DNA from: Escherichia coli
GTDB lineage: Bacteria; Pseudomonadota; Gammaproteobacteria; Enterobacterales; Enterobacteriaceae
Direction: 5' to 3' (one strand)
DNA: 64,000 bases
Assembly: GCF_013315695.1 (NCBI RefSeq)
Contig: NZ_CP054353.1
Shown here: in pieces, positions 1 through 64,000 of the stretch
How positions within the stretch are numbered: the first letter of the stretch is position 1
Layout of the letters: every line of letters starts with the position of its first letter
Translations under genes and position numbers: made by a program
Notes under the pieces: model-generated
Database searches by the model: none
What the model was told of the DNA's origin: nothing
What the model saw: the letters and a program-made list of their open reading frames with translations, nothing else

Positions 1-1011
1 AATGGTGTTGATGAATTTGGTTTTTCATATGCCAAAATGCGAACAAAAGATAATATGACAGGACAATCATCTGCACTTAGTCTGCATACATGCAGTGCAT
101 CCCGGGGGATTGATGTTAGTGGCGATAATAAGTATTGCACTGTTTCATGCAGGGTTAAAGCTCCTGATGGTCTTCGTTGTCGTTTGCGTTTTGAAAAATA
201 CGATGGGTCGGTTTATACATTTTTAGGAGATGCTTATTTAACTTTCGGAACTCTGATAATAGAAAAAACTGGCGGAGCAGCCAATAGAATAGCAGCTACT
301 GCAACTAAAGATCCGGTTACAGGGTGGATTTTCTATGAGGCAACTATAGAAGCTGTTGAAGGTGAAACCTTAATTGGCGCAATGATTCAGTATGCGCCGA
401 AAAAAGGTGGTATAACTGAAGCGGGAGATTATATTTACCTTGCAACACCACAATTTGAAAACGGCGGATGTGCTTCATCTTTTGTTATTACGACAACTGC
501 ACCCGCAACCCGCTCCAGTGATATGGTGACGATCCCAACTGAAAATAATATCTATAATAGACCGCTTACGTGTCTTGTCGAGGTTAATAGAAATTGGGGC
601 GATATTCCTCCTAATGTAGCACCGCGTATTTTTGATTTTTCTGGTGTGCCACCTATTGAGTCAATTACATACGCTTTTAACACAACTGAGAAATATTACG
701 GTCAGCTTTATATGCAAACTTATAAAGCGTCGACAAGTACTTACGTTTCTAGTGTGTTTGCTGGTCGAGCTGATGTTCGAAAATTCATTGGTGGTTTTAA
801 TATTTATTCTGATGGTACTAAACGAGTAGTTTCTAACGGTGAGGCTACTAAAACTATGAAAACGGAGTGGACGGGCGTAAAAACACGGACCTTTATTCGA
901 ATTGGAGGTCAAGCCACATCGGGAACTCGTCATCTATTCGGCCATTTGAGAAATCTTCGTCTCTGGCATAAAGAATTAACTGATGCGCAAATGGGGGAGA
1001 GTATTAAATGA
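1..1011 (+). CDS. Phage tail-fibre / receptor-binding protein, C-terminal part with LamG-like (concanavalin-like) domain; 5' end beyond window
   Basis: The reading frame is open from position 1 (first ATG at 37). C-terminus ...GGQATSGTRHLFGHLRNLRLWHKELTDAQM resembles LamG-fold ends of phage fibre proteins. Stop overlaps the next ORF start (ATGA). Confidence 0.45.
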   Translation, partial: NGVDEFGFSYAKMRTKDNMTGQSSALSLHTCSASRGIDVSGDNKYCTVSCRVKAPDGLRCRLRFEKYDGSVYTFLGDAYLTFGTLIIEKTGGAANRIAATATKDPVTGWIFYEATIEAVEGETLIGAMIQYAPKKGGITEAGDYIYLATPQFENGGCASSFVITTTAPATRSSDMVTIPTENNIYNRPLTCLVEVNRNWGDIPPNVAPRIFDFSGVPPIESITYAFNTTEKYYGQLYMQTYKASTSTYVSSVFAGRADVRKFIGGFNIYSDGTKRVVSNGEATKTMKTEWTGVKTRTFIRIGGQATSGTRHLFGHLRNLRLWHKELTDAQMGESIK

Positions 1012-1289
1012 AAGATTTAACACTCAAATTTGCAGACAGGGCCGACTTTTCGGCCTTTATGGAGAGCATTGGCTATTATGATGACGAGTCGATGCAGGAT
1101 GATATTCTTATTGACGTGATAGGTAATGTGTACAAAGAAACCGGAGAACTTACTGAAGATGGCGAGCCGGTATGTGTTAAGGAGGACGGATATTTTGTAA
1201 ATGTGCGCATCATTAATGATTCGCAAATATCGTCATTATTCGATGAATACGTGGTTGCTGTTGAGCATCAACTCCGTAGCTGGATGTGA
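1008..1289 (+). CDS. Hypothetical small prophage protein (93 aa), translationally coupled to the upstream fibre gene
   Basis: ORF with a 4-nt overlap with the preceding stop, in the same operon-like array. No recognisable motif. Confidence 0.35.
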   Translation: MKDLTLKFADRADFSAFMESIGYYDDESMQDDILIDVIGNVYKETGELTEDGEPVCVKEDGYFVNVRIINDSQISSLFDEYVVAVEHQLRSWM

Positions 1290-1298
1290 GGAAGAAAA

Positions 1299-2003
1299 AT
1301 GGCTACATCGACAGTAATTCCTGATGACATCAAAACGCTAAAGGGAGATGTCAGTAAGGCAAAGGAAGATATTTCCTCAATTAACGTAAAAGTATCAACG
1401 CTTCAGACTGATATGGACAGTGCAAAGCAGGATATCAGTACCAGATACACAAAAACAGAAGTGGATAATAAGCTGAAAAACAAAGTGGAAGTGAACGATC
1501 TGGAAAGTGGTCGTTATGGCGGAGATTTTTACCCGCTGACTGGCCGTGAAGCGTTTTATTTATGGGGATTGGGCACAACTACAGCGGCGGCAAATCTTTA
1601 TCTTAATCCTGACCCTGCAATTTCGTCTGTGCTGCGGTCAACATCGTCTATCCGCTATAAACATTCAGTAGAGACGATAGATTCAGAGCACGCCGATCTC
1701 ATTTTCAGGATGCGCCCTGTGTGGTACAGGTCGCAATGCGAAAATGACAGGCGTGACTGGGGATTCTATGGATTGATTGCCGAGGAAGTAGGAGAAATTG
1801 CCCCTCAGTTTGTTCACTGGCGACCAGCCAACGAAGATGATGCACCGGAAACCATTTCCAGCAATGGCCTTGTTGCCGAAGGTGTAATGTACGAACGTCT
1901 GGTTGTTCCACTGATTCACCATATCCAGAAACTGACTGAAAGAGTTGATGAACTTGAGTCAGAATTGAAGTTGTTATCAACTTCCCAAAGCGATATCGGA
2001 TAA
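1299..2003 (+). CDS. Short tail-fibre-like protein with C-terminal peptidase-S74-type intramolecular chaperone domain
   Basis: N-terminal coiled-coil-like segment. C-terminal region has an S..R.K motif (SSIRYK) followed by LIFRMRPVWY...GFYGLIAEEVGEIAPQFV...YERLVVPLIHHIQKL, the typical signature of self-cleaving chaperone domains of phage fibres/endosialidases. Confidence 0.55.
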   Translation: MATSTVIPDDIKTLKGDVSKAKEDISSINVKVSTLQTDMDSAKQDISTRYTKTEVDNKLKNKVEVNDLESGRYGGDFYPLTGREAFYLWGLGTTTAAANLYLNPDPAISSVLRSTSSIRYKHSVETIDSEHADLIFRMRPVWYRSQCENDRRDWGFYGLIAEEVGEIAPQFVHWRPANEDDAPETISSNGLVAEGVMYERLVVPLIHHIQKLTERVDELESELKLLSTSQSDIG

Positions 2004-2013
2004 AGGAGGAGTA

Positions 2014-2307
2014 ATGGATATAACACCTTTTCTTCATGCGCTTTGTGCTGTGGCTGCGCAGGTAATGATTGGTCTTTTTGCCGGAAACTGGGTTTACGGG
2101 GCGATAGCCGGTTGTACGTTCTTCATTGCGCGTGAACACACCCAGGCAGAATATCGCTGGATTGAAATGTTCGGGCATGGCAAGTGGATTAACATGCCGT
2201 GGTGGGGCGGTTTTGATCCGCGTGTTTGGGATGTGGCAAGCCTGATAGATTTTGCTGTGCCGGTGGTGGCGTGTCTGCTGGTCTGGCTGTTGGTTAATCG
2301 TGGGTGA
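2014..2307 (+). CDS. Hypothetical small membrane protein (97 aa, about 3 predicted TM helices) of prophage origin
   Basis: Hydrophobic segments (LHALCAVAAQVMIGLFAGNWVYGAIAGCTFFIA; FAVPVVACLLVWLLV). Lies directly after the fibre genes. Confidence 0.35.
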   Translation: MDITPFLHALCAVAAQVMIGLFAGNWVYGAIAGCTFFIAREHTQAEYRWIEMFGHGKWINMPWWGGFDPRVWDVASLIDFAVPVVACLLVWLLVNRG

Positions 2308-2317
2308 AAAAAGGTGA

Positions 2318-2446
2318 GCTGTATATGCAACGGAGGAAGAAACCCCGTTGCTGGAAGCCTGGAAAAAGTATCGGGTGTTGCTGAACCGTGTTGATACATC
2401 AACTGCACCTGATATTGAGTGGCCTACGAACCCTGTCAGGGAGTAA
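2318..2446 (+). pseudogene. Tail fibre assembly protein (Tfa) C-terminal fragment
   Basis: Frame translation ...[38 protein letters not shown] matches the conserved Tfa C-terminus. No N-terminal part upstream, and an in-frame stop at 2315-2317. Confidence 0.55.
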
Positions 2447-2500
2447 TCATTGGGATTATGCCGCAGCACGTCTTAAGCAAGAACGTGCTGCGGTTGGATG

Positions 2501-3169
2501 CTATTTTTTCCCTGAAGCGGAAAACATTACTACAGTACCTTGAACCTTGGTTTTAACATTCTCGAAATGCTCTGAGAGTATATGTGTTAAGCCTTCTTCG
2601 GAATCTTTTGTGTTTGAAAAGATGCCTTTCTGATTGTAAATGCGCATCAGTTTTTGACCGAAGCTATTGTGCACAACTCCATCGCCAAGAATTGTGGCTC
2701 CGTATAGAGTTCCATCGTCAGTTAAGGCCTGCGCCGCATTGCGTATTACACAGCTTTTTGTAGATATATTTCCAGGCAGGCAGTGAAGAAGGTAAAACAT
2801 GGAAATGGAATCAAATTGACCATGTAACGCCGCGGGATAAGGTTCAAAAACATCATGGCTAATTTTATGTTTAATTTTTGATTCCCCAGCCCTTGTAGAT
2901 GCCGCGTTCAGGCTAGCTTCGTTCAAATCCATTAAAGATATCAGACTACTCTCAGGTACGTGAGTAAGGTAAAACCCAGTTCCAACACCAATATCCAGAT
3001 GGTTGTTACCTAAATGTTCCAGAAAGTGTGGAAGAAGGTGTTCCTTTGTAGGACATCCCCATGCAAGCCGATTTGATACTCCCAAAACCCACCAGTCATA
3101 AAGCTTTAGGGTAAGTGGTGTGTAAATTTTAGCCCCATCATCTGTGTTTTTTTTCATTAATTTCACCAT
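2501..3169 (-). CDS. ybcY: SAM-dependent methyltransferase (YbcY-like, prophage-borne)
   Basis: 222-aa ORF with class-I methyltransferase motif I (LDIGVGTGFY). Lies between two tfa fragments, as ybcY does in K-12 DLP12. The ORF is intact here. Confidence 0.6.
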   Translation of the reverse strand: MVKLMKKNTDDGAKIYTPLTLKLYDWWVLGVSNRLAWGCPTKEHLLPHFLEHLGNNHLDIGVGTGFYLTHVPESSLISLMDLNEASLNAASTRAGESKIKHKISHDVFEPYPAALHGQFDSISMFYLLHCLPGNISTKSCVIRNAAQALTDDGTLYGATILGDGVVHNSFGQKLMRIYNQKGIFSNTKDSEEGLTHILSEHFENVKTKVQGTVVMFSASGKK

Positions 3170-3225
3170 GTTATAGTTTTATTTGTGAATTAAATCAATT
3201 ATGGCGATGAATTACAAGGGGTTAA

Positions 3226-3524
3226 ATGCTGCCGCAGCATAGCGATATTGAAATAGCCTGGTATGCTTCGATACAGCAGGAGCCGAATGGCTGGAAGACC
3301 GTCACCACACAGTTCTACATCCAGGAATTCAGTGAGTATATTGCGCCACTGCAGGATGCTGGGAAATCGCAACGGAGGAAGAAAGATCGTTGCTGGAGGC
3401 ATGGAATAAATATCGGGTATTGTTGAATCATGTTGATACATCAGTAGCTCTGGGTATGAAGCTGTTTGTAACTCATGTTACAGTAACAGCCATTACTATC
3501 TCGAAGGTGCAAAATGTATATTGA
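3226..3524 (+). pseudogene. tfaX: Tail fibre assembly protein fragment, frameshifted (tfaX-like)
   Basis: ORF 3226-3426 contains Tfa-like ...[10 protein letters not shown]... and then shifts frame. The next frame reads [27 protein letters not shown]... and then diverges from the Tfa consensus. Confidence 0.5.
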
Positions 3525-3651
3525 TTTGATATTTTATAAATTTACTTCGAATCTGGCACGTCAACTTTTGATTAAAGTAATATCAGTTTTCGGCGAAAAA
3601 AGGACCGTGTACATGAGACGATTTCATACAAGAATAACAAAAATATGAATA

Positions 3652-3688
3652 TGCTCCCAATGCAATATATGTTTTGCATTGGGAGCAA
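3652..3688 (-). terminator. Hairpin terminator downstream of the hydrolase gene
   Basis: Perfect 14-bp inverted repeat TGCTCCCAATGCAA-N9-TTGCATTGGGAGCA with A/T-rich flanks, just 3' of the minus-strand CDS ending at 3711. Confidence 0.45.
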
Positions 3689-3710
3689 ATAGCGGAATAT
3701 TTTGAAATTA

Positions 3711-5192
3711 TTATATTTCTGCTTCAGAATTTCCTGGGCAGTATATATTTTCTATTTTTTGTGGAGTGATCAGGTGATGTACAACTGCTTTATCTACACA
3801 TAAATTAACTCCGGTGAGAGCTAATGTATGCCCATCACCATTTATTGTTAGTAACGGGCTGGAAAATTTCTCTGCCATCTTACGGGCATTAATCCAGGGC
3901 GTTGTTGGGTCGTATTTGTGTGCTACAAACAGTAAACCAGAGGGCAGAACAGTATTTTTCAGGCGAGTTTTGTTCAGGTCGCTATGTATTGGCCATAATT
4001 CACAAAAATCAGGTGAATCGGAACGTCCATTGTCAAAGTTAATAGCCGGGAAGGCATTCGCAAGAGCGTCTTTTCGGGATTTTCGCTCTTCTGGTGTTAA
4101 TTGCTCATCCCCCTGATCTACACAGAGGATTACCCCCGAAGCATCGCTTGACTCTTCTGAGGCTATCTGAGCACTGAGCGCAGTTTCAATTTCATTACTG
4201 ACAATCCCCTGAGAGAACTGGCGTATGGCAGTTGCAAGGGTTGGCCATGATGAACGCCATAGCAGAAGGTCTGTTGTTAATGATATGAGTTCATCTGAAG
4301 ATATATTTTCTCCCTTACTGTCTAATAAAGGTTTGTGATGTAATTTTGATAATAGCTCATGGAACTGAGTTATTGCCTTATCTCTGTCTGAAGAAAGCGG
4401 GCAACTTTTTGTACGCGCACACCAGGATGCAAAGCGATCAAACGTTTCCTGATAACTCTGTGCCTGTTTGAGTTGCCATGTGAAGTTGTCCTCCAGGTCA
4501 TCGATATCGACGACTCCATCAAGAACGATAGATCTTACGTTGTAGGGAAAACGTTCTGCATATAAGGCTGCAATTTGAGTTCCATACGAATACGCCACGG
4601 CTGTCAGTTGTTTATCCCCCAAGGCTTGCCTAATACGATCAATATCGTATACAGCCTCGTTAGAGCCGATATGGCGAATGACTTCGGCTCCGGTATTATG
4701 GATACAGGCATTAATTTTATTTAATACTTGTTGCTTTTCGGTTATGTTTTCCTGAGTCTCTGTATCTGATTGCCGGCAGTTTATTGTCGGAGTGGACTGT
4801 CCGACGCCTCGAGGATCAAATCCAATAATATCCCATGACTCACGAAGATTTGTGACTGGCCAGTCAAAGTTAATATAAGGATTTATGCCTGGTAACCCGG
4901 GACCACCACTTATTATCAGGATACTTCCTTTATGCTTGCTTTTTGCCGGCAATTTTGTCAACGCTAGTTTGACTTGTGATTTTTTTTCATAAGAAGCATC
5001 TCCGCCTGTGTCTGTATATTTTAATGGAACAGACAAATAACCACATAGTAAGTCAGGAGACGGTTTTTCCTCACCAAACCAGTGGTTGAATTGACTGGCC
5101 ATACAGGATTGCCACTGTATCTGCTGGGCAGATACGGTTACTGGTAGAAGTAACGTTAAAACAACTTTGAAATGAGTAATTATTTTTCGCAT
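3711..5192 (-). CDS. Secreted alpha/beta-fold hydrolase (peptidase S33 / TAP-like family)
   Basis: 493-aa ORF with N-terminal signal-peptide-like segment (MRKIITHFKVVLTLLLPVTVSAQQ), oxyanion-hole region GFDPRGVGQS and nucleophile elbow AYSYGTQ (GxSxG). Gene is AT-rich and occupies the position of appY in K-12. Confidence 0.7.
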   Translation of the reverse strand: MRKIITHFKVVLTLLLPVTVSAQQIQWQSCMASQFNHWFGEEKPSPDLLCGYLSVPLKYTDTGGDASYEKKSQVKLALTKLPAKSKHKGSILIISGGPGLPGINPYINFDWPVTNLRESWDIIGFDPRGVGQSTPTINCRQSDTETQENITEKQQVLNKINACIHNTGAEVIRHIGSNEAVYDIDRIRQALGDKQLTAVAYSYGTQIAALYAERFPYNVRSIVLDGVVDIDDLEDNFTWQLKQAQSYQETFDRFASWCARTKSCPLSSDRDKAITQFHELLSKLHHKPLLDSKGENISSDELISLTTDLLLWRSSWPTLATAIRQFSQGIVSNEIETALSAQIASEESSDASGVILCVDQGDEQLTPEERKSRKDALANAFPAINFDNGRSDSPDFCELWPIHSDLNKTRLKNTVLPSGLLFVAHKYDPTTPWINARKMAEKFSSPLLTINGDGHTLALTGVNLCVDKAVVHHLITPQKIENIYCPGNSEAEI

Positions 5193-5322
5193 TGTGTCTC
5201 TGAATATCGGAATAAAGATAAGATTTGAATATATTGAGGTCTTGTGTTGCGGTAAGAGATTACACGTTATGACATAGGTTAAATGCTTACAAAATTAGTG
5301 GATATTGTCTACTTGTAACTGT

Positions 5323-5360
5323 AAACAAATTCCCCGGGGTTATACAATACCACCGGGGAG
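5323..5360 (-). terminator. Rho-independent terminator of ompT
   Basis: Hairpin CCCCGG...CCGGGG followed on the minus strand by TTTGTTT, immediately 3' of the ompT stop. Confidence 0.45.
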
Positions 5361-5378
5361 AAAATCTGGTTAACTTCG

Positions 5379-6332
5379 TTAAAAGGTGTACTTAAGACCA
5401 GCAGTAGTGATGAAGTTATAGTTTTCTATGCCTGCACCATTTTTGCTGTAGTCTGAAGTGTTATCATTGTGATCATAAAGTGAAGTATTACCTTTTTTAT
5501 TCGTAACCCGATTCCATGCGCCTTCAACATAAACTTTTGCGTTAGGTGTTACGTAATAACCTGCATTGACTGCAACAGAATAGTAATTTTGGTCTTTGAC
5601 TTTACTGCGATAAGTGATTCTTTTTCCTGGGTCATAGTGCTCATCGTTATCAGATGCTTCCACCCAGCCGCTGTATTTAAATGTGCCACCTAGCTCAAAA
5701 TCTTCATAACGATAACTTCCAGTCAAGCCAATGTAGGGCATTTTAAAACGTTGTTTGTAGCCGATTGCTCTTTCTCCATTCGGGAAGGAGCCGATATCAT
5801 CTCTGAATCCCTCCTCAGAACTGTAGATATAGGAACCACCTCTGGCTGTAAAGCTATAACGGCTTTCCTGATATCCGGCCATGAGTCCCAGGCGGTAATT
5901 GGGTTCGTTGAGGAGCCAGCCTTTGATATTCAGATCAAATTCGTTGGCATAATTGAGTTGTGTATCAGGGTGCCTACTTTCATCTGTCCAGGTTCCGGGG
6001 TTACTGGAATCCATCCAGTCCTGATCGACCATATTGCCACCTCGGCTGCCGAGAGTAGTCCAGCCCGCAGCCCCAATAGATATCTGGGGCATCAAATCCC
6101 AATTAATTGCACCTTTAATAATTGCAGCGTTATTGAATTTCCAGTCGAGTTGACTGACTTTTCGGCCTCCTTCTTCAGCTAGATAAACGCGCTCTTTTGT
6201 TTTTCCGCTCAGAGTTCCAAGACTAATGTCCGCATTTATGTTGTCAGGAGTAAACGATATAGTCTCGGTAGAAGCAAAAGAGCTGATCGCAATAGGGGTT
6301 GTCAGGACTATTCCCAGAAGTTTCGCCCGCAT
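5379..6332 (-). CDS. ompT: Outer membrane protease OmpT (omptin)
   Basis: 317-aa ORF MRAKLLGIVLTTPIAISSFA...AGLKYTF, recognised as OmpT precursor. Confidence 0.95.
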   Translation of the reverse strand: MRAKLLGIVLTTPIAISSFASTETISFTPDNINADISLGTLSGKTKERVYLAEEGGRKVSQLDWKFNNAAIIKGAINWDLMPQISIGAAGWTTLGSRGGNMVDQDWMDSSNPGTWTDESRHPDTQLNYANEFDLNIKGWLLNEPNYRLGLMAGYQESRYSFTARGGSYIYSSEEGFRDDIGSFPNGERAIGYKQRFKMPYIGLTGSYRYEDFELGGTFKYSGWVEASDNDEHYDPGKRITYRSKVKDQNYYSVAVNAGYYVTPNAKVYVEGAWNRVTNKKGNTSLYDHNDNTSDYSKNGAGIENYNFITTAGLKYTF

Positions 6333-6754
6333 AAAAGTTCTCCATTCAATCGTTTTAATGATTGAATATGTATTTTTTATATCTAACTTAATGAGTCAAT
6401 TACATATTGCTCCACTGTTTATATTTTGTTTAGTATTGAATGATTATCACAATGCGCTATCTGTTTTTGGTTTAATTATCTGTTATTGTTTTATGTTGCG
6501 GTTTTACTGTGTGGTTTTTTATGCTTTTGTGGTGTTTTTATCTATTTAAGCGCCATGCCTTTAGAGGCATATAAGCGAAAATAGCATGAGGTTTATCCTC
6601 AATTGCTATGTTTTTTGGTACAAAAAAGAGGGACAAAACTGAGACACATAAGGCCTCACAATGGCTTGCAAGGCTTTACATGTTTTGAGGTAGTGGGACG
6701 TGTGAGCGCAGAGATGGCGCGGTAAGTTGTTGACTTAAAATGTCGTTCTAGGAA

Positions 6755-6799
6755 CTTCTAAGTCGTGGGCCGCAGGTTCGAATCCTGCAGGGCGCGCCA
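6755..6799 (+). other. attR: 45-nt copy of the 3' end of tRNA-Arg(UCU) argU (anticodon loop through CCA), not a full tRNA
   Basis: CTTCTAAGTCGTGGGCCGCAGGTTCGAATCCTGCAGGGCGCGCCA: T-arm GCAGG/TTCGAAT/CCTGC, acceptor 3' strand and CCA present, but no matching 5' half upstream. Confidence 0.7.
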
Positions 6800-6844
6800 T
6801 TTCTTCTTCATTTATCCCCGTCTTATCCGTTTCCGCTTTGCCCT

Positions 6845-7606
6845 TCACCACATCACTTTTTGTCGCTGTTTGGCGAGATAATTCAACGGTGTCAGGCCGT
6901 AAAACGCCTTAAAAACAGAGATAAAGTACGACGTGCTGCTATAGCCACATAATTGCGCTACCTGAGTGATATTTTTGTTATCCATCAATAACATCTGTAC
7001 GGCGTAACGCATACGACACTCTGTGACAATCTGGCTATAGCTGGTATTTTCGTTTTTTAATTTCTTTTTGAGCAGGCTGGGGCTTAAACATAGCGAACTG
7101 GCGACAATTCGCAGATTCCAGTAATGCTGAATATCGCTTTGAATAATGCGGCAGACGCTGTCGCGGACGCTGCTGCGTAAGATATACATCAGTAGGGCAA
7201 TAAACCGCGATTGCTCAAGAAAGTTAGACAATACGGTAAAAAGCAATGCGCGCGTCAACTCCGCTTCGCAGGGTTTGCTGGGTTGCTGCTTGCTGTGGTT
7301 GGCGGCTAGCCGGAACACTTCCGGTGTACGGCTATGACAAGCGATAACCGGGGTTGCCAGCCGCGACCAGGGCTTTATACAGGTTAAGTTCTTATTTAAA
7401 AACAACAGATAATCGTTGATGATGTTACGGTTGATGTGGGTGATTAATACGTGATTTAACGTTGAGAGTTCAATGACGTTATTGTTGCACGCGAAGGCGG
7501 CCAGGTAGTTTTTCGGAAGGGTAAACGTAGCATGGTTATTGACGCTTACCTCTACCTCTTTTTCGGTCAGGATCACCACGCAAGGTTCACTGCTGCTCAA
7601 TTGCAT
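6845..7606 (-). CDS. envY: AraC-family transcriptional regulator EnvY
   Basis: 253-aa ORF with C-terminal AraC HTH region (...ITQVAQLCGYSSTSYFISVFKAFYGLTPLNY...). Confidence 0.85.
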   Translation of the reverse strand: MQLSSSEPCVVILTEKEVEVSVNNHATFTLPKNYLAAFACNNNVIELSTLNHVLITHINRNIINDYLLFLNKNLTCIKPWSRLATPVIACHSRTPEVFRLAANHSKQQPSKPCEAELTRALLFTVLSNFLEQSRFIALLMYILRSSVRDSVCRIIQSDIQHYWNLRIVASSLCLSPSLLKKKLKNENTSYSQIVTECRMRYAVQMLLMDNKNITQVAQLCGYSSTSYFISVFKAFYGLTPLNYLAKQRQKVMW

Positions 7607-7788
7607 TTCGCACTCCTCAGATATCAGAAACTCCGCTCAAAGGATCTATGCTTCCTGCATGAGTGATCGGCCCGTTCGCCGATAACGATCTTCTTTCTTT
7701 AGCACGCTTTTTAGCAATTAATCTTGATGGAATTCTGACGAGAGCGAAAGAGGTAAGCCAGGTCGTACCCGACTTACCTGGAGGAGAT

Positions 7789-8679
7789 TTAATACTCGAG
7801 AATGCCGTGCGCGACGGGCAAATAGCGCAGAGAGAAATAGAGCGTGTCTTTACCGCAAGAGGAACGTTTCGCTAACAGCGAGGCAATTTCTGCGTCCGGT
7901 TTCGGTTTCGCTGTAAAGGTTTTGCCTTTGCCGGCGACAAACAGTTCATAAACAATGCCGCTTGCTGGGGCGGAGCTTTGGCAATCGGCGCTGGCCTGTA
8001 GATAACGTTCACGCTGTTCAGCGGTCAGTTTATCCACGCCGCTGCCATCCTGTACCCAGACATTAACGCCGGTTGCTTTAACGTGTTCCAGCAGTTGGCG
8101 ATAGCCATCGGGCGACATGTTTCCGGCGAAAAAACTACTGATATAAACCGGTTTTGCTGAAACATCGCTAATCAACCGCTGCGCGTTGTTTAACCATGTT
8201 AGCAAAGGCTGACGGGCGGCTTCGCTGCGCCAGTTCAGGTCGTCAATTTCCGCGCTGATGTACCAGCCATCCGGCGTTACGCCAGGTACGGCGCTCCATA
8301 ATCTGGCTTGCTGGAGATCGGCAGCCAGCAGGCGGTTAAGATAGCTTTCCAGCGCTGCAGACGACTGTTTCTGGTGCATAAAAAATTCCGGATCGGCATT
8401 CAGCCCGACAATCAGCTTCAGGCCAGCCTGTTGCGCAGCTGCGGCACGCTTAAACAATAACGCGCGCTGTTCTGGCTGGGTGAATGCATCGCCGTAACGA
8501 GTCCATTGCAAAACCAGGGTATCGAAGCCTTGCAAACGTAACTGACTCATCAGCCCCTGCCACTGGGTATCGGTAACCTGACTATCACGGTTTTGTGGTT
8601 GCCAGATAATACCTTTCATCGCAAAGGAAAAAGGGCTGACCAAAAGCAGTGTCAGCAATACGAAAATGAACTTACGCAT
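7789..8679 (-). CDS. ybcH: YbcH (DUF4434 periplasmic protein; third gene of the nfrBA-ybcH operon)
   Basis: 296-aa ORF with signal peptide, directly abutting the nfrA stop. Confidence 0.8.
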   Translation of the reverse strand: MRKFIFVLLTLLLVSPFSFAMKGIIWQPQNRDSQVTDTQWQGLMSQLRLQGFDTLVLQWTRYGDAFTQPEQRALLFKRAAAAQQAGLKLIVGLNADPEFFMHQKQSSAALESYLNRLLAADLQQARLWSAVPGVTPDGWYISAEIDDLNWRSEAARQPLLTWLNNAQRLISDVSAKPVYISSFFAGNMSPDGYRQLLEHVKATGVNVWVQDGSGVDKLTAEQRERYLQASADCQSSAPASGIVYELFVAGKGKTFTAKPKPDAEIASLLAKRSSCGKDTLYFSLRYLPVAHGILEY

Positions 8680-11652
8680 TTACCAGTGCACTCCAATGGT
8701 GAGAAACGCGTTGTTGCGCTCTCCGTTACGTTGATTAATCGCCTTAAAGGTATGTTGATACTCGACGCCGAGACTGACTTTGTGCGGCCAGGCGTCGTAG
8801 TGCGTCTCGCCGGTCCAGATATTCCAGCGGACCCCGACTCCGCCAAGCTGCGCGCCCTGAGTGCCTTTATCACGATAGCCGTTGTCCTGAACGTGAGCGT
8901 AAGGCTCAATAGTCTGTCCGTTAGCCACCTTCTGATGCCAGCTGACGCGATAATCTGCCGTCCACGCCTGAATATCCTGGCGGACATATTGCGCCGCATC
9001 GAGGTACAGGTTTTGGGCAAACCAGCCTGAACCGTTCGGGTGCCATTCGTCGCTGTATTTGCCGCCATTAAAGAATGAGGCGCTGGCGCGCAGCATGGTA
9101 TCGGATGCGCCATTTTGGCCGTTCAGCGGCAACTGCTGTTCGACGGCGAGGAAAAAGATCTGATCGCGCAGCGGCTTCCAGCGCAGACCGGTGCCGGACA
9201 TCGGATTTTTCACCGGCATCATCACCCCGTTTTCACCGGTATCGGCAAATACACGGCTGTAAACCGAGAGCAGGTCGCCTTCCAGCAGCATATTGCGTCC
9301 GATGCGGTACTCGGCTTCCAGTTGCCCGTAGCTACGATAGCTTTTCCCTGGCGCTGCGCCGCCGACATTATTGTTAGCGGTACTCATTGCGCCGGAACGC
9401 AAGCCGATAGAAGAATCGAAACTGAACGTCCAGCGGCGACCGACCTCCTCATGCAGACGGCGGAAATTGAAGCGTTGCTGATTTTGCTCTGGGGTCAGTG
9501 GGGTTATCAGCGCCTGATTATCAATGTCATCAATCACCAGCCGGGCGTAGTGCTGCGTCGCAGGCATGTCATCCAGACGCTGGTTCACGTAGGCCAGTTG
9601 TCGGATAAGTGCCGGATCGTCCGGTAGCCCTTTATGCGCCTGTTCGAGCATTTTCCGCGACTGTGCGATATCACCGCTATCCCACAAGGCGTAACCGAGC
9701 GCTGCCTGGGTGTTGCTATTATTCGGTTCCAGTTCCAGCGCGGCGCGCAAATCACTCACCGCCGCCGGGACATTATGACGTTGGCGATAAATTGTCGCCC
9801 GCGCAACGTAAGCGTTGGCAGAAGGCGCAATATTGATTGAGCGCGTGAGATCGTTCAGTGCGAGTTCCGGCTGACCAGGAATGTAACGTTGCGCATGCAG
9901 CCACCTGTAGAGGGCATTGTTTCCCAGCCCACGTTGTTCTGCCTGCTGAAGCCAGCGATCGCGAGCCGCACCATTTCCTGCCGCCTGGGCGGTATTGGCA
10001 GCAGCAAGCAGATCCTCATTGCTCATGTCGTGAAGACTGATTTTCTGCCAGGCCGCCAGTGCGGTGGCGTAGTCCTCAACCTGATACGCCTGATAGGCTA
10101 CCGCACGATGTTGCCAGGCGTTCGGTTGTCGTTGTTCGGCCTGAAGCCATGCATACAACGCCACACCGGGTAGCGTGTCCCGATAACACTTTGCCAGACG
10201 GTTCCAGGCGGCGGCATCGTAGGAAGGCGACATATCGCCCAGCAAGCGAACTATTGCCGGGCAATTATCTGCAATACCCGGCAACTGACTTTGCCACTGA
10301 CGTTGCTCCGCCAGCGGTAAGGGTTTCGATAAAATCGCCACCTTCGCCGGCGTTGCCAGGTAAGGATGACTTTCCAGCAGAGACGCCAGTTGCGCCATTA
10401 ACGTCTGGCTGACACGCGCATCGCCCTGGAAAGGATAGCGTTGCAGCAATAAATCGGCAGCTTCGCGTGACTGCTCGTTCTGCATCAGTTGCCAGGTCAG
10501 TTGATCCAGGCGGGTAAGATTTGCCGGTTCTTGCTGATACAGCAATCGTGCCAGACGCAGAGCTTCAGCCTTGTTATGGGTCGCTACGCTAACGGTATAA
10601 CGCTCCTCAAGCATTTCATTGGCGGGGAGGGTGGCGAGCAGTTTTTGCGCTGCGTCGTACTGACCTTCTTTTAACAGCACCGGTAGCGTCGCGCCAACAA
10701 CATACTGGCGGTTATCGGCAAACTGTACCGTATAATTCGCCAACGCCTGAACGGGGTTGACGCTGTATTTAGATAACAGATAGAGCCAACTTTTCTCTTG
10801 TGCGTCCGTGGTAAACAGCGGCTTATTTTCAATGAGATAACGCTGGAGGCGTGCTTTTTCGCCACGATAAGCCAGCGCGGTCGCGTAAGTAATATATGAC
10901 TGCGGATCGGTGAAGATCCCCTGTGATTGCAGCGCCAGGATCCGATCGTCCAGCTGCCCGGCAAGAAGCACATCAAACCACTGGCGGCGTTCTGCCGCGC
11001 TTAATGTGTTCTGCTGGCGTGCTTCATTGTATAGCGTATCTGCCTGGGACCATTGTTTCAGGTAGATTGCGCGTTGCAGCAGATCGGTTCGCAGCGTTTT
11101 TCCTTCCGGCGATGCAGCAAACGTCGCATCGTTTAGTTGCGCTCTGGCGACAGGTAATTGTGCCAGCCGCAGGGCATTCTGCCCGACTTCACTGCGACAA
11201 CGCAGGGTCGGCGCAGCATCGCACGCTTTTTGCTGGGCAAGCAGTTCTTCAACAGTCGTAACGCTTTTCACTTCAACTGGAATAGCCGCCAGACTGCGCT
11301 CAAGCCGGTCATCTCCTGGGTGACGTTTCAGTTGATCCTCAAGCAACAGCCGCGCCCGGTCATCATGACCAAAATGGCGATAGGCTTCCGCAAGGTATAA
11401 AGTTAGTGGAATATTATCCGGCACCTGTTGGTGTATATATTCAAATTCGCGGATGGCGGTTGCTTCGTCGTTATTTTTCTGTGCCTTCAGCGCCTTGTCG
11501 AGACGGGGATAAATAACGAAATGGCGATAATCGCTCAGCCCCAGCTCTTCTGCGCTGGTGCCGATATTGTCTGCGAGTGCGCTGGTACTCAATAAAGACG
11601 TCAGCAGTAAACCAGACCATCCGATGACGCGATTAAGGTTATTCTCCTTCAT
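8680..11652 (-). CDS. nfrA: NfrA, outer-membrane TPR protein required for phage N4 adsorption
   Basis: ORF track begins at a TTG. The recognisable N-terminus MKENNLNRVIGWSGLLL... starts at the ATG at 11652 and gives 990 aa. The C-terminal region is beta-barrel-like. Confidence 0.9.
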   Translation of the reverse strand: MKENNLNRVIGWSGLLLTSLLSTSALADNIGTSAEELGLSDYRHFVIYPRLDKALKAQKNNDEATAIREFEYIHQQVPDNIPLTLYLAEAYRHFGHDDRARLLLEDQLKRHPGDDRLERSLAAIPVEVKSVTTVEELLAQQKACDAAPTLRCRSEVGQNALRLAQLPVARAQLNDATFAASPEGKTLRTDLLQRAIYLKQWSQADTLYNEARQQNTLSAAERRQWFDVLLAGQLDDRILALQSQGIFTDPQSYITYATALAYRGEKARLQRYLIENKPLFTTDAQEKSWLYLLSKYSVNPVQALANYTVQFADNRQYVVGATLPVLLKEGQYDAAQKLLATLPANEMLEERYTVSVATHNKAEALRLARLLYQQEPANLTRLDQLTWQLMQNEQSREAADLLLQRYPFQGDARVSQTLMAQLASLLESHPYLATPAKVAILSKPLPLAEQRQWQSQLPGIADNCPAIVRLLGDMSPSYDAAAWNRLAKCYRDTLPGVALYAWLQAEQRQPNAWQHRAVAYQAYQVEDYATALAAWQKISLHDMSNEDLLAAANTAQAAGNGAARDRWLQQAEQRGLGNNALYRWLHAQRYIPGQPELALNDLTRSINIAPSANAYVARATIYRQRHNVPAAVSDLRAALELEPNNSNTQAALGYALWDSGDIAQSRKMLEQAHKGLPDDPALIRQLAYVNQRLDDMPATQHYARLVIDDIDNQALITPLTPEQNQQRFNFRRLHEEVGRRWTFSFDSSIGLRSGAMSTANNNVGGAAPGKSYRSYGQLEAEYRIGRNMLLEGDLLSVYSRVFADTGENGVMMPVKNPMSGTGLRWKPLRDQIFFLAVEQQLPLNGQNGASDTMLRASASFFNGGKYSDEWHPNGSGWFAQNLYLDAAQYVRQDIQAWTADYRVSWHQKVANGQTIEPYAHVQDNGYRDKGTQGAQLGGVGVRWNIWTGETHYDAWPHKVSLGVEYQHTFKAINQRNGERNNAFLTIGVHW

Positions 11653-13651
11653 TTTCGGACTCCAGTTGCGCAACCTGTTCTGTGTTTAAACCTGCTTTGA
11701 GTAATAGTGATTGCATCGAAACTTGTAATTCGCGTTGAATTGTCAGGACGCGATCCAACGTTTCCTGGCTGATAACGCCTTCGGTGACCAAAAACTTGCC
11801 GAGCGGCAGAGAACTGCGTTCATGGCGCAATAACAACACGTTAATTGCTGAACGATTAATATGACCGAGCGTGGTCAGTATTTCGGCGAACAGGAACTGA
11901 TGCGGCACATATTGCCGCCAGATTTCACCGGCCTGCTGTTCCGTGAGCCACTGATGCTGAACTGCATTGTACAACATTGCCCGCGGATCGTGACCGCGTC
12001 GGCGTGCATACCAGTGGCGTAATCCGGTGACAATTTGTCCCCGCAGAACAATGACGTAACGCACTTTGCGTCCGACTTTACGCGTCAGGGCCGCCAGCGA
12101 AACCGGGTCAATACCATCTTCACTGCCGACAATTAACTCATCATTGTCCAGACGCAGCGGCAGTACCGCATAATGCAGCGCCACGGAGGCCGGCATTTCG
12201 GCAATCAGCGAGGAAGGGATCTGCCAGGCATCGATGGATTCCCACGCCACTCGACGCGGATCGCCGTGTTGAAGTACCTGTTTTAACGCGCGCCAGTTGG
12301 CCATGAAGTTAATCAGGTTACCCCAGAAAAGACGCAGGACAGATAGCAGCCCCTGCGTCAGACCGTAGTAGCCAGTGACAAAAATCACCCGCTGCACGAT
12401 GCGGTTAACCATCAAACCAAAGTTTAGCCACAGCAGGGTCATTAACCATGCGCTGCCGCTGAAAATAGAAAGGAAATGCCAGGCATCGGGCCACAAACTT
12501 TCATACGCCAGTAACAGCAAAAGCTGGATCATCACCAGCATCGCGAGGAAGCTGACAAAGTTACTGATTGCCCCTTTGCGGTCGCGCCAGAGAAAGTAGT
12601 TCAGCGTCAGGCTGGAGGTCCATTTGTGGGTTTTAAAGCCCTGGAAAACAATGCCGATGATCCAGCGAGATTTTTGTCGAACCGCAGTCGAAAAGGTATC
12701 GGGGAAATATTCGCGCACGCAGATCATGTTTGACGTCCGTGCGTGCTGTAAAAATTTACGCTGCTCGCGTTCTTTGGCTTCGTCCACCACCGGAAAACGG
12801 ACAAAAATTTCCGTCATACCTTTTTCTTTCAGGCGGAAGCCAATATCGTAATCTTCAGTCAGACTCTGCACGTCGAAAGCAATACCGTCACCGTCAGCTA
12901 ACAGAGCGGTCACGGCGCGGCGGCTGAAACAGGTGCCGACGCCTGCGCTGGGCACTTGTCCGGCGAGGGCTTCACGCACCGGAACATCCTTGCCATGCAG
13001 TTCTGAAAACTCATCAATGTAAGTCATGCTGGTGAAGTGCGTCCATTCGCGTTCGAACGGATACACTGGGATCTGAATCAGATCTTTACGCTCGACCAGA
13101 TAGTTGAACAGACGCAATTCCATCGGTGAAATCACATCTTCGGCGTCATGCAGAATAAAACCAGCAAAAGCGAAATTGGCGCTACGTTCAAATTGGGTGA
13201 TGGCGTCCAGCACGTTGTTCAGACAGTCGGCTTTGCTGGTGGGGCCAGGACGCGCGCAGACTACCTTATGCACGTTCGGGAAGCGAGCGCACACTTCGTC
13301 AACATCACGCTGAGTATCGGGGTCGTTGGGGTAGGTGCCAACAAAGATATGATAGTTTTCGTAGTCGAGCGTGGTCGCCGCCAGCTCGGCCATATTGCCG
13401 ATGACGCCCGTTTCATTCCACGCCGGAACCATAATCGCTAACGGTTTTTCATCTGGTTTATACAGTTCGCGGTAACTCATTCGCGGGTAGCGGCGATAAA
13501 CACTCAACTTGCGTTTAATGCGGCGTACCCAGTAGACGACATCAATAAAAAAATCGTCCAGCCCGCTGATGAACATGATGACCGCTAACGTTATCGCGAT
13601 TACTTTTAAGCCGTAGAGCCAGGTAGCAAAAACATCAAGAAGCCAGTCCAC
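11639..13651 (-). CDS. nfrB: NfrB, inner-membrane family-2 glycosyltransferase with C-terminal MshEN-like c-di-GMP-binding region
   Basis: 670-aa ORF from a GTG start, with an in-frame stop 3 codons upstream. GT2 region (..AWNETGVIGNMAEL..DAED..) and C-terminal LPLGKFLVTEGVISQETLDRVLTIQ motif. Overlaps the nfrA start by 14 nt. Confidence 0.85.
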   Translation of the reverse strand: MDWLLDVFATWLYGLKVIAITLAVIMFISGLDDFFIDVVYWVRRIKRKLSVYRRYPRMSYRELYKPDEKPLAIMVPAWNETGVIGNMAELAATTLDYENYHIFVGTYPNDPDTQRDVDEVCARFPNVHKVVCARPGPTSKADCLNNVLDAITQFERSANFAFAGFILHDAEDVISPMELRLFNYLVERKDLIQIPVYPFEREWTHFTSMTYIDEFSELHGKDVPVREALAGQVPSAGVGTCFSRRAVTALLADGDGIAFDVQSLTEDYDIGFRLKEKGMTEIFVRFPVVDEAKEREQRKFLQHARTSNMICVREYFPDTFSTAVRQKSRWIIGIVFQGFKTHKWTSSLTLNYFLWRDRKGAISNFVSFLAMLVMIQLLLLLAYESLWPDAWHFLSIFSGSAWLMTLLWLNFGLMVNRIVQRVIFVTGYYGLTQGLLSVLRLFWGNLINFMANWRALKQVLQHGDPRRVAWESIDAWQIPSSLIAEMPASVALHYAVLPLRLDNDELIVGSEDGIDPVSLAALTRKVGRKVRYVIVLRGQIVTGLRHWYARRRGHDPRAMLYNAVQHQWLTEQQAGEIWRQYVPHQFLFAEILTTLGHINRSAINVLLLRHERSSLPLGKFLVTEGVISQETLDRVLTIQRELQVSMQSLLLKAGLNTEQVAQLESENEGE

Positions 13652-13800
13652 ACAAAAACCTTACATTAACGCTGGTTATGTTTAGGGTGGCGTATATTAA
13701 AGTTTTTTATGAATTGTGACAGCTTTTTATCATTAATAGGTATGACTATTGCGGCACGTTATTTTTACACTGGTTATAAAAGTTGCCGTTTGCTGAAGGA

Positions 13801-15243
13801 TTAAGCGGGTAATGTGATAACAAACCTTGTCCCCCGCGCATCCGACGTTACCGCAACCGTGCCTTTATGTGCGACAACAATCGATTTCACTATCGCCAGG
13901 CCAATGCCGCTACCTTCGCCTTTTCGCTGGCGGGAAGGATCAACGCGGTAGAAACGGTCAAACAATCGCGGTAAGTGTTCGGGCGCAATGGGCGTACCGG
14001 GGTTTTCGACGGAAACTTGCACCTGGTGATCGACCGTCTGGCAGCGCACAACAATTGCCTCTCCGGGTGGCGTATAACGCAGGGCGTTCGAAAGCAGGTT
14101 GCTTAACGCCCGACGCAACATCAGCGGATCGCCCGCAACCTGACACTCGTCACCAACAAACCGCAACTCCACGCCGCGATCTTCCGCTAACGCCTCGAAA
14201 AAATCGAACACTTTGCCGACTTCATCCGCCAGGTTGAGCATTTTCTTTTCGGGGATTAACTGGTTGTTATCGGCCTGGGCGAGAAACAACATATCGCTGA
14301 CCATTTTCGCCATTCGCGTCAGCTCTTCGAGATTAGAGTAGAGCACATCTTCCAGCTCCTTCTGGCTGCGCGACTGGCTGAGGGCGATTTCCGTTTGCGT
14401 TATGAGATTCGTAATTGGTGTACGAATTTCGTGGGCGATATCCGCTGAGAAATTGGACTGGCGGGTAAAGACATCCTCAATACGCTCGATCATATGGTTG
14501 AACGACAGCACCAGTTGTTCGAGTTCAATGGGCACGGTCTGTGGATCGAGGCGAACGTCGAGATCTTTCGAGGTGATATTCTGGATTTGACGGCTGACGC
14601 TGCGGATCGGCGCGTGACCTTTATGTACCGCCAACAGCACGATAAAGACGATCAGGATGCTGATTACCGATGCGGTCATTACAAGTTTATTCATCAAATC
14701 ATTTATGTAATGAAGATGAAAATCGATCGAAAGCGCAATGTAGAGCGTATAAATCGGTTTGCCGTCCACCAGTGGGCCAACCGGCAAGCTAATCATCCGC
14801 CAGTTGCTGTGTTCCATATGTCCGTGACCGTGGCCTGGCATCATCATTGTCGGGCCGGAAAGGAGATACACCTCGCCGCCCCGAGCGTCTTTATCGGGTA
14901 TGGCATCACGTGCAAACTCGCGGATATCGGGCGCGTCGGGGGAGTGATACACCGTTTTACCCAGGCTATCTGCCAGGGAGATCAACACATTGGAATAACC
15001 ACTGACAATATCTTCCAGCGTCATTAAGCGTCGGGCTTGCGTTTCGTCAGGGTGATTAAGTACCCGTTCAAGGGTGGCGCTAATCTCTTTTAAATCATTA
15101 ATATCCTGCTCGGCAAAATGCACTTTTACCGAGTGGATCATGATCCAGGCAAAGGCGAAAAACGCCGCGATGGTGGCCAGGCTAATAAAAAAGGTCAGGC
15201 GGGTTGCCAGCGAAAACGGGCGCTGAAACGGCTTACTGACCAT
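13801..15243 (-). CDS. cusS: Copper/silver sensor histidine kinase CusS
   Basis: N-terminus [16 protein letters not shown]..., HAMP and HisKA ([10 protein letters not shown]) then HATPase region. 480 aa from the internal ATG. Confidence 0.9.
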
Positions 15244-15916
15244 CCGGCACCTCAAGCATGTAACCCACGCCGCGCACGGTCTGAATCAGCTTCGGCTCAA
15301 AGTCGTTGTCGATTTTGCCGCGCAGCCGCTTCACCGCCACATCAATGGCGTTGGTATCGCTGTCGAAATTCATGTCCCACACCTGCGAGGCGATAAGCGA
15401 GCGGGGCAGCACTTCACCCTGATGGCGGAGGAAAAACTCCAGCAAAGTAAATTCTTTACTGGTCAACGTGATGCGCGTGCCGCTACGGGTGACTTTGCGG
15501 CTGACGAGATCGACCATCAAATCGGCAACCTGAAACTGACTTTCGATAATTACCGCCGCCCCGCGCCGCAGTAGAGTGCGCACCCGCGCCAGCAGTTCAG
15601 CAAAAGCGAACGGCTTCACCAGATAGTCATCCGCCCCCAACTCCAGCCCCTTGACGCGATGTTCAATGGTGCCAAGCGCGGTAAGCAACAGAATTGGCAT
15701 CCCTTTATTGGCGGAACGCAACATGCGCACGATATCCCAGCCGTTCACGTCCGGCAGCATAATATCGAGGATTATCAGATCATAATCACCGGTCATCGCC
15801 AGATGGTAGCCATTCAGCCCGTTGTCGGCCAAATCGACCACAAAACCGGCTTCGGTTAACCCTTTGGTCAAGTATTCTCCGGTTTTCTTTTCATCTTCGA
15901 CAATCAACAGTTTCAT
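15233..15916 (-). CDS. cusR: Response regulator CusR (OmpR family)
   Basis: 227 aa, [16 protein letters not shown]..., receiver plus winged-helix domain. Overlaps the cusS start. Confidence 0.95.
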
Positions 15917-15982
15917 ATTTCCTCCGCATGTTGCCCGGGCAATTCTAGAGTAGCGGGATCAGATGGCAATCGCTTATTGGCA

Positions 15983-16004
15983 AAATGACAATTTTGTCAT
16001 TTTC
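15983..16004. promoter_or_regulatory. CusR box in the cusR-cusC divergent promoter
   Basis: Perfect palindrome AAAATGACAATTTTGTCATTTT in the intergenic region. Confidence 0.65.
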
Positions 16005-16072
16005 CTGTCACCGGAAAATCAGAGCCTGGCGAGTAAAGTTGGCGGCATAAAATCACCAGAAATTATGAGCCT

Positions 16073-17455
16073 ATGTCTCCTTGTAAACTTCTGCCATTTT
16101 GTGTGGCCCTTGCGCTAACCGGTTGTTCACTGGCACCGGATTATCAGCGTCCGGCAATGCCCGTGCCGCAGCAGTTCTCACTCAGCCAGAACGGCCTGGT
16201 TAACGCAGCAGATAACTACCAGAACGCGGGCTGGCGCACCTTTTTTGTTGATAATCAGGTGAAGACGCTGATTAGCGAGGCGTTGGTGAATAACCGGGAT
16301 TTGCGCATGGCGGCGCTGAAAGTGCAGGAAGCGCGGGCGCAATATCGTCTGACCGATGCCGACCGCTACCCACAGCTCAATGGCGAGGGCAGCGGCAGCT
16401 GGAGCGGCAATCTTAAAGGCGATTCAGCCACGACGCGGGAGTTCTCGACTGGCCTTAACGCCAGCTTTGATCTCGATTTTTTCGGGCGCTTAAAGAACAT
16501 GAGCGAAGCCGAGCGCCAAAATTATTTAGCTACTGAGGAAGCTCAGCGCGCGGTGCATATTCTGCTGGTTTCTAATGTCGCGCAAAGCTATTTCAATCAG
16601 CAACTGGCGTATGCGCAATTGCAAATAGCCGAAGAAACGTTGCGTAATTATCAGCAGTCATATGCGTTTGTCGAAAAACAACTGTTGACCGGTAGCAGTA
16701 ATGTTCTGGCGCTGGAACAGGCTCGCGGGGTGATAGAAAGTACCCGCAGCGACATCGCTAAACGTCAGGGGGAACTGGCGCAGGCAAATAATGCATTGCA
16801 ACTGTTATTGGGAAGCTACGGCAAGCTGCCGCAAGCGCAGACAGTAAACAGCGACAGCCTGCGAAGCGTTAAATTACCGGCGGGCTTGTCGTCGCAAATC
16901 TTATTGCAGCGCCCGGATATTATGGAAGCTGAACACGGGTTAATGGCGGCTAATGCCAATATTGGCGCTGCACGCGCGGCATTTTTCCCGTCTATCAGCC
17001 TGACCAGCGGAATATCGACCGCCAGTAGCGATCTGTCGTCATTATTTAACGCCAGCAGCGGGATGTGGAATTTTATACCCAAAATTGAGATCCCCATTTT
17101 TAATGTCGGACGCAACCATGCCAATCTGGATATCGCCGAAATTCGCCAGCAGCAGTCGGTGGTGAATTATGAACAGAAAATCCAGAATGCCTTTAAAGAA
17201 GTGGCAGATGCGCTGGCATTACGTCAAAGCCTGAACGATCAAATCAGCGCCCAGCAGCGTTATCTGGCATCGCTGAAAATTACTTTGCAACGGGCGCGGG
17301 CATTATATCAGCACGGCGCAGTAAGTTATCTGGAAGTGCTGGATGCCGAGCGTTCTTTATTTGCAACCCGACAAACTTTACTCGACCTGAATTATGCCCG
17401 TCAGGTTAACGAAATTTCTTTATATGCCGCCTTAGGCGGCGGTTGGCACCAGTAA
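16073..17455 (+). CDS. cusC: Outer-membrane efflux channel CusC (lipoprotein)
   Basis: MSPCKLLPFCVALALTGCSL lipobox, OMF family. Confidence 0.9.
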   Translation: MSPCKLLPFCVALALTGCSLAPDYQRPAMPVPQQFSLSQNGLVNAADNYQNAGWRTFFVDNQVKTLISEALVNNRDLRMAALKVQEARAQYRLTDADRYPQLNGEGSGSWSGNLKGDSATTREFSTGLNASFDLDFFGRLKNMSEAERQNYLATEEAQRAVHILLVSNVAQSYFNQQLAYAQLQIAEETLRNYQQSYAFVEKQLLTGSSNVLALEQARGVIESTRSDIAKRQGELAQANNALQLLLGSYGKLPQAQTVNSDSLRSVKLPAGLSSQILLQRPDIMEAEHGLMAANANIGAARAAFFPSISLTSGISTASSDLSSLFNASSGMWNFIPKIEIPIFNVGRNHANLDIAEIRQQQSVVNYEQKIQNAFKEVADALALRQSLNDQISAQQRYLASLKITLQRARALYQHGAVSYLEVLDAERSLFATRQTLLDLNYARQVNEISLYAALGGGWHQ

Positions 17456-17478
17456 CTTTTAACTCCAGGAGAGAATAT

Positions 17479-17811
17479 ATGAGAAAAGCACTGCAAGTCG
17501 CAATGTTCAGTCTGTTTACCGTTATTGGCTTTAATGCCCAGGCTAACGAACATCATCATGAAACCATGAGCGAAGCACAACCACAGGTTATTAGCGCCAC
17601 TGGCGTGGTAAAAAGTATTGATCTGGAAAGCAAAAAAATCACCATACATCACGATCCGATTGCTGCCGTGAACTGGCCGGAGATGACCATGCGCTTTACC
17701 ATCACCCCGCAGACGAAAATGAGCGAAATTAAAACCGGCGACAAAGTGGCGTTTAATTTTGTCCAGCAGGGCAACCTTTCTTTATTACAGGATATTAACG
17801 TCAGCCAGTAA
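17479..17811 (+). CDS. cusF: Periplasmic copper chaperone CusF
   Basis: 110 aa from the internal ATG (MRKALQVAMFSLFTVIGFNAQA signal peptide). The ORF track over-extends the 5' end. Confidence 0.9.
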   Translation: MRKALQVAMFSLFTVIGFNAQANEHHHETMSEAQPQVISATGVVKSIDLESKKITIHHDPIAAVNWPEMTMRFTITPQTKMSEIKTGDKVAFNFVQQGNLSLLQDINVSQ

Positions 17812-17826
17812 CCCAGGTTTAATGAG

Positions 17827-19050
17827 ATGAAAAAAATCGCGCTTATTATCGGCAGCATGATCGTGGGCGGTATTATTTCTGCGGTAGGTTTTACCTGGTT
17901 TGCAAAGGCTGAACCGCCCGCAGAAAAAACGCCGACCGCAGAACGTAAAATCTTATTCTGGTACGACCCGATGTATCCCAATACGCGGTTCGATAAACCA
18001 GGTAAATCGCCGTTTATGGATATGGATCTGGTGCCGAAATATGCCGATGAAGAGAGTTCTGCGTCTGGTGTACGCATTGACCCGACCCAGACGCAGAATC
18101 TGGGGGTGAAAACGGCGACCGTCACGCGCGGGCCGCTGACTTTTGCCCAGAGTTTCCCGGCGAATGTCAGTTACAACGAGTATCAGTATGCCATTGTGCA
18201 GGCTCGCGCTGCCGGGTTTATCGATAAGGTGTATCCGCTTACCGTGGGCGATAAAGTACAAAAGGGCACACCGCTTCTCGACCTGACCATTCCCGACTGG
18301 GTGGAAGCGCAGAGTGAGTATTTACTGCTGCGCGAAACCGGCGGTACGGCGACCCAGACTGAAGGCATTCTTGAGCGGCTGAGACTGGCGGGAATGCCGG
18401 AGGCGGATATTCGCCGCCTGATCGCCACGCAAAAAATACAGACTCGCTTTACGCTCAAAGCGCCCATTGATGGCGTGATCACCGCGTTTGATCTGCGCGC
18501 GGGAATGAATATCGCCAAAGATAACGTGGTCGCGAAAATTCAGGGTATGGACCCGGTGTGGGTCACTGCTGCGATCCCGGAGTCCATCGCCTGGCTGGTG
18601 AAAGATGCCTCGCAGTTTACCCTCACCGTTCCGGCGCGACCGGATAAAACACTCACCATTCGCAAATGGACCCTGCTACCCGGCGTGGATGCCGCGACCC
18701 GCACGCTGCAACTGCGTCTGGAAGTCGACAACGCCGACGAGGCGCTAAAACCGGGCATGAACGCCTGGTTGCAACTCAATACCGCCAGCGAACCGATGCT
18801 GCTCATTCCGTCACAGGCGCTGATTGATACCGGCAACGAACAGCGGGTGATTACCGTTGATGCTGACGGGCGCTTTGTACCGAAACGCGTTGCCGTTTTC
18901 CAGGCATCGCAAGGCGTCACCGCGTTACGCTCTGGTCTGGCGGAAGGTGAAAAGGTGGTTTCCAGCGGCCTGTTCCTGATTGATTCTGAAGCCAATATTT
19001 CTGGCGCACTGGAGCGGATGCGCTCTGAAAGTGCTACCCATGCGCATTGA
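17827..19050 (+). CDS. cusB: Membrane fusion protein CusB
   Basis: 407 aa, MKKIALIIGSMIVGGIISAV... Confidence 0.9.
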   Translation: MKKIALIIGSMIVGGIISAVGFTWFAKAEPPAEKTPTAERKILFWYDPMYPNTRFDKPGKSPFMDMDLVPKYADEESSASGVRIDPTQTQNLGVKTATVTRGPLTFAQSFPANVSYNEYQYAIVQARAAGFIDKVYPLTVGDKVQKGTPLLDLTIPDWVEAQSEYLLLRETGGTATQTEGILERLRLAGMPEADIRRLIATQKIQTRFTLKAPIDGVITAFDLRAGMNIAKDNVVAKIQGMDPVWVTAAIPESIAWLVKDASQFTLTVPARPDKTLTIRKWTLLPGVDAATRTLQLRLEVDNADEALKPGMNAWLQLNTASEPMLLIPSQALIDTGNEQRVITVDADGRFVPKRVAVFQASQGVTALRSGLAEGEKVVSSGLFLIDSEANISGALERMRSESATHAH

Positions 19051-19061
19051 GGGAATAGCCA

Positions 19062-22000
19062 ATGATTGAATGGATTATTCGTCGCTCGGTGGCGAACCGT
19101 TTTCTGGTGCTGATGGGCGCGTTGTTTCTGAGTATCTGGGGCACCTGGACCATCATTAACACGCCAGTGGATGCACTGCCGGATCTCTCTGATGTACAGG
19201 TGATTATTAAAACCAGCTATCCCGGTCAGGCACCGCAAATCGTTGAAAATCAGGTGACTTATCCGCTAACCACCACCATGTTGTCGGTGCCTGGCGCGAA
19301 GACTGTGCGCGGTTTCTCGCAGTTTGGCGACTCTTATGTGTATGTCATTTTCGAAGATGGCACCGATCCGTACTGGGCGCGCTCGCGGGTGCTGGAGTAC
19401 CTCAACCAGGTACAGGGTAAGCTGCCTGCGGGAGTCAGCGCCGAGCTGGGGCCAGATGCCACGGGTGTTGGCTGGATCTATGAATATGCACTGGTGGATC
19501 GCAGCGGTAAGCACGATCTGGCCGATTTACGCTCATTGCAGGACTGGTTTCTCAAATATGAGCTAAAAACCATCCCTGACGTTGCGGAAGTGGCGTCGGT
19601 GGGCGGTGTGGTGAAAGAGTATCAGGTGGTTATCGATCCTCAGCGCCTGGCGCAGTATGGCATCAGTCTCGCCGAAGTAAAAAGCGCGCTGGATGCTTCA
19701 AACCAGGAAGCGGGCGGTTCGTCGATCGAACTGGCGGAAGCGGAATATATGGTGCGCGCCAGCGGCTATCTGCAAACGCTCGACGACTTTAATCACATCG
19801 TTTTAAAAGCCAGTGAAAATGGCGTGCCCGTTTATCTGCGTGATGTTGCGAAGGTCCAGGTTGGCCCGGAGATGCGCCGGGGCATTGCCGAACTGAACGG
19901 CGAAGGCGAAGTGGCGGGCGGGGTGGTGATCCTGCGTTCCGGCAAAAACGCCCGTGAAGTGATCGCTGCCGTGAAGGACAAACTGGAAACGCTGAAAAGC
20001 AGTCTGCCGGAAGGCGTGGAGATAGTTACAACATACGATCGCAGCCAGCTCATTGACCGCGCCATTGACAACCTCAGTGGCAAGTTGCTGGAAGAGTTTA
20101 TTGTGGTGGCGGTAGTCTGTGCGCTGTTTCTCTGGCATGTGCGCTCGGCGCTGGTGGCGATTATTTCGTTGCCGCTGGGGTTGTGTATTGCTTTTATTGT
20201 CATGCACTTTCAGGGACTGAACGCCAATATTATGTCGTTGGGTGGCATTGCGATTGCCGTCGGGGCGATGGTCGATGCCGCTATCGTCATGATCGAGAAT
20301 GCGCATAAACGGCTGGAAGAGTGGCAGCACCAGCATCCTGACGCCACGCTGGATAATAAAACGCGCTGGCAGGTGATCACCGATGCATCTGTTGAAGTGG
20401 GGCCGGCGCTGTTTATCAGTCTGCTGATTATCACGCTGTCGTTTATCCCGATCTTCACCCTGGAAGGGCAGGAAGGTCGTCTGTTTGGCCCGCTGGCGTT
20501 CACCAAAACCTATGCGATGGCGGGCGCGGCGCTACTGGCGATCGTAGTGATCCCGATCCTGATGGGCTACTGGATCCGTGGCAAAATTCCGCCGGAAAGC
20601 AGTAACCCGCTCAATCGCTTTTTGATTCGTGTTTATCATCCGCTGTTGCTGAAAGTACTGCACTGGCCGAAAACCACGCTGTTGGTGGCAGCGCTTTCGG
20701 TGCTGACGGTTCTCTGGCCGCTCAATAAAGTTGGCGGGGAATTTTTACCGCAGATCAATGAAGGGGACTTGTTGTATATGCCATCGACGCTGCCGGGGAT
20801 TTCCGCAGCAGAGGCGGCGAGCATGCTGCAAAAAACCGACAAGCTAATTATGAGCGTACCGGAAGTGGCGCAGGTATTTGGCAAAACCGGGAAAGCGGAA
20901 ACCGCCACCGATTCTGCTCCGCTGGAGATGGTAGAAACGACTATTAAGCTTAAGCCGCAGGATCAGTGGCGGCCTGGCATGACGATGGACAAAATCATTG
21001 AGGAACTGGATAACACCGTGCGTCTGCCGGGGCTGGCGAATCTGTGGGTGCCGCCAATTCGTAACCGTATCGATATGCTCTCAACCGGCATTAAAAGCCC
21101 TATCGGCATTAAAGTTTCCGGCACTGTGCTGGCGGATATCGACACGATGGCGGAGCAAATTGAAGAAGTGGCGCGAACGGTGCCAGGCGTGGCTTCTGCG
21201 CTTGCTGAGCGTCTGGAAGGTGGGCGCTATATCAACGTTGAGATTAACCGTGAAAAAGCCGCGCGTTACGGTATGACGGTGGCGGATGTGCAGTTGTTTG
21301 TGACTTCTGCGGTGGGCGGGGCGATGGTTGGCGAAACGGTGGAAGGGATTGCTCGTTATCCAATTAATCTGCGTTATCCGCAAAGCTGGCGCGATAGCCC
21401 GCAGGCACTGCGCCAGTTGCCGATCCTCACGCCGATGAAGCAGCAAATCACCCTGGCAGACGTGGCCGACGTTAAAGTCTCTACCGGACCGTCGATGCTG
21501 AAAACCGAGAATGCGCGCCCGACGAGCTGGATTTATATCGATGCCCGCGATCGTGACATGGTGTCGGTGGTTCACGATCTGCAAAAAGCGATAGCTGAAA
21601 AAGTGCAGTTAAAACCGGGCACCAGCGTGGCATTCTCCGGGCAGTTCGAGCTACTGGAGCGCGCCAACCATAAGCTGAAACTGATGGTGCCGATGACGCT
21701 GATGATCATCTTCGTGCTGTTGTATCTGGCGTTCCGTCGGGTGGGCGAAGCGTTGCTGATTATCAGCAGCGTACCGTTTGCGCTGGTGGGCGGCATCTGG
21801 TTGCTGTGGTGGATGGGCTTTCATCTTTCCGTGGCGACGGGCACCGGTTTTATTGCCCTTGCCGGGGTTGCCGCCGAATTTGGCGTGGTGATGCTGATGT
21901 ATTTACGTCACGCCATAGAGGCCGAGCCGTCGTTGAATAATCCGCAAACATTCAGCGAGCAGAAGCTGGATGAGGCGTTGTATCACGGCGCGGTCCTGCG

Positions 22001-22205
22001 CGTGCGCCCGAAAGCGATGACGGTGGCGGTGATTATCGCTGGTCTGCTGCCGATTCTGTGGGGAACGGGAGCAGGTTCAGAGGTGATGAGCCGGATTGCC
22101 GCGCCGATGATTGGCGGCATGATCACCGCGCCTTTGCTATCGCTGTTTATTATCCCGGCGGCGTATAAGCTGATGTGGCTGCACCGACATCGGGTACGGA
22201 AATAA
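19062..22205 (+). CDS. cusA: RND heavy-metal efflux pump CusA
   Basis: 1047-aa RND transporter, [23 protein letters not shown]... Confidence 0.95.
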
Positions 22206-22306
22206 AAGCAGGATACCCGGTTTAACCGTGTGGATTGTGTCTTGCGACGATGGGCACTAAATGTTAAAAGGTGCCCCTCAACAAAAAAGACACACAGGGG
22301 AAAGGC

Positions 22307-23683
22307 GTGAAAAACGCGTCAACCGTATCGGAAGATACTGCGTCGAATCAAGAGCCGACGCTTCATCGCGGATTACATAACCGTCATATTCAACTGATTG
22401 CGCTGGGTGGCGCAATTGGTACTGGTCTGTTTCTTGGCATTGGCCCGGCGATTCAGATGGCGGGTCCGGCTGTATTGCTGGGCTACGGCGTCGCCGGGAT
22501 CATCGCTTTCCTGATTATGCGCCAGCTTGGCGAAATGGTGGTTGAGGAGCCGGTATCCGGTTCATTTGCCCACTTTGCCTATAAATACTGGGGACCGTTT
22601 GCGGGCTTCCTCTCTGGCTGGAACTACTGGGTAATGTTCGTGCTGGTGGGAATGGCAGAGCTGACCGCTGCGGGCATCTATATGCAGTACTGGTTCCCGG
22701 ATGTTCCAACGTGGATTTGGGCTGCCGCCTTCTTTATTATCATCAACGCCGTTAACCTGGTGAACGTGCGCTTATATGGCGAAACCGAGTTCTGGTTTGC
22801 GCTGATTAAAGTGCTGGCGATCATCGGTATGATCGGCTTTGGCCTGTGGCTGCTGTTTTCTGGGCACGGCGGCGAGAAAGCCAGTATCGATAACCTCTGG
22901 CGCTATGGCGGTTTCTTTGCCACCGGCTGGAATGGGCTGATTTTGTCGCTGGCGGTGATTATGTTCTCCTTCGGCGGGCTGGAGCTGATTGGGATTACTG
23001 CCGCTGAAGCGCGCGCTCCGGAAAAAAGCATCCCGAAAGCAGTGAATCAGGTGGTGTATCGCATCCTGCTGTTTTATATCGGTTCACTGGTGGTTTTACT
23101 GGCACTCTATCCGTGGGTGGAAGTGAAATCCAACAGTAGCCCGTTTGTGATGATTTTCCATAATCTCGACAGCAACGTGGTAGCTTCTGCGCTGAACTTC
23201 GTCATTCTGGTAGCATCATTATCGGTGTATAACAGCGGGGTTTACTCTAACAGCCGCATGCTGTTTGGCCTTTCTGTGCAGGGTAATGCGCCGAAGTTTT
23301 TGACTCGCGTCAGCCGTCGCGGTGTGCCGATTAACTCGCTGATGCTTTCCGGAGCGATCACTTCGCTGGTGGTGTTAATCAACTATCTGCTGCCGCAAAA
23401 AGCGTTTGGTCTGCTGATGGCGCTGGTGGTAGCAACGCTGCTGTTGAACTGGATTATGATCTGCCTGGCGCATCTTCGTTTTCGTGCTGCGATGCGACGT
23501 CAGGGACGTGAAACACAGTTTAAGGCGCTGCTTTATCCGTTCGGCAACTATCTCTGCATTGCCTTCCTCGGCATGATTTTGCTGCTGATGTGCACGATGG
23601 ATGATATGCGCTTGTCAGCGATTCTGCTGCCGGTGTGGATTGTATTCCTGTTTGTAGCATTTAAAACGCTGCGTCGGAAATAA
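22307..23683 (+). CDS. pheP: Phenylalanine-specific permease PheP
   Basis: APC-family permease. Recognisable N-terminus MKNASTVSEDTASNQEP begins at the GTG at 22307 (458 aa); the ORF track starts 12 codons upstream. Confidence 0.9.
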   Translation: MKNASTVSEDTASNQEPTLHRGLHNRHIQLIALGGAIGTGLFLGIGPAIQMAGPAVLLGYGVAGIIAFLIMRQLGEMVVEEPVSGSFAHFAYKYWGPFAGFLSGWNYWVMFVLVGMAELTAAGIYMQYWFPDVPTWIWAAAFFIIINAVNLVNVRLYGETEFWFALIKVLAIIGMIGFGLWLLFSGHGGEKASIDNLWRYGGFFATGWNGLILSLAVIMFSFGGLELIGITAAEARAPEKSIPKAVNQVVYRILLFYIGSLVVLLALYPWVEVKSNSSPFVMIFHNLDSNVVASALNFVILVASLSVYNSGVYSNSRMLFGLSVQGNAPKFLTRVSRRGVPINSLMLSGAITSLVVLINYLLPQKAFGLLMALVVATLLLNWIMICLAHLRFRAAMRRQGRETQFKALLYPFGNYLCIAFLGMILLLMCTMDDMRLSAILLPVWIVFLFVAFKTLRRK

Positions 23684-23714
23684 GGCATTCACGCTACATC
23701 CGACAAAACGATGT

Positions 23715-23748
23715 CCGCTCTCATCCATTCGATGAGAGCGGTTTTTTT
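23715..23748 (+). terminator. Rho-independent terminator after pheP (bidirectional with ybdG)
   Basis: CCGCTCTCATC-cattc-GATGAGAGCGG followed by TTTTTTT. Confidence 0.65.
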
Positions 23749-23750
23749 AA

Positions 23751-25046
<1,296 letters not shown>

Positions 25047-25105
25047 TTATGCAAATCAGGAGAATCTGAGGGGAAATAGCCGGGCAGATGCCCGGCAAGA
25101 GAGAA

Positions 25106-25759
25106 TTACACTTCGGTTAAGGTGATGTTTTGCGGCAGACGAGATTTCGGCAGCGTAGCGTTAAAATCTTCAACGCTGTGATGTCCCACCGGAACAACCA
25201 CCAGACTGGTGTAGCCTTTCTCTTTCAGACCAAATTCTGCATCGAGGATTGCGGCGTCAAAACCTTCGATGGGTACCGCGTCCAGACCCAGCGCTGCAAC
25301 GCCGAGCAGGAAGTTACCGACGTTGAGATAAACCTGTTTTGCCATCCACTCTGCATCATCATGCAAATCTTTACGGTGCATATCGGCGAAGAACTTGCGA
25401 CCTTTATCGTTCGCGGCTTTCGCTTCCGGCGTGGCAAAGCGGCCATCGGCATCTTCCTGGTCAACAACCAGCTTCAGCCAGGCATCGTCCATCGCGGTTT
25501 TTGCACAGAACACCACAACGTGCGAGGCATCGAGCATTTTACGCTCGTTGAACACGTAATTACCGGCAGCGGATTTGGCAACACGCGCTTTACCTTCTTC
25601 CGTGCTGGCAACAATAAAATGCCACGGCTGGGAGTTGGTGCTGGATGGGCTGTATTGCAGTAGCGTTTTGATCTGCTCGGCCTGTTCCGGGGTAAGTTTT
25701 TTGCTGGCATCAAATGCCTTAGTGGAATGACGCTTTAAGGCGACAGAAATGATATCCAT
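25106..25759 (-). CDS. nfsB: Oxygen-insensitive NAD(P)H nitroreductase NfsB
   Basis: 217 aa from [23 protein letters not shown]... Confidence 0.95.
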
Positions 25760-25852
25760 AAAGACTCCATGTGAAAGTAATTTTGCGTGCCAGCAGATTA
25801 CAAGGTTCAACGAGAAATGGTAAGCGAGAAAAATGCGCTATAGATTTCCGCT

Positions 25853-26221
25853 TTAGCCTGGACGCACTCTTTTTTGATCGCGTTTAGCCAGACCATCAAC
25901 CACCAGATTCCACGAATCGTTGATCAGATCGCTAAGTAACGCTTCGGAGATTTCCTCGCCGGGATACACTGAAATCCAGTGCTTTTTATTCATGTGATAT
26001 CCTGGCTTGATGCTTGGGTATATTTGCTGATTTAGCAGGGATTTTTGTGGATCGGACTTCAGATTGATAAAGGGGACGCCGCGCAGCTCCGACGACAGCA
26101 TAAAAATCTTGCCGCCAATTTTAAAAACATCGAACTCCGGGCCAAAAGGCCAGCAAAGCTCGACAAAGGGTAACTCAAGAGCCAGGCGTTTCGCCGTTTC
26201 GTGCAGTGATTGCTTATCCAT
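25853..26221 (-). CDS. ybdF: YbdF (DUF419/MmcQ-YjbR-like protein)
   Basis: 122 aa from the internal ATG ([21 protein letters not shown]...). Confidence 0.8.
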
Positions 26222-26285
26222 AAACGTTCCTTTAGGCGAAGGAGAATAAGCAAAGTATGCTGCGAAGTTCGGCGATAATCGACGT

Positions 26286-26534
26286 TTAATCCGCCAGCGA
26301 GAACCAGCGTCGCCAGATAAAGCGTAGAACAAAATACTCAATAGCGCCCAGCACTAAAAACCACAGACAAAACAATAAAGTGTAAAGCTGGCTAAGATCC
26401 ATCAGATGGAACGTGGTCACCAGTTTTTGTGCCAGCGTCAGCCCCAATGCGGGGGCGGGAAGCAGCAGGCAAGAGAGGAAAGCCATCAGCAAAATGCCTG
26501 CTGCGGTGGTCAAGGTTTCTAAAGGGTGTTTCAT
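26286..26534 (-). CDS. ybdJ: YbdJ small inner-membrane protein
   Basis: 82-aa hydrophobic [24 protein letters not shown]... Confidence 0.8.
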
Positions 26535-26599
26535 AACATTGTTAAATGTAAGTTAAAACACCATTGTCAGGGATATTCTTCTGTAAGGCAATTCCCGGC

Positions 26600-27727
<1,128 letters not shown>

Positions 27728-27968
27728 TTATGTTGGCGTTTTCTATTCAGTATAGAAGTGGGAGCGACTGGGCGAGATGCGGAAGTTCTGGAATATTTCT
27801 TTTTTTTGGATGGTGACTGAAGCAAATTGGCTACATTTTGCAATGTGACCAGTTGCGTCATAGCTGGCTGGTGGCGAAGAATTTTGACGATTGCGGCATG
27901 CAGAAAAAAACGGGTTCAGCTTCAGTTGATCAAATGGGGAGTGAGAAGTCCGAAACAGGATTTACTGT

Positions 27969-27976
27969 ATAAATAA
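27969..27976. repeat. Target-site duplication (left copy) ATAAATAA
   Basis: 8-bp direct repeat immediately outside the left terminal inverted repeat; identical copy at 29862-29869. Confidence 0.65.
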
Positions 27977-28004
27977 GGGTCTTCCCCGATCATGGTGGGA
28001 AGAC

Positions 28005-29225
28005 TCAGTACGCCATATTCAGTTTCCCATAGTGGAACATAACTCCCAGTTTAAAGCGTTCCCGGTTTCGGTATCCCCTGGCCTTTATCCTCAGCAGTCT
28101 GATCTTGCTGTTCAGCGCCTCCGCATTTCCATTCGAGACGCGATGACGCATTGCATTCAGTATTCCGTATAACCGTTTTTTAATGGTTTTCGCTGCGTTT
28201 TTCATCATCGGCACATCACATTCAGACGCCAGCGATATCCACTGCAACCAGTCATTCCTGCGTTCTGTGCTCCAGGGGCGATCCCAGATATTTTTTGCCA
28301 GCTCTTTCAGTGTCCAGCACTGGCTTGTCTGTTGCATCTGTTCCCGCAACCACATCAGCTTTTCCTGCCGGGACTCAGTCATCCATTTGTCGCTGTACTG
28401 CCACAGGAAGCGGGTACCTTTGGCCTGACGACGACTTTCAACAGGGAGGTGCGGATGTTCATTCTGGCGGGTTTTATCAACCACTTCGCCCAGTTGCTTC
28501 GCCACATGGAAGCGATCGAAGGCGATTTTCTCGACCGCATTGGGTAAATGGATACGCGCTGCTCTTATATAGCCCGCATTCATGTCCATCGACAGTGTTT
28601 TGATGGCCAACAACTGACTGTCAGTAAGCGAACGGAGATAGCTGGCAAGACTCTCTGTGCCACGATCATCGGTTAATGCCAGTGCCCGCCCGTCGCGATC
28701 AGATACCACGGTTATATACCTATGCCCTTTTTTAAAGGCGACTTCGTCTACATTCATATGACGCACTGATAAAGGCTTTTTAATCCGCGACAGGCCTCGC
28801 TTAACCGCGCGGGTCATGATGCCGTCAACGGCATTCCAGCTAAGTTTAAGTTGTTTTCTGACCGCATCAACGGTGCTGATTTTAAGCCATGAGAGCACGA
28901 ACGATTCGAACAGCAGAGTGTACCGACTGCCGGAACCTGCCCACGGTACAGGCAGAGTCTGGCAGCCATGCTCCGGGCACATAACGCGGGGAACATCGGC
29001 TTCTACTAATGTCATGAACTGGCAGGTATCAAGGTGGCGCCATTTACGATGTCGGTGATCGTGAACAGAACAGGATTTCCTGCAGGTCGGACAGGTTAAC
29101 TGAGTATTTTCAGCAATTCCGACTGTAACAGTAACGGAACCTGCATTTTCATCGAGGGTAAGGGATTTAACCTGCCATGGTGCAGTCAGGTTAAGGATAT
29201 GGGCATAGAGGGATTTTTCGTCCAT
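28005..29225 (-). CDS. ISL3-family transposase
   Basis: 406 aa. N-terminal Cys/His-rich zinc-finger-like region (CPTCRKSCSVHDHRHRKWRHLD...CPEHGC) followed by a DDE-type core, typical of IS204/IS1001/IS1096/IS1165 transposases. Confidence 0.85.
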   Translation of the reverse strand: MDEKSLYAHILNLTAPWQVKSLTLDENAGSVTVTVGIAENTQLTCPTCRKSCSVHDHRHRKWRHLDTCQFMTLVEADVPRVMCPEHGCQTLPVPWAGSGSRYTLLFESFVLSWLKISTVDAVRKQLKLSWNAVDGIMTRAVKRGLSRIKKPLSVRHMNVDEVAFKKGHRYITVVSDRDGRALALTDDRGTESLASYLRSLTDSQLLAIKTLSMDMNAGYIRAARIHLPNAVEKIAFDRFHVAKQLGEVVDKTRQNEHPHLPVESRRQAKGTRFLWQYSDKWMTESRQEKLMWLREQMQQTSQCWTLKELAKNIWDRPWSTERRNDWLQWISLASECDVPMMKNAAKTIKKRLYGILNAMRHRVSNGNAEALNSKIRLLRIKARGYRNRERFKLGVMFHYGKLNMAY

Positions 29226-29243
29226 ATAATTTCATTCTGAAGC

Positions 29244-29762
29244 TTACTTTAAACTGATATTATTATTTTTTGCCCACTTTCTTAATCTTCCATTAGCGTT
29301 GGCGTAAGGCGAAGATGTGTTAAATGAGATCATTCTCCCCATCGTCCATTTTGTGTACCATGGTCTTCCATACAAAATATCATCGGTACGATCATTAATA
29401 AGGTTCACAATCTCATTTTTTACAGTCTGAAGTTCAGCTACTAACAACTCATAACTTAACTCACTGTAATCTGAGTAAAATTTTTGAGCAAGAAGGCCAA
29501 GCTGATTCCATTTATAGCCAGTTTCCGGAAAATCGACAGGCAGACCTTTAGCATCAGAAGCGATCCACTTTACAACAAGAGCATTCCATCCAAGCAGATA
29601 CGAAACGAGATCACGAACACTCATCTCCGTTCCTTTGGCGTGTCCGTCCATTGATTTATCTGAAGTAATTTCTGGTGGGATTGTGTTGAGGTAACTAATT
29701 AATTTACTAAAATTTTTATCAATAGCTAAAAGCAGTTCAGCTTTTGTTTGCGGCACACTCAT
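29244..29762 (-). CDS. ClbS-like / DUF1706 family protein (passenger gene inside the IS)
   Basis: 172-aa ORF with features recalled for the colibactin self-resistance protein ClbS family (GHAKGT, VSYLLGW, YGRPWYTKWTMGRMISFNTSSPY...NISLK C-terminus). Located between the transposase 5' end and the right IR. Confidence 0.6.
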   Translation of the reverse strand: MSVPQTKAELLLAIDKNFSKLISYLNTIPPEITSDKSMDGHAKGTEMSVRDLVSYLLGWNALVVKWIASDAKGLPVDFPETGYKWNQLGLLAQKFYSDYSELSYELLVAELQTVKNEIVNLINDRTDDILYGRPWYTKWTMGRMISFNTSSPYANANGRLRKWAKNNNISLK

Positions 29763-29861
29763 AAGAATTCCCTCTCATGTAAAAAGAGACACCATAAAGG
29801 TACTGTGTGGTGTTTGAAAATCACTCAATTATGTACCACCCACCACAACAGGGGAAGACCC

Positions 29862-29869
29862 ATAAATAA
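29862..29869. repeat. Target-site duplication (right copy) ATAAATAA
   Basis: Identical to 27969-27976, immediately outside the right IR. Confidence 0.65.
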
Positions 29870-29884
29870 ACAGTTATTTTGTTG

Positions 29885-29950
29885 AGGAAGGGTAAGATAA
29901 CTGCGGGTGCCTGAAGCTTTCCGGTTTCAGGTTTACTTTGAGGTCTGGAA
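29885..29950 (-). ncRNA. sokE: Putative sokE antisense RNA of the hokE type I toxin-antitoxin locus (position approximate)
   Basis: Inferred from hok/sok locus architecture (antisense to the mok start/hok leader). Boundaries not determined from sequence. Confidence 0.25.
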
Positions 29951-30204
29951 AGATGAAGCCCCAGGAGATATTTCTATCAACCCTGGGGCTGCCACTCCAA
30001 ACCCGAACAATTTGGATGGTAGTCCCTTCTTCGCATGGAGGCAATATAAACATGCTGACGAAATATGCCCTTGTGGCAGTCATAGTGCTGTGTTTAACGG
30101 TGCTGGGATTTACGCTTCTGGTCGGAGACTCGCTGTGTGAGTTTACGGTGAAGGAACGTAATATTGAGTTTAAGGCTGTTCTCGCTTACGAACCGAAGAA
30201 GTAG
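29938..30204 (+). CDS. mokE: mokE, overlapping reading frame that mediates hokE translation
   Basis: 88-codon frame that runs through and ends with hokE, as in hok/mok loci. True start uncertain. Confidence 0.4.
30052..30204 (+). CDS. hokE: HokE type I toxin (Hok/Gef family)
   Basis: 50 aa, [50 protein letters not shown]. Followed by hairpin TGCGGGGAGTAATCCCCGCA (30207-30227). Confidence 0.85.
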
Positions 30205-30325
30205 CCGCTGTGCGGGGAGTAATCCCCGCATATCCGGTTGTCAGGTCAGGATGGTAAGGCACCTGCTTTACACTTTCGCCCGCGGTCAGCAATGGCTGCG
30301 GGCGAATCGTACCAGATGTTGTCAA

Positions 30326-30946
30326 TTAATCGTGTTGGCACAGCGTTATGACTATTTTTTCTTTTATCTGCCAGTGCACAGCAAACTGCTCATCCTCTAG
30401 TCGAATGATGATCTGCTGTTTATTCCAGCTAATTATCTGATAATCCAGAAAACCTTGAGCGGCCTGTATCTTGCTTGCCTTAAATGCGCTCTCTTTGGCG
30501 GAAAATGCCAGTGTCAGCGCCAGAGAAAAGGTTAAACCGCATTCTGCGAGTCGCTCGTGTTCTGCTGGTGTAATAATGTTGTCTGTCAATTCTCTAGCGG
30601 TTTGTACAGAGAAAATCTCTTCGATATCAATGCCAATCGGTTGACGAGATACCACGGCTAATGCCGTAGTCCCATAGTGACTAATGCTGCCGTATACCCC
30701 CGCAGGCCACACAGGTTGGCGTAGCTCGCCGATTGCGGGCACACATTTATAGCCATATTCCCGCAGCGCATAAACTGCAGCGATCCGTCCGGCTAAATGC
30801 TCTGTTTTACGTTTACGTCCAGCGTGTTGCAGTTGCGCGTAGTGCGGCAGCCAGAGTAAATCCTGCTCGCGAAAACTCGCAGGATCGAACTCAACAAAAT
30901 GCAGCGTATGTCCGGTAAAGGGGAGGGCGGTATGCGTAGTTTTCAT
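30326..30946 (-). CDS. entD: Enterobactin synthase phosphopantetheinyl transferase EntD
   Basis: 206 aa, MKTTHTALPFTGHTLHFVEFDPASF... Confidence 0.9.
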   Translation of the reverse strand: MKTTHTALPFTGHTLHFVEFDPASFREQDLLWLPHYAQLQHAGRKRKTEHLAGRIAAVYALREYGYKCVPAIGELRQPVWPAGVYGSISHYGTTALAVVSRQPIGIDIEEIFSVQTARELTDNIITPAEHERLAECGLTFSLALTLAFSAKESAFKASKIQAAQGFLDYQIISWNKQQIIIRLEDEQFAVHWQIKEKIVITLCQHD

Positions 30947-30995
30947 GTCAACTATATTATTCCTCCCCCAAATATCGGGGGAGGAAGCGTTAGCA

Positions 30996-33236
30996 TCAGA
31001 AGTGAGTGTTTACGCTCATATACCACGTACGTCCCGGCTCGTTATAGGTATACGCCCCGGCACCGGCGATATAGTTGGCTCCTGCCAGATCGCCCGTGGT
31101 CTGGGCATTACCCGCACGCCACAAACGTTTGTCGAACAGGTTGTCCACGCCGCCGGTCAGACTGACATTCTTCGTCACATCCCAGGTCGCGCTCAGACCC
31201 ACAATGCTGTAAGGACTGATTTCTTTGGTTTCCGGGCCAACCGCTGGCTGACCTTTATAGTTGTACTTCTTCGGCTGCTGCTTGCCGTACCAGGTGAAGG
31301 TCGTTTGCATCGACAAATCTTCCCGTGCCTGCCAGCTCAGCGTTGAGTTCAACGTATACTCCGGGATGATCGACAAACGGTCGCCCGTGGTTTTGTTTTC
31401 ACTCTTCAGCATATAAGTGATGTTATTGGTCCACATCACCGTTTCGCTAACCGGTACGTTTAACGATCCTTCCAGACCTTCAACCACCGCTTTCGGTACG
31501 TTATCCCACTGATAGAGATCGGTGCCGACTGCGTTTTGCCCTACAGCCACATAGCCCGCTTCAATCTTATTGCGATAATCGTTGCGGAACCAGGTGACGC
31601 CCGCCAGCCAGCCGTCGCGTTTGAACTCCAGACCAATCTCTTTGTTGATGCTGGTTTCTGCTTTCAGGTCATCATTACCTTGCAGATAGCAGCCGCCCGC
31701 GCTGGCATAGCAGCCCTGACCTTTACTGTAGAGAATGTAGTTTGGGTTAGTCTGGTACAGACTCGGCGCTTTATAAGCACGGGCAATGCCCATTTTCAGC
31801 GTGAAGTCATCGCCTAAACCTTGCGATATGTTTAGAGCCGGACTCCAGTTATTGCCAACAATGCTGTGATGATCGAAACGCAGCCCCGGCGTTACGATGG
31901 TGCTGTCAGTCAGCTCCATATTGTTTTCGGCAAATAGCGAGAAAATTTCTGCTTTTGAATACGGGCTACGGTCGGTGGCACTCACACCATCAATAGCACC
32001 GCCGGTATTCGTCCCAGTGAGCGCCTGGGTGTTGGAACTTAAATCCTTCATCCGCTGCTGATTCCACTCCGTACCCAGCGTCAGCGTCTGGTTAACGAGG
32101 AAATCAATCGGCAGGTTAACTTCGCTGTGCAGCATCACGTCATCGAGATCGATATCGACGAAATCCTGTGTCGCTTTTTCGTTAAATTTCCCTTCGGTAC
32201 CGCCCGCCAGACCTTCCGGAATACGCGAGTTACGGGTGTGTTCGTACTGCACCCAGTTGCTGGTGGTCACGCCGTTATCCCAGCCGCCGTTCCATGTCAG
32301 CGAGTAGTTCTGGCGATACAGACGGTTGGTTTCATCGCCATATTTCGAGCGGGTATAGGAGTCAGAGTTGGTGTTCTGGGTGTCGCCCGCATACAGGTTA
32401 CCCTGGCGGCTGTAGCCCGCTTCCAGTTCGAGTGATTGCAGAGGCGCGAAGTCCCAGCGCACTACGCCATTAATATCTTTGTTAATTACCCCTTCGCGCC
32501 CGGCTGGTAACGTCGTGGCATACGTTCCGGCACGCGCGGACTGATGGCCCTGGTTGATATCCCACGCGTCAGCCTGGGTTTTGTCGAGGTTGCCATACAA
32601 GCGGAAGCTGAATTCGTCGCCCAGCGGACCGGTCAGGCTGAAGTTGGTGCGTTTGGTGGCACCTTCCTCTTTATGTTCTGGCGCATTGAAATAAGCATCC
32701 CAGGAGCCGTGCCACTCACCGCTGCCTTTTTTGGTAATGATGTTAACCACGCCGCCCGCCGCGCCGTTGCCATAACGCGCAGCTGCCGGACCACGCAGAA
32801 CTTCAATACGTTCAATCATTTCAGGTGGCACCCAGGAGGTATCACCACGGGTATCGCGCTCGCCACGCCAGCCCTGACGCACTGAGTTACGGCTGCTTAC
32901 CGGCTTGCCGTCAATCAAAATCAGTGTGTTTTCCGGACCCATGCCGCGGATATCAATCTGGCGGTTATTCCCACGCTGACCACTGGTGGAGTTACCGGTC
33001 AGGTTAACGCCTGGCATGGTACGGATGATCTCCGACACATCGCGGGCAACGGGGTTTTTGCGGATTTCATCTGCGGTGATGGTCGAAACGCCAGGCGCCT
33101 GTAAGTTCTGCTCAGCGGCGGTAACGACAATGGTATCGTCATGTGAAACAGGAGTATCGGTTGGCTCTTGTGCCTGTGCTACCCCATAAATCCCCAGATT
33201 GACCAACAAGGCCAGGGAATGAATCTTCTTGTTCAT
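30996..33236 (-). CDS. fepA: Ferric enterobactin outer-membrane receptor FepA (TonB-dependent)
   Basis: 746 aa from MNKKIHSLALLVNLGIYGVAQA. TonB box DTIVVTA, C-terminal ...YMSVNTHF. Confidence 0.95.
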   Translation of the reverse strand: MNKKIHSLALLVNLGIYGVAQAQEPTDTPVSHDDTIVVTAAEQNLQAPGVSTITADEIRKNPVARDVSEIIRTMPGVNLTGNSTSGQRGNNRQIDIRGMGPENTLILIDGKPVSSRNSVRQGWRGERDTRGDTSWVPPEMIERIEVLRGPAAARYGNGAAGGVVNIITKKGSGEWHGSWDAYFNAPEHKEEGATKRTNFSLTGPLGDEFSFRLYGNLDKTQADAWDINQGHQSARAGTYATTLPAGREGVINKDINGVVRWDFAPLQSLELEAGYSRQGNLYAGDTQNTNSDSYTRSKYGDETNRLYRQNYSLTWNGGWDNGVTTSNWVQYEHTRNSRIPEGLAGGTEGKFNEKATQDFVDIDLDDVMLHSEVNLPIDFLVNQTLTLGTEWNQQRMKDLSSNTQALTGTNTGGAIDGVSATDRSPYSKAEIFSLFAENNMELTDSTIVTPGLRFDHHSIVGNNWSPALNISQGLGDDFTLKMGIARAYKAPSLYQTNPNYILYSKGQGCYASAGGCYLQGNDDLKAETSINKEIGLEFKRDGWLAGVTWFRNDYRNKIEAGYVAVGQNAVGTDLYQWDNVPKAVVEGLEGSLNVPVSETVMWTNNITYMLKSENKTTGDRLSIIPEYTLNSTLSWQAREDLSMQTTFTWYGKQQPKKYNYKGQPAVGPETKEISPYSIVGLSATWDVTKNVSLTGGVDNLFDKRLWRAGNAQTTGDLAGANYIAGAGAYTYNEPGRTWYMSVNTHF

Positions 33237-33395
33237 TGTTTTATTCCTGCATTTTTGCCACGAATTGCAACTGTCGGGCATGGTCGTCATCAATACGACG
33301 CACCCCGCTACCGCGAAAACCTTTGATCCTGAAAGACACGCAGTGCAGTTGGTTAATTAATGTCCGCGCTTCCCACGGCGCGCCATTACGCTATT

Positions 33396-33450
33396 GCAAA
33401 TGCAAATAGTTATCAATAATATTATCAATATATTTCTGCAATCAATAAAA
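33396..33450. promoter_or_regulatory. Fur-box cluster in the fepA-fes bidirectional promoter
   Basis: GCAAATGCAAATAGTTATCAATAATATTATCAATAT... resembles overlapping GATAATGATAATCATTATC-type Fur sites. Confidence 0.6.
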
Positions 33451-33478
33451 AATTGCACAGTAAACATGGGGTTATGGT

Positions 33479-34681
33479 GTGACGGCGTTAAAAGTAGGAA
33501 GTGAGAGCTGGTGGCAGTCGAAACATGGCCCGGAATGGCAGCGTCTGAATGACGAAATGTTTGAGGTCACTTTCTGGTGGCGTGATCCCCAAGGTTCTGA
33601 AGAATACTCGACGATAAAGCGCGTATGGGTCTACATCACTGGTGTGACCGATCACCATCAGAACACCCAGCCCCGGTCGATGCAGCGAATTGCAGGAACC
33701 GATGTTTGGCAGTGGACGACACAACTCAATGCCAACTGGCGCGGCAGCTACTGCTTTATTCCTACCGAACGCGATGACATTTTTTCTGCACCATCCCCCG
33801 ATCGCCTCGAATTACGCGAAGGCTGGCGAAAACTATTACCCCAGGCGATAGCCGATCCGCTGAATCCACAAAGCTGGAAAGGCGGGCGAGGGCACGCTGT
33901 TTCTGCACTCGAAATGCCGCAAGCGCCTCTGCAACCGGGATGGGATTGTCCGCAAGCGCCAGAAACGCCTGCCAAAGAAATTATCTGGAAAAGTGAGCGG
34001 TTGAAAAATTCACGCCGTGTATGGATTTTTACCACCGGCGATGCAACAGCAGAAGAACGCCCGCTGGCAGTTTTGCTTGATGGCGAATTTTGGGCGCAGA
34101 GTATGCCCGTCTGGCCTGCGCTAACTTCGCTGACCCATCGTCGGCAACTTCCTCCCGCCGTGTATGTGTTGATCGATGCTATCGACACCACGCACCGCGC
34201 CCACGAACTGCCGTGTAATGCGGATTTCTGGCTGGCAGTACAGCAAGAGTTATTACCCCTGGTGAAAGCTATTGCCTCTTTTAGCGATCGCGCCGATCGC
34301 ACCGTGGTCGCCGGGCAGAGTTTTGGTGGGCTTTCTGCGCTGTATGCCGGACTAAACTGGCCTGAACGCTTTGGCTGTGTATTAAGCCAGTCAGGATCGT
34401 ACTGGTGGCCGCATCGGGGCGGGCAGCAAGAAGGTGTTTTACTTGAGCAACTTAAAGCTGGTGAAGTTAGCGCCGAAGGTCTGCGCATTGTGCTGGAAGC
34501 GGGTATTCGCGAGCCGATGATCATGCGGGCCAATCAGGCGCTGTATGCGCAATTACACCTCATAAAAGAATCCATTTTCTGGCGTCAGGTTGACGGCGGA
34601 CATGATGCGCTTTGTTGGCGCGGTGGCTTGATGCAGGGGCTAATCGACCTCTGGCAACCACTTTTCCATGACAGGAGTTGA
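33479..34681 (+). CDS. fes: Enterochelin esterase Fes
   Basis: 400-aa ORF from a GTG start (MTALKVGSESWWQSKHGPEW...), esterase motif GQSFGG. Confidence 0.9.
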   Translation: MTALKVGSESWWQSKHGPEWQRLNDEMFEVTFWWRDPQGSEEYSTIKRVWVYITGVTDHHQNTQPRSMQRIAGTDVWQWTTQLNANWRGSYCFIPTERDDIFSAPSPDRLELREGWRKLLPQAIADPLNPQSWKGGRGHAVSALEMPQAPLQPGWDCPQAPETPAKEIIWKSERLKNSRRVWIFTTGDATAEERPLAVLLDGEFWAQSMPVWPALTSLTHRRQLPPAVYVLIDAIDTTHRAHELPCNADFWLAVQQELLPLVKAIASFSDRADRTVVAGQSFGGLSALYAGLNWPERFGCVLSQSGSYWWPHRGGQQEGVLLEQLKAGEVSAEGLRIVLEAGIREPMIMRANQALYAQLHLIKESIFWRQVDGGHDALCWRGGLMQGLIDLWQPLFHDRS

Positions 34682-34683
34682 AT

Positions 34684-34902
34684 ATGGCATTCAGTAATCC
34701 CTTCGATGATCCGCAGGGAGCGTTTTACATTTTGCGCAATGCGCAGGGGCAATTCAGTCTGTGGCCGCAACAATGCGCCTTACCGGCAGGCTGGGACGTT
34801 GTGTGTCAGCCGCAGTCACAGGCGTCCTGCCAGCAGTGGCTGGAAGCCCACTGGCGTACTCTGACACCGACGAATTTCACCCAGTTGCAGGAGGTGCAAT
34901 GA
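34684..34902 (+). CDS. ybdZ: MbtH-like protein YbdZ
   Basis: 72 aa, MAFSNPFDDPQGAFYILRNAQGQFSLWP... Stop overlaps the entF start. Confidence 0.9.
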   Translation: MAFSNPFDDPQGAFYILRNAQGQFSLWPQQCALPAGWDVVCQPQSQASCQQWLEAHWRTLTPTNFTQLQEVQ

Positions 34903-37900
34903 GCCAGCATTTACCTTTGGTCGCCGCACAGCCCGGCATCTGGATGGCAGAAAAACTGTCAGATTTACCCTCCGCCTGGAGCGTGGCGCATTACGTTGAG
35001 TTAACCGGAGAGGTTGATGCGCCATTACTGGCCCGCGCGGTGGTTGCCGGATTAGCGCAAGCAGATACGCTGCGGATGCGTTTTACGGAAGATAACGGCG
35101 AAGTCTGGCAGTGGGTCGATGATGCGCTGACGTTCGAACTGCCAGAAATTATCGACCTGCGAACCAACATTGATCCGCACGGTACTGCGCGGGCATTAAT
35201 GCAGGCGGATTTGCAACAAGATCTGCGCGTCGATAGCGGTAAACCACTGGTCTTTCATCAGTTGATACAGGTGGCGGATAACCGCTGGTACTGGTATCAG
35301 CGTTATCACCATTTGCTGGTCGATGGCTTCAGTTTCCCGGCCATTACCCGCCAGATCGCCAATATTTACTGCGCATGGCTGCGTGGCGAACCAACGCCTG
35401 CTTCGCCGTTTACGCCTTTCGCTGATGTAGTGGAAGAGTACCAGCAATACCGCGAAAGCGAAGCCTGGCAGCGTGATGCGGCATTCTGGGCGGAACAGCG
35501 TCGTCAATTGCCGCCGCCCGCGTCACTTTCTCCGGCACCTTTACCGGGGCGCAGCGCCTCGGCAGATATTCTGCGCCTGAAACTGGAATTTACCGACGGG
35601 GAATTCCGCCAGTTGGCTACGCAACTTTCAGGTGTGCAGCGTACCGATTTAGCCCTTGCGTTGGCAGCCTTGTGGCTGGGGCGATTGTGCAACCGCATGG
35701 ACTACGCTGCCGGATTTATCTTTATGCGTCGACTGGGCTCGGCGGCGCTGACGGCTACCGGACCCGTGCTCAACGTTTTGCCGTTGGGTATTCACATTGC
35801 GGCGCAAGAAACGCTGCCGCAACTGGCAACCCGACTGGCAGCACAACTGAAAAAAATGCGCCGCCATCAACGCTACGACGCCGAACAAATTGTCCGTGAC
35901 AGTGGGCGAGCGGCAGGAGAGGAACCGCTGTTCGGTCCGGTACTCAATATCAAGGTATTTGATTACCAACTGGATATTCCTGGTGTTCAGGCGCAAACCC
36001 ATACCCTGGCAACCGGTCCGGTTAATGACCTTGAACTGGCCCTGTTCCCGGATGAACACGGTGATTTGAGTATTGAGATCCTCGCCAATAAACAGCGTTA
36101 CGATGAGCCAACGTTAATTCAACACGCTGAACGCCTGAAAATGCTGATTGCGCAGTTCGCCGCGGATCCGTCGCTGTTGTGCGGCGATGTCGATATTATG
36201 CTGCCAGGCGAGTATGCGCAGCTGGCGCAGATCAACGCCACTCAGGTTGAGATTCCAGAAACCACGCTGAGCGCGCTGGTGGCAGAAAAAGCGGCAAAAA
36301 CACCGGATGCTCCGGCGCTGGCAGATGCGCGCTACCAGTTCAGCTATCGGGAAATGCGCGAGCAGGTAGTGGCGCTGGCAAATCTCCTGCGTGAGCGTGG
36401 CGTTAAACCGGGCGACAGCGTAGCGGTGGCGCTACCGCGCTCGGTCTTTTTGACTCTGGCGCTACATGCAATTGTTGAGGCTGGTGCGGCCTGGTTACCG
36501 CTGGATACCGGCTATCCGGACGATCGCCTGAAAATGATGCTGGAAGATGCGCGTCCGTCGCTGTTAATCACCACTGACGATCAACTGCCGCGCTTTGCCG
36601 ATGTTCCAGATTTAACCCGCCTTTGCTATAACGCCCCGCTTACACCGCAGGGCAGTGCGCCGCTGCAGCTTTCACAACCGCACCACACGGCTTATATCAT
36701 CTTCACCTCCGGTTCCACCGGCAGACCAAAAGGGGTAATGGTCGGGCAGACGGCTATCGTTAATCGCCTGCTTTGGATGCAAAACCATTACCCGCTTACA
36801 GGCGAAGATGTCGTTGCCCAAAAAACGCCGTGCAGTTTTGATGTCTCGGTGTGGGAGTTTTTCTGGCCGTTTATTGCCGGGGCTAAACTGGTGATGGCTG
36901 AACCGGAAGCGCACCGCGACCCGCTCGCTATGCAGCAATTCTTTGCCGAATATGGTGTAACGACCACGCACTTTGTGCCGTCGATGCTGGCGGCATTTGT
37001 TGCATCGCTGACGCCGCAAACCGCTCGCCAGAGTTGCGCGACGTTGAAACAGGTTTTCTGTAGTGGTGAAGCCTTACCGGCTGATTTATGCCGCGAATGG
37101 CAACAGTTAACCGGCGCGCCGTTGCATAATCTATATGGCCCGACGGAAGCGGCGGTAGATGTCAGTTGGTATCCGGCTTTTGGCGAGGAACTGGCAGAGG
37201 TGCGCGGCAGCAGTGTGCCGATTGGTTATCCGGTGTGGAATACGGGCCTGCGCATTCTCGATGCGATGATGCATCCGGTGCCGCCGGGTGTGGCGGGAGA
37301 TCTCTATCTCACCGGTATTCAACTGGCGCAGGGGTATCTTGGACGACCCGATCTGACCGCCAGCTGCTTTATTGCCGATCCTTTTGCCCCAGGTGAACGG
37401 ATGTACCGTACCGGCGATGTGGCCCGCTGGCTGGATAACGGCGCAGTGGAGTACCTCGGGCGCAGTGACGATCAGCTAAAAATTCGCGGGCAGCGTATCG
37501 AACTGGGCGAAATTGATCGCGTGATGCAGGCGCTGCCGGATGTCGAACAAGCCGTTACCCACGCCTGTGTGATTAACCAGGCGGCAGCCACTGGTGGTGA
37601 TGCGCGTCAGTTGGTGGGCTATCTGGTGTCGCAATCAGGTCTGCCGTTGGATACCAGCGCATTACAGGCGCAGCTTCGTGAAACATTGCCACCACATATG
37701 GTACCGGTGGTTCTGCTGCAACTTCCACAGTTACCACTTAGCGCCAACGGCAAGCTGGATCGCAAAGCCTTACCGTTGCCTGAACTGAAGGCACAAGCGC
37801 CTGGGCGTGCGCCGAAAGCGGGCAGTGAAACGATTATCGCCGCGGCATTCTCGTCGTTGCTGGGTTGTGACGTGCAGGATGCCGATGCTGATTTCTTTGC

Positions 37901-38780
37901 GCTTGGCGGTCATTCGCTACTGGCAATGAAACTGGCTGCGCAGTTAAGTCGGCAGTTTGCCCGCCAGGTGACGCCGGGGCAAGTGATGGTCGCGTCAACT
38001 GTCGCCAAACTGGCAACGATTATTGATGGTGAAGAAGACAGCTCCCGGCGCATGGGATTCGAAACCATTCTGCCGTTGCGTGAAGGTAATGGCCCGACGC
38101 TGTTTTGTTTCCATCCGGCCTCCGGTTTTGCCTGGCAGTTCAGCGTGCTCTCGCGTTATCTCGATCCACAATGGTCGATTATCGGCATTCAGTCGCCGCG
38201 CCCCAATGGCCCCATGCAGACCGCGGCAAATCTGGATGAAGTCTGCGAAGCGCATCTGGCAACGTTACTTGAGCATCAACCGCACGGCCCTTATTACCTG
38301 CTGGGTTATTCGCTGGGCGGTACGCTGGCGCAGGGTATTGCGGCGCGGCTGCGTGCCCGTGGCGAACAGGTGGCATTTCTTGGCTTGCTGGATACCTGGC
38401 CGCCAGAAACGCAAAACTGGCAGGAAAAAGAGGCTAATGGCCTGGACCCGGAAGTGCTGGCGGAGATTAACCGCGAGCGCGAGGCCTTCCTGGCGGCACA
38501 GCAGGGAAGTACTTCAACGGAGTTGTTTACCACCATTGAAGGCAACTACGCTGATGCTGTGCGCCTGCTGACGACTGCTCATAGCGTACCGTTTGAAGGT
38601 AAAGCGACGCTGTTTGTTGCTGAACGCACGCTTCAGGAAGGTATGAATCCCGAACGCGCCTGGTCGCCGTGGATTACGGAGCTGGATATCTATCGTCAGG
38701 ATTGTGCGCATGTGGATATTATCTCTCCAGGGGCGTTTGAAAAAATTGGGCCGATTATTCGCGCTACGCTAAACAGGTAA
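34899..38780 (+). CDS. entF: Enterobactin NRPS EntF (C-A-PCP-TE, serine-activating)
   Basis: 1293 aa from MSQHLPLVAAQPGIWMAEKL. Adenylation core motifs (YIIFTSGSTGRPKGV; YRTGDVARW), PCP FFALGGHSLLAMKL, TE GYSLGG. The ORF track over-extends the 5' end through ybdZ. Confidence 0.95.
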   Translation: MSQHLPLVAAQPGIWMAEKLSDLPSAWSVAHYVELTGEVDAPLLARAVVAGLAQADTLRMRFTEDNGEVWQWVDDALTFELPEIIDLRTNIDPHGTARALMQADLQQDLRVDSGKPLVFHQLIQVADNRWYWYQRYHHLLVDGFSFPAITRQIANIYCAWLRGEPTPASPFTPFADVVEEYQQYRESEAWQRDAAFWAEQRRQLPPPASLSPAPLPGRSASADILRLKLEFTDGEFRQLATQLSGVQRTDLALALAALWLGRLCNRMDYAAGFIFMRRLGSAALTATGPVLNVLPLGIHIAAQETLPQLATRLAAQLKKMRRHQRYDAEQIVRDSGRAAGEEPLFGPVLNIKVFDYQLDIPGVQAQTHTLATGPVNDLELALFPDEHGDLSIEILANKQRYDEPTLIQHAERLKMLIAQFAADPSLLCGDVDIMLPGEYAQLAQINATQVEIPETTLSALVAEKAAKTPDAPALADARYQFSYREMREQVVALANLLRERGVKPGDSVAVALPRSVFLTLALHAIVEAGAAWLPLDTGYPDDRLKMMLEDARPSLLITTDDQLPRFADVPDLTRLCYNAPLTPQGSAPLQLSQPHHTAYIIFTSGSTGRPKGVMVGQTAIVNRLLWMQNHYPLTGEDVVAQKTPCSFDVSVWEFFWPFIAGAKLVMAEPEAHRDPLAMQQFFAEYGVTTTHFVPSMLAAFVASLTPQTARQSCATLKQVFCSGEALPADLCREWQQLTGAPLHNLYGPTEAAVDVSWYPAFGEELAEVRGSSVPIGYPVWNTGLRILDAMMHPVPPGVAGDLYLTGIQLAQGYLGRPDLTASCFIADPFAPGERMYRTGDVARWLDNGAVEYLGRSDDQLKIRGQRIELGEIDRVMQALPDVEQAVTHACVINQAAATGGDARQLVGYLVSQSGLPLDTSALQAQLRETLPPHMVPVVLLQLPQLPLSANGKLDRKALPLPELKAQAPGRAPKAGSETIIAAAFSSLLGCDVQDADADFFALGGHSLLAMKLAAQLSRQFARQVTPGQVMVASTVAKLATIIDGEEDSSRRMGFETILPLREGNGPTLFCFHPASGFAWQFSVLSRYLDPQWSIIGIQSPRPNGPMQTAANLDEVCEAHLATLLEHQPHGPYYLLGYSLGGTLAQGIAARLRARGEQVAFLGLLDTWPPETQNWQEKEANGLDPEVLAEINREREAFLAAQQGSTSTELFTTIEGNYADAVRLLTTAHSVPFEGKATLFVAERTLQEGMNPERAWSPWITELDIYRQDCAHVDIISPGAFEKIGPIIRATLNR

Positions 38781-38805
38781 ATTAATATTATCTATAAACC
38801 CATAA

Positions 38806-38838
38806 TTACAGGAAATAATTATGGGTTTATCATTTATT
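38806..38838 (+). terminator. Terminator hairpin after entF
   Basis: AAACCCATAATTA-caggaaa-TAATTATGGGTTT followed by an A/T-rich tract. Confidence 0.5.
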
Positions 38839-38995
38839 TAATTTATAAGTTTGGTGGATATTTCTCTTAAATAGAGTGAATGTTGCATTCAGTGGAAGGA
38901 ATTTACAAACTTCAGCTTCGGATAATTCTCACCAACTGGTAAAGTGAGCGCCGTGGAGATTTCCCCCTATTGGACTCATTTTCAGGTTATACCCC

Positions 38996-40129
38996 ATGTC
39001 ATCACTGAATATTAAACAGGGAAGTGACGCTCATTTTCCCGAGTATCCTCTGGCGTCGCCCAGTAATAATGAAATTGATTTACTTAATCTAATTGAAGTT
39101 TTATGGCGGGCCAAAAAAACGGTCATGGCGGTCGTTTTTGCGTTTGCCTGCGCAGGTTTACTGATCTCTTTCATCCTACCGCAAAAATGGACCTGCGCGG
39201 CGGTTGTCACGCCTCCAGAACCTGTTCAGTGGCAGGCGCTTGAGAAAACATTCACTAAGCTTCGTGTGCTGGATCTGGATATCAAAATTGATCGTACAGA
39301 AGCATTTAACCTGTTTATCAAGAAGTTTCAGTCGGTTAGCTTGCTGGAAGAGTACCTGCGTTCATCACCTTATGTGATGGACCAATTAAAAGAGGCGAAA
39401 ATCGATGAACTGGATTTGCATCGCGCAATTGTCGCATTGAGCGAAAAAATGAAAGCGGTTGATGACAATGCCAGTAAGAAAAAAGATGAACCGTCACTGT
39501 ATACCTCCTGGACGCTAAGTTTTACCGCGCCAACCAGTGAAGAGGCGCAGACCGTTTTGAGCGGGTATATCGATTATATCTCTGCGTTGGTGGTGAAAGA
39601 GTCGATAGAAAACGTCCGTAATAAACTGGAGATCAAAACCCAGTTTGAAAAAGAAAAACTGGCTCAGGATCGCATTAAAACGAAAAATCAACTTGATGCA
39701 AACATTCAGCGCCTCAATTATTCACTCGACATTGCCAACGCGGCAGGAATTAAAAAGCCCGTTTACAGTAATGGTCAGGCCGTTAAAGATGACCCCGATT
39801 TCTCTATTTCTCTCGGCGCAGACGGTATTGAACGCAAACTGGAAATTGAAAAAGCGGTTACTGACGTTGCGGAACTGAACGGTGAATTACGTAATCGTCA
39901 GTATCTTGTTGAGCAGCTAACAAAAGCAAATATCAACGATGTGAATTTTACGCCGTTTAAATATCAGTTAAGCCCGTCATTGCCAGTGAAAAAAGACGGT
40001 CCGGGTAAGGCGATTATTGTGATCCTTTCTGCGATGATCGGCGGGATGGTGGCTTGTGGTGGCGTGCTGTTGCGCTATGCGATGGCATCCAGAAAACAGG
40101 ATGCCGTGATGGAAGAGCACTTAGTTTAA
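38996..40129 (+). CDS. fepE: FepE polysaccharide co-polymerase (Wzz-like O-antigen chain-length regulator)
   Basis: 377 aa, MSSLNIKQGSDAHFPEYPLASPSNNEIDLLNL... Confidence 0.9.
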   Translation: MSSLNIKQGSDAHFPEYPLASPSNNEIDLLNLIEVLWRAKKTVMAVVFAFACAGLLISFILPQKWTCAAVVTPPEPVQWQALEKTFTKLRVLDLDIKIDRTEAFNLFIKKFQSVSLLEEYLRSSPYVMDQLKEAKIDELDLHRAIVALSEKMKAVDDNASKKKDEPSLYTSWTLSFTAPTSEEAQTVLSGYIDYISALVVKESIENVRNKLEIKTQFEKEKLAQDRIKTKNQLDANIQRLNYSLDIANAAGIKKPVYSNGQAVKDDPDFSISLGADGIERKLEIEKAVTDVAELNGELRNRQYLVEQLTKANINDVNFTPFKYQLSPSLPVKKDGPGKAIIVILSAMIGGMVACGGVLLRYAMASRKQDAVMEEHLV

Positions 40130-40941
40130 ATCTTGGCAGTTGAAGGTGCCGTTCGTCCGAGCGGCACCACGAGCGGCGTTCCGGCAACCGGATCGTCAAT
40201 AATCATGCAGCGCAGACCATAAATGCGCTCAATCAGTTCAGCAGTGACAATCTCCTTCGGCGCTCCCTGAGCAACAATTTTCCCTTCCCGCAATGCAATC
40301 AAATGGCTGGCGTAACGACAGGCCTGATTAAGATCGTGCAGCACCGCCGCCAGGGTATAGCCTTTCTCGCGGTTCAGTTCGCTTAACAGTTCCAGTAGAT
40401 CAATCTGATGACTGATATCCAGCCAGGTCGTGGGTTCGTCGAGCAGCATAATTGCCGTTTCCTGGGCCAGCACCATTGCTATCCACGCTCGCTGGCGTTG
40501 TCCGCCAGAAAGGGTATCCACGCTTTGATCTGCCAGATGAGTGATTCCCGTGGCCTGCATCGCTTTTGTGACTGCCTCTTCATCTTCTTTCCGCCAGCGG
40601 GTAAACAGCGGTTGATGCGGGTAACGTCCACGCGCCACCAGCTCCTGCACGGTGATATCGCCCGGCGTGGTAGCATTTTGCGCCAACAGACCAATCCGGC
40701 GTGCAACCTCTTTACTGGCGTAATGTTGAATGTGCTCACCATCCAGCCAGACATGCCCGTGAGCAGGCGTCATCAGGCGGCTTAAAGTACGCAGTAAAGT
40801 GGATTTACCGCAGCCATTTGGCCCGATAATTGCCGTGAAGTGACCATCAGGTATTTCTACAGTCAGATTCTCCGCAACGGTATATTTGCCATATCCGAGG
40901 GTTAACTGTTCGCCGCGCAAACGGGCTACTGATTCGGTCAT
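40126..40941 (-). CDS. fepC: Ferric enterobactin ABC transporter ATPase FepC
   Basis: 271 aa from MTESVARLRGEQLTLGYGKY, Walker A GPNGCGKST, signature LSGGQRQR. Confidence 0.95.
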   Translation of the reverse strand: MTESVARLRGEQLTLGYGKYTVAENLTVEIPDGHFTAIIGPNGCGKSTLLRTLSRLMTPAHGHVWLDGEHIQHYASKEVARRIGLLAQNATTPGDITVQELVARGRYPHQPLFTRWRKEDEEAVTKAMQATGITHLADQSVDTLSGGQRQRAWIAMVLAQETAIMLLDEPTTWLDISHQIDLLELLSELNREKGYTLAAVLHDLNQACRYASHLIALREGKIVAQGAPKEIVTAELIERIYGLRCMIIDDPVAGTPLVVPLGRTAPSTAKI

Positions 40942-41930
40942 TTTTTGCGAGACTCCTGAATTAACAAGACGATAAGGTAAATACCGCCGAGGCTGACGGT
41001 AACGACGCCAACCGGAAGTTGATACGGCATAAACAGTTGTTGGGCGCAGAGATCGGCCGCCAGCAGTAACAACGCCCCGCACAGCGCCGCCTGGGTCAGC
41101 CCCCAGCGAGCGGTGCCGCTAATGCGTCGGGCAATGTGCGGCGCGACTAAAGCAATAAAGGAAATCGGCCCGGCAAGCGCTGTTGCCGCAGCGGTAAGCA
41201 CCACTGCAACCAGCATCATTAACAGACGCGAACGTTCGACGCTGACGCCCAGCGCACACGCGGTATCATCGCCCATTTCCAGCAAGCGCATCCGGCGTAC
41301 CAGTAAGGCGGCGGCAATTAGCATCAATATAATGATGGGTGCGGAAGGCGAGGTTTTTGCCCACGTCAGGCCGTTGAGCGATCCGGCATTCCATAAACCC
41401 GCTGTTAGCGCCGTTTCTAAAGACGCTTTCAGCAACAGCCAGGTATTAAAGGCCACCAGCATGGCGCGAACGCCGATACCAATAATAATCAACCGAAAGG
41501 TGTCGATGCCGTTACGCCAGGCGAGCAGCCAGACCAGCAGCGAAGTGACAATGCCGCCCACCATTGCTGCCAGCGCGATAGCCGTCAGATCCTGACCAAA
41601 CAGCACCATCGCCACCAGCACGCCGCTCCACGCCCCGGTGTTAAAGCCCATTACGTCAGGGCTACCGAGCGGGTTACGCATCAGCGACTGAAAAATCGCG
41701 CCGCTGACGCCCAGAGCCGCGCCAATTAACAGCGCCATCAGCACGCGTGGTAAACGCCATTCAGTGACCACCATCGTCATACTGCGCGGCGCATCGCCCA
41801 TCAGCGCGGCGAATACCTGCGAGGTTTCCAGCGTGACGGTACCGCTGCGTAATCCCCAGATACCTGCAACCACACAGGCGGTAATTAGCAGCAAACAGGT
41901 GATGATTAATCGGCGAGAGACGTAAATCAT
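40938..41930 (-). CDS. fepG: Ferric enterobactin ABC transporter permease FepG
   Basis: 330 aa, FecCD-family permease. Overlaps the fepC start and fepD stop. Confidence 0.95.
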   Translation of the reverse strand: MIYVSRRLIITCLLLITACVVAGIWGLRSGTVTLETSQVFAALMGDAPRSMTMVVTEWRLPRVLMALLIGAALGVSGAIFQSLMRNPLGSPDVMGFNTGAWSGVLVAMVLFGQDLTAIALAAMVGGIVTSLLVWLLAWRNGIDTFRLIIIGIGVRAMLVAFNTWLLLKASLETALTAGLWNAGSLNGLTWAKTSPSAPIIILMLIAAALLVRRMRLLEMGDDTACALGVSVERSRLLMMLVAVVLTAAATALAGPISFIALVAPHIARRISGTARWGLTQAALCGALLLLAADLCAQQLFMPYQLPVGVVTVSLGGIYLIVLLIQESRKK

Positions 41931-42931
41931 GCGCCACCTCGCGTTTTACGTCGCACGAGGAAGATCAGCACCGGTGCGCCAATAAAGGCACTGACTACAG
42001 AAACGCGTAACTCGCCGGGCACAATCACCCGCCCGATGATATCGGCAAACAGCAGCAGGGCAGGGGTGGCAAGTAGCGTGACGGGCAGCGACCAGCGATG
42101 ATCGGCACCTACCAGCCAGCGCGCCATATGCGGCATCATCAGGCCAATAAAGGCAATCGGGCCAACTACCGCCGTCGCACTACCACAAAGCACGGTAATC
42201 GCCAGCAGACCAATCAACTGTGTGCGCGCCACGCGGCTGCCCAGCGCCGTCGCGGTGTCACTGCCGAGGCTTAAACTGTTCAGCGCGCGGCTCAGTAATA
42301 GCGCGGTTGCTCCGGCGATCAGCACCGGGATCAGCACAACTTTTAAGGTATATAGATTGCGAATATCCAGCGAACCGGCTTGCCAGAAACGCAGTTGATC
42401 GTAGACGTCAGGATTAAGCAGGGCGATGCCGCTGGTCAGCCCTTCCAGCACCGCCGCCAGCGCCACGCCCGCCAGGGTTAAACGCACCGGACTTAACTGC
42501 CCGCCGCCCTGGCTGCCGGTAAAGGCAACAATCAACGAGGCCACCAGCGCCCCGGCGAAGGCCATCGCCAGTTGTTCCTGCGCGGATGAGTATCCAAACA
42601 GCGCCGCACCCAGCACAATGGCAAAGCTGGCTCCGGCGTTTACGCCAAGCAAGCCGGGGTCGGCAAGTGGGTTTCGGGTGAGGGTTTGCATCAACGCCCC
42701 GGCAAGGCCAAGCGCACCGCCGGCCAGTAAACCGGCAAGGGTGCGCGGCAGTCGTGCGTCGAGCACGATGGTGCAGTCGGCGCTCTGGCAGGTGCCGGAG
42801 AGGGCCTCCAGCACTACGGAAGCGGGGAGTGATTTTGCTCCAATGAGCAGGCTTAATGCCGTCGCGATAATCAGTAATAACAGCAATCCGGGCACGGCAA
42901 TGGCGCGTGTCACGGCAACAGAACCAGACAT
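41927..42931 (-). CDS. fepD: Ferric enterobactin ABC transporter permease FepD
   Basis: 334 aa from MSGSVAVTRAIAVPGLLLLL... Confidence 0.95.
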   Translation of the reverse strand: MSGSVAVTRAIAVPGLLLLLIIATALSLLIGAKSLPASVVLEALSGTCQSADCTIVLDARLPRTLAGLLAGGALGLAGALMQTLTRNPLADPGLLGVNAGASFAIVLGAALFGYSSAQEQLAMAFAGALVASLIVAFTGSQGGGQLSPVRLTLAGVALAAVLEGLTSGIALLNPDVYDQLRFWQAGSLDIRNLYTLKVVLIPVLIAGATALLLSRALNSLSLGSDTATALGSRVARTQLIGLLAITVLCGSATAVVGPIAFIGLMMPHMARWLVGADHRWSLPVTLLATPALLLFADIIGRVIVPGELRVSVVSAFIGAPVLIFLVRRKTRGGA

Positions 42932-42943
42932 ACGAACTTCCAT

Positions 42944-42968
42944 GATAATGAAATTAATTATCGTTATC
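42944..42968. promoter_or_regulatory. Fur box in the fepD-entS divergent promoter
   Basis: GATAATGAAATTAATTATCGTTATC between the divergent starts. Confidence 0.6.
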
Positions 42969-43041
42969 GATCTTATTTGGATATGTTAGCATGTGCAGCC
43001 TAAGAATAGGTATTTAAAATATTTGATGGCAAGGCATTGTA

Positions 43042-44292
43042 ATGAATAAACAATCCTGGCTGCTTAACCTCAGCCTGTTGAAAACGCACCCGGCGTTTCG
43101 CGCAGTATTCCTCGCTCGTTTTATCTCAATTGTTTCTCTGGGTTTGCTCGGCGTCGCGGTGCCGGTGCAGATCCAGATGATGACGCATTCTACCTGGCAG
43201 GTGGGGCTTTCGGTGACGCTGACCGGCGGCGCGATGTTTGTTGGCCTGATGGTCGGCGGTATGCTGGCGGATCGCTATGAGCGTAAAAAAGTGATTTTGC
43301 TGGCGCGCGGCACCTGTGGCATTGGCTTCATTGGACTGTGCCTGAACGCGCTGCTGCCGGAGCCGTCATTGCTGGCAATCTATTTACTTGGTTTATGGGA
43401 TGGTTTTTTCGCATCACTTGGCGTTACGGCGCTACTGGCGGCGACACCTGCACTGGTAGGGCGTGAAAACCTAATGCAGGCCGGGGCGATCACCATGTTG
43501 ACTGTGCGTCTGGGATCGGTGATTTCGCCCATGATTGGCGGTTTACTGCTGGCGACCGGAGGCGTAGCTTGGAACTACGGGCTGGCGGCGGCGGGCACGT
43601 TTATTACCTTGCTACCGTTGTTAAGCCTTCCGGCGTTGCCACCACCGCCGCAGCCGCGTGAGCATCCGTTGAAATCATTACTGGCAGGATTTCGTTTTCT
43701 ACTCGCCAGCCCGCTGGTGGGAGGGATTGCGTTGCTGGGTGGTTTATTGACGATGGCGAGCGCGGTGCGGGTCCTGTATCCGGCGCTGGCTGACAACTGG
43801 CAGATGTCGGCGGCACAGATTGGTTTTCTCTATGCGGCGATTCCGCTCGGCGCGGCTATTGGCGCGTTAACCAGCGGGAAGCTGGCACATAGTGCGCGAC
43901 CAGGGTTATTGATGCTGCTCTCCACGCTGGGATCGTTCCTTGCCATTGGTCTGTTTGGCCTGATGCCGATGTGGATTTTAGGCGTGGTTTGCCTGGCGCT
44001 GTTCGGTTGGTTGAGCGCGGTTAGTTCGTTGCTGCAATATACAATGCTGCAAACGCAAACCCCGGAAGCGATGTTAGGGCGGATTAACGGTTTGTGGACG
44101 GCGCAAAACGTGACGGGCGATGCCATAGGCGCAGCGCTGCTGGGCGGTTTGGGCGCGATGATGACACCGGTTGCTTCCGCAAGCGCGAGCGGTTTTGGTT
44201 TGTTGATTATCGGCGTGTTGTTATTGCTGGTGCTGGTGGAGTTGCGACGTTTTCGCCAGACGCCGCCGCAGATGACAGCGTCCGACAGTTAA
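43042..44292 (+). CDS. entS: Enterobactin exporter EntS (MFS)
   Basis: 416 aa, [31 protein letters not shown]... Confidence 0.9.
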
Positions 44293-44295
44293 TGC

Positions 44296-45252
44296 TTAAA
44301 ACAGCGCCTTAAGTCGTTCCAGCACTTGCATGGCGCTGTAGTAATCCAGGCGGAACGTCTCGGTTCCCAGCGCATAAACCTGCTTGTTTTGTACTGCAGG
44401 CAGGTGCGCGAGCAGTGGATTGGCATAAATCGCATCGGCATCTTTCTGATCACCAGCGAACAGGAATAGTGAATCGCCATTTAACCCTGCAGCCAGATTT
44501 TCTCCACCAAGCTGAATGATGTCATGGCGTTTGCCTTGGCTTTGGCTGGCGTTTAACCCTGCGGGCAATTTCGCCAACGTAAAGCCGAGTTGTTCCAGCA
44601 TCTGCCCTTGTGCTGATTCCGGCGTCCAGAGATTGGCACTGTGTGCAGCGGCGGTATAGACAATGGCAGTGACCGGCTGCGGCGGTAATTTGATTTGCTC
44701 TTTCGCCGCCGCCAGTTGCTTATCAAACTGTGCAATCCGCTCTGCCGCTTGTTTCTCATGCCCGGTAATTTCGCCAAGCTGCGTTAACAGCGACTGCCAG
44801 CTTTTGTCGTCGTAATTGATGATTAATGTTGGGGCGATGGTAGAAAGCTGATCGTACAGCGCCAGCGCCGAATCCCCGCCGGTTGCGCTAATTAAAATCA
44901 GATCCGGCATTTGCGCGGCAACGGCTTCGGCGCTCGGTTCGCCGATATAGATCCGTTGCAGTTTGCGTTCTTTCGCCACCTTGCTCCACTGGCGTAAAAA
45001 GCCCTGGTCATCCGCGACGCGGTTATTTGGCGTGGTCGCGCCGCTGGCGATCACCGGAGCATCAATCGCCAGCAGTGAGCCGGTCAGGGTGACGCTGGTG
45101 GAAACTATACGCTGCGGCTGGCTTTCCAGGGTATGAGTGCCCCGGCTGTCAGTAATCTGACGCGGCCAGTCGGCGGCCTGAACTGCGACTATTCCTGAAA
45201 GCAAAAGTCCTGTTAATAGAAGGGCGTTGCGGTAGAGCGGGGCGAGTCTCAC
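44296..45252 (-). CDS. fepB: Periplasmic ferric enterobactin-binding protein FepB
   Basis: 318 aa, [35 protein letters not shown]... Confidence 0.95.
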
Positions 45253-45392
45253 AAATTAGCTTCCTGTTATTAATAGAGTTAATGCTTCTCATTTTCATTG
45301 TAACCACAAACAGATGCAACCCCGAGTTGCAGATTGCGTTACCTCAAGAGTTGACATAGTGCGCGTTTGCTTTTAGGTTAGCGACCGAAAAT

Positions 45393-45415
45393 ATAAATGA
45401 TAATCATTATTAAAG
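45393..45415. promoter_or_regulatory. Fur box in the fepB-entC bidirectional promoter
   Basis: ATAAATGATAATCATTATTAAAG contains a near-consensus AATGATAATCATTAT. Confidence 0.7.
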
Positions 45416-45440
45416 CCTTTATCATTTTGTGGAGGATGAT

Positions 45441-46616
45441 ATGGATACGTCACTGGCTGAGGAAGTACAGCAGACCATGGCAACACTTGCGCCCAATCGC
45501 TTTTTCTTTATGTCGCCGTACCGCAGTTTTACGACGTCAGGATGTTTCGCCCGCTTCGATGAACCGGCTGTGAACGGGGATTCGCCCGACAGTCCCTTCC
45601 AGCAAAAACTCGCCGCGTTGTTTGCCGATGCCAAAGCGCAGGGCATCAAAAATCCGGTGATGGTCGGGGCGATTCCCTTCGATCCACGTCAGCCTTCGTC
45701 GCTGTATATTCCCGAATCCTGGCAGTCGTTCTCCCGTCAGGAAAAACAAGCTTCCGCACGCCGTTTCACCCGCAGCCAGTCGCTGAACGTGGTGGAACGT
45801 CAGGCAATTCCGGAACAAGCCACGTTTGAACAGATGGTTGCCCGCGCCGCCGCACTTACCGCCACGCCGCAGGTCGACAAAGTGGTGTTGTCACGGTTGA
45901 TTGATATCACCACTGACGCCGCCATTGATAGTGGCGTATTGCTGGAACGGTTGATTGCACAAAACCCGGTTAGTTACAACTTCCATGTCCCGCTGGCTGA
46001 TGGTGGCGTTCTGCTGGGGGCCAGCCCGGAGCTGCTGCTACGTAAAGACGGCGAGCGTTTTAGCTCCATTCCGTTAGCCGGTTCCGCGCGTCGTCAGCCG
46101 GATGAAGTGCTCGATCGCGAAGCGGGTAATCGTCTGTTGGCCTCAGAAAAAGATCGTCATGAACATGAGTTGGTGACTCAGGCGATGAAAGAGGTACTGC
46201 GAGAACGCAGCAGTGAGTTAAACGTTCCTTCCTCTCCACAATTGATTACCACGCCGACGCTGTGGCATCTCGCAACTCCCTTTGAAGGTAAAGCGAATTC
46301 GCAAGAAAACGCACTGACTCTGGCCTGTCTGCTGCATCCGACCCCCGCGCTGAGCGGTTTCCCGCATCAGGCCGCGACCCAGGTTATTGCTGAACTGGAG
46401 CAGTTCGACCGCGAACTGTTTGGCGGCATTGTGGGTTGGTGTGACAGCGAAGGTAACGGCGAATGGGTTGTGACCATCCGCTGCGCGAAGCTGCGGGAAA
46501 ATCAGGTGCGTCTGTTTGCCGGAGCGGGGATTGTGCCTGCGTCGTCACCGTTGGGTGAGTGGCGCGAAACGGGCGTCAAACTTTCTACCATGTTGAACGT
46601 TTTTGGATTGCATTAA
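45441..46616 (+). CDS. entC: Isochorismate synthase EntC
   Basis: 391 aa from MDTSLAEEVQQTMATLAPNRFFFMSPYRSF. Confidence 0.95.
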   Translation: MDTSLAEEVQQTMATLAPNRFFFMSPYRSFTTSGCFARFDEPAVNGDSPDSPFQQKLAALFADAKAQGIKNPVMVGAIPFDPRQPSSLYIPESWQSFSRQEKQASARRFTRSQSLNVVERQAIPEQATFEQMVARAAALTATPQVDKVVLSRLIDITTDAAIDSGVLLERLIAQNPVSYNFHVPLADGGVLLGASPELLLRKDGERFSSIPLAGSARRQPDEVLDREAGNRLLASEKDRHEHELVTQAMKEVLRERSSELNVPSSPQLITTPTLWHLATPFEGKANSQENALTLACLLHPTPALSGFPHQAATQVIAELEQFDRELFGGIVGWCDSEGNGEWVVTIRCAKLRENQVRLFAGAGIVPASSPLGEWRETGVKLSTMLNVFGLH

Positions 46617-46625
46617 GGAGTGAGG

Positions 46626-48236
46626 ATGAGCATTCCATTCACCCGCTGGCCGGAAGAGTTTGCCTGTCGCTATCGGGAAAAAGGCTACTGGCAGGATTTG
46701 CCGCTGACCGACATTCTGACGCGACATGCTGCGAGTGACAGCATCGCGGTTATCGACGGCGAGCGGCAGTTGAGTTACCGGGAGCTGAATCAGGCGGCGG
46801 ATAACCTCGCGTGTAGTTTGCGCCGTCAGGGCATTAAACCTGGTGAAACCGCGCTGGTACAGCTGGGTAACGTCGCTGAATTGTATATTACCTTTTTCGC
46901 GCTGCTGAAACTGGGCGTTGCGCCGGTGCTGGCGCTGTTCAGCCATCAGCGTAGTGAACTGAACGCCTACGCCAGCCAGATTGAACCGGCGTTACTGATT
47001 GCCGATCGCCAACATGCGCTGTTTAGCGGGGATGATTTCCTCAACACATTTGTTGCAGAGCATTCTTCCATTCGCGTGGTGCAGCTGCTCAACGACAGCG
47101 GTGAGCATAACTTGCAGGATGCGATTAACCATCCGGCAGAGGGTTTTACTGCCACGCCATCACCTGCTGATGAAGTGGCCTATTTCCAGCTTTCCGGCGG
47201 CACCACCGGCACACCGAAACTGATCCCGCGCACTCATAACGACTACTACTACAGCGTGCGTCGTAGCGTCGAGATTTGTCAGTTCACACAACAGACACGC
47301 TACCTGTGCGCGATCCCGGCGGCTCATAACTACGCCATGAGTTCACCGGGATCGTTGGGGGTATTTCTCGCTGGCGGCACTGTCGTTCTGGCGGCCGACC
47401 CCAGCGCCACGCTTTGCTTCCCATTGATTGAAAAACATCAGGTGAACGTCACCGCGCTGGTGCCGCCAGCAGTCAGCCTGTGGTTGCAGGCACTGGCTGA
47501 AGGCGAAAGCCGGGCGCAGCTTGCCTCGCTGAAACTGTTACAGGTTGGCGGCGCCCGTCTTTCTGCCACCCTTGCGGCGCGTATTCCCGCTGAGATTGGC
47601 TGTCAGTTGCAGCAGGTGTTTGGCATGGCGGAAGGGCTGGTGAACTACACCCGTCTTGATGATAGTGCGGAGAAAATTATCCATACCCAGGGTTACCCAA
47701 TGTGCCCGGACGATGAAGTATGGGTTGCCGATGCCGAAGGAAATCCACTGCCGCAAGGGGAAGTTGGACGCCTGATGACGCGCGGGCCGTACACCTTCCG
47801 TGGCTATTACAAAAGCCCGCAGCACAATGCCAGCGCCTTTGATGCCAACGGTTTTTACTGTTCCGGCGATCTGATCTCTATTGATCCAGAGGGTTACATC
47901 ACCGTGCAGGGGCGCGAGAAAGATCAGATCAACCGTGGCGGCGAGAAGATCGCTGCCGAAGAGATCGAAAACCTGCTGCTGCGCCATCCGGCGGTGATCT
48001 ACGCCGCACTGGTGAGCATGGAAGATGAGCTGATGGGCGAAAAAAGCTGTGCTTATCTGGTGGTAAAAGAGCCGCTGCGCGCGGTGCAGGTGCGTCGTTT
48101 CCTGCGTGAACAGGGTATTGCCGAATTTAAATTACCGGATCGCGTGGAGTGTGTGGATTCACTTCCGCTGACGGCGGTCGGGAAAGTCGATAAAAAACAA
48201 TTACGTCAGTGGCTGGCGTCACGCACATCAGCCTGA
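46626..48236 (+). CDS. entE: 2,3-dihydroxybenzoate-AMP ligase EntE
   Basis: 536 aa from [13 protein letters not shown]. Adenylation motifs ([16 protein letters not shown]; YCSGDLISI). Confidence 0.95.
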
Positions 48237-48249
48237 AGGAGAGAACACG

Positions 48250-49106
48250 ATGGCTATTCCAAAATTACAGGCTTACGCACTGCCGGAGTCTCACGATATT
48301 CCGCACAATAAAGTCGACTGGGCCTTTGAACCGCAACGTGCCGCGTTGTTAATCCATGATATGCAGGACTATTTTGTCAGCTTCTGGGGTGAGAACTGCC
48401 CGATGATGGAGCAGGTGATCGCGAATATTGCGGCACTACGCGACTACTGCAAACAGCACAATATCCCGGTTTATTACACCGCCCAGCCGAAAGAGCAGAG
48501 CGATGAAGATCGGGCGCTGTTGAATGATATGTGGGGGCCTGGCCTGACCCGTTCGCCGGAACAGCAAAAGGTGGTGGATCGCCTGACGCCAGATGCCGAC
48601 GACACGGTGCTGGTGAAGTGGCGCTACAGCGCGTTTCATCGTTCCCCGCTGGAGCAAATGCTCAAAGAGAGTGGACGTAACCAGCTGATTATTACCGGGG
48701 TATATGCCCACATTGGCTGTATGACCACCGCAACGGACGCATTTATGCGCGATATTAAACCGTTTATGGTGGCGGATGCGCTGGCCGATTTCAGCCGTGA
48801 CGAGCATTTGATGTCGCTGAAATATGTGGCCGGACGTTCTGGTCGGGTGGTGATGACCGAAGAATTGCTGCCAGCACCTATCCCCGCCAGCAAAGCGGCG
48901 CTGCGTGAGGTGATCCTGCCGTTGCTGGACGAGTCCGATGAACCGTTCGATGACGACAACCTGATCGACTACGGTCTGGATTCGGTGCGCATGATGGCGC
49001 TGGCGGCGCGCTGGCGCAAAGTGCATGGCGATATCGACTTTGTCATGCTGGCGAAAAACCCGACCATCGACGCCTGGTGGAAGCTACTCTCCCGCGAGGT
49101 GAAATA

Positions 49107-49107
<1 letters not shown>
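48250..49107 (+). CDS. entB: Isochorismatase / aryl carrier protein EntB
   Basis: 285 aa, MAIPKLQAYALPESHDIP..., C-terminal ArCP LIDYGLDSVRMMAL. Confidence 0.95.
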
Positions 49108-50269
<1,162 letters not shown>

Positions 50270-50449
50270 ACCCGACAGAATAAAATGAGATTGCAGGAAA
50301 ATTCGGTTAACGGAGTGATCGAGTTAACGTTGTTAAGTTAAATATTGGTTTTAACTCTGATTTACATGGTTGCTGTGTTGTTAAATTGTACAAAGATGTT
50401 ATAGAAACAAAATGTAACATCTCTATGGACACGCACACGGATAACAACT

Positions 50450-52555
50450 ATGAACAAATCAGGGAAATACCTCGTCTGGACAGTGCTCTCTGTAATGGGA
50501 GCATTTGCTCTGGGATATATTGCTTTAAATCGTGGGGAACAGATCAACGCGCTGTGGATTGTGGTGGCGTCGGTCTGTATCTATCTGATCGCTTACCGTT
50601 TTTATGGGCTGTATATCGCCAAAAATGTGCTGGCGGTTGACCCGACGCGTATGACGCCCGCGGTGCGCCATAACGACGGGCTGGACTATGTGCCGACGGA
50701 CAAAAAAGTGCTGTTCGGTCACCATTTTGCGGCCATTGCCGGAGCAGGTCCGTTGGTTGGGCCGGTACTGGCGGCGCAAATGGGCTACCTGCCGGGGATG
50801 ATCTGGCTGCTTGCCGGGGTGGTTCTCGCCGGTGCGGTGCAGGATTTCATGGTGCTGTTTGTTTCTACGCGCCGTGACGGTCGCTCGCTGGGTGAGCTGG
50901 TCAAAGAAGAGATGGGGCCAACCGCCGGGGTGATAGCGCTGGTGGCCTGCTTTATGATCATGGTCATTATCCTTGCCGTGCTGGCGATGATCGTGGTGAA
51001 AGCCCTGACTCATAGCCCGTGGGGAACGTATACCGTTGCGTTCACCATTCCGCTGGCTCTGTTTATGGGGATCTACCTGCGCTATTTGCGTCCGGGCCGC
51101 ATTGGGGAAGTGTCGGTGATTGGCCTGGTATTCCTGATTTTCGCCATTATCTCTGGCGGCTGGGTGGCAGAAAGCCCGACCTGGGCACCGTACTTTGACT
51201 TTACCGGCGTGCAGCTGACCTGGATGCTGGTGGGTTACGGTTTTGTGGCGGCGGTGCTGCCGGTGTGGTTGCTGCTGGCCCCGCGCGACTACCTCTCAAC
51301 TTTCCTGAAAATCGGGACTATCGTCGGTCTGGCGGTAGGCATTCTGATTATGCGCCCGACGCTGACCATGCCCGCGCTAACTAAATTTGTCGATGGCACT
51401 GGCCCGGTATGGACCGGTAACCTGTTCCCGTTCCTGTTTATCACCATCGCCTGTGGCGCGGTGTCTGGCTTCCATGCGCTGATCTCTTCCGGCACCACGC
51501 CGAAGATGCTGGCGAACGAAGGGCAGGCGTGTTTTATCGGCTACGGCGGGATGTTAATGGAATCCTTCGTGGCGATTATGGCGCTGGTTTCCGCCTGTAT
51601 CATCGATCCAGGTGTGTACTTCGCTATGAACAGCCCGATGGCAGTGCTGGCTCCGGCAGGGACGGCGGATGTAGTCGCTTCTGCGGCGCAGGTGGTGAGT
51701 AGCTGGGGCTTTGCGATTACCCCGGATACGCTAAATCAGATTGCCAGCGAAGTGGGGGAACAGTCGATCATTTCCCGTGCGGGCGGTGCGCCGACCCTGG
51801 CGGTGGGGATGGCCTACATTCTGCACGGTGCTCTGGGCGGCATGATGGATGTGGCGTTCTGGTATCACTTCGCCATTCTGTTTGAAGCACTGTTTATTCT
51901 GACGGCGGTGGATGCAGGTACGCGTGCTGCGCGCTTTATGTTGCAGGATCTGCTGGGCGTGGTGTCTCCGGGCCTGAAACGGACCGATTCACTGCCTGCT
52001 AACCTGCTGGCAACGGCGCTGTGCGTGCTGGCTTGGGGTTACTTTCTGCATCAGGGCGTGGTCGATCCGCTGGGCGGTATTAACACTCTGTGGCCACTGT
52101 TTGGTATTGCCAACCAGATGCTGGCAGGGATGGCGCTGATGCTTTGTGCTGTGGTGCTGTTCAAAATGAAACGTCAACGTTACGCCTGGGTGGCGCTGGT
52201 ACCAACGGCCTGGCTGCTGATTTGTACCCTGACCGCAGGCTGGCAGAAAGCGTTTAGCCCGGATGCGAAAGTCGGCTTCTTGGCCATTGCTAATAAGTTC
52301 CAGGCAATGATCGACAGCGGCAATATTCCGTCGCAGTATACTGAGTCACAACTGGCGCAACTGGTGTTCAACAACCGTCTTGATGCCGGGTTAACCATCT
52401 TCTTTATGGTGGTCGTGGTGGTTCTGGCGCTGTTCTCGATTAAGACGGCACTGGCGGCATTGAAAGAGCCGAAGCCAACGGCGAAAGAAACGCCGTATGA
52501 GCCAATGCCGGAAAATGTCGAGGAGATCGTGGCGCAGGCAAAAGGCGCGCACTAA
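50450..52555 (+). CDS. cstA: Carbon starvation protein A CstA (peptide/pyruvate transporter family)
   Basis: 701-aa polytopic membrane protein, MNKSGKYLVWTVLSVMGAFALGYIALNRGEQ... Confidence 0.9.
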   Translation: MNKSGKYLVWTVLSVMGAFALGYIALNRGEQINALWIVVASVCIYLIAYRFYGLYIAKNVLAVDPTRMTPAVRHNDGLDYVPTDKKVLFGHHFAAIAGAGPLVGPVLAAQMGYLPGMIWLLAGVVLAGAVQDFMVLFVSTRRDGRSLGELVKEEMGPTAGVIALVACFMIMVIILAVLAMIVVKALTHSPWGTYTVAFTIPLALFMGIYLRYLRPGRIGEVSVIGLVFLIFAIISGGWVAESPTWAPYFDFTGVQLTWMLVGYGFVAAVLPVWLLLAPRDYLSTFLKIGTIVGLAVGILIMRPTLTMPALTKFVDGTGPVWTGNLFPFLFITIACGAVSGFHALISSGTTPKMLANEGQACFIGYGGMLMESFVAIMALVSACIIDPGVYFAMNSPMAVLAPAGTADVVASAAQVVSSWGFAITPDTLNQIASEVGEQSIISRAGGAPTLAVGMAYILHGALGGMMDVAFWYHFAILFEALFILTAVDAGTRAARFMLQDLLGVVSPGLKRTDSLPANLLATALCVLAWGYFLHQGVVDPLGGINTLWPLFGIANQMLAGMALMLCAVVLFKMKRQRYAWVALVPTAWLLICTLTAGWQKAFSPDAKVGFLAIANKFQAMIDSGNIPSQYTESQLAQLVFNNRLDAGLTIFFMVVVVVLALFSIKTALAALKEPKPTAKETPYEPMPENVEEIVAQAKGAH

Positions 52556-52667
52556 AGTCAGAGTGAGGGGGAATGTGCTGAGCGTTCCCCTTACTCTCAG
52601 CCCGAGCATGTTGATAGCAATTAAGCCCTCTTAATTCAGGAGGGCATTTGTATTACCGGAGGTTTAG

Positions 52668-52865
52668 ATGTTTGATTCACTGGCAAAAGCCGGAAAATAT
52701 TTAGGTCAGGCGGCGAAACTGATGATTGGTATGCCTGATTACGACAACTATGTCGAACATATGCGGGTTAACCATCCCGATCAAACGCCGATGACCTACG
52801 AGGAGTTTTTCCGTGAGCGGCAGGACGCGCGCTACGGTGGAAAAGGCGGCGCGCGCTGCTGCTAA
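52668..52865 (+). CDS. ybdD: YbdD (DUF466 small protein, CstA partner)
   Basis: 65 aa, [65 protein letters not shown]. Confidence 0.8.
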
Positions 52866-52874
52866 ATTTGTACG

Positions 52875-53963
52875 TCAGGCTTTAAACGATTCCACTTTTT
52901 CGAACGCTGCACGCAACGTATCCGGTGTCAGCGTGACCGGCAGGTAATGAATGGATTCCACCGGACGTAAGGTGTGGGCAATCACTTTGTCGATCTCCGC
53001 CTGATTATTGATATCCACTTCCAGCTCCGCCAGCGTAGTCGGCAGATGAAAACGCTGATACGCCCCGGTTAATTGCGCCAGCACATCATCCTGACCCAGC
53101 AAGGCGCTTTGCACCAGAATTCCGTAGGCGACTTTGGTGCCGTGGAGAAACTTCTCGGTTTGCGGCAGCACGGTCAGACCGTTATGCACGGCATGGGCCG
53201 CCGCCACACGCGTAAAACGATCGCCCAGACCACCGACCATTCCACCTCCGGCGATAATCGCATCCACCACATCGCAAAATGATTGCGTTAACTGGTGATT
53301 TTGCTGATCGCTCAGCGCCTGTTCGCTACTGTTTAACAAGACGTCGCGAATAGCCTGCGCATTATTGATCCCTAGCCGCACGGTTAGCGGCAACGTTTCT
53401 GGTTGCGGGGCCAGCACCACCGCTTCATACCATTTCGCCAGCGTGTCACCGATCCCCGCCAGCAGATATTGTTGCGGCGCGTTGAGGATAATCTCCGGTT
53501 CCACCAGCACCATAAAATTGGCGTCGTCGAAAATCTCATAATGCAGCGCTTGTCCGGCATCGTTGTACCAGACAGAGAGCGGTGTCCAGGCTGCGCAGGT
53601 AGCGGCGATCGTCGGAACGGCAACAAACGGCAGACCGAGACGGCGGGCGAGGGCTTTCGCGGTGTCGAGCAGTGCGCCGCCGCCGACGCCAATCACCACG
53701 CTGCGATCGTCACCGGACTCAGCCGCCAGTTGTTGTACATCGCTTTCGCTGCAATGACCACGAAACAAAATATGCTTTACCCCTGGCAGTTCAAACGCAG
53801 GCGGCAGTTTGGTTTGTGCCGCAGCAATGGCGCGTTCGCCGTAGATCCACACTGCGCGAGAAAGTTGTTCATCAGTGAAAAAATCGTGCAGGTGATTGAA
53901 ACTTCCGGGATGTGAAAAGTAGTTAGCCGGGCCGACGACCACGCGGATAGGATTGTGAGGCAT
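52875..53963 (-). CDS. ybdH: Iron-containing alcohol-dehydrogenase-family oxidoreductase YbdH (hydroxycarboxylate dehydrogenase)
   Basis: 362 aa, MPHNPIRVVVGPANYFSHPGS..., GGGALLDTAKA motif. Confidence 0.85.
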   Translation of the reverse strand: MPHNPIRVVVGPANYFSHPGSFNHLHDFFTDEQLSRAVWIYGERAIAAAQTKLPPAFELPGVKHILFRGHCSESDVQQLAAESGDDRSVVIGVGGGALLDTAKALARRLGLPFVAVPTIAATCAAWTPLSVWYNDAGQALHYEIFDDANFMVLVEPEIILNAPQQYLLAGIGDTLAKWYEAVVLAPQPETLPLTVRLGINNAQAIRDVLLNSSEQALSDQQNHQLTQSFCDVVDAIIAGGGMVGGLGDRFTRVAAAHAVHNGLTVLPQTEKFLHGTKVAYGILVQSALLGQDDVLAQLTGAYQRFHLPTTLAELEVDINNQAEIDKVIAHTLRPVESIHYLPVTLTPDTLRAAFEKVESFKA

Positions 53964-54071
53964 GTTGTGTTGTCCTTATTGTTTTATTTAGACATCTAAA
54001 CGTCTTGATTGCCAAATACTAGCATCGTGTTATAGTGCCTTCAACACGCAACTTCGTCAGGTACAATAAAA

Positions 54072-55232
54072 ATGACAAATAACCCTCTGATTCCACAAAG
54101 CAAACTTCCACAACTTGGCACCACTATTTTCACCCAGATGAGCGCGCTGGCGCAGCAACACCAGGCGATTAACCTTTCGCAAGGCTTTCCTGATTTTGAT
54201 GGTCCGCGCTATTTACAAGAGCGGCTGGCGTACCACGTTGCCCAGGGGGCAAACCAATACGCGCCTATGACTGGCGTGCAGGCCTTGCGCGAGGCGATTG
54301 CTCAGAAAACGGAACGTCTGTATGGCTATCAACCGGATGCCGATAGTGATATCACCGTAACGGCAGGGGCGACGGAAGCGTTATATGCAGCGATTACCGC
54401 ATTGGTGCGCAATGGTGATGAAGTGATCTGCTTTGATCCCAGCTATGACAGTTACGCCCCCGCCATCGCGCTTTCTGGGGGAATAGTGAAGCGTATGGCA
54501 CTGCAACCACCGCATTTTCGCGTGGACTGGCAGGAATTTGCCGCATTGTTAAGCGAGCGCACCCGACTGGTGATCCTCAACACCCCGCATAACCCCAGTG
54601 CAACTGTCTGGCAGCAGGCTGATTTCTCCGCTCTGTGGCAGGCGATTGCCGGGCACGAGATTTTTGTCATTAGCGATGAAGTCTACGAGCACATCAATTT
54701 TTCACAACAGGGCCATGCCAGCGTGCTGGCGCATCCGCAATTGTGTGAGCGAGCGGTGGCGGTGTCATCGTTTGGCAAGACCTATCATATGACCGGCTGG
54801 AAAGTGGGGTATTGCGTTGCACCTGCGCCCATCAGCGCCGAGATCCGCAAAGTGCATCAGTATCTGACCTTTTCGGTGAATACCCCGGCACAGTTGGCGC
54901 TTGCCGATATGCTACGTGCAGAACCTGAGCATTATCTTGCGTTACCGGACTTTTATCGCCAGAAGCGCGATATTCTGGTGAATGCCTTAAATGAAAGTCG
55001 GCTGGAGATTTTACCGTGCGAAGGTACATACTTTTTGCTGGTGGATTACAGCGCCGTATCTACGATGGATGATGTTGAGTTTTGCCAGTGGCTGACGCGG
55101 GAGCACGGCGTAGCGGCGATTCCGCTGTCGGTGTTTTGCGCCGATCCCTTCCCACATAAACTGATTCGTCTCTGTTTTGCCAAAAAGGAATCGACGTTGC
55201 TGGCAGCAGCAGAACGCCTGCGCCAGCTGTAG
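54072..55232 (+). CDS. ybdL: PLP-dependent methionine aminotransferase YbdL
   Basis: 386 aa, MTNNPLIPQSKLPQLGTTIFTQMSALAQQH..., PLP lysine motif SFGKTYHMTGWKVG. Confidence 0.9.
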   Translation: MTNNPLIPQSKLPQLGTTIFTQMSALAQQHQAINLSQGFPDFDGPRYLQERLAYHVAQGANQYAPMTGVQALREAIAQKTERLYGYQPDADSDITVTAGATEALYAAITALVRNGDEVICFDPSYDSYAPAIALSGGIVKRMALQPPHFRVDWQEFAALLSERTRLVILNTPHNPSATVWQQADFSALWQAIAGHEIFVISDEVYEHINFSQQGHASVLAHPQLCERAVAVSSFGKTYHMTGWKVGYCVAPAPISAEIRKVHQYLTFSVNTPAQLALADMLRAEPEHYLALPDFYRQKRDILVNALNESRLEILPCEGTYFLLVDYSAVSTMDDVEFCQWLTREHGVAAIPLSVFCADPFPHKLIRLCFAKKESTLLAAAERLRQL

Positions 55233-55862
55233 TTATTTAACCGTCCAGGCGCGGGAAAATTGACGGTCGGCAAACAACTCTTGCAGGCCGTTAATTTGCT
55301 TCAGGCGCAACACTTCGTCGCTGTCCATTCCCAGCTCTTTGCCAATTTTATTATCGTCCCATCCCAACTGGCTGAGTTCACGGACGATTTCTGACATGGC
55401 AGTGATTTGGTGACGTCCACGAGCGCGATTATGACGAATAGTCGCGGCGATGCGTTGATTACGCGTACCTTCCAGACAGGTCACCGGCAAATAACCTTTT
55501 AAGCGTAATTTTAACGATGATGAGCCTTTACCAATTTCATGGCGGTGAAAACCATCCACGATTTCCAGGGCATTTTTATCCGTATGCGTGACCACAATGG
55601 GTTGGGTAAAACCATCTATTTCAATGGATTTTTTCAGCAGTTTTTTTTCGGGTGGTGCCACGTTGTTTGGGTTGTAATCATTAGGCATAAGTTGGCTGTT
55701 TTTAACCCACAGAACGCAATCCACTGGCTCTTCACGAAAGGGGCTAACCTGATGGATCGCCATGCGGATTTCATTAATCGCTTTGATGCGATCATCTTCC
55801 GGCAAGCTGGCGAGAAATTGGGTTAAATCCTGCGTTAATCGTTGTTGCATAGTATCCCCCAT
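55233..55862 (-). CDS. ybdM: YbdM, ParB/sulfiredoxin-like nuclease-domain protein (IbrB-like)
   Basis: 209 aa, contains a ParB/Srx-type DGxHR motif (IVDGFHRHEIGK). Start overlaps the ybdN 3' end by 28 nt. Confidence 0.8.
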   Translation of the reverse strand: MGDTMQQRLTQDLTQFLASLPEDDRIKAINEIRMAIHQVSPFREEPVDCVLWVKNSQLMPNDYNPNNVAPPEKKLLKKSIEIDGFTQPIVVTHTDKNALEIVDGFHRHEIGKGSSSLKLRLKGYLPVTCLEGTRNQRIAATIRHNRARGRHQITAMSEIVRELSQLGWDDNKIGKELGMDSDEVLRLKQINGLQELFADRQFSRAWTVK

Positions 55863-57055
55863 TCCTGACGTTTTCCTTTTATCCGTTCGTTATAACGCTG
55901 ATAGTTCTTCGCTTTCGTAGGACTAAATGATAATGCCCGGCACCAGTAATCGTTATTGAGTAAAACTTTGCATATTCGCCGCCAGGAGGGGATATCTTTC
56001 GCGCCAATGTCCCCTTGCTGGGTTTGTGGAACTTCGATGCCTTTTTTCTGATACCAGTGCAAATAAATGGCGATTTTATTGCGGTAATGCTCAGCTGTTT
56101 TTTCCGGCATGCTATTGAGCAGCAATAATGCATATTCTTGCCAGTCTAAATGTTCTGGCTTGAGGATTTTCCGATGACCATAAAAATGATTATCATGTCC
56201 GGCGTAAATGCCGCCACTTTTTACCCCGCTGACTCGTGCGCACATAGCAGCCCAGCGATCCGGTTCGATAACGTGATAGAGCCATAATCCTTGCCGTTGC
56301 TCCGGGCCAAAAGGTTCGCAAATTCGCATATGACGCAGAGGAACGCCTGCCTGATACATTATATTATACAGTGGGTTACAGAGCTGTTGATGGTTAGCAT
56401 ACCAGGTCCAGATATCAGCCACTTTCCAGTCGTAGATGGGGTAAATGTACCAACTATGACCGCCTGGTGCGGCGGTGGTCCAGGGCTTATCATCGGCAAA
56501 ACGTTGTTTATTTAAACTGGCGATGGCGACAAAACGGTTGTAGGACTCATCTGCACGGATGCCGATCATCATCGCCGCCGGACGTTTTTGTGAAAACCAT
56601 TCAGCAAACTCACGCACAAATTGTTCGAAGGTCATGCCAGGCTGGTAAAAGGAGAAAAAGTCAGGATCGGTTATCGCATCTTGCGGAGGCTGACGCACCC
56701 ATTCGACATCAGGTTCCCAGCACTGCCATTCGGGTTGGTATTGAGAAAGGGAATTTTGCGTCGTAAGCGGGAGCGCAACCCAGTAAAACTCTTCGATGAC
56801 ATCGGCGTAAAACTCACGTAATGACTGAACATAGTTAATAGTGCATGAGAACTGCGCTTCCCAGTCGATAAACAAAACGCAGATTTTTTTGCCCATTTGT
56901 CGGACAATTTCGGCGGTCAGATGCAGCATTAATCCGGAATCTTTACCACCCGAAAAAGAAACGCAGACACGGGGTAGGGTATTAAGTGTCCAGGTAATAC
57001 GTTCTTTTGCAGCTTCCAGAATATTCAGTGGAAGCGGGATTTTATAAATAGACAT
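55835..57055 (-). CDS. ybdN: YbdN, PAPS-reductase-like PP-loop ATPase with DUF3440 (IbrA-like)
   Basis: 406 aa, PP-loop SGGKDS motif near the N-terminus (VSFSGGKDSGLMLHL). Confidence 0.8.
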   Translation of the reverse strand: MSIYKIPLPLNILEAAKERITWTLNTLPRVCVSFSGGKDSGLMLHLTAEIVRQMGKKICVLFIDWEAQFSCTINYVQSLREFYADVIEEFYWVALPLTTQNSLSQYQPEWQCWEPDVEWVRQPPQDAITDPDFFSFYQPGMTFEQFVREFAEWFSQKRPAAMMIGIRADESYNRFVAIASLNKQRFADDKPWTTAAPGGHSWYIYPIYDWKVADIWTWYANHQQLCNPLYNIMYQAGVPLRHMRICEPFGPEQRQGLWLYHVIEPDRWAAMCARVSGVKSGGIYAGHDNHFYGHRKILKPEHLDWQEYALLLLNSMPEKTAEHYRNKIAIYLHWYQKKGIEVPQTQQGDIGAKDIPSWRRICKVLLNNDYWCRALSFSPTKAKNYQRYNERIKGKRQEWGILCNND

Positions 57056-57201
57056 CTAAAAACGCTCTCTGAACGTTACGGGGTGACTCGTGAGATGAAT
57101 CCGCTAATTATAGGATAAACGAAGCAAGATAGAGCACATTATTTTATATTCACATAATGAATTAATTGATGCGTAATATATTATTTGTCAGTGGTAATGA
57201 A

Positions 57202-58104
57202 TCAGAAGCTATCATTTAAACGATCTATGAATCGGGAGAAGACAAGGTTGTTCAACGAAGCCTTGTTATAGGAAATATAAAGTTTAACCGCAGGAAGAGG
57301 TTGTTCCAGTTTTATTTCTTTTAACTTCAAAAAGTCACGATGTAAATTGTACAGTTCGGTGGGCACAATGCCTAATAAGTCAGTAACAGAAATACTATTA
57401 ATTATAGTCATCAAAGAAGAACTGCGAAATGAAACTTTACGGTTCATAAAGCGTTCATCTATGTCCATTTGAATTTCGTCAATCCCTGCTGATTTAGATA
57501 TCAACAGGGTGAATTCTTCGGCGATAATTTGTTCATAGTTACTGGTATCAGTAATACGAGGATGTTTGTTGCTACATATAAGGGAATTGCGAATAGTGTG
57601 TAACGGCATGCAGATGACAGAGCGACTAATTACTGGTTGTAGTGTAATTGCCAGGTCAGTTTTGCGTTGAACCAACAGTTCTTCGGCATTTTCAGCTGAA
57701 AGCAGTATGTCATGGCATTCTATATCGATTGAAGTATCTTGTCTAAGACAGCGGATTAGCATGTTGTTATTAGTACAAGAAATAAGCTGAGGACCGTAGA
57801 TAATAAAATTTTTCTTTAGTTCAGACTTATTAACGATATTGATCGTTTGTTCAAGGCCTCTGAGATTTTTCTCAAGATGGTGATGCAGGTTTAACCCTGT
57901 TGTAGTCGGCGCGATACCTTTCCCTGAGCGAATGAATAACGGGTCATTAAATTGCGCACGTAAACGTTGTAACGACTGACTAACAGCAGAGGGCGTTATA
58001 TATAATGATTCTGCCGCTTTACTAATGCTGAGATGTTGATAAATACATTCAAATATAACCAGTAAATTGAGGTCAAATTTTTTTAGATCATAAAGATTAG
58101 CCAT
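57202..58104 (-). CDS. ybdO: LysR-family transcriptional regulator YbdO
   Basis: 300 aa from the internal ATG (MANLYDLKKFDLNLLVIFECIYQHLSISKAAESLYITPSAVSQSLQRL, HTH). AT-rich gene. Confidence 0.8.
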   Translation of the reverse strand: MANLYDLKKFDLNLLVIFECIYQHLSISKAAESLYITPSAVSQSLQRLRAQFNDPLFIRSGKGIAPTTTGLNLHHHLEKNLRGLEQTINIVNKSELKKNFIIYGPQLISCTNNNMLIRCLRQDTSIDIECHDILLSAENAEELLVQRKTDLAITLQPVISRSVICMPLHTIRNSLICSNKHPRITDTSNYEQIIAEEFTLLISKSAGIDEIQMDIDERFMNRKVSFRSSSLMTIINSISVTDLLGIVPTELYNLHRDFLKLKEIKLEQPLPAVKLYISYNKASLNNLVFSRFIDRLNDSF

Positions 58105-58308
58105 AACATACTCCGTTGTATTGTCTCTTCCATAAATCATTCACTTGATCAATAATGTTGTTGTATTTATATGTGTTATGTTTTTCTGCTTAACTTTGGA
58201 TTAAGATTTTCTAAAATAGCATAGCTGTCAGGTGGGTTACGAGCAATTCATGCTTTTTTAGGATGGTTGAAAAGCAGGGATATATTTCAACCATCCATGA
58301 ATTATCTT

Positions 58309-59055
58309 TTATTTATTCCCCATAATGATATTAAGCGTTTTCTGATCGGGCAACCCCACGGCCTGTTGCAGTGTATTTTCCTTACTCATGTAATAGATAG
58401 CTGGCGTGACATTTGCCCCCAGATCGTCCATCAGTTTCTCGTTATCGCTTAACACTTTCATTTGCTCTGTACTTACGTTTGCAGGCACGTTTAGCTTAAG
58501 CTTGCCACCAGAGGCTTCATATTCTTGCCAGGTTTTTGCGGGATCTTTGGAGGCAAGAATTGCCGCTGCTGTCGCCGGGCTTTCTGGCTTGATAACGCCA
58601 ACCAACAATGTTCTTAATTGCACTTTGCCAGAATCTACCCACGGGCGAGCCTGCTGCCAGAACTGTTTACAATATGGGCAGAACGGATCGGCGAAGACGT
58701 AGACAATGACCGGCGCGTCTTTTTTACCGTCGAGGAGCCAGTGGGATTGTTCCATCCGTTGCCACATTTCACGTCCGGCGGGTGCGTAAATTTCTTTTTC
58801 GATAAGCGTGTTACTCAGGTTTTCACCTTTTTCGTTGTACATGTAACCAGAGATAGCGTGCTTACCATCTGGAGTCAGGTAGATGGTGACGCCCATATCC
58901 TGATACTTACCGAGATAACCTTTCATTCCTCCAGGGGCATCGAACGTTTTGATGATTGTAATACCCTGTTTTTCAATCGCTTTTACTGGGGCAGGAAGTT
59001 CCTCTGCGAAGGCGGTTGCAGGAAGCAGGGCCAGTAAAAGTATCTTTTTTAACAT
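58309..59055 (-). CDS. dsbG: Periplasmic disulfide isomerase/chaperone DsbG
   Basis: 248 aa from [21 protein letters not shown] active site. Confidence 0.9.
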
Positions 59056-59115
59056 TAATTTGTCCTTTTCAGTCAGTGCAAAAGTCGAGTAAAAGGCATA
59101 ACCTATCACTGTCAT

Positions 59116-59426
59116 AGGTAAGAGCTTAGATCAGGTGATTGCCCTTTGTTTATGAGGGTGTTGTAATCCATGTCGTTGTTGCATTTGTAAAGGCAACACC
59201 TCAGCCTGCAGGCAGGCGCTGAAGATACCAAAGGGTAGTTCAGATTACACGGTCACCTGGAAAGGGGGCCATTTTACTTTTTATCGCCGCTGGCGGTGCA
59301 AAGTTCACAAAGTTGTCTTACGAAGGTTGTAAGGTAAAACTTATCGATTTGATAATGGAAACGCATTAGCCGAATCGGCAAAAATTGGTTACCTTACATC
59401 TCATCGAAAACACGGAGGAAGTATAG
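59116..59426. promoter_or_regulatory. dsbG-ahpC divergent promoter region (known OxyR-controlled in E. coli; binding site not mapped here)
   Basis: Intergenic region between divergent dsbG and ahpC. OxyR control is from established knowledge; the exact site was not resolved by eye. Confidence 0.4.
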
Positions 59427-59990
59427 ATGTCCTTGATTAACACCAAAATTAAACCTTTTAAAAACCAGGCATTCAAAAACGGCGAATTCATCGAAATCAC
59501 CGAAAAAGATACCGAAGGCCGCTGGAGCGTCTTCTTCTTCTACCCGGCTGACTTTACTTTCGTATGCCCGACCGAACTGGGTGACGTTGCTGACCACTAC
59601 GAAGAACTGCAGAAACTGGGCGTAGACGTATATGCAGTATCTACCGATACTCATTTCACCCACAAAGCATGGCACAGCAGCTCTGAAACCATCGCTAAAA
59701 TCAAATATGCGATGATCGGCGACCCGACTGGCGCCCTGACCCGTAACTTCGACAACATGCGTGAAGATGAAGGTCTGGCTGACCGTGCGACCTTCGTTGT
59801 TGACCCGCAGGGTATCATCCAGGCAATCGAAGTTACCGCTGAAGGCATTGGCCGTGACGCGTCTGACCTGCTGCGTAAAATCAAAGCAGCACAGTACGTA
59901 GCTTCTCACCCAGGTGAAGTTTGCCCGGCTAAATGGAAAGAAGGTGAAGCAACTCTGGCTCCGTCTCTGGACCTGGTTGGTAAAATCTAA
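59427..59990 (+). CDS. ahpC: Alkyl hydroperoxide reductase peroxiredoxin subunit AhpC
   Basis: 187 aa, [51 protein letters not shown]... Confidence 0.97.
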
Positions 59991-60010
59991 GTTCCGCAAT
60001 CGCGTAATTA

Positions 60011-60038
60011 ATCGGGTGCTGCGGCACCCGATTTTCTT
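60011..60038 (+). terminator. Hairpin with U-tract between ahpC and ahpF (partial terminator/attenuator)
   Basis: ATCGGGTGCTGCGGCACCCGAT followed by TTTTCTT. Confidence 0.5.
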
Positions 60039-60118
60039 CCCCGCACCATGATGCAAGCTGCATCCAGGTAGCCGCAGAGGCCGCTTGCATGATGATGTTT
60101 AAAGCCCAGGAGATAAAC

Positions 60119-61684
60119 ATGCTCGACACAAATATGAAAACTCAACTCAAGGCTTACCTTGAGAAATTGACCAAGCCTGTTGAGTTAATTGCCACGCTGG
60201 ATGACAGCGCTAAATCGGCAGAAATCAAGGAACTGTTGGCTGAAATCGCAGAACTGTCAGACAAAGTCACCTTTAAAGAAGATAACAGCTTGCCGGTGCG
60301 TAAGCCGTCTTTCCTGATCACTAACCCAGGTTCCAACCAGGGGCCACGTTTTGCAGGATCCCCGCTGGGCCACGAGTTCACCTCGCTGGTACTGGCGTTG
60401 CTGTGGACCGGTGGTCATCCGTCGAAAGAAGCGCAGTCACTGCTGGAGCAGATTCGCCATATTGACGGTGATTTTGAATTCGAAACCTATTACTCGCTCT
60501 CTTGCCACAACTGCCCGGACGTGGTGCAGGCGCTGAACCTGATGAGCGTACTGAACCCGCGCATCAAGCACACTGCAATTGACGGCGGCACCTTCCAGAA
60601 CGAAATCACCGATCGCAACGTGATGGGCGTTCCGGCAGTGTTCGTAAACGGGAAAGAGTTTGGTCAGGGCCGCATGACGTTGACTGAAATCGTTGCCAAA
60701 ATTGATACTGGTGCGGAAAAACGTGCGGCAGAAGAGCTGAACAAGCGTGATGCTTATGACGTATTAATCGTTGGTTCCGGCCCGGCGGGTGCAGCGGCAG
60801 CAATTTACTCCGCACGTAAAGGCATCCGTACCGGTCTGATGGGCGAACGTTTTGGTGGTCAGATCCTCGATACCGTTGATATCGAAAACTACATTTCTGT
60901 ACCGAAGACCGAAGGCCAGAAACTGGCAGGTGCGCTGAAAGTTCATGTTGATGAATACGACGTTGATGTGATCGACAGTCAGAGCGCGAGCAAACTGATC
61001 CCGGCAGCGGTTGAAGGCGGCCTGCATCAGATTGAAACAGCTTCTGGCGCGGTACTGAAAGCACGCAGCATTATCGTGGCGACCGGTGCAAAATGGCGCA
61101 ACATGAACGTTCCTGGCGAAGATCAGTATCGCACCAAAGGCGTGACCTACTGCCCGCACTGCGACGGCCCGCTGTTTAAAGGCAAACGCGTAGCGGTTAT
61201 CGGCGGCGGTAACTCCGGCGTGGAAGCGGCAATTGACCTGGCGGGTATCGTTGAGCACGTAACGCTGCTGGAATTTGCGCCAGAAATGAAAGCCGACCAG
61301 GTTCTGCAGGACAAACTGCGCAGCCTGAAAAACGTCGACATTATTCTGAATGCGCAAACCACGGAAGTGAAAGGCGACGGTAGCAAAGTCGTAGGTCTGG
61401 AATATCGCGATCGTGTCAGCGGCGATATTCACAACATCGAACTGGCCGGTATTTTCGTCCAGATTGGTCTGCTGCCGAACACCAACTGGCTGGAAGGCGC
61501 AGTCGAACGTAACCGCATGGGTGAGATTATCATTGATGCGAAATGTGAAACCAACGTCAAAGGCGTGTTCGCAGCGGGTGACTGTACGACGGTTCCTTAC
61601 AAGCAGATCATCATCGCCACTGGCGAAGGTGCCAAAGCCTCTCTGAGTGCTTTTGACTACCTGATTCGCACCAAAACTGCATAA
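60119..61684 (+). CDS. ahpF: Alkyl hydroperoxide reductase flavoprotein subunit AhpF
   Basis: 521 aa from [17 protein letters not shown]. CxxC motifs (CHNCPD; CPHCDGP), FAD/NAD-binding GSGPAG and GGGNSG. Confidence 0.95.
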
Positions 61685-61713
61685 GAAGAAGTAAGATTCA
61701 CCTGCAATTGCTT

Positions 61714-61746
61714 AGCCGCCGGGGTCAAACCTGGCGGCTTTTTTAT
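61714..61746 (+). terminator. Rho-independent terminator after ahpF
   Basis: AGCCGCCGGGGTCAAACCTGGCGGCT followed by TTTTTTATT. Confidence 0.65.
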
Positions 61747-61804
61747 TGCATTAAAAAGCCCTGCAGGGATGGCTCCGGGCAGGGCGGGATACTTATTCTG
61801 GCAA

Positions 61805-62233
61805 TTAACGCACAACCAGCACCGGCAAATTGGCGTGGCGGATCACGCTCGAGGCGTTAGAACCCAACAGATGAGTTGAAATCGATGGGTTACGCGAACC
61901 AATCACTACTACATCTGCATCAAGTTCTTTCGCTAACTCGTTAACTTCATCCCGCACACTACCAAAACGGACATGTTGCTTAATGCGGGAAGGATCGATG
62001 GTGAAGTGGCTGACCATCGTTTGCAGACGTTCTTCTGCTTCATGTTGCAGATGCTCTTCAAAACGACGTACATCAGCGGCAAAACGGTGCAGGCTCAGGC
62101 TGGCTGACCCCGGTAGTACGTGAAGTAGATGAATAACTCCGTCATCCTGGGCGAGGAATTCAGCGTGGCGAACCGCTTTGTCGCTCAATTCCATTTCGAA
62201 AACATCCACTGGCATGATGATTGTTTTGTACAT
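61805..62233 (-). CDS. uspG: Universal stress protein UspG
   Basis: 142 aa from [21 protein letters not shown]... Confidence 0.9.
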
Positions 62234-62356
62234 AAGCATTCTCTCCTTGTTTTTGCATGTATACATAACAGCACATTATTGGTTATGAATCTATGATTTG
62301 CGAGGCTGATTTGATCTGAATTTGCTATTGAGCTGGAAAATAAATAAAACCAGGCG

Positions 62357-62446
62357 CTACCAGCGTTGTTCAAGGTATAGCACTGCAGCAACAATAATTG
62401 CGGCTATGAATATATAAAATGCAGTGATACCGAGAGCTTCGCTCAT
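62357..62446 (-). CDS. Candidate 29-aa small hydrophobic protein (hypothetical)
   Basis: ATG-initiated ORF encoding MSEALGITAFYIFIAAIIVAAVLYLEQRW (single predicted TM helix), upstream of and co-oriented with uspG. No strong Shine-Dalgarno. Unverified. Confidence 0.25.
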   Translation of the reverse strand: MSEALGITAFYIFIAAIIVAAVLYLEQRW

Positions 62447-62588
62447 ATGAGGTTCCGCAGATGAATAACCAGTTCAGATTAGAATGCTGCGCTTAAGAGC
62501 AAAATGATAAATCTGGTTGATATTTGAGCGGAAAGAGGATGCGAGTGCATCCTCTGGGCAAAGCGAGTTATCGCTTGTGCAGATGGGA

Positions 62589-62999
62589 TTAAAGCAGGTA
62601 ATCGCCAGCAGCTTCTGGCTGGTATTCGAGTTCCAGCACTTCAAGGTGGGTTGCAACGCCGCCTGGAAGTTCCCAGTGAATGGAATCGCCAACGCGCAGC
62701 CCCAGCAGTGCGGCACCTACCGGAGCCATAACGGAAAGCTGAGTATTGCTGTCGGTCATTTTTGCCGGATACACCAGCGTGCGCACACGCACTTCGCCAT
62801 CGCTAAGATTGCGGAATTTAACCCGGCTGTTCATTGTCACCACGTCGTGTGGCATCTCTTCTGGCGAACACATTTGGGCGCGATCCAACTCTGCGTTTAA
62901 CGCGTCGGCGATTGGCAAACCAGCATAGGCGGGTTGCTCCAGCAGAATATCGATGCGTTCGGCATCCAGGTCGTTAATGATGATAGTTGGTCTGGACAT
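62589..62999 (-). CDS. rnk: Regulator of nucleoside diphosphate kinase Rnk (GreA/GreB-like)
   Basis: 136 aa, [43 protein letters not shown]... Confidence 0.9.
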
Positions 63000-63044
63000 T
63001 TTTACTCCATGTCGTCGGTACTGCGAGTGTCGCAGATAAACATA

Positions 63045-63082
63045 CCCAAAAGAAAACCCTCACCGTCAGGCGGCGAGGGTTT
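63045..63082 (-). terminator. Terminator hairpin downstream of rna
   Basis: AAAACCCTCACCG-tcagg-CGGCGAGGGTTT, with a U-rich run following on the minus strand. Confidence 0.45.
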
Positions 63083-63228
63083 AACGCACATGATGATACT
63101 GACTGTTGCTCACTCTTTGAAGTGATTTGCGTCACATTCAGGGAATTCCTCAATGTAGCGCATTATGTATAAATCTTAATCGTCATGGTTTATGGAAGAC
63201 GAATTAGCGTGTTTTGTAAATCAGAGGA

Positions 63229-64000
63229 TTAATAACCTGCTTTATCAATCACAAAGGTTTTGCCACAGTTGCCTGGGTGTGGTTGTGGCAAGAATGAGTT
63301 GGCAGAAAGCGGAGCGTTGATGGCGTCAGCTTTGATCGAGATCTGAATTTCAGTCAAATACGCAGGGTTACCCTGGCACGTTAGCTTAACTGCTTTCACG
63401 TTCTCTTTTCCCCAGCTTTTGGCAAAGGCGGCATCAAAGTCACGGCGGCTCACTGTTTTACCGTAGTTATCCGCAAGGAATTTTCCGGCTTCGCTCTCTT
63501 TAATTTCTTGATTCAGGCGTACCATCGTGCCGAAGTATGCGTCTGGATCAAAACCAAAGCAGGCACCGTGTTTGGCATATTCGTAGCGTTCCAGGCAGGA
63601 ACGTCCGCCAGCTCCTGGCATGACTTCACTTAGTTTAGCTGCCGTTTCCAGCGATAACCCGGTTTCCGGAGATGAACACATTCGGCTGGCGCGCGCTTCT
63701 GATAGATTCGGGATTGGGCGAGTAGCGCAACCGAAGCGCATCCAGCGGCGTTCATCAACACCACGGGCAGCAACCGATTTAGGCAATCCTGGCCACAGAC
63801 CATGTACGGTCAGAAAATCAGCTTTGTTGGTCGTTTCGGTTTGCAGGCGACATTCATCTCGTTCGTTACGATTTCGATCGTGTTGACTCTGGCAAAATCC
63901 GGTTTGCCAGGAGAGGGCCAGGACATAGCGATCAAAATCGCCATACTGTTTTGCCTGCAACGCCACGGCGTTGGCAGAAGAGAAGGGAAGCAGAGAAACC
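63229..64000 (-). CDS. rna: Periplasmic RNase I (RNase T2 family); N-terminal end beyond window
   Basis: C-terminal 257 codons recognised (...LALSWQTGFCQSQHD..., ...HGLWPG...). The frame is open to the window edge. Confidence 0.9.
   Translation of the reverse strand, partial: VSLLPFSSANAVALQAKQYGDFDRYVLALSWQTGFCQSQHDRNRNERDECRLQTETTNKADFLTVHGLWPGLPKSVAARGVDERRWMRFGCATRPIPNLSEARASRMCSSPETGLSLETAAKLSEVMPGAGGRSCLERYEYAKHGACFGFDPDAYFGTMVRLNQEIKESEAGKFLADNYGKTVSRRDFDAAFAKSWGKENVKAVKLTCQGNPAYLTEIQISIKADAINAPLSANSFLPQPHPGNCGKTFVIDKAGY

Follow-up and report, generated by a model that had tools for sequence, protein, structure and literature searches.

We consider it very probable that two old, mutually exclusive haplotypes exist for the interval between uspG and rnk, of which the 64,000-nucleotide stretch of Escherichia coli DNA analyzed here (the window) carries one, that these haplotypes differ by replacement of a whole segment, and that the 29-codon reading frame within the interval is the gene yldA. 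The feature is ordinary and already known, comprising an annotated gene and routine accessory-genome variation in ybdR. The main value of the analysis is a correction: an open reading frame (ORF) that seemed novel is already annotated and has experimental validation in its K-12 allele. New here are only the anatomy of the haplotypes, including a different uspG promoter region in one-third of E. coli genomes, and a resemblance of the YldA protein to YoaI.

Two arrangements of the uspG–rnk interval

The layout of the locus is summarized in Table 1. A sequence-only reading of this DNA had stated that ybdR, placed by it between uspG and rnk in K-12, is absent from the window, and our comparison bears this out: no match to YbdR was detected by tblastn in the 355-bp gap, and the gap holds no ORF > 80 aa. 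The K-12-type genomes do hold ybdR between uspG and rnk, as had been claimed, and with ybdR present there the spacer of K-12 is not a short one. Regarding the gene starts, the RefSeq UspG protein begins with MYKTII, and the mechanical ORF extends to 62266. The mechanical ORF of ahpF starts 30 nt (10 codons; 60089–60118, plus strand) before the RefSeq start (MLDTNMK, at 60119), which is an ORF-calling artefact.

Table 1. Coordinates of genes, haplotype boundaries, and candidate signals around the uspG–rnk interval of the window.
Feature	Position	Strand	Remarks
ahpF	ends 61684	+	
uspG (universal stress protein G)	61805–62233	-	left flank of variable segment
uspG–rnk gap	62234–62588		355 bp
Left haplotype boundary (about 62251)	62234–62251	-	last 18 nt upstream of uspG start, still alignable with K-12; RBS region AAGGAGAGAATGCTT
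yldA–uspG spacer, haplotype-specific	62252–62356	-	holds the window form of the uspG promoter region
yldA, window-class allele	62357–62446	-	RefSeq WP_001287361.1; NF041476 match
Candidate Shine-Dalgarno-like GCGGAA	62453–62458	-	purine-rich, 7–12 nt upstream of yldA ATG; putative function
Candidate -10 hexamer TAATCT, putative yldA promoter	62476–62481	-	no call by consensus scan
Right haplotype boundary	62528	.	98–99% K-12 identity resumes exactly here, just before the hairpin on the plus strand
rnk 3' hairpin	62534–62555	-	AGAGGATGC-ACTC-GCATCCTCT; 9-bp stem, 4-nt loop, then only TTT
rnk (regulator of nucleoside diphosphate kinase)	62589–62999	-	right flank of variable segment
rna	from 63229	-	

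In 5426 complete E. coli genomes, the segment of the window was found in 1817 and the K-12 segment with ybdR in 3605 (5422 in sum). The window haplotype, which represents about one-third of the complete genomes, includes the named strains ST131, UPEC 536, and NRG 857C. The K-12 haplotype, which represents about two-thirds, includes K-12, the BL21-derived C41, O157:H7, O111, O121, and O103. Our statements on phylogroups concern only strains with recognizable names. The window haplotype runs in the order rnk, hairpin, yldA, and uspG on one strand without ybdR, and the K-12 haplotype has rnk, hairpin, and yldA, followed by a convergent ybdR and then by a different uspG promoter region. A rare variant occurs in E. 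coli HS-02 (L084 2961–3238), whose locus is of the window type, has a 278-bp spacer, and carries no yldA annotation.

The junctions were located by alignment of the window with K-12, as the sequence-only reading had suggested. Identity was 97–100% through ahpF and 90–97% within uspG; homology ends at 62251 and resumes at 62528. Between these boundaries there are 276 bp in the window and 1611 bp in K-12, of which only the coding sequence of yldA can be aligned, and only weakly (54% identity in DNA and 52% in protein). Alignment also fails between the window spacer (yldA to uspG) and the K-12 uspG–ybdR intergenic region (L002 2390–2592), which are 53% identical over the 90 nt upstream of uspG.

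The divergence extends into uspG, whose coding sequence differs from that of K-12 by 6.8%, compared with roughly 1–2% in ahpF, rnk, and rna. The K-12 uspG is a mosaic, in which the first codons are of the Salmonella/Citrobacter type and nt 291–342 match another Escherichia species. The region upstream of uspG falls into two sequence families, which track neither genus boundaries nor ybdR status. The family seen in the window is common to other Escherichia and resembles the C. freundii group, and the K-12 family resembles Salmonella, C. sedlakii, and Enterobacter. About one-third of E. coli genomes, the major extraintestinal pathogenic (ExPEC) lineages among them, have a non-homologous promoter region at uspG, and the regulation described in K-12 may therefore not transfer to these genomes. 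Judging from sequence, the regulation of uspG may differ between E. coli lineages.

Age and history of the two haplotypes

The sequence comparisons indicate that both haplotypes are old, and that the absence of ybdR is a common variant and not a fresh deletion. The arrangement of the window also occurs in E. albertii, in Escherichia sp. MOD1-EC7003, and in the approximately 95%-identical “E. coli” SCPM-O-B-8794. In these three Escherichia, YldA is identical to that of the window or one residue off, and the uspG upstream region is 89–94% identical. Conversely, ybdR is found at the same site in Salmonella, C. sedlakii, Intestinirhabdus, Enterobacter (many), Leclercia, and Silvania. The DNA identity of K-12 ybdR is 79.5% to Salmonella and C. 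sedlakii and 75–77% to Enterobacter, and the identity of rnk in the same comparisons is 82% (Salmonella and C. sedlakii) and approximately 74% (Enterobacter). Since ybdR occupies the same locus in other genera and has diverged like the core genes, it is not a K-12-specific acquisition, and the suggestion in the sequence-only reading that ybdR was acquired in K-12 is too narrow.

The states of the interval were counted over 77 complete species loci. Neither ybdR nor yldA was present in 34 loci, yldA only in 21, both genes in 12, and ybdR only in 10. All four states occur within the Enterobacter–Lelliottia group, and three of them within Citrobacter. Based on these patterns, we infer that the interval is an old dimorphic segment, exchanged by homologous recombination through conserved flanks. 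The pattern of divergence suggests that the uspG coding sequence and the invariant hairpin next to rnk are the likely anchors of this recombination between lineages.

Two histories of the dimorphism have to be weighed. It is quite plausible, if somewhat short of probable, that the ybdR-less type is ancestral in Escherichia and that the K-12-type segment entered the A/B1/E side by homologous recombination from a relative that had kept ybdR. E. albertii, Escherichia sp. MOD1-EC7003, and SCPM-O-B-8794 are all of the window type. Furthermore, the uspG promoter region and first codons (nt 6, 9, and 36) of K-12 match Salmonella, C. sedlakii, and Enterobacter and not the other Escherichia; the K-12 YldA allele is closest to the alleles of C. 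koseri, C. amalonaticus, and C. sedlakii; and the mosaic structure and interhaplotype divergence of uspG described above are in agreement with such an entry. However, K-12 ybdR is no closer than the core genes to any sampled genus (79.5% vs. 82% for rnk), so it points to no donor, and outside these first codons the K-12 uspG falls among the Escherichia sequences. The window type is shared by three other Escherichia species in our sampling, which for the E. coli phylogroups covers strains recognizable by name; for this reason, we lean slightly toward the K-12 type as the later arrival in E. coli.

The reverse history, which is possible but which we would not expect, makes ybdR and the K-12-type segment a vertical inheritance from the shared ancestor of Escherichia, Salmonella, and Enterobacter, with the window type as an old loss or replacement that recombined among Escherichia and into the B2 side. 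The presence of ybdR at the same locus in the six genera or species listed above, with divergence that tracks the core genes, speaks for this order of events. In uspG nt 291–342, the window equals Escherichia sp. MOD1 and K-12 equals SCPM, which shows exchange between species in both haplotypes. The same history nevertheless presupposes that in three or more other Escherichia species the K-12 type was replaced by the window type, and 55 of the 77 complete species loci, including most basal genera, are without ybdR.

The sequence-only reading had also offered a clean deletion, that is, a lineage-specific loss of ybdR from a K-12-like ancestor with the K-12-type flanks joined; although ybdR is absent and uspG and rnk are intact in K-12 order, this is extremely unlikely and is contradicted because the flanks are not collinear with the reference up to a single breakpoint, the sequence from position -18 of uspG to the hairpin cannot be aligned with the K-12 flanks and has another uspG promoter region, YldA shares only 52% of its residues with the K-12 protein, and the arrangement is common to 1817 genomes and recurs with an identical YldA protein in E. 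albertii and two further Escherichia species. A true recent deletion, found for comparison in E. coli HH97 (L083 3560–3904), instead keeps a 192-bp ybdR pseudogene remnant within K-12-type flanks. The yldA gene of HH97 is annotated at 141 nt. Remnants of ybdR were also sought in ybdR-less spacers by global alignment of four pairs (the window and K-12, two E. asburiae, Citrobacter HRGM and C. sedlakii, and two Lelliottia), which gave only scattered matches of 3–10 nt that we regard as noise.

yldA and the signals around it

The 29-codon ATG ORF in the gap (product MSEALGITAFYIFIAAIIVAAVLYLEQRW) had been read from the sequence as a plausible single-pass small membrane protein. That description was right, and the ORF is a genuine gene; it had, however, been treated as an unannotated curiosity, and it is the named gene yldA, a known conserved gene, also present in K-12, for a predicted single-pass small membrane protein. 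RefSeq annotates the same ORF in this haplotype as “yldA: small membrane protein YldA” (WP_001287361.1, in the best-matching E. coli genome, with 99.9% identity). The window YldA matches the NCBIfam equivalog NF041476 with 59 bits (cutoff 45; E = 3.2e-16) over residues 1–29 of the 29-position model. Against Pfam PF23689 (YldA-like), it scores 22.9 bits (E = 9e-5), below the gathering threshold of 27, vs. 73.6 bits for the K-12 YldA. The PF23689 model appears to be tuned to K-12-class alleles, and this shortfall contradicts neither the synteny nor the NCBIfam result. As a consequence of the shortfall, Pfam-based annotation would miss yldA in about one-third of E. coli genomes, and NCBIfam catches it.

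In K-12, rnk and ybdR flank yldA (product MAEAFYILIGFLIMAAIIVMAVLYLENHS), and ybdR converges on it with its stop codon 3 bp away. Of the 36 small proteins that VanOrsdel et al. (2018; PMC6001520, Table 1) detected on immunoblots after chromosomal SPA tagging, one is the K-12 YldA. The convergent transcriptional overlap of ybdR and yldA has been listed (PMC12288877), as has yldA among fluoride-induced genes (PMC10100675).

To survey the conservation of yldA, the rnk locus was collected from the genomes of 80 Enterobacteriaceae species. The check proposed in the sequence-only reading, conservation of the small ORF across the family, gave a positive answer: the YldA ORF occurs in 36 of the 80 loci and has exactly 29 codons every time. 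In 34 of these 36 loci, the distance from the rnk stop to its start is 128–150 nt, with exceptions at 233 and 313 nt; the window has 142 nt and K-12 has 137 nt. All 34 distinct YldA sequences, which include the window and K-12 alleles and come from at least 10 genera, are 29 aa long, with invariant M1, E3, A21, V22, L25, and E26 and the C terminus AVLYLE(R/Q)(H/R)W. The window and E. albertii genes differ at 7 nucleotides, all of them synonymous, and the median dN/dS was 0.22 over 488 sequence pairs. The other two frames contain stop codons in 27–33 of the 36 sequences. The length of 29 codons alone is not significant, and the conservation exceeds chance. These sequence data indicate that yldA is under purifying selection. 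Two genomes labelled Citrobacter amalonaticus differ in YldA class (MTEAFGITAVYFLIAALLVAAVIYLEDRW in L014, of the window class, and MNETVSILLGFFIMAAIIVGAVLYLENHW in L018, of the K-12 class), and the dimorphism of YldA alleles is therefore not confined to Escherichia.

That the ORF is no functional protein gene, being either a chance ORF or a uORF whose translation regulates uspG, is very unlikely. In the window haplotype it does share the strand of uspG, at a distance of 123 nt upstream, with a weak Shine-Dalgarno sequence, and the consensus scan called no promoter; but its amino acid sequence, length, and C-terminal motif are conserved across genera with the low dN/dS given above, it is equally conserved where the convergent ybdR separates it from uspG, and the K-12 protein accumulates to detectable levels.

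Between rnk and yldA lies a hairpin, whose position just 3' of rnk had been recognized from the sequence and proved real, with coordinates that were off by one base. The 8-bp stem (GAGGATGC/GCATCCTC) occupies 62535–62542 and 62547–62554 and extends to 9 bp at the outer positions in Table 1. Its RNA fold has an energy of -20.1 kcal/mol (z = -4.9), and none of 200 shuffles was as stable. The structure has the G+C-rich stem-loop of a Rho-independent terminator, and its tail (TTTCCGCT) falls short of a U run of at least 5 T in 8; it was not called by the terminator scan. Since the tail lacks a U run, termination would be a putative role, and read-through into yldA is plausible. The hairpin is probably a weak terminator or a stabilizer of the 3' end of the rnk mRNA, probably marks that end, and may allow transcription into yldA. 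The exact stems were found in 53 of the 80 species loci, and closely similar stems, among them the compensatory pair GAGGATGT/ACATCCTC, occur in most of the others; nearly all loci have the 3' arm CATCCTCTTT. Such invariance is unusual for a terminator, and the variable segment has its right boundary at this same hairpin. The hairpin may have a sequence-specific function in addition to termination.

No Rfam family covers the spacer or the hairpin, and a match to snoZ223 (27 bits vs. a gathering score of 45) was spurious. A 23-codon ORF (MHSHPLSAQISTRFIILLLSAAF; 62479–62550, minus strand), whose ATG lies within a hairpin arm, was rejected as a by-product of the conserved hairpin and is not a gene; ORFs from the equivalent ATG in some other species are variable in length and sequence.

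Consensus scans of the spacer called neither a promoter nor a terminator. The candidate Shine-Dalgarno-like site upstream of yldA follows the column pattern G(C/T)GG(G/A)(G/A) across the aligned genera. In the candidate -10 hexamer, approximately 30 nt upstream of the yldA ATG, all 20 aligned genera have the same base at position 2 (A, 62480) and at position 6 (T, 62476). An invariant TCA.C block lies approximately 38 nt upstream of this hexamer, at about 62515–62520 on the minus strand. Taken together, the hexamer and the block may represent a weak promoter and a regulator-binding site. In the window, the 5' UTR of yldA could form a putative long-range UUCCGC/GCGGAA pairing that would cover the Shine-Dalgarno sequence (z = -3.1); K-12 and the other genera are without the same partner, and we make no claim for this pairing. 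Two further candidates were discarded. The region after yldA folds no better than its shuffles (z = 0.25) and no intrinsic terminator was called there by the scan. Inverted repeats flanking yldA (62314–62335/62458–62479, 77% complementary), considered as a cassette boundary or as pairing between the 5' and 3' UTRs, are attributed to chance, with a duplex energy of z = -1.5 in the window and pairing that is not conserved in the 35 other loci.

Transcription of yldA probably either continues from rnk through the weak hairpin or begins at a weak promoter of its own approximately 30 nt upstream, and translation would start from a weak Shine-Dalgarno sequence. Upstream of rnk, the known cis-regulatory Enterobacteria rnk leader (Rfam RF01771) was found at 63045–63153 on the minus strand (120.7 bits, full-length model), and it would control yldA as well in the case of read-through from rnk.

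Resemblance to YoaI and comparison with known systems

YldA sequences were also compared with the NCBIfam family NF041475 (YoaI), in which they score 21–30 bits (E = 4e-7 to 2.5e-4), and the next-best family among 18950 has an E value near 0.2. Because these scores lie below the equivalog cutoff of 45, YldA is not a YoaI orthologue or family member. In the reverse direction, YoaI gave no match to NF041476 at E ≤ 0.01. When E. coli YoaI was scored with a profile built from the 34 YldA sequences, it obtained 18.9 bits, a value reached by none of 20000 full shuffles and by 3 of 20000 shuffles limited to the membrane core. The YoaI residues S26, V27, and E31, which are reported as invariant, align with the invariant A21, V22, and E26 of YldA. 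In YoaI, E31 in the predicted cytoplasmic tail is needed for binding and activating EnvZ (PMC11429745). By these sequence measures, YldA looks like a distant paralogue of YoaI, and the resemblance, with the EnvZ-binding Glu kept, is one small new lead.

YldA is probably an inner-membrane protein in N-out, C-in orientation and, by analogy with YoaI, would probably modulate a larger membrane protein, such as a sensor kinase, via the invariant juxtamembrane Glu26. Two deep YldA classes recur in Escherichia and Citrobacter, and each goes together with its own uspG promoter variant and with ybdR being present or absent. A broader proposal, which we put forward as speculative and rather unlikely, is that YldA is a diverged YoaI paralogue that tunes a sensor kinase or another inner-membrane protein via Glu26 on the cytoplasmic side, and that the YldA classes, the uspG promoter variants, and the status of ybdR form a trans-species polymorphism that is maintained or repeatedly exchanged. 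If this were true, such a polymorphism could make the stress wiring at this locus differ between B2-type and K-12-type E. coli.

The closest known counterpart of the window YldA is the K-12 protein. Both are 29 aa long, share the position and orientation approximately 140 nt past the rnk stop, and have the six invariant residues M1, E3, A21, V22, L25, and E26 in common. They differ in that the window allele is only 52% identical in protein and 54% in DNA, and in their neighborhood, since K-12 yldA abuts the convergent ybdR whereas window yldA precedes uspG on the same strand; the SPA detection applies to the K-12 allele only.

With YoaI, a 34-aa inner-membrane protein that binds and activates the sensor kinase EnvZ (Vellappan et al., 2025), YldA shares a predicted single membrane helix flanked on both sides by acidic residues. 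YldA residues 3–29 align with YoaI 8–34, and V27, E31, and R32 of YoaI fall on V22, E26, and R27 of YldA. The similarity lies above composition-matched and core-shuffled controls, yet both proteins are short hydrophobic helices. In contrast to YoaI, YldA is five residues shorter at the N terminus, and the two genes occupy separate loci and coexist in E. coli.

As a locus, the uspG–rnk interval resembles ordinary single-gene presence/absence polymorphisms of the E. coli accessory genome, which are exchanged when the core genes beside them undergo homologous recombination, in that two exclusive alleles occupy one core locus, their boundaries lie in conserved flanks, and divergence is raised in an adjacent core gene, which here is uspG. 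Unlike ordinary single-gene polymorphisms, however, the two alleles of this interval differ also in the uspG promoter region and in the yldA allele, and both allele classes recur in other genera.
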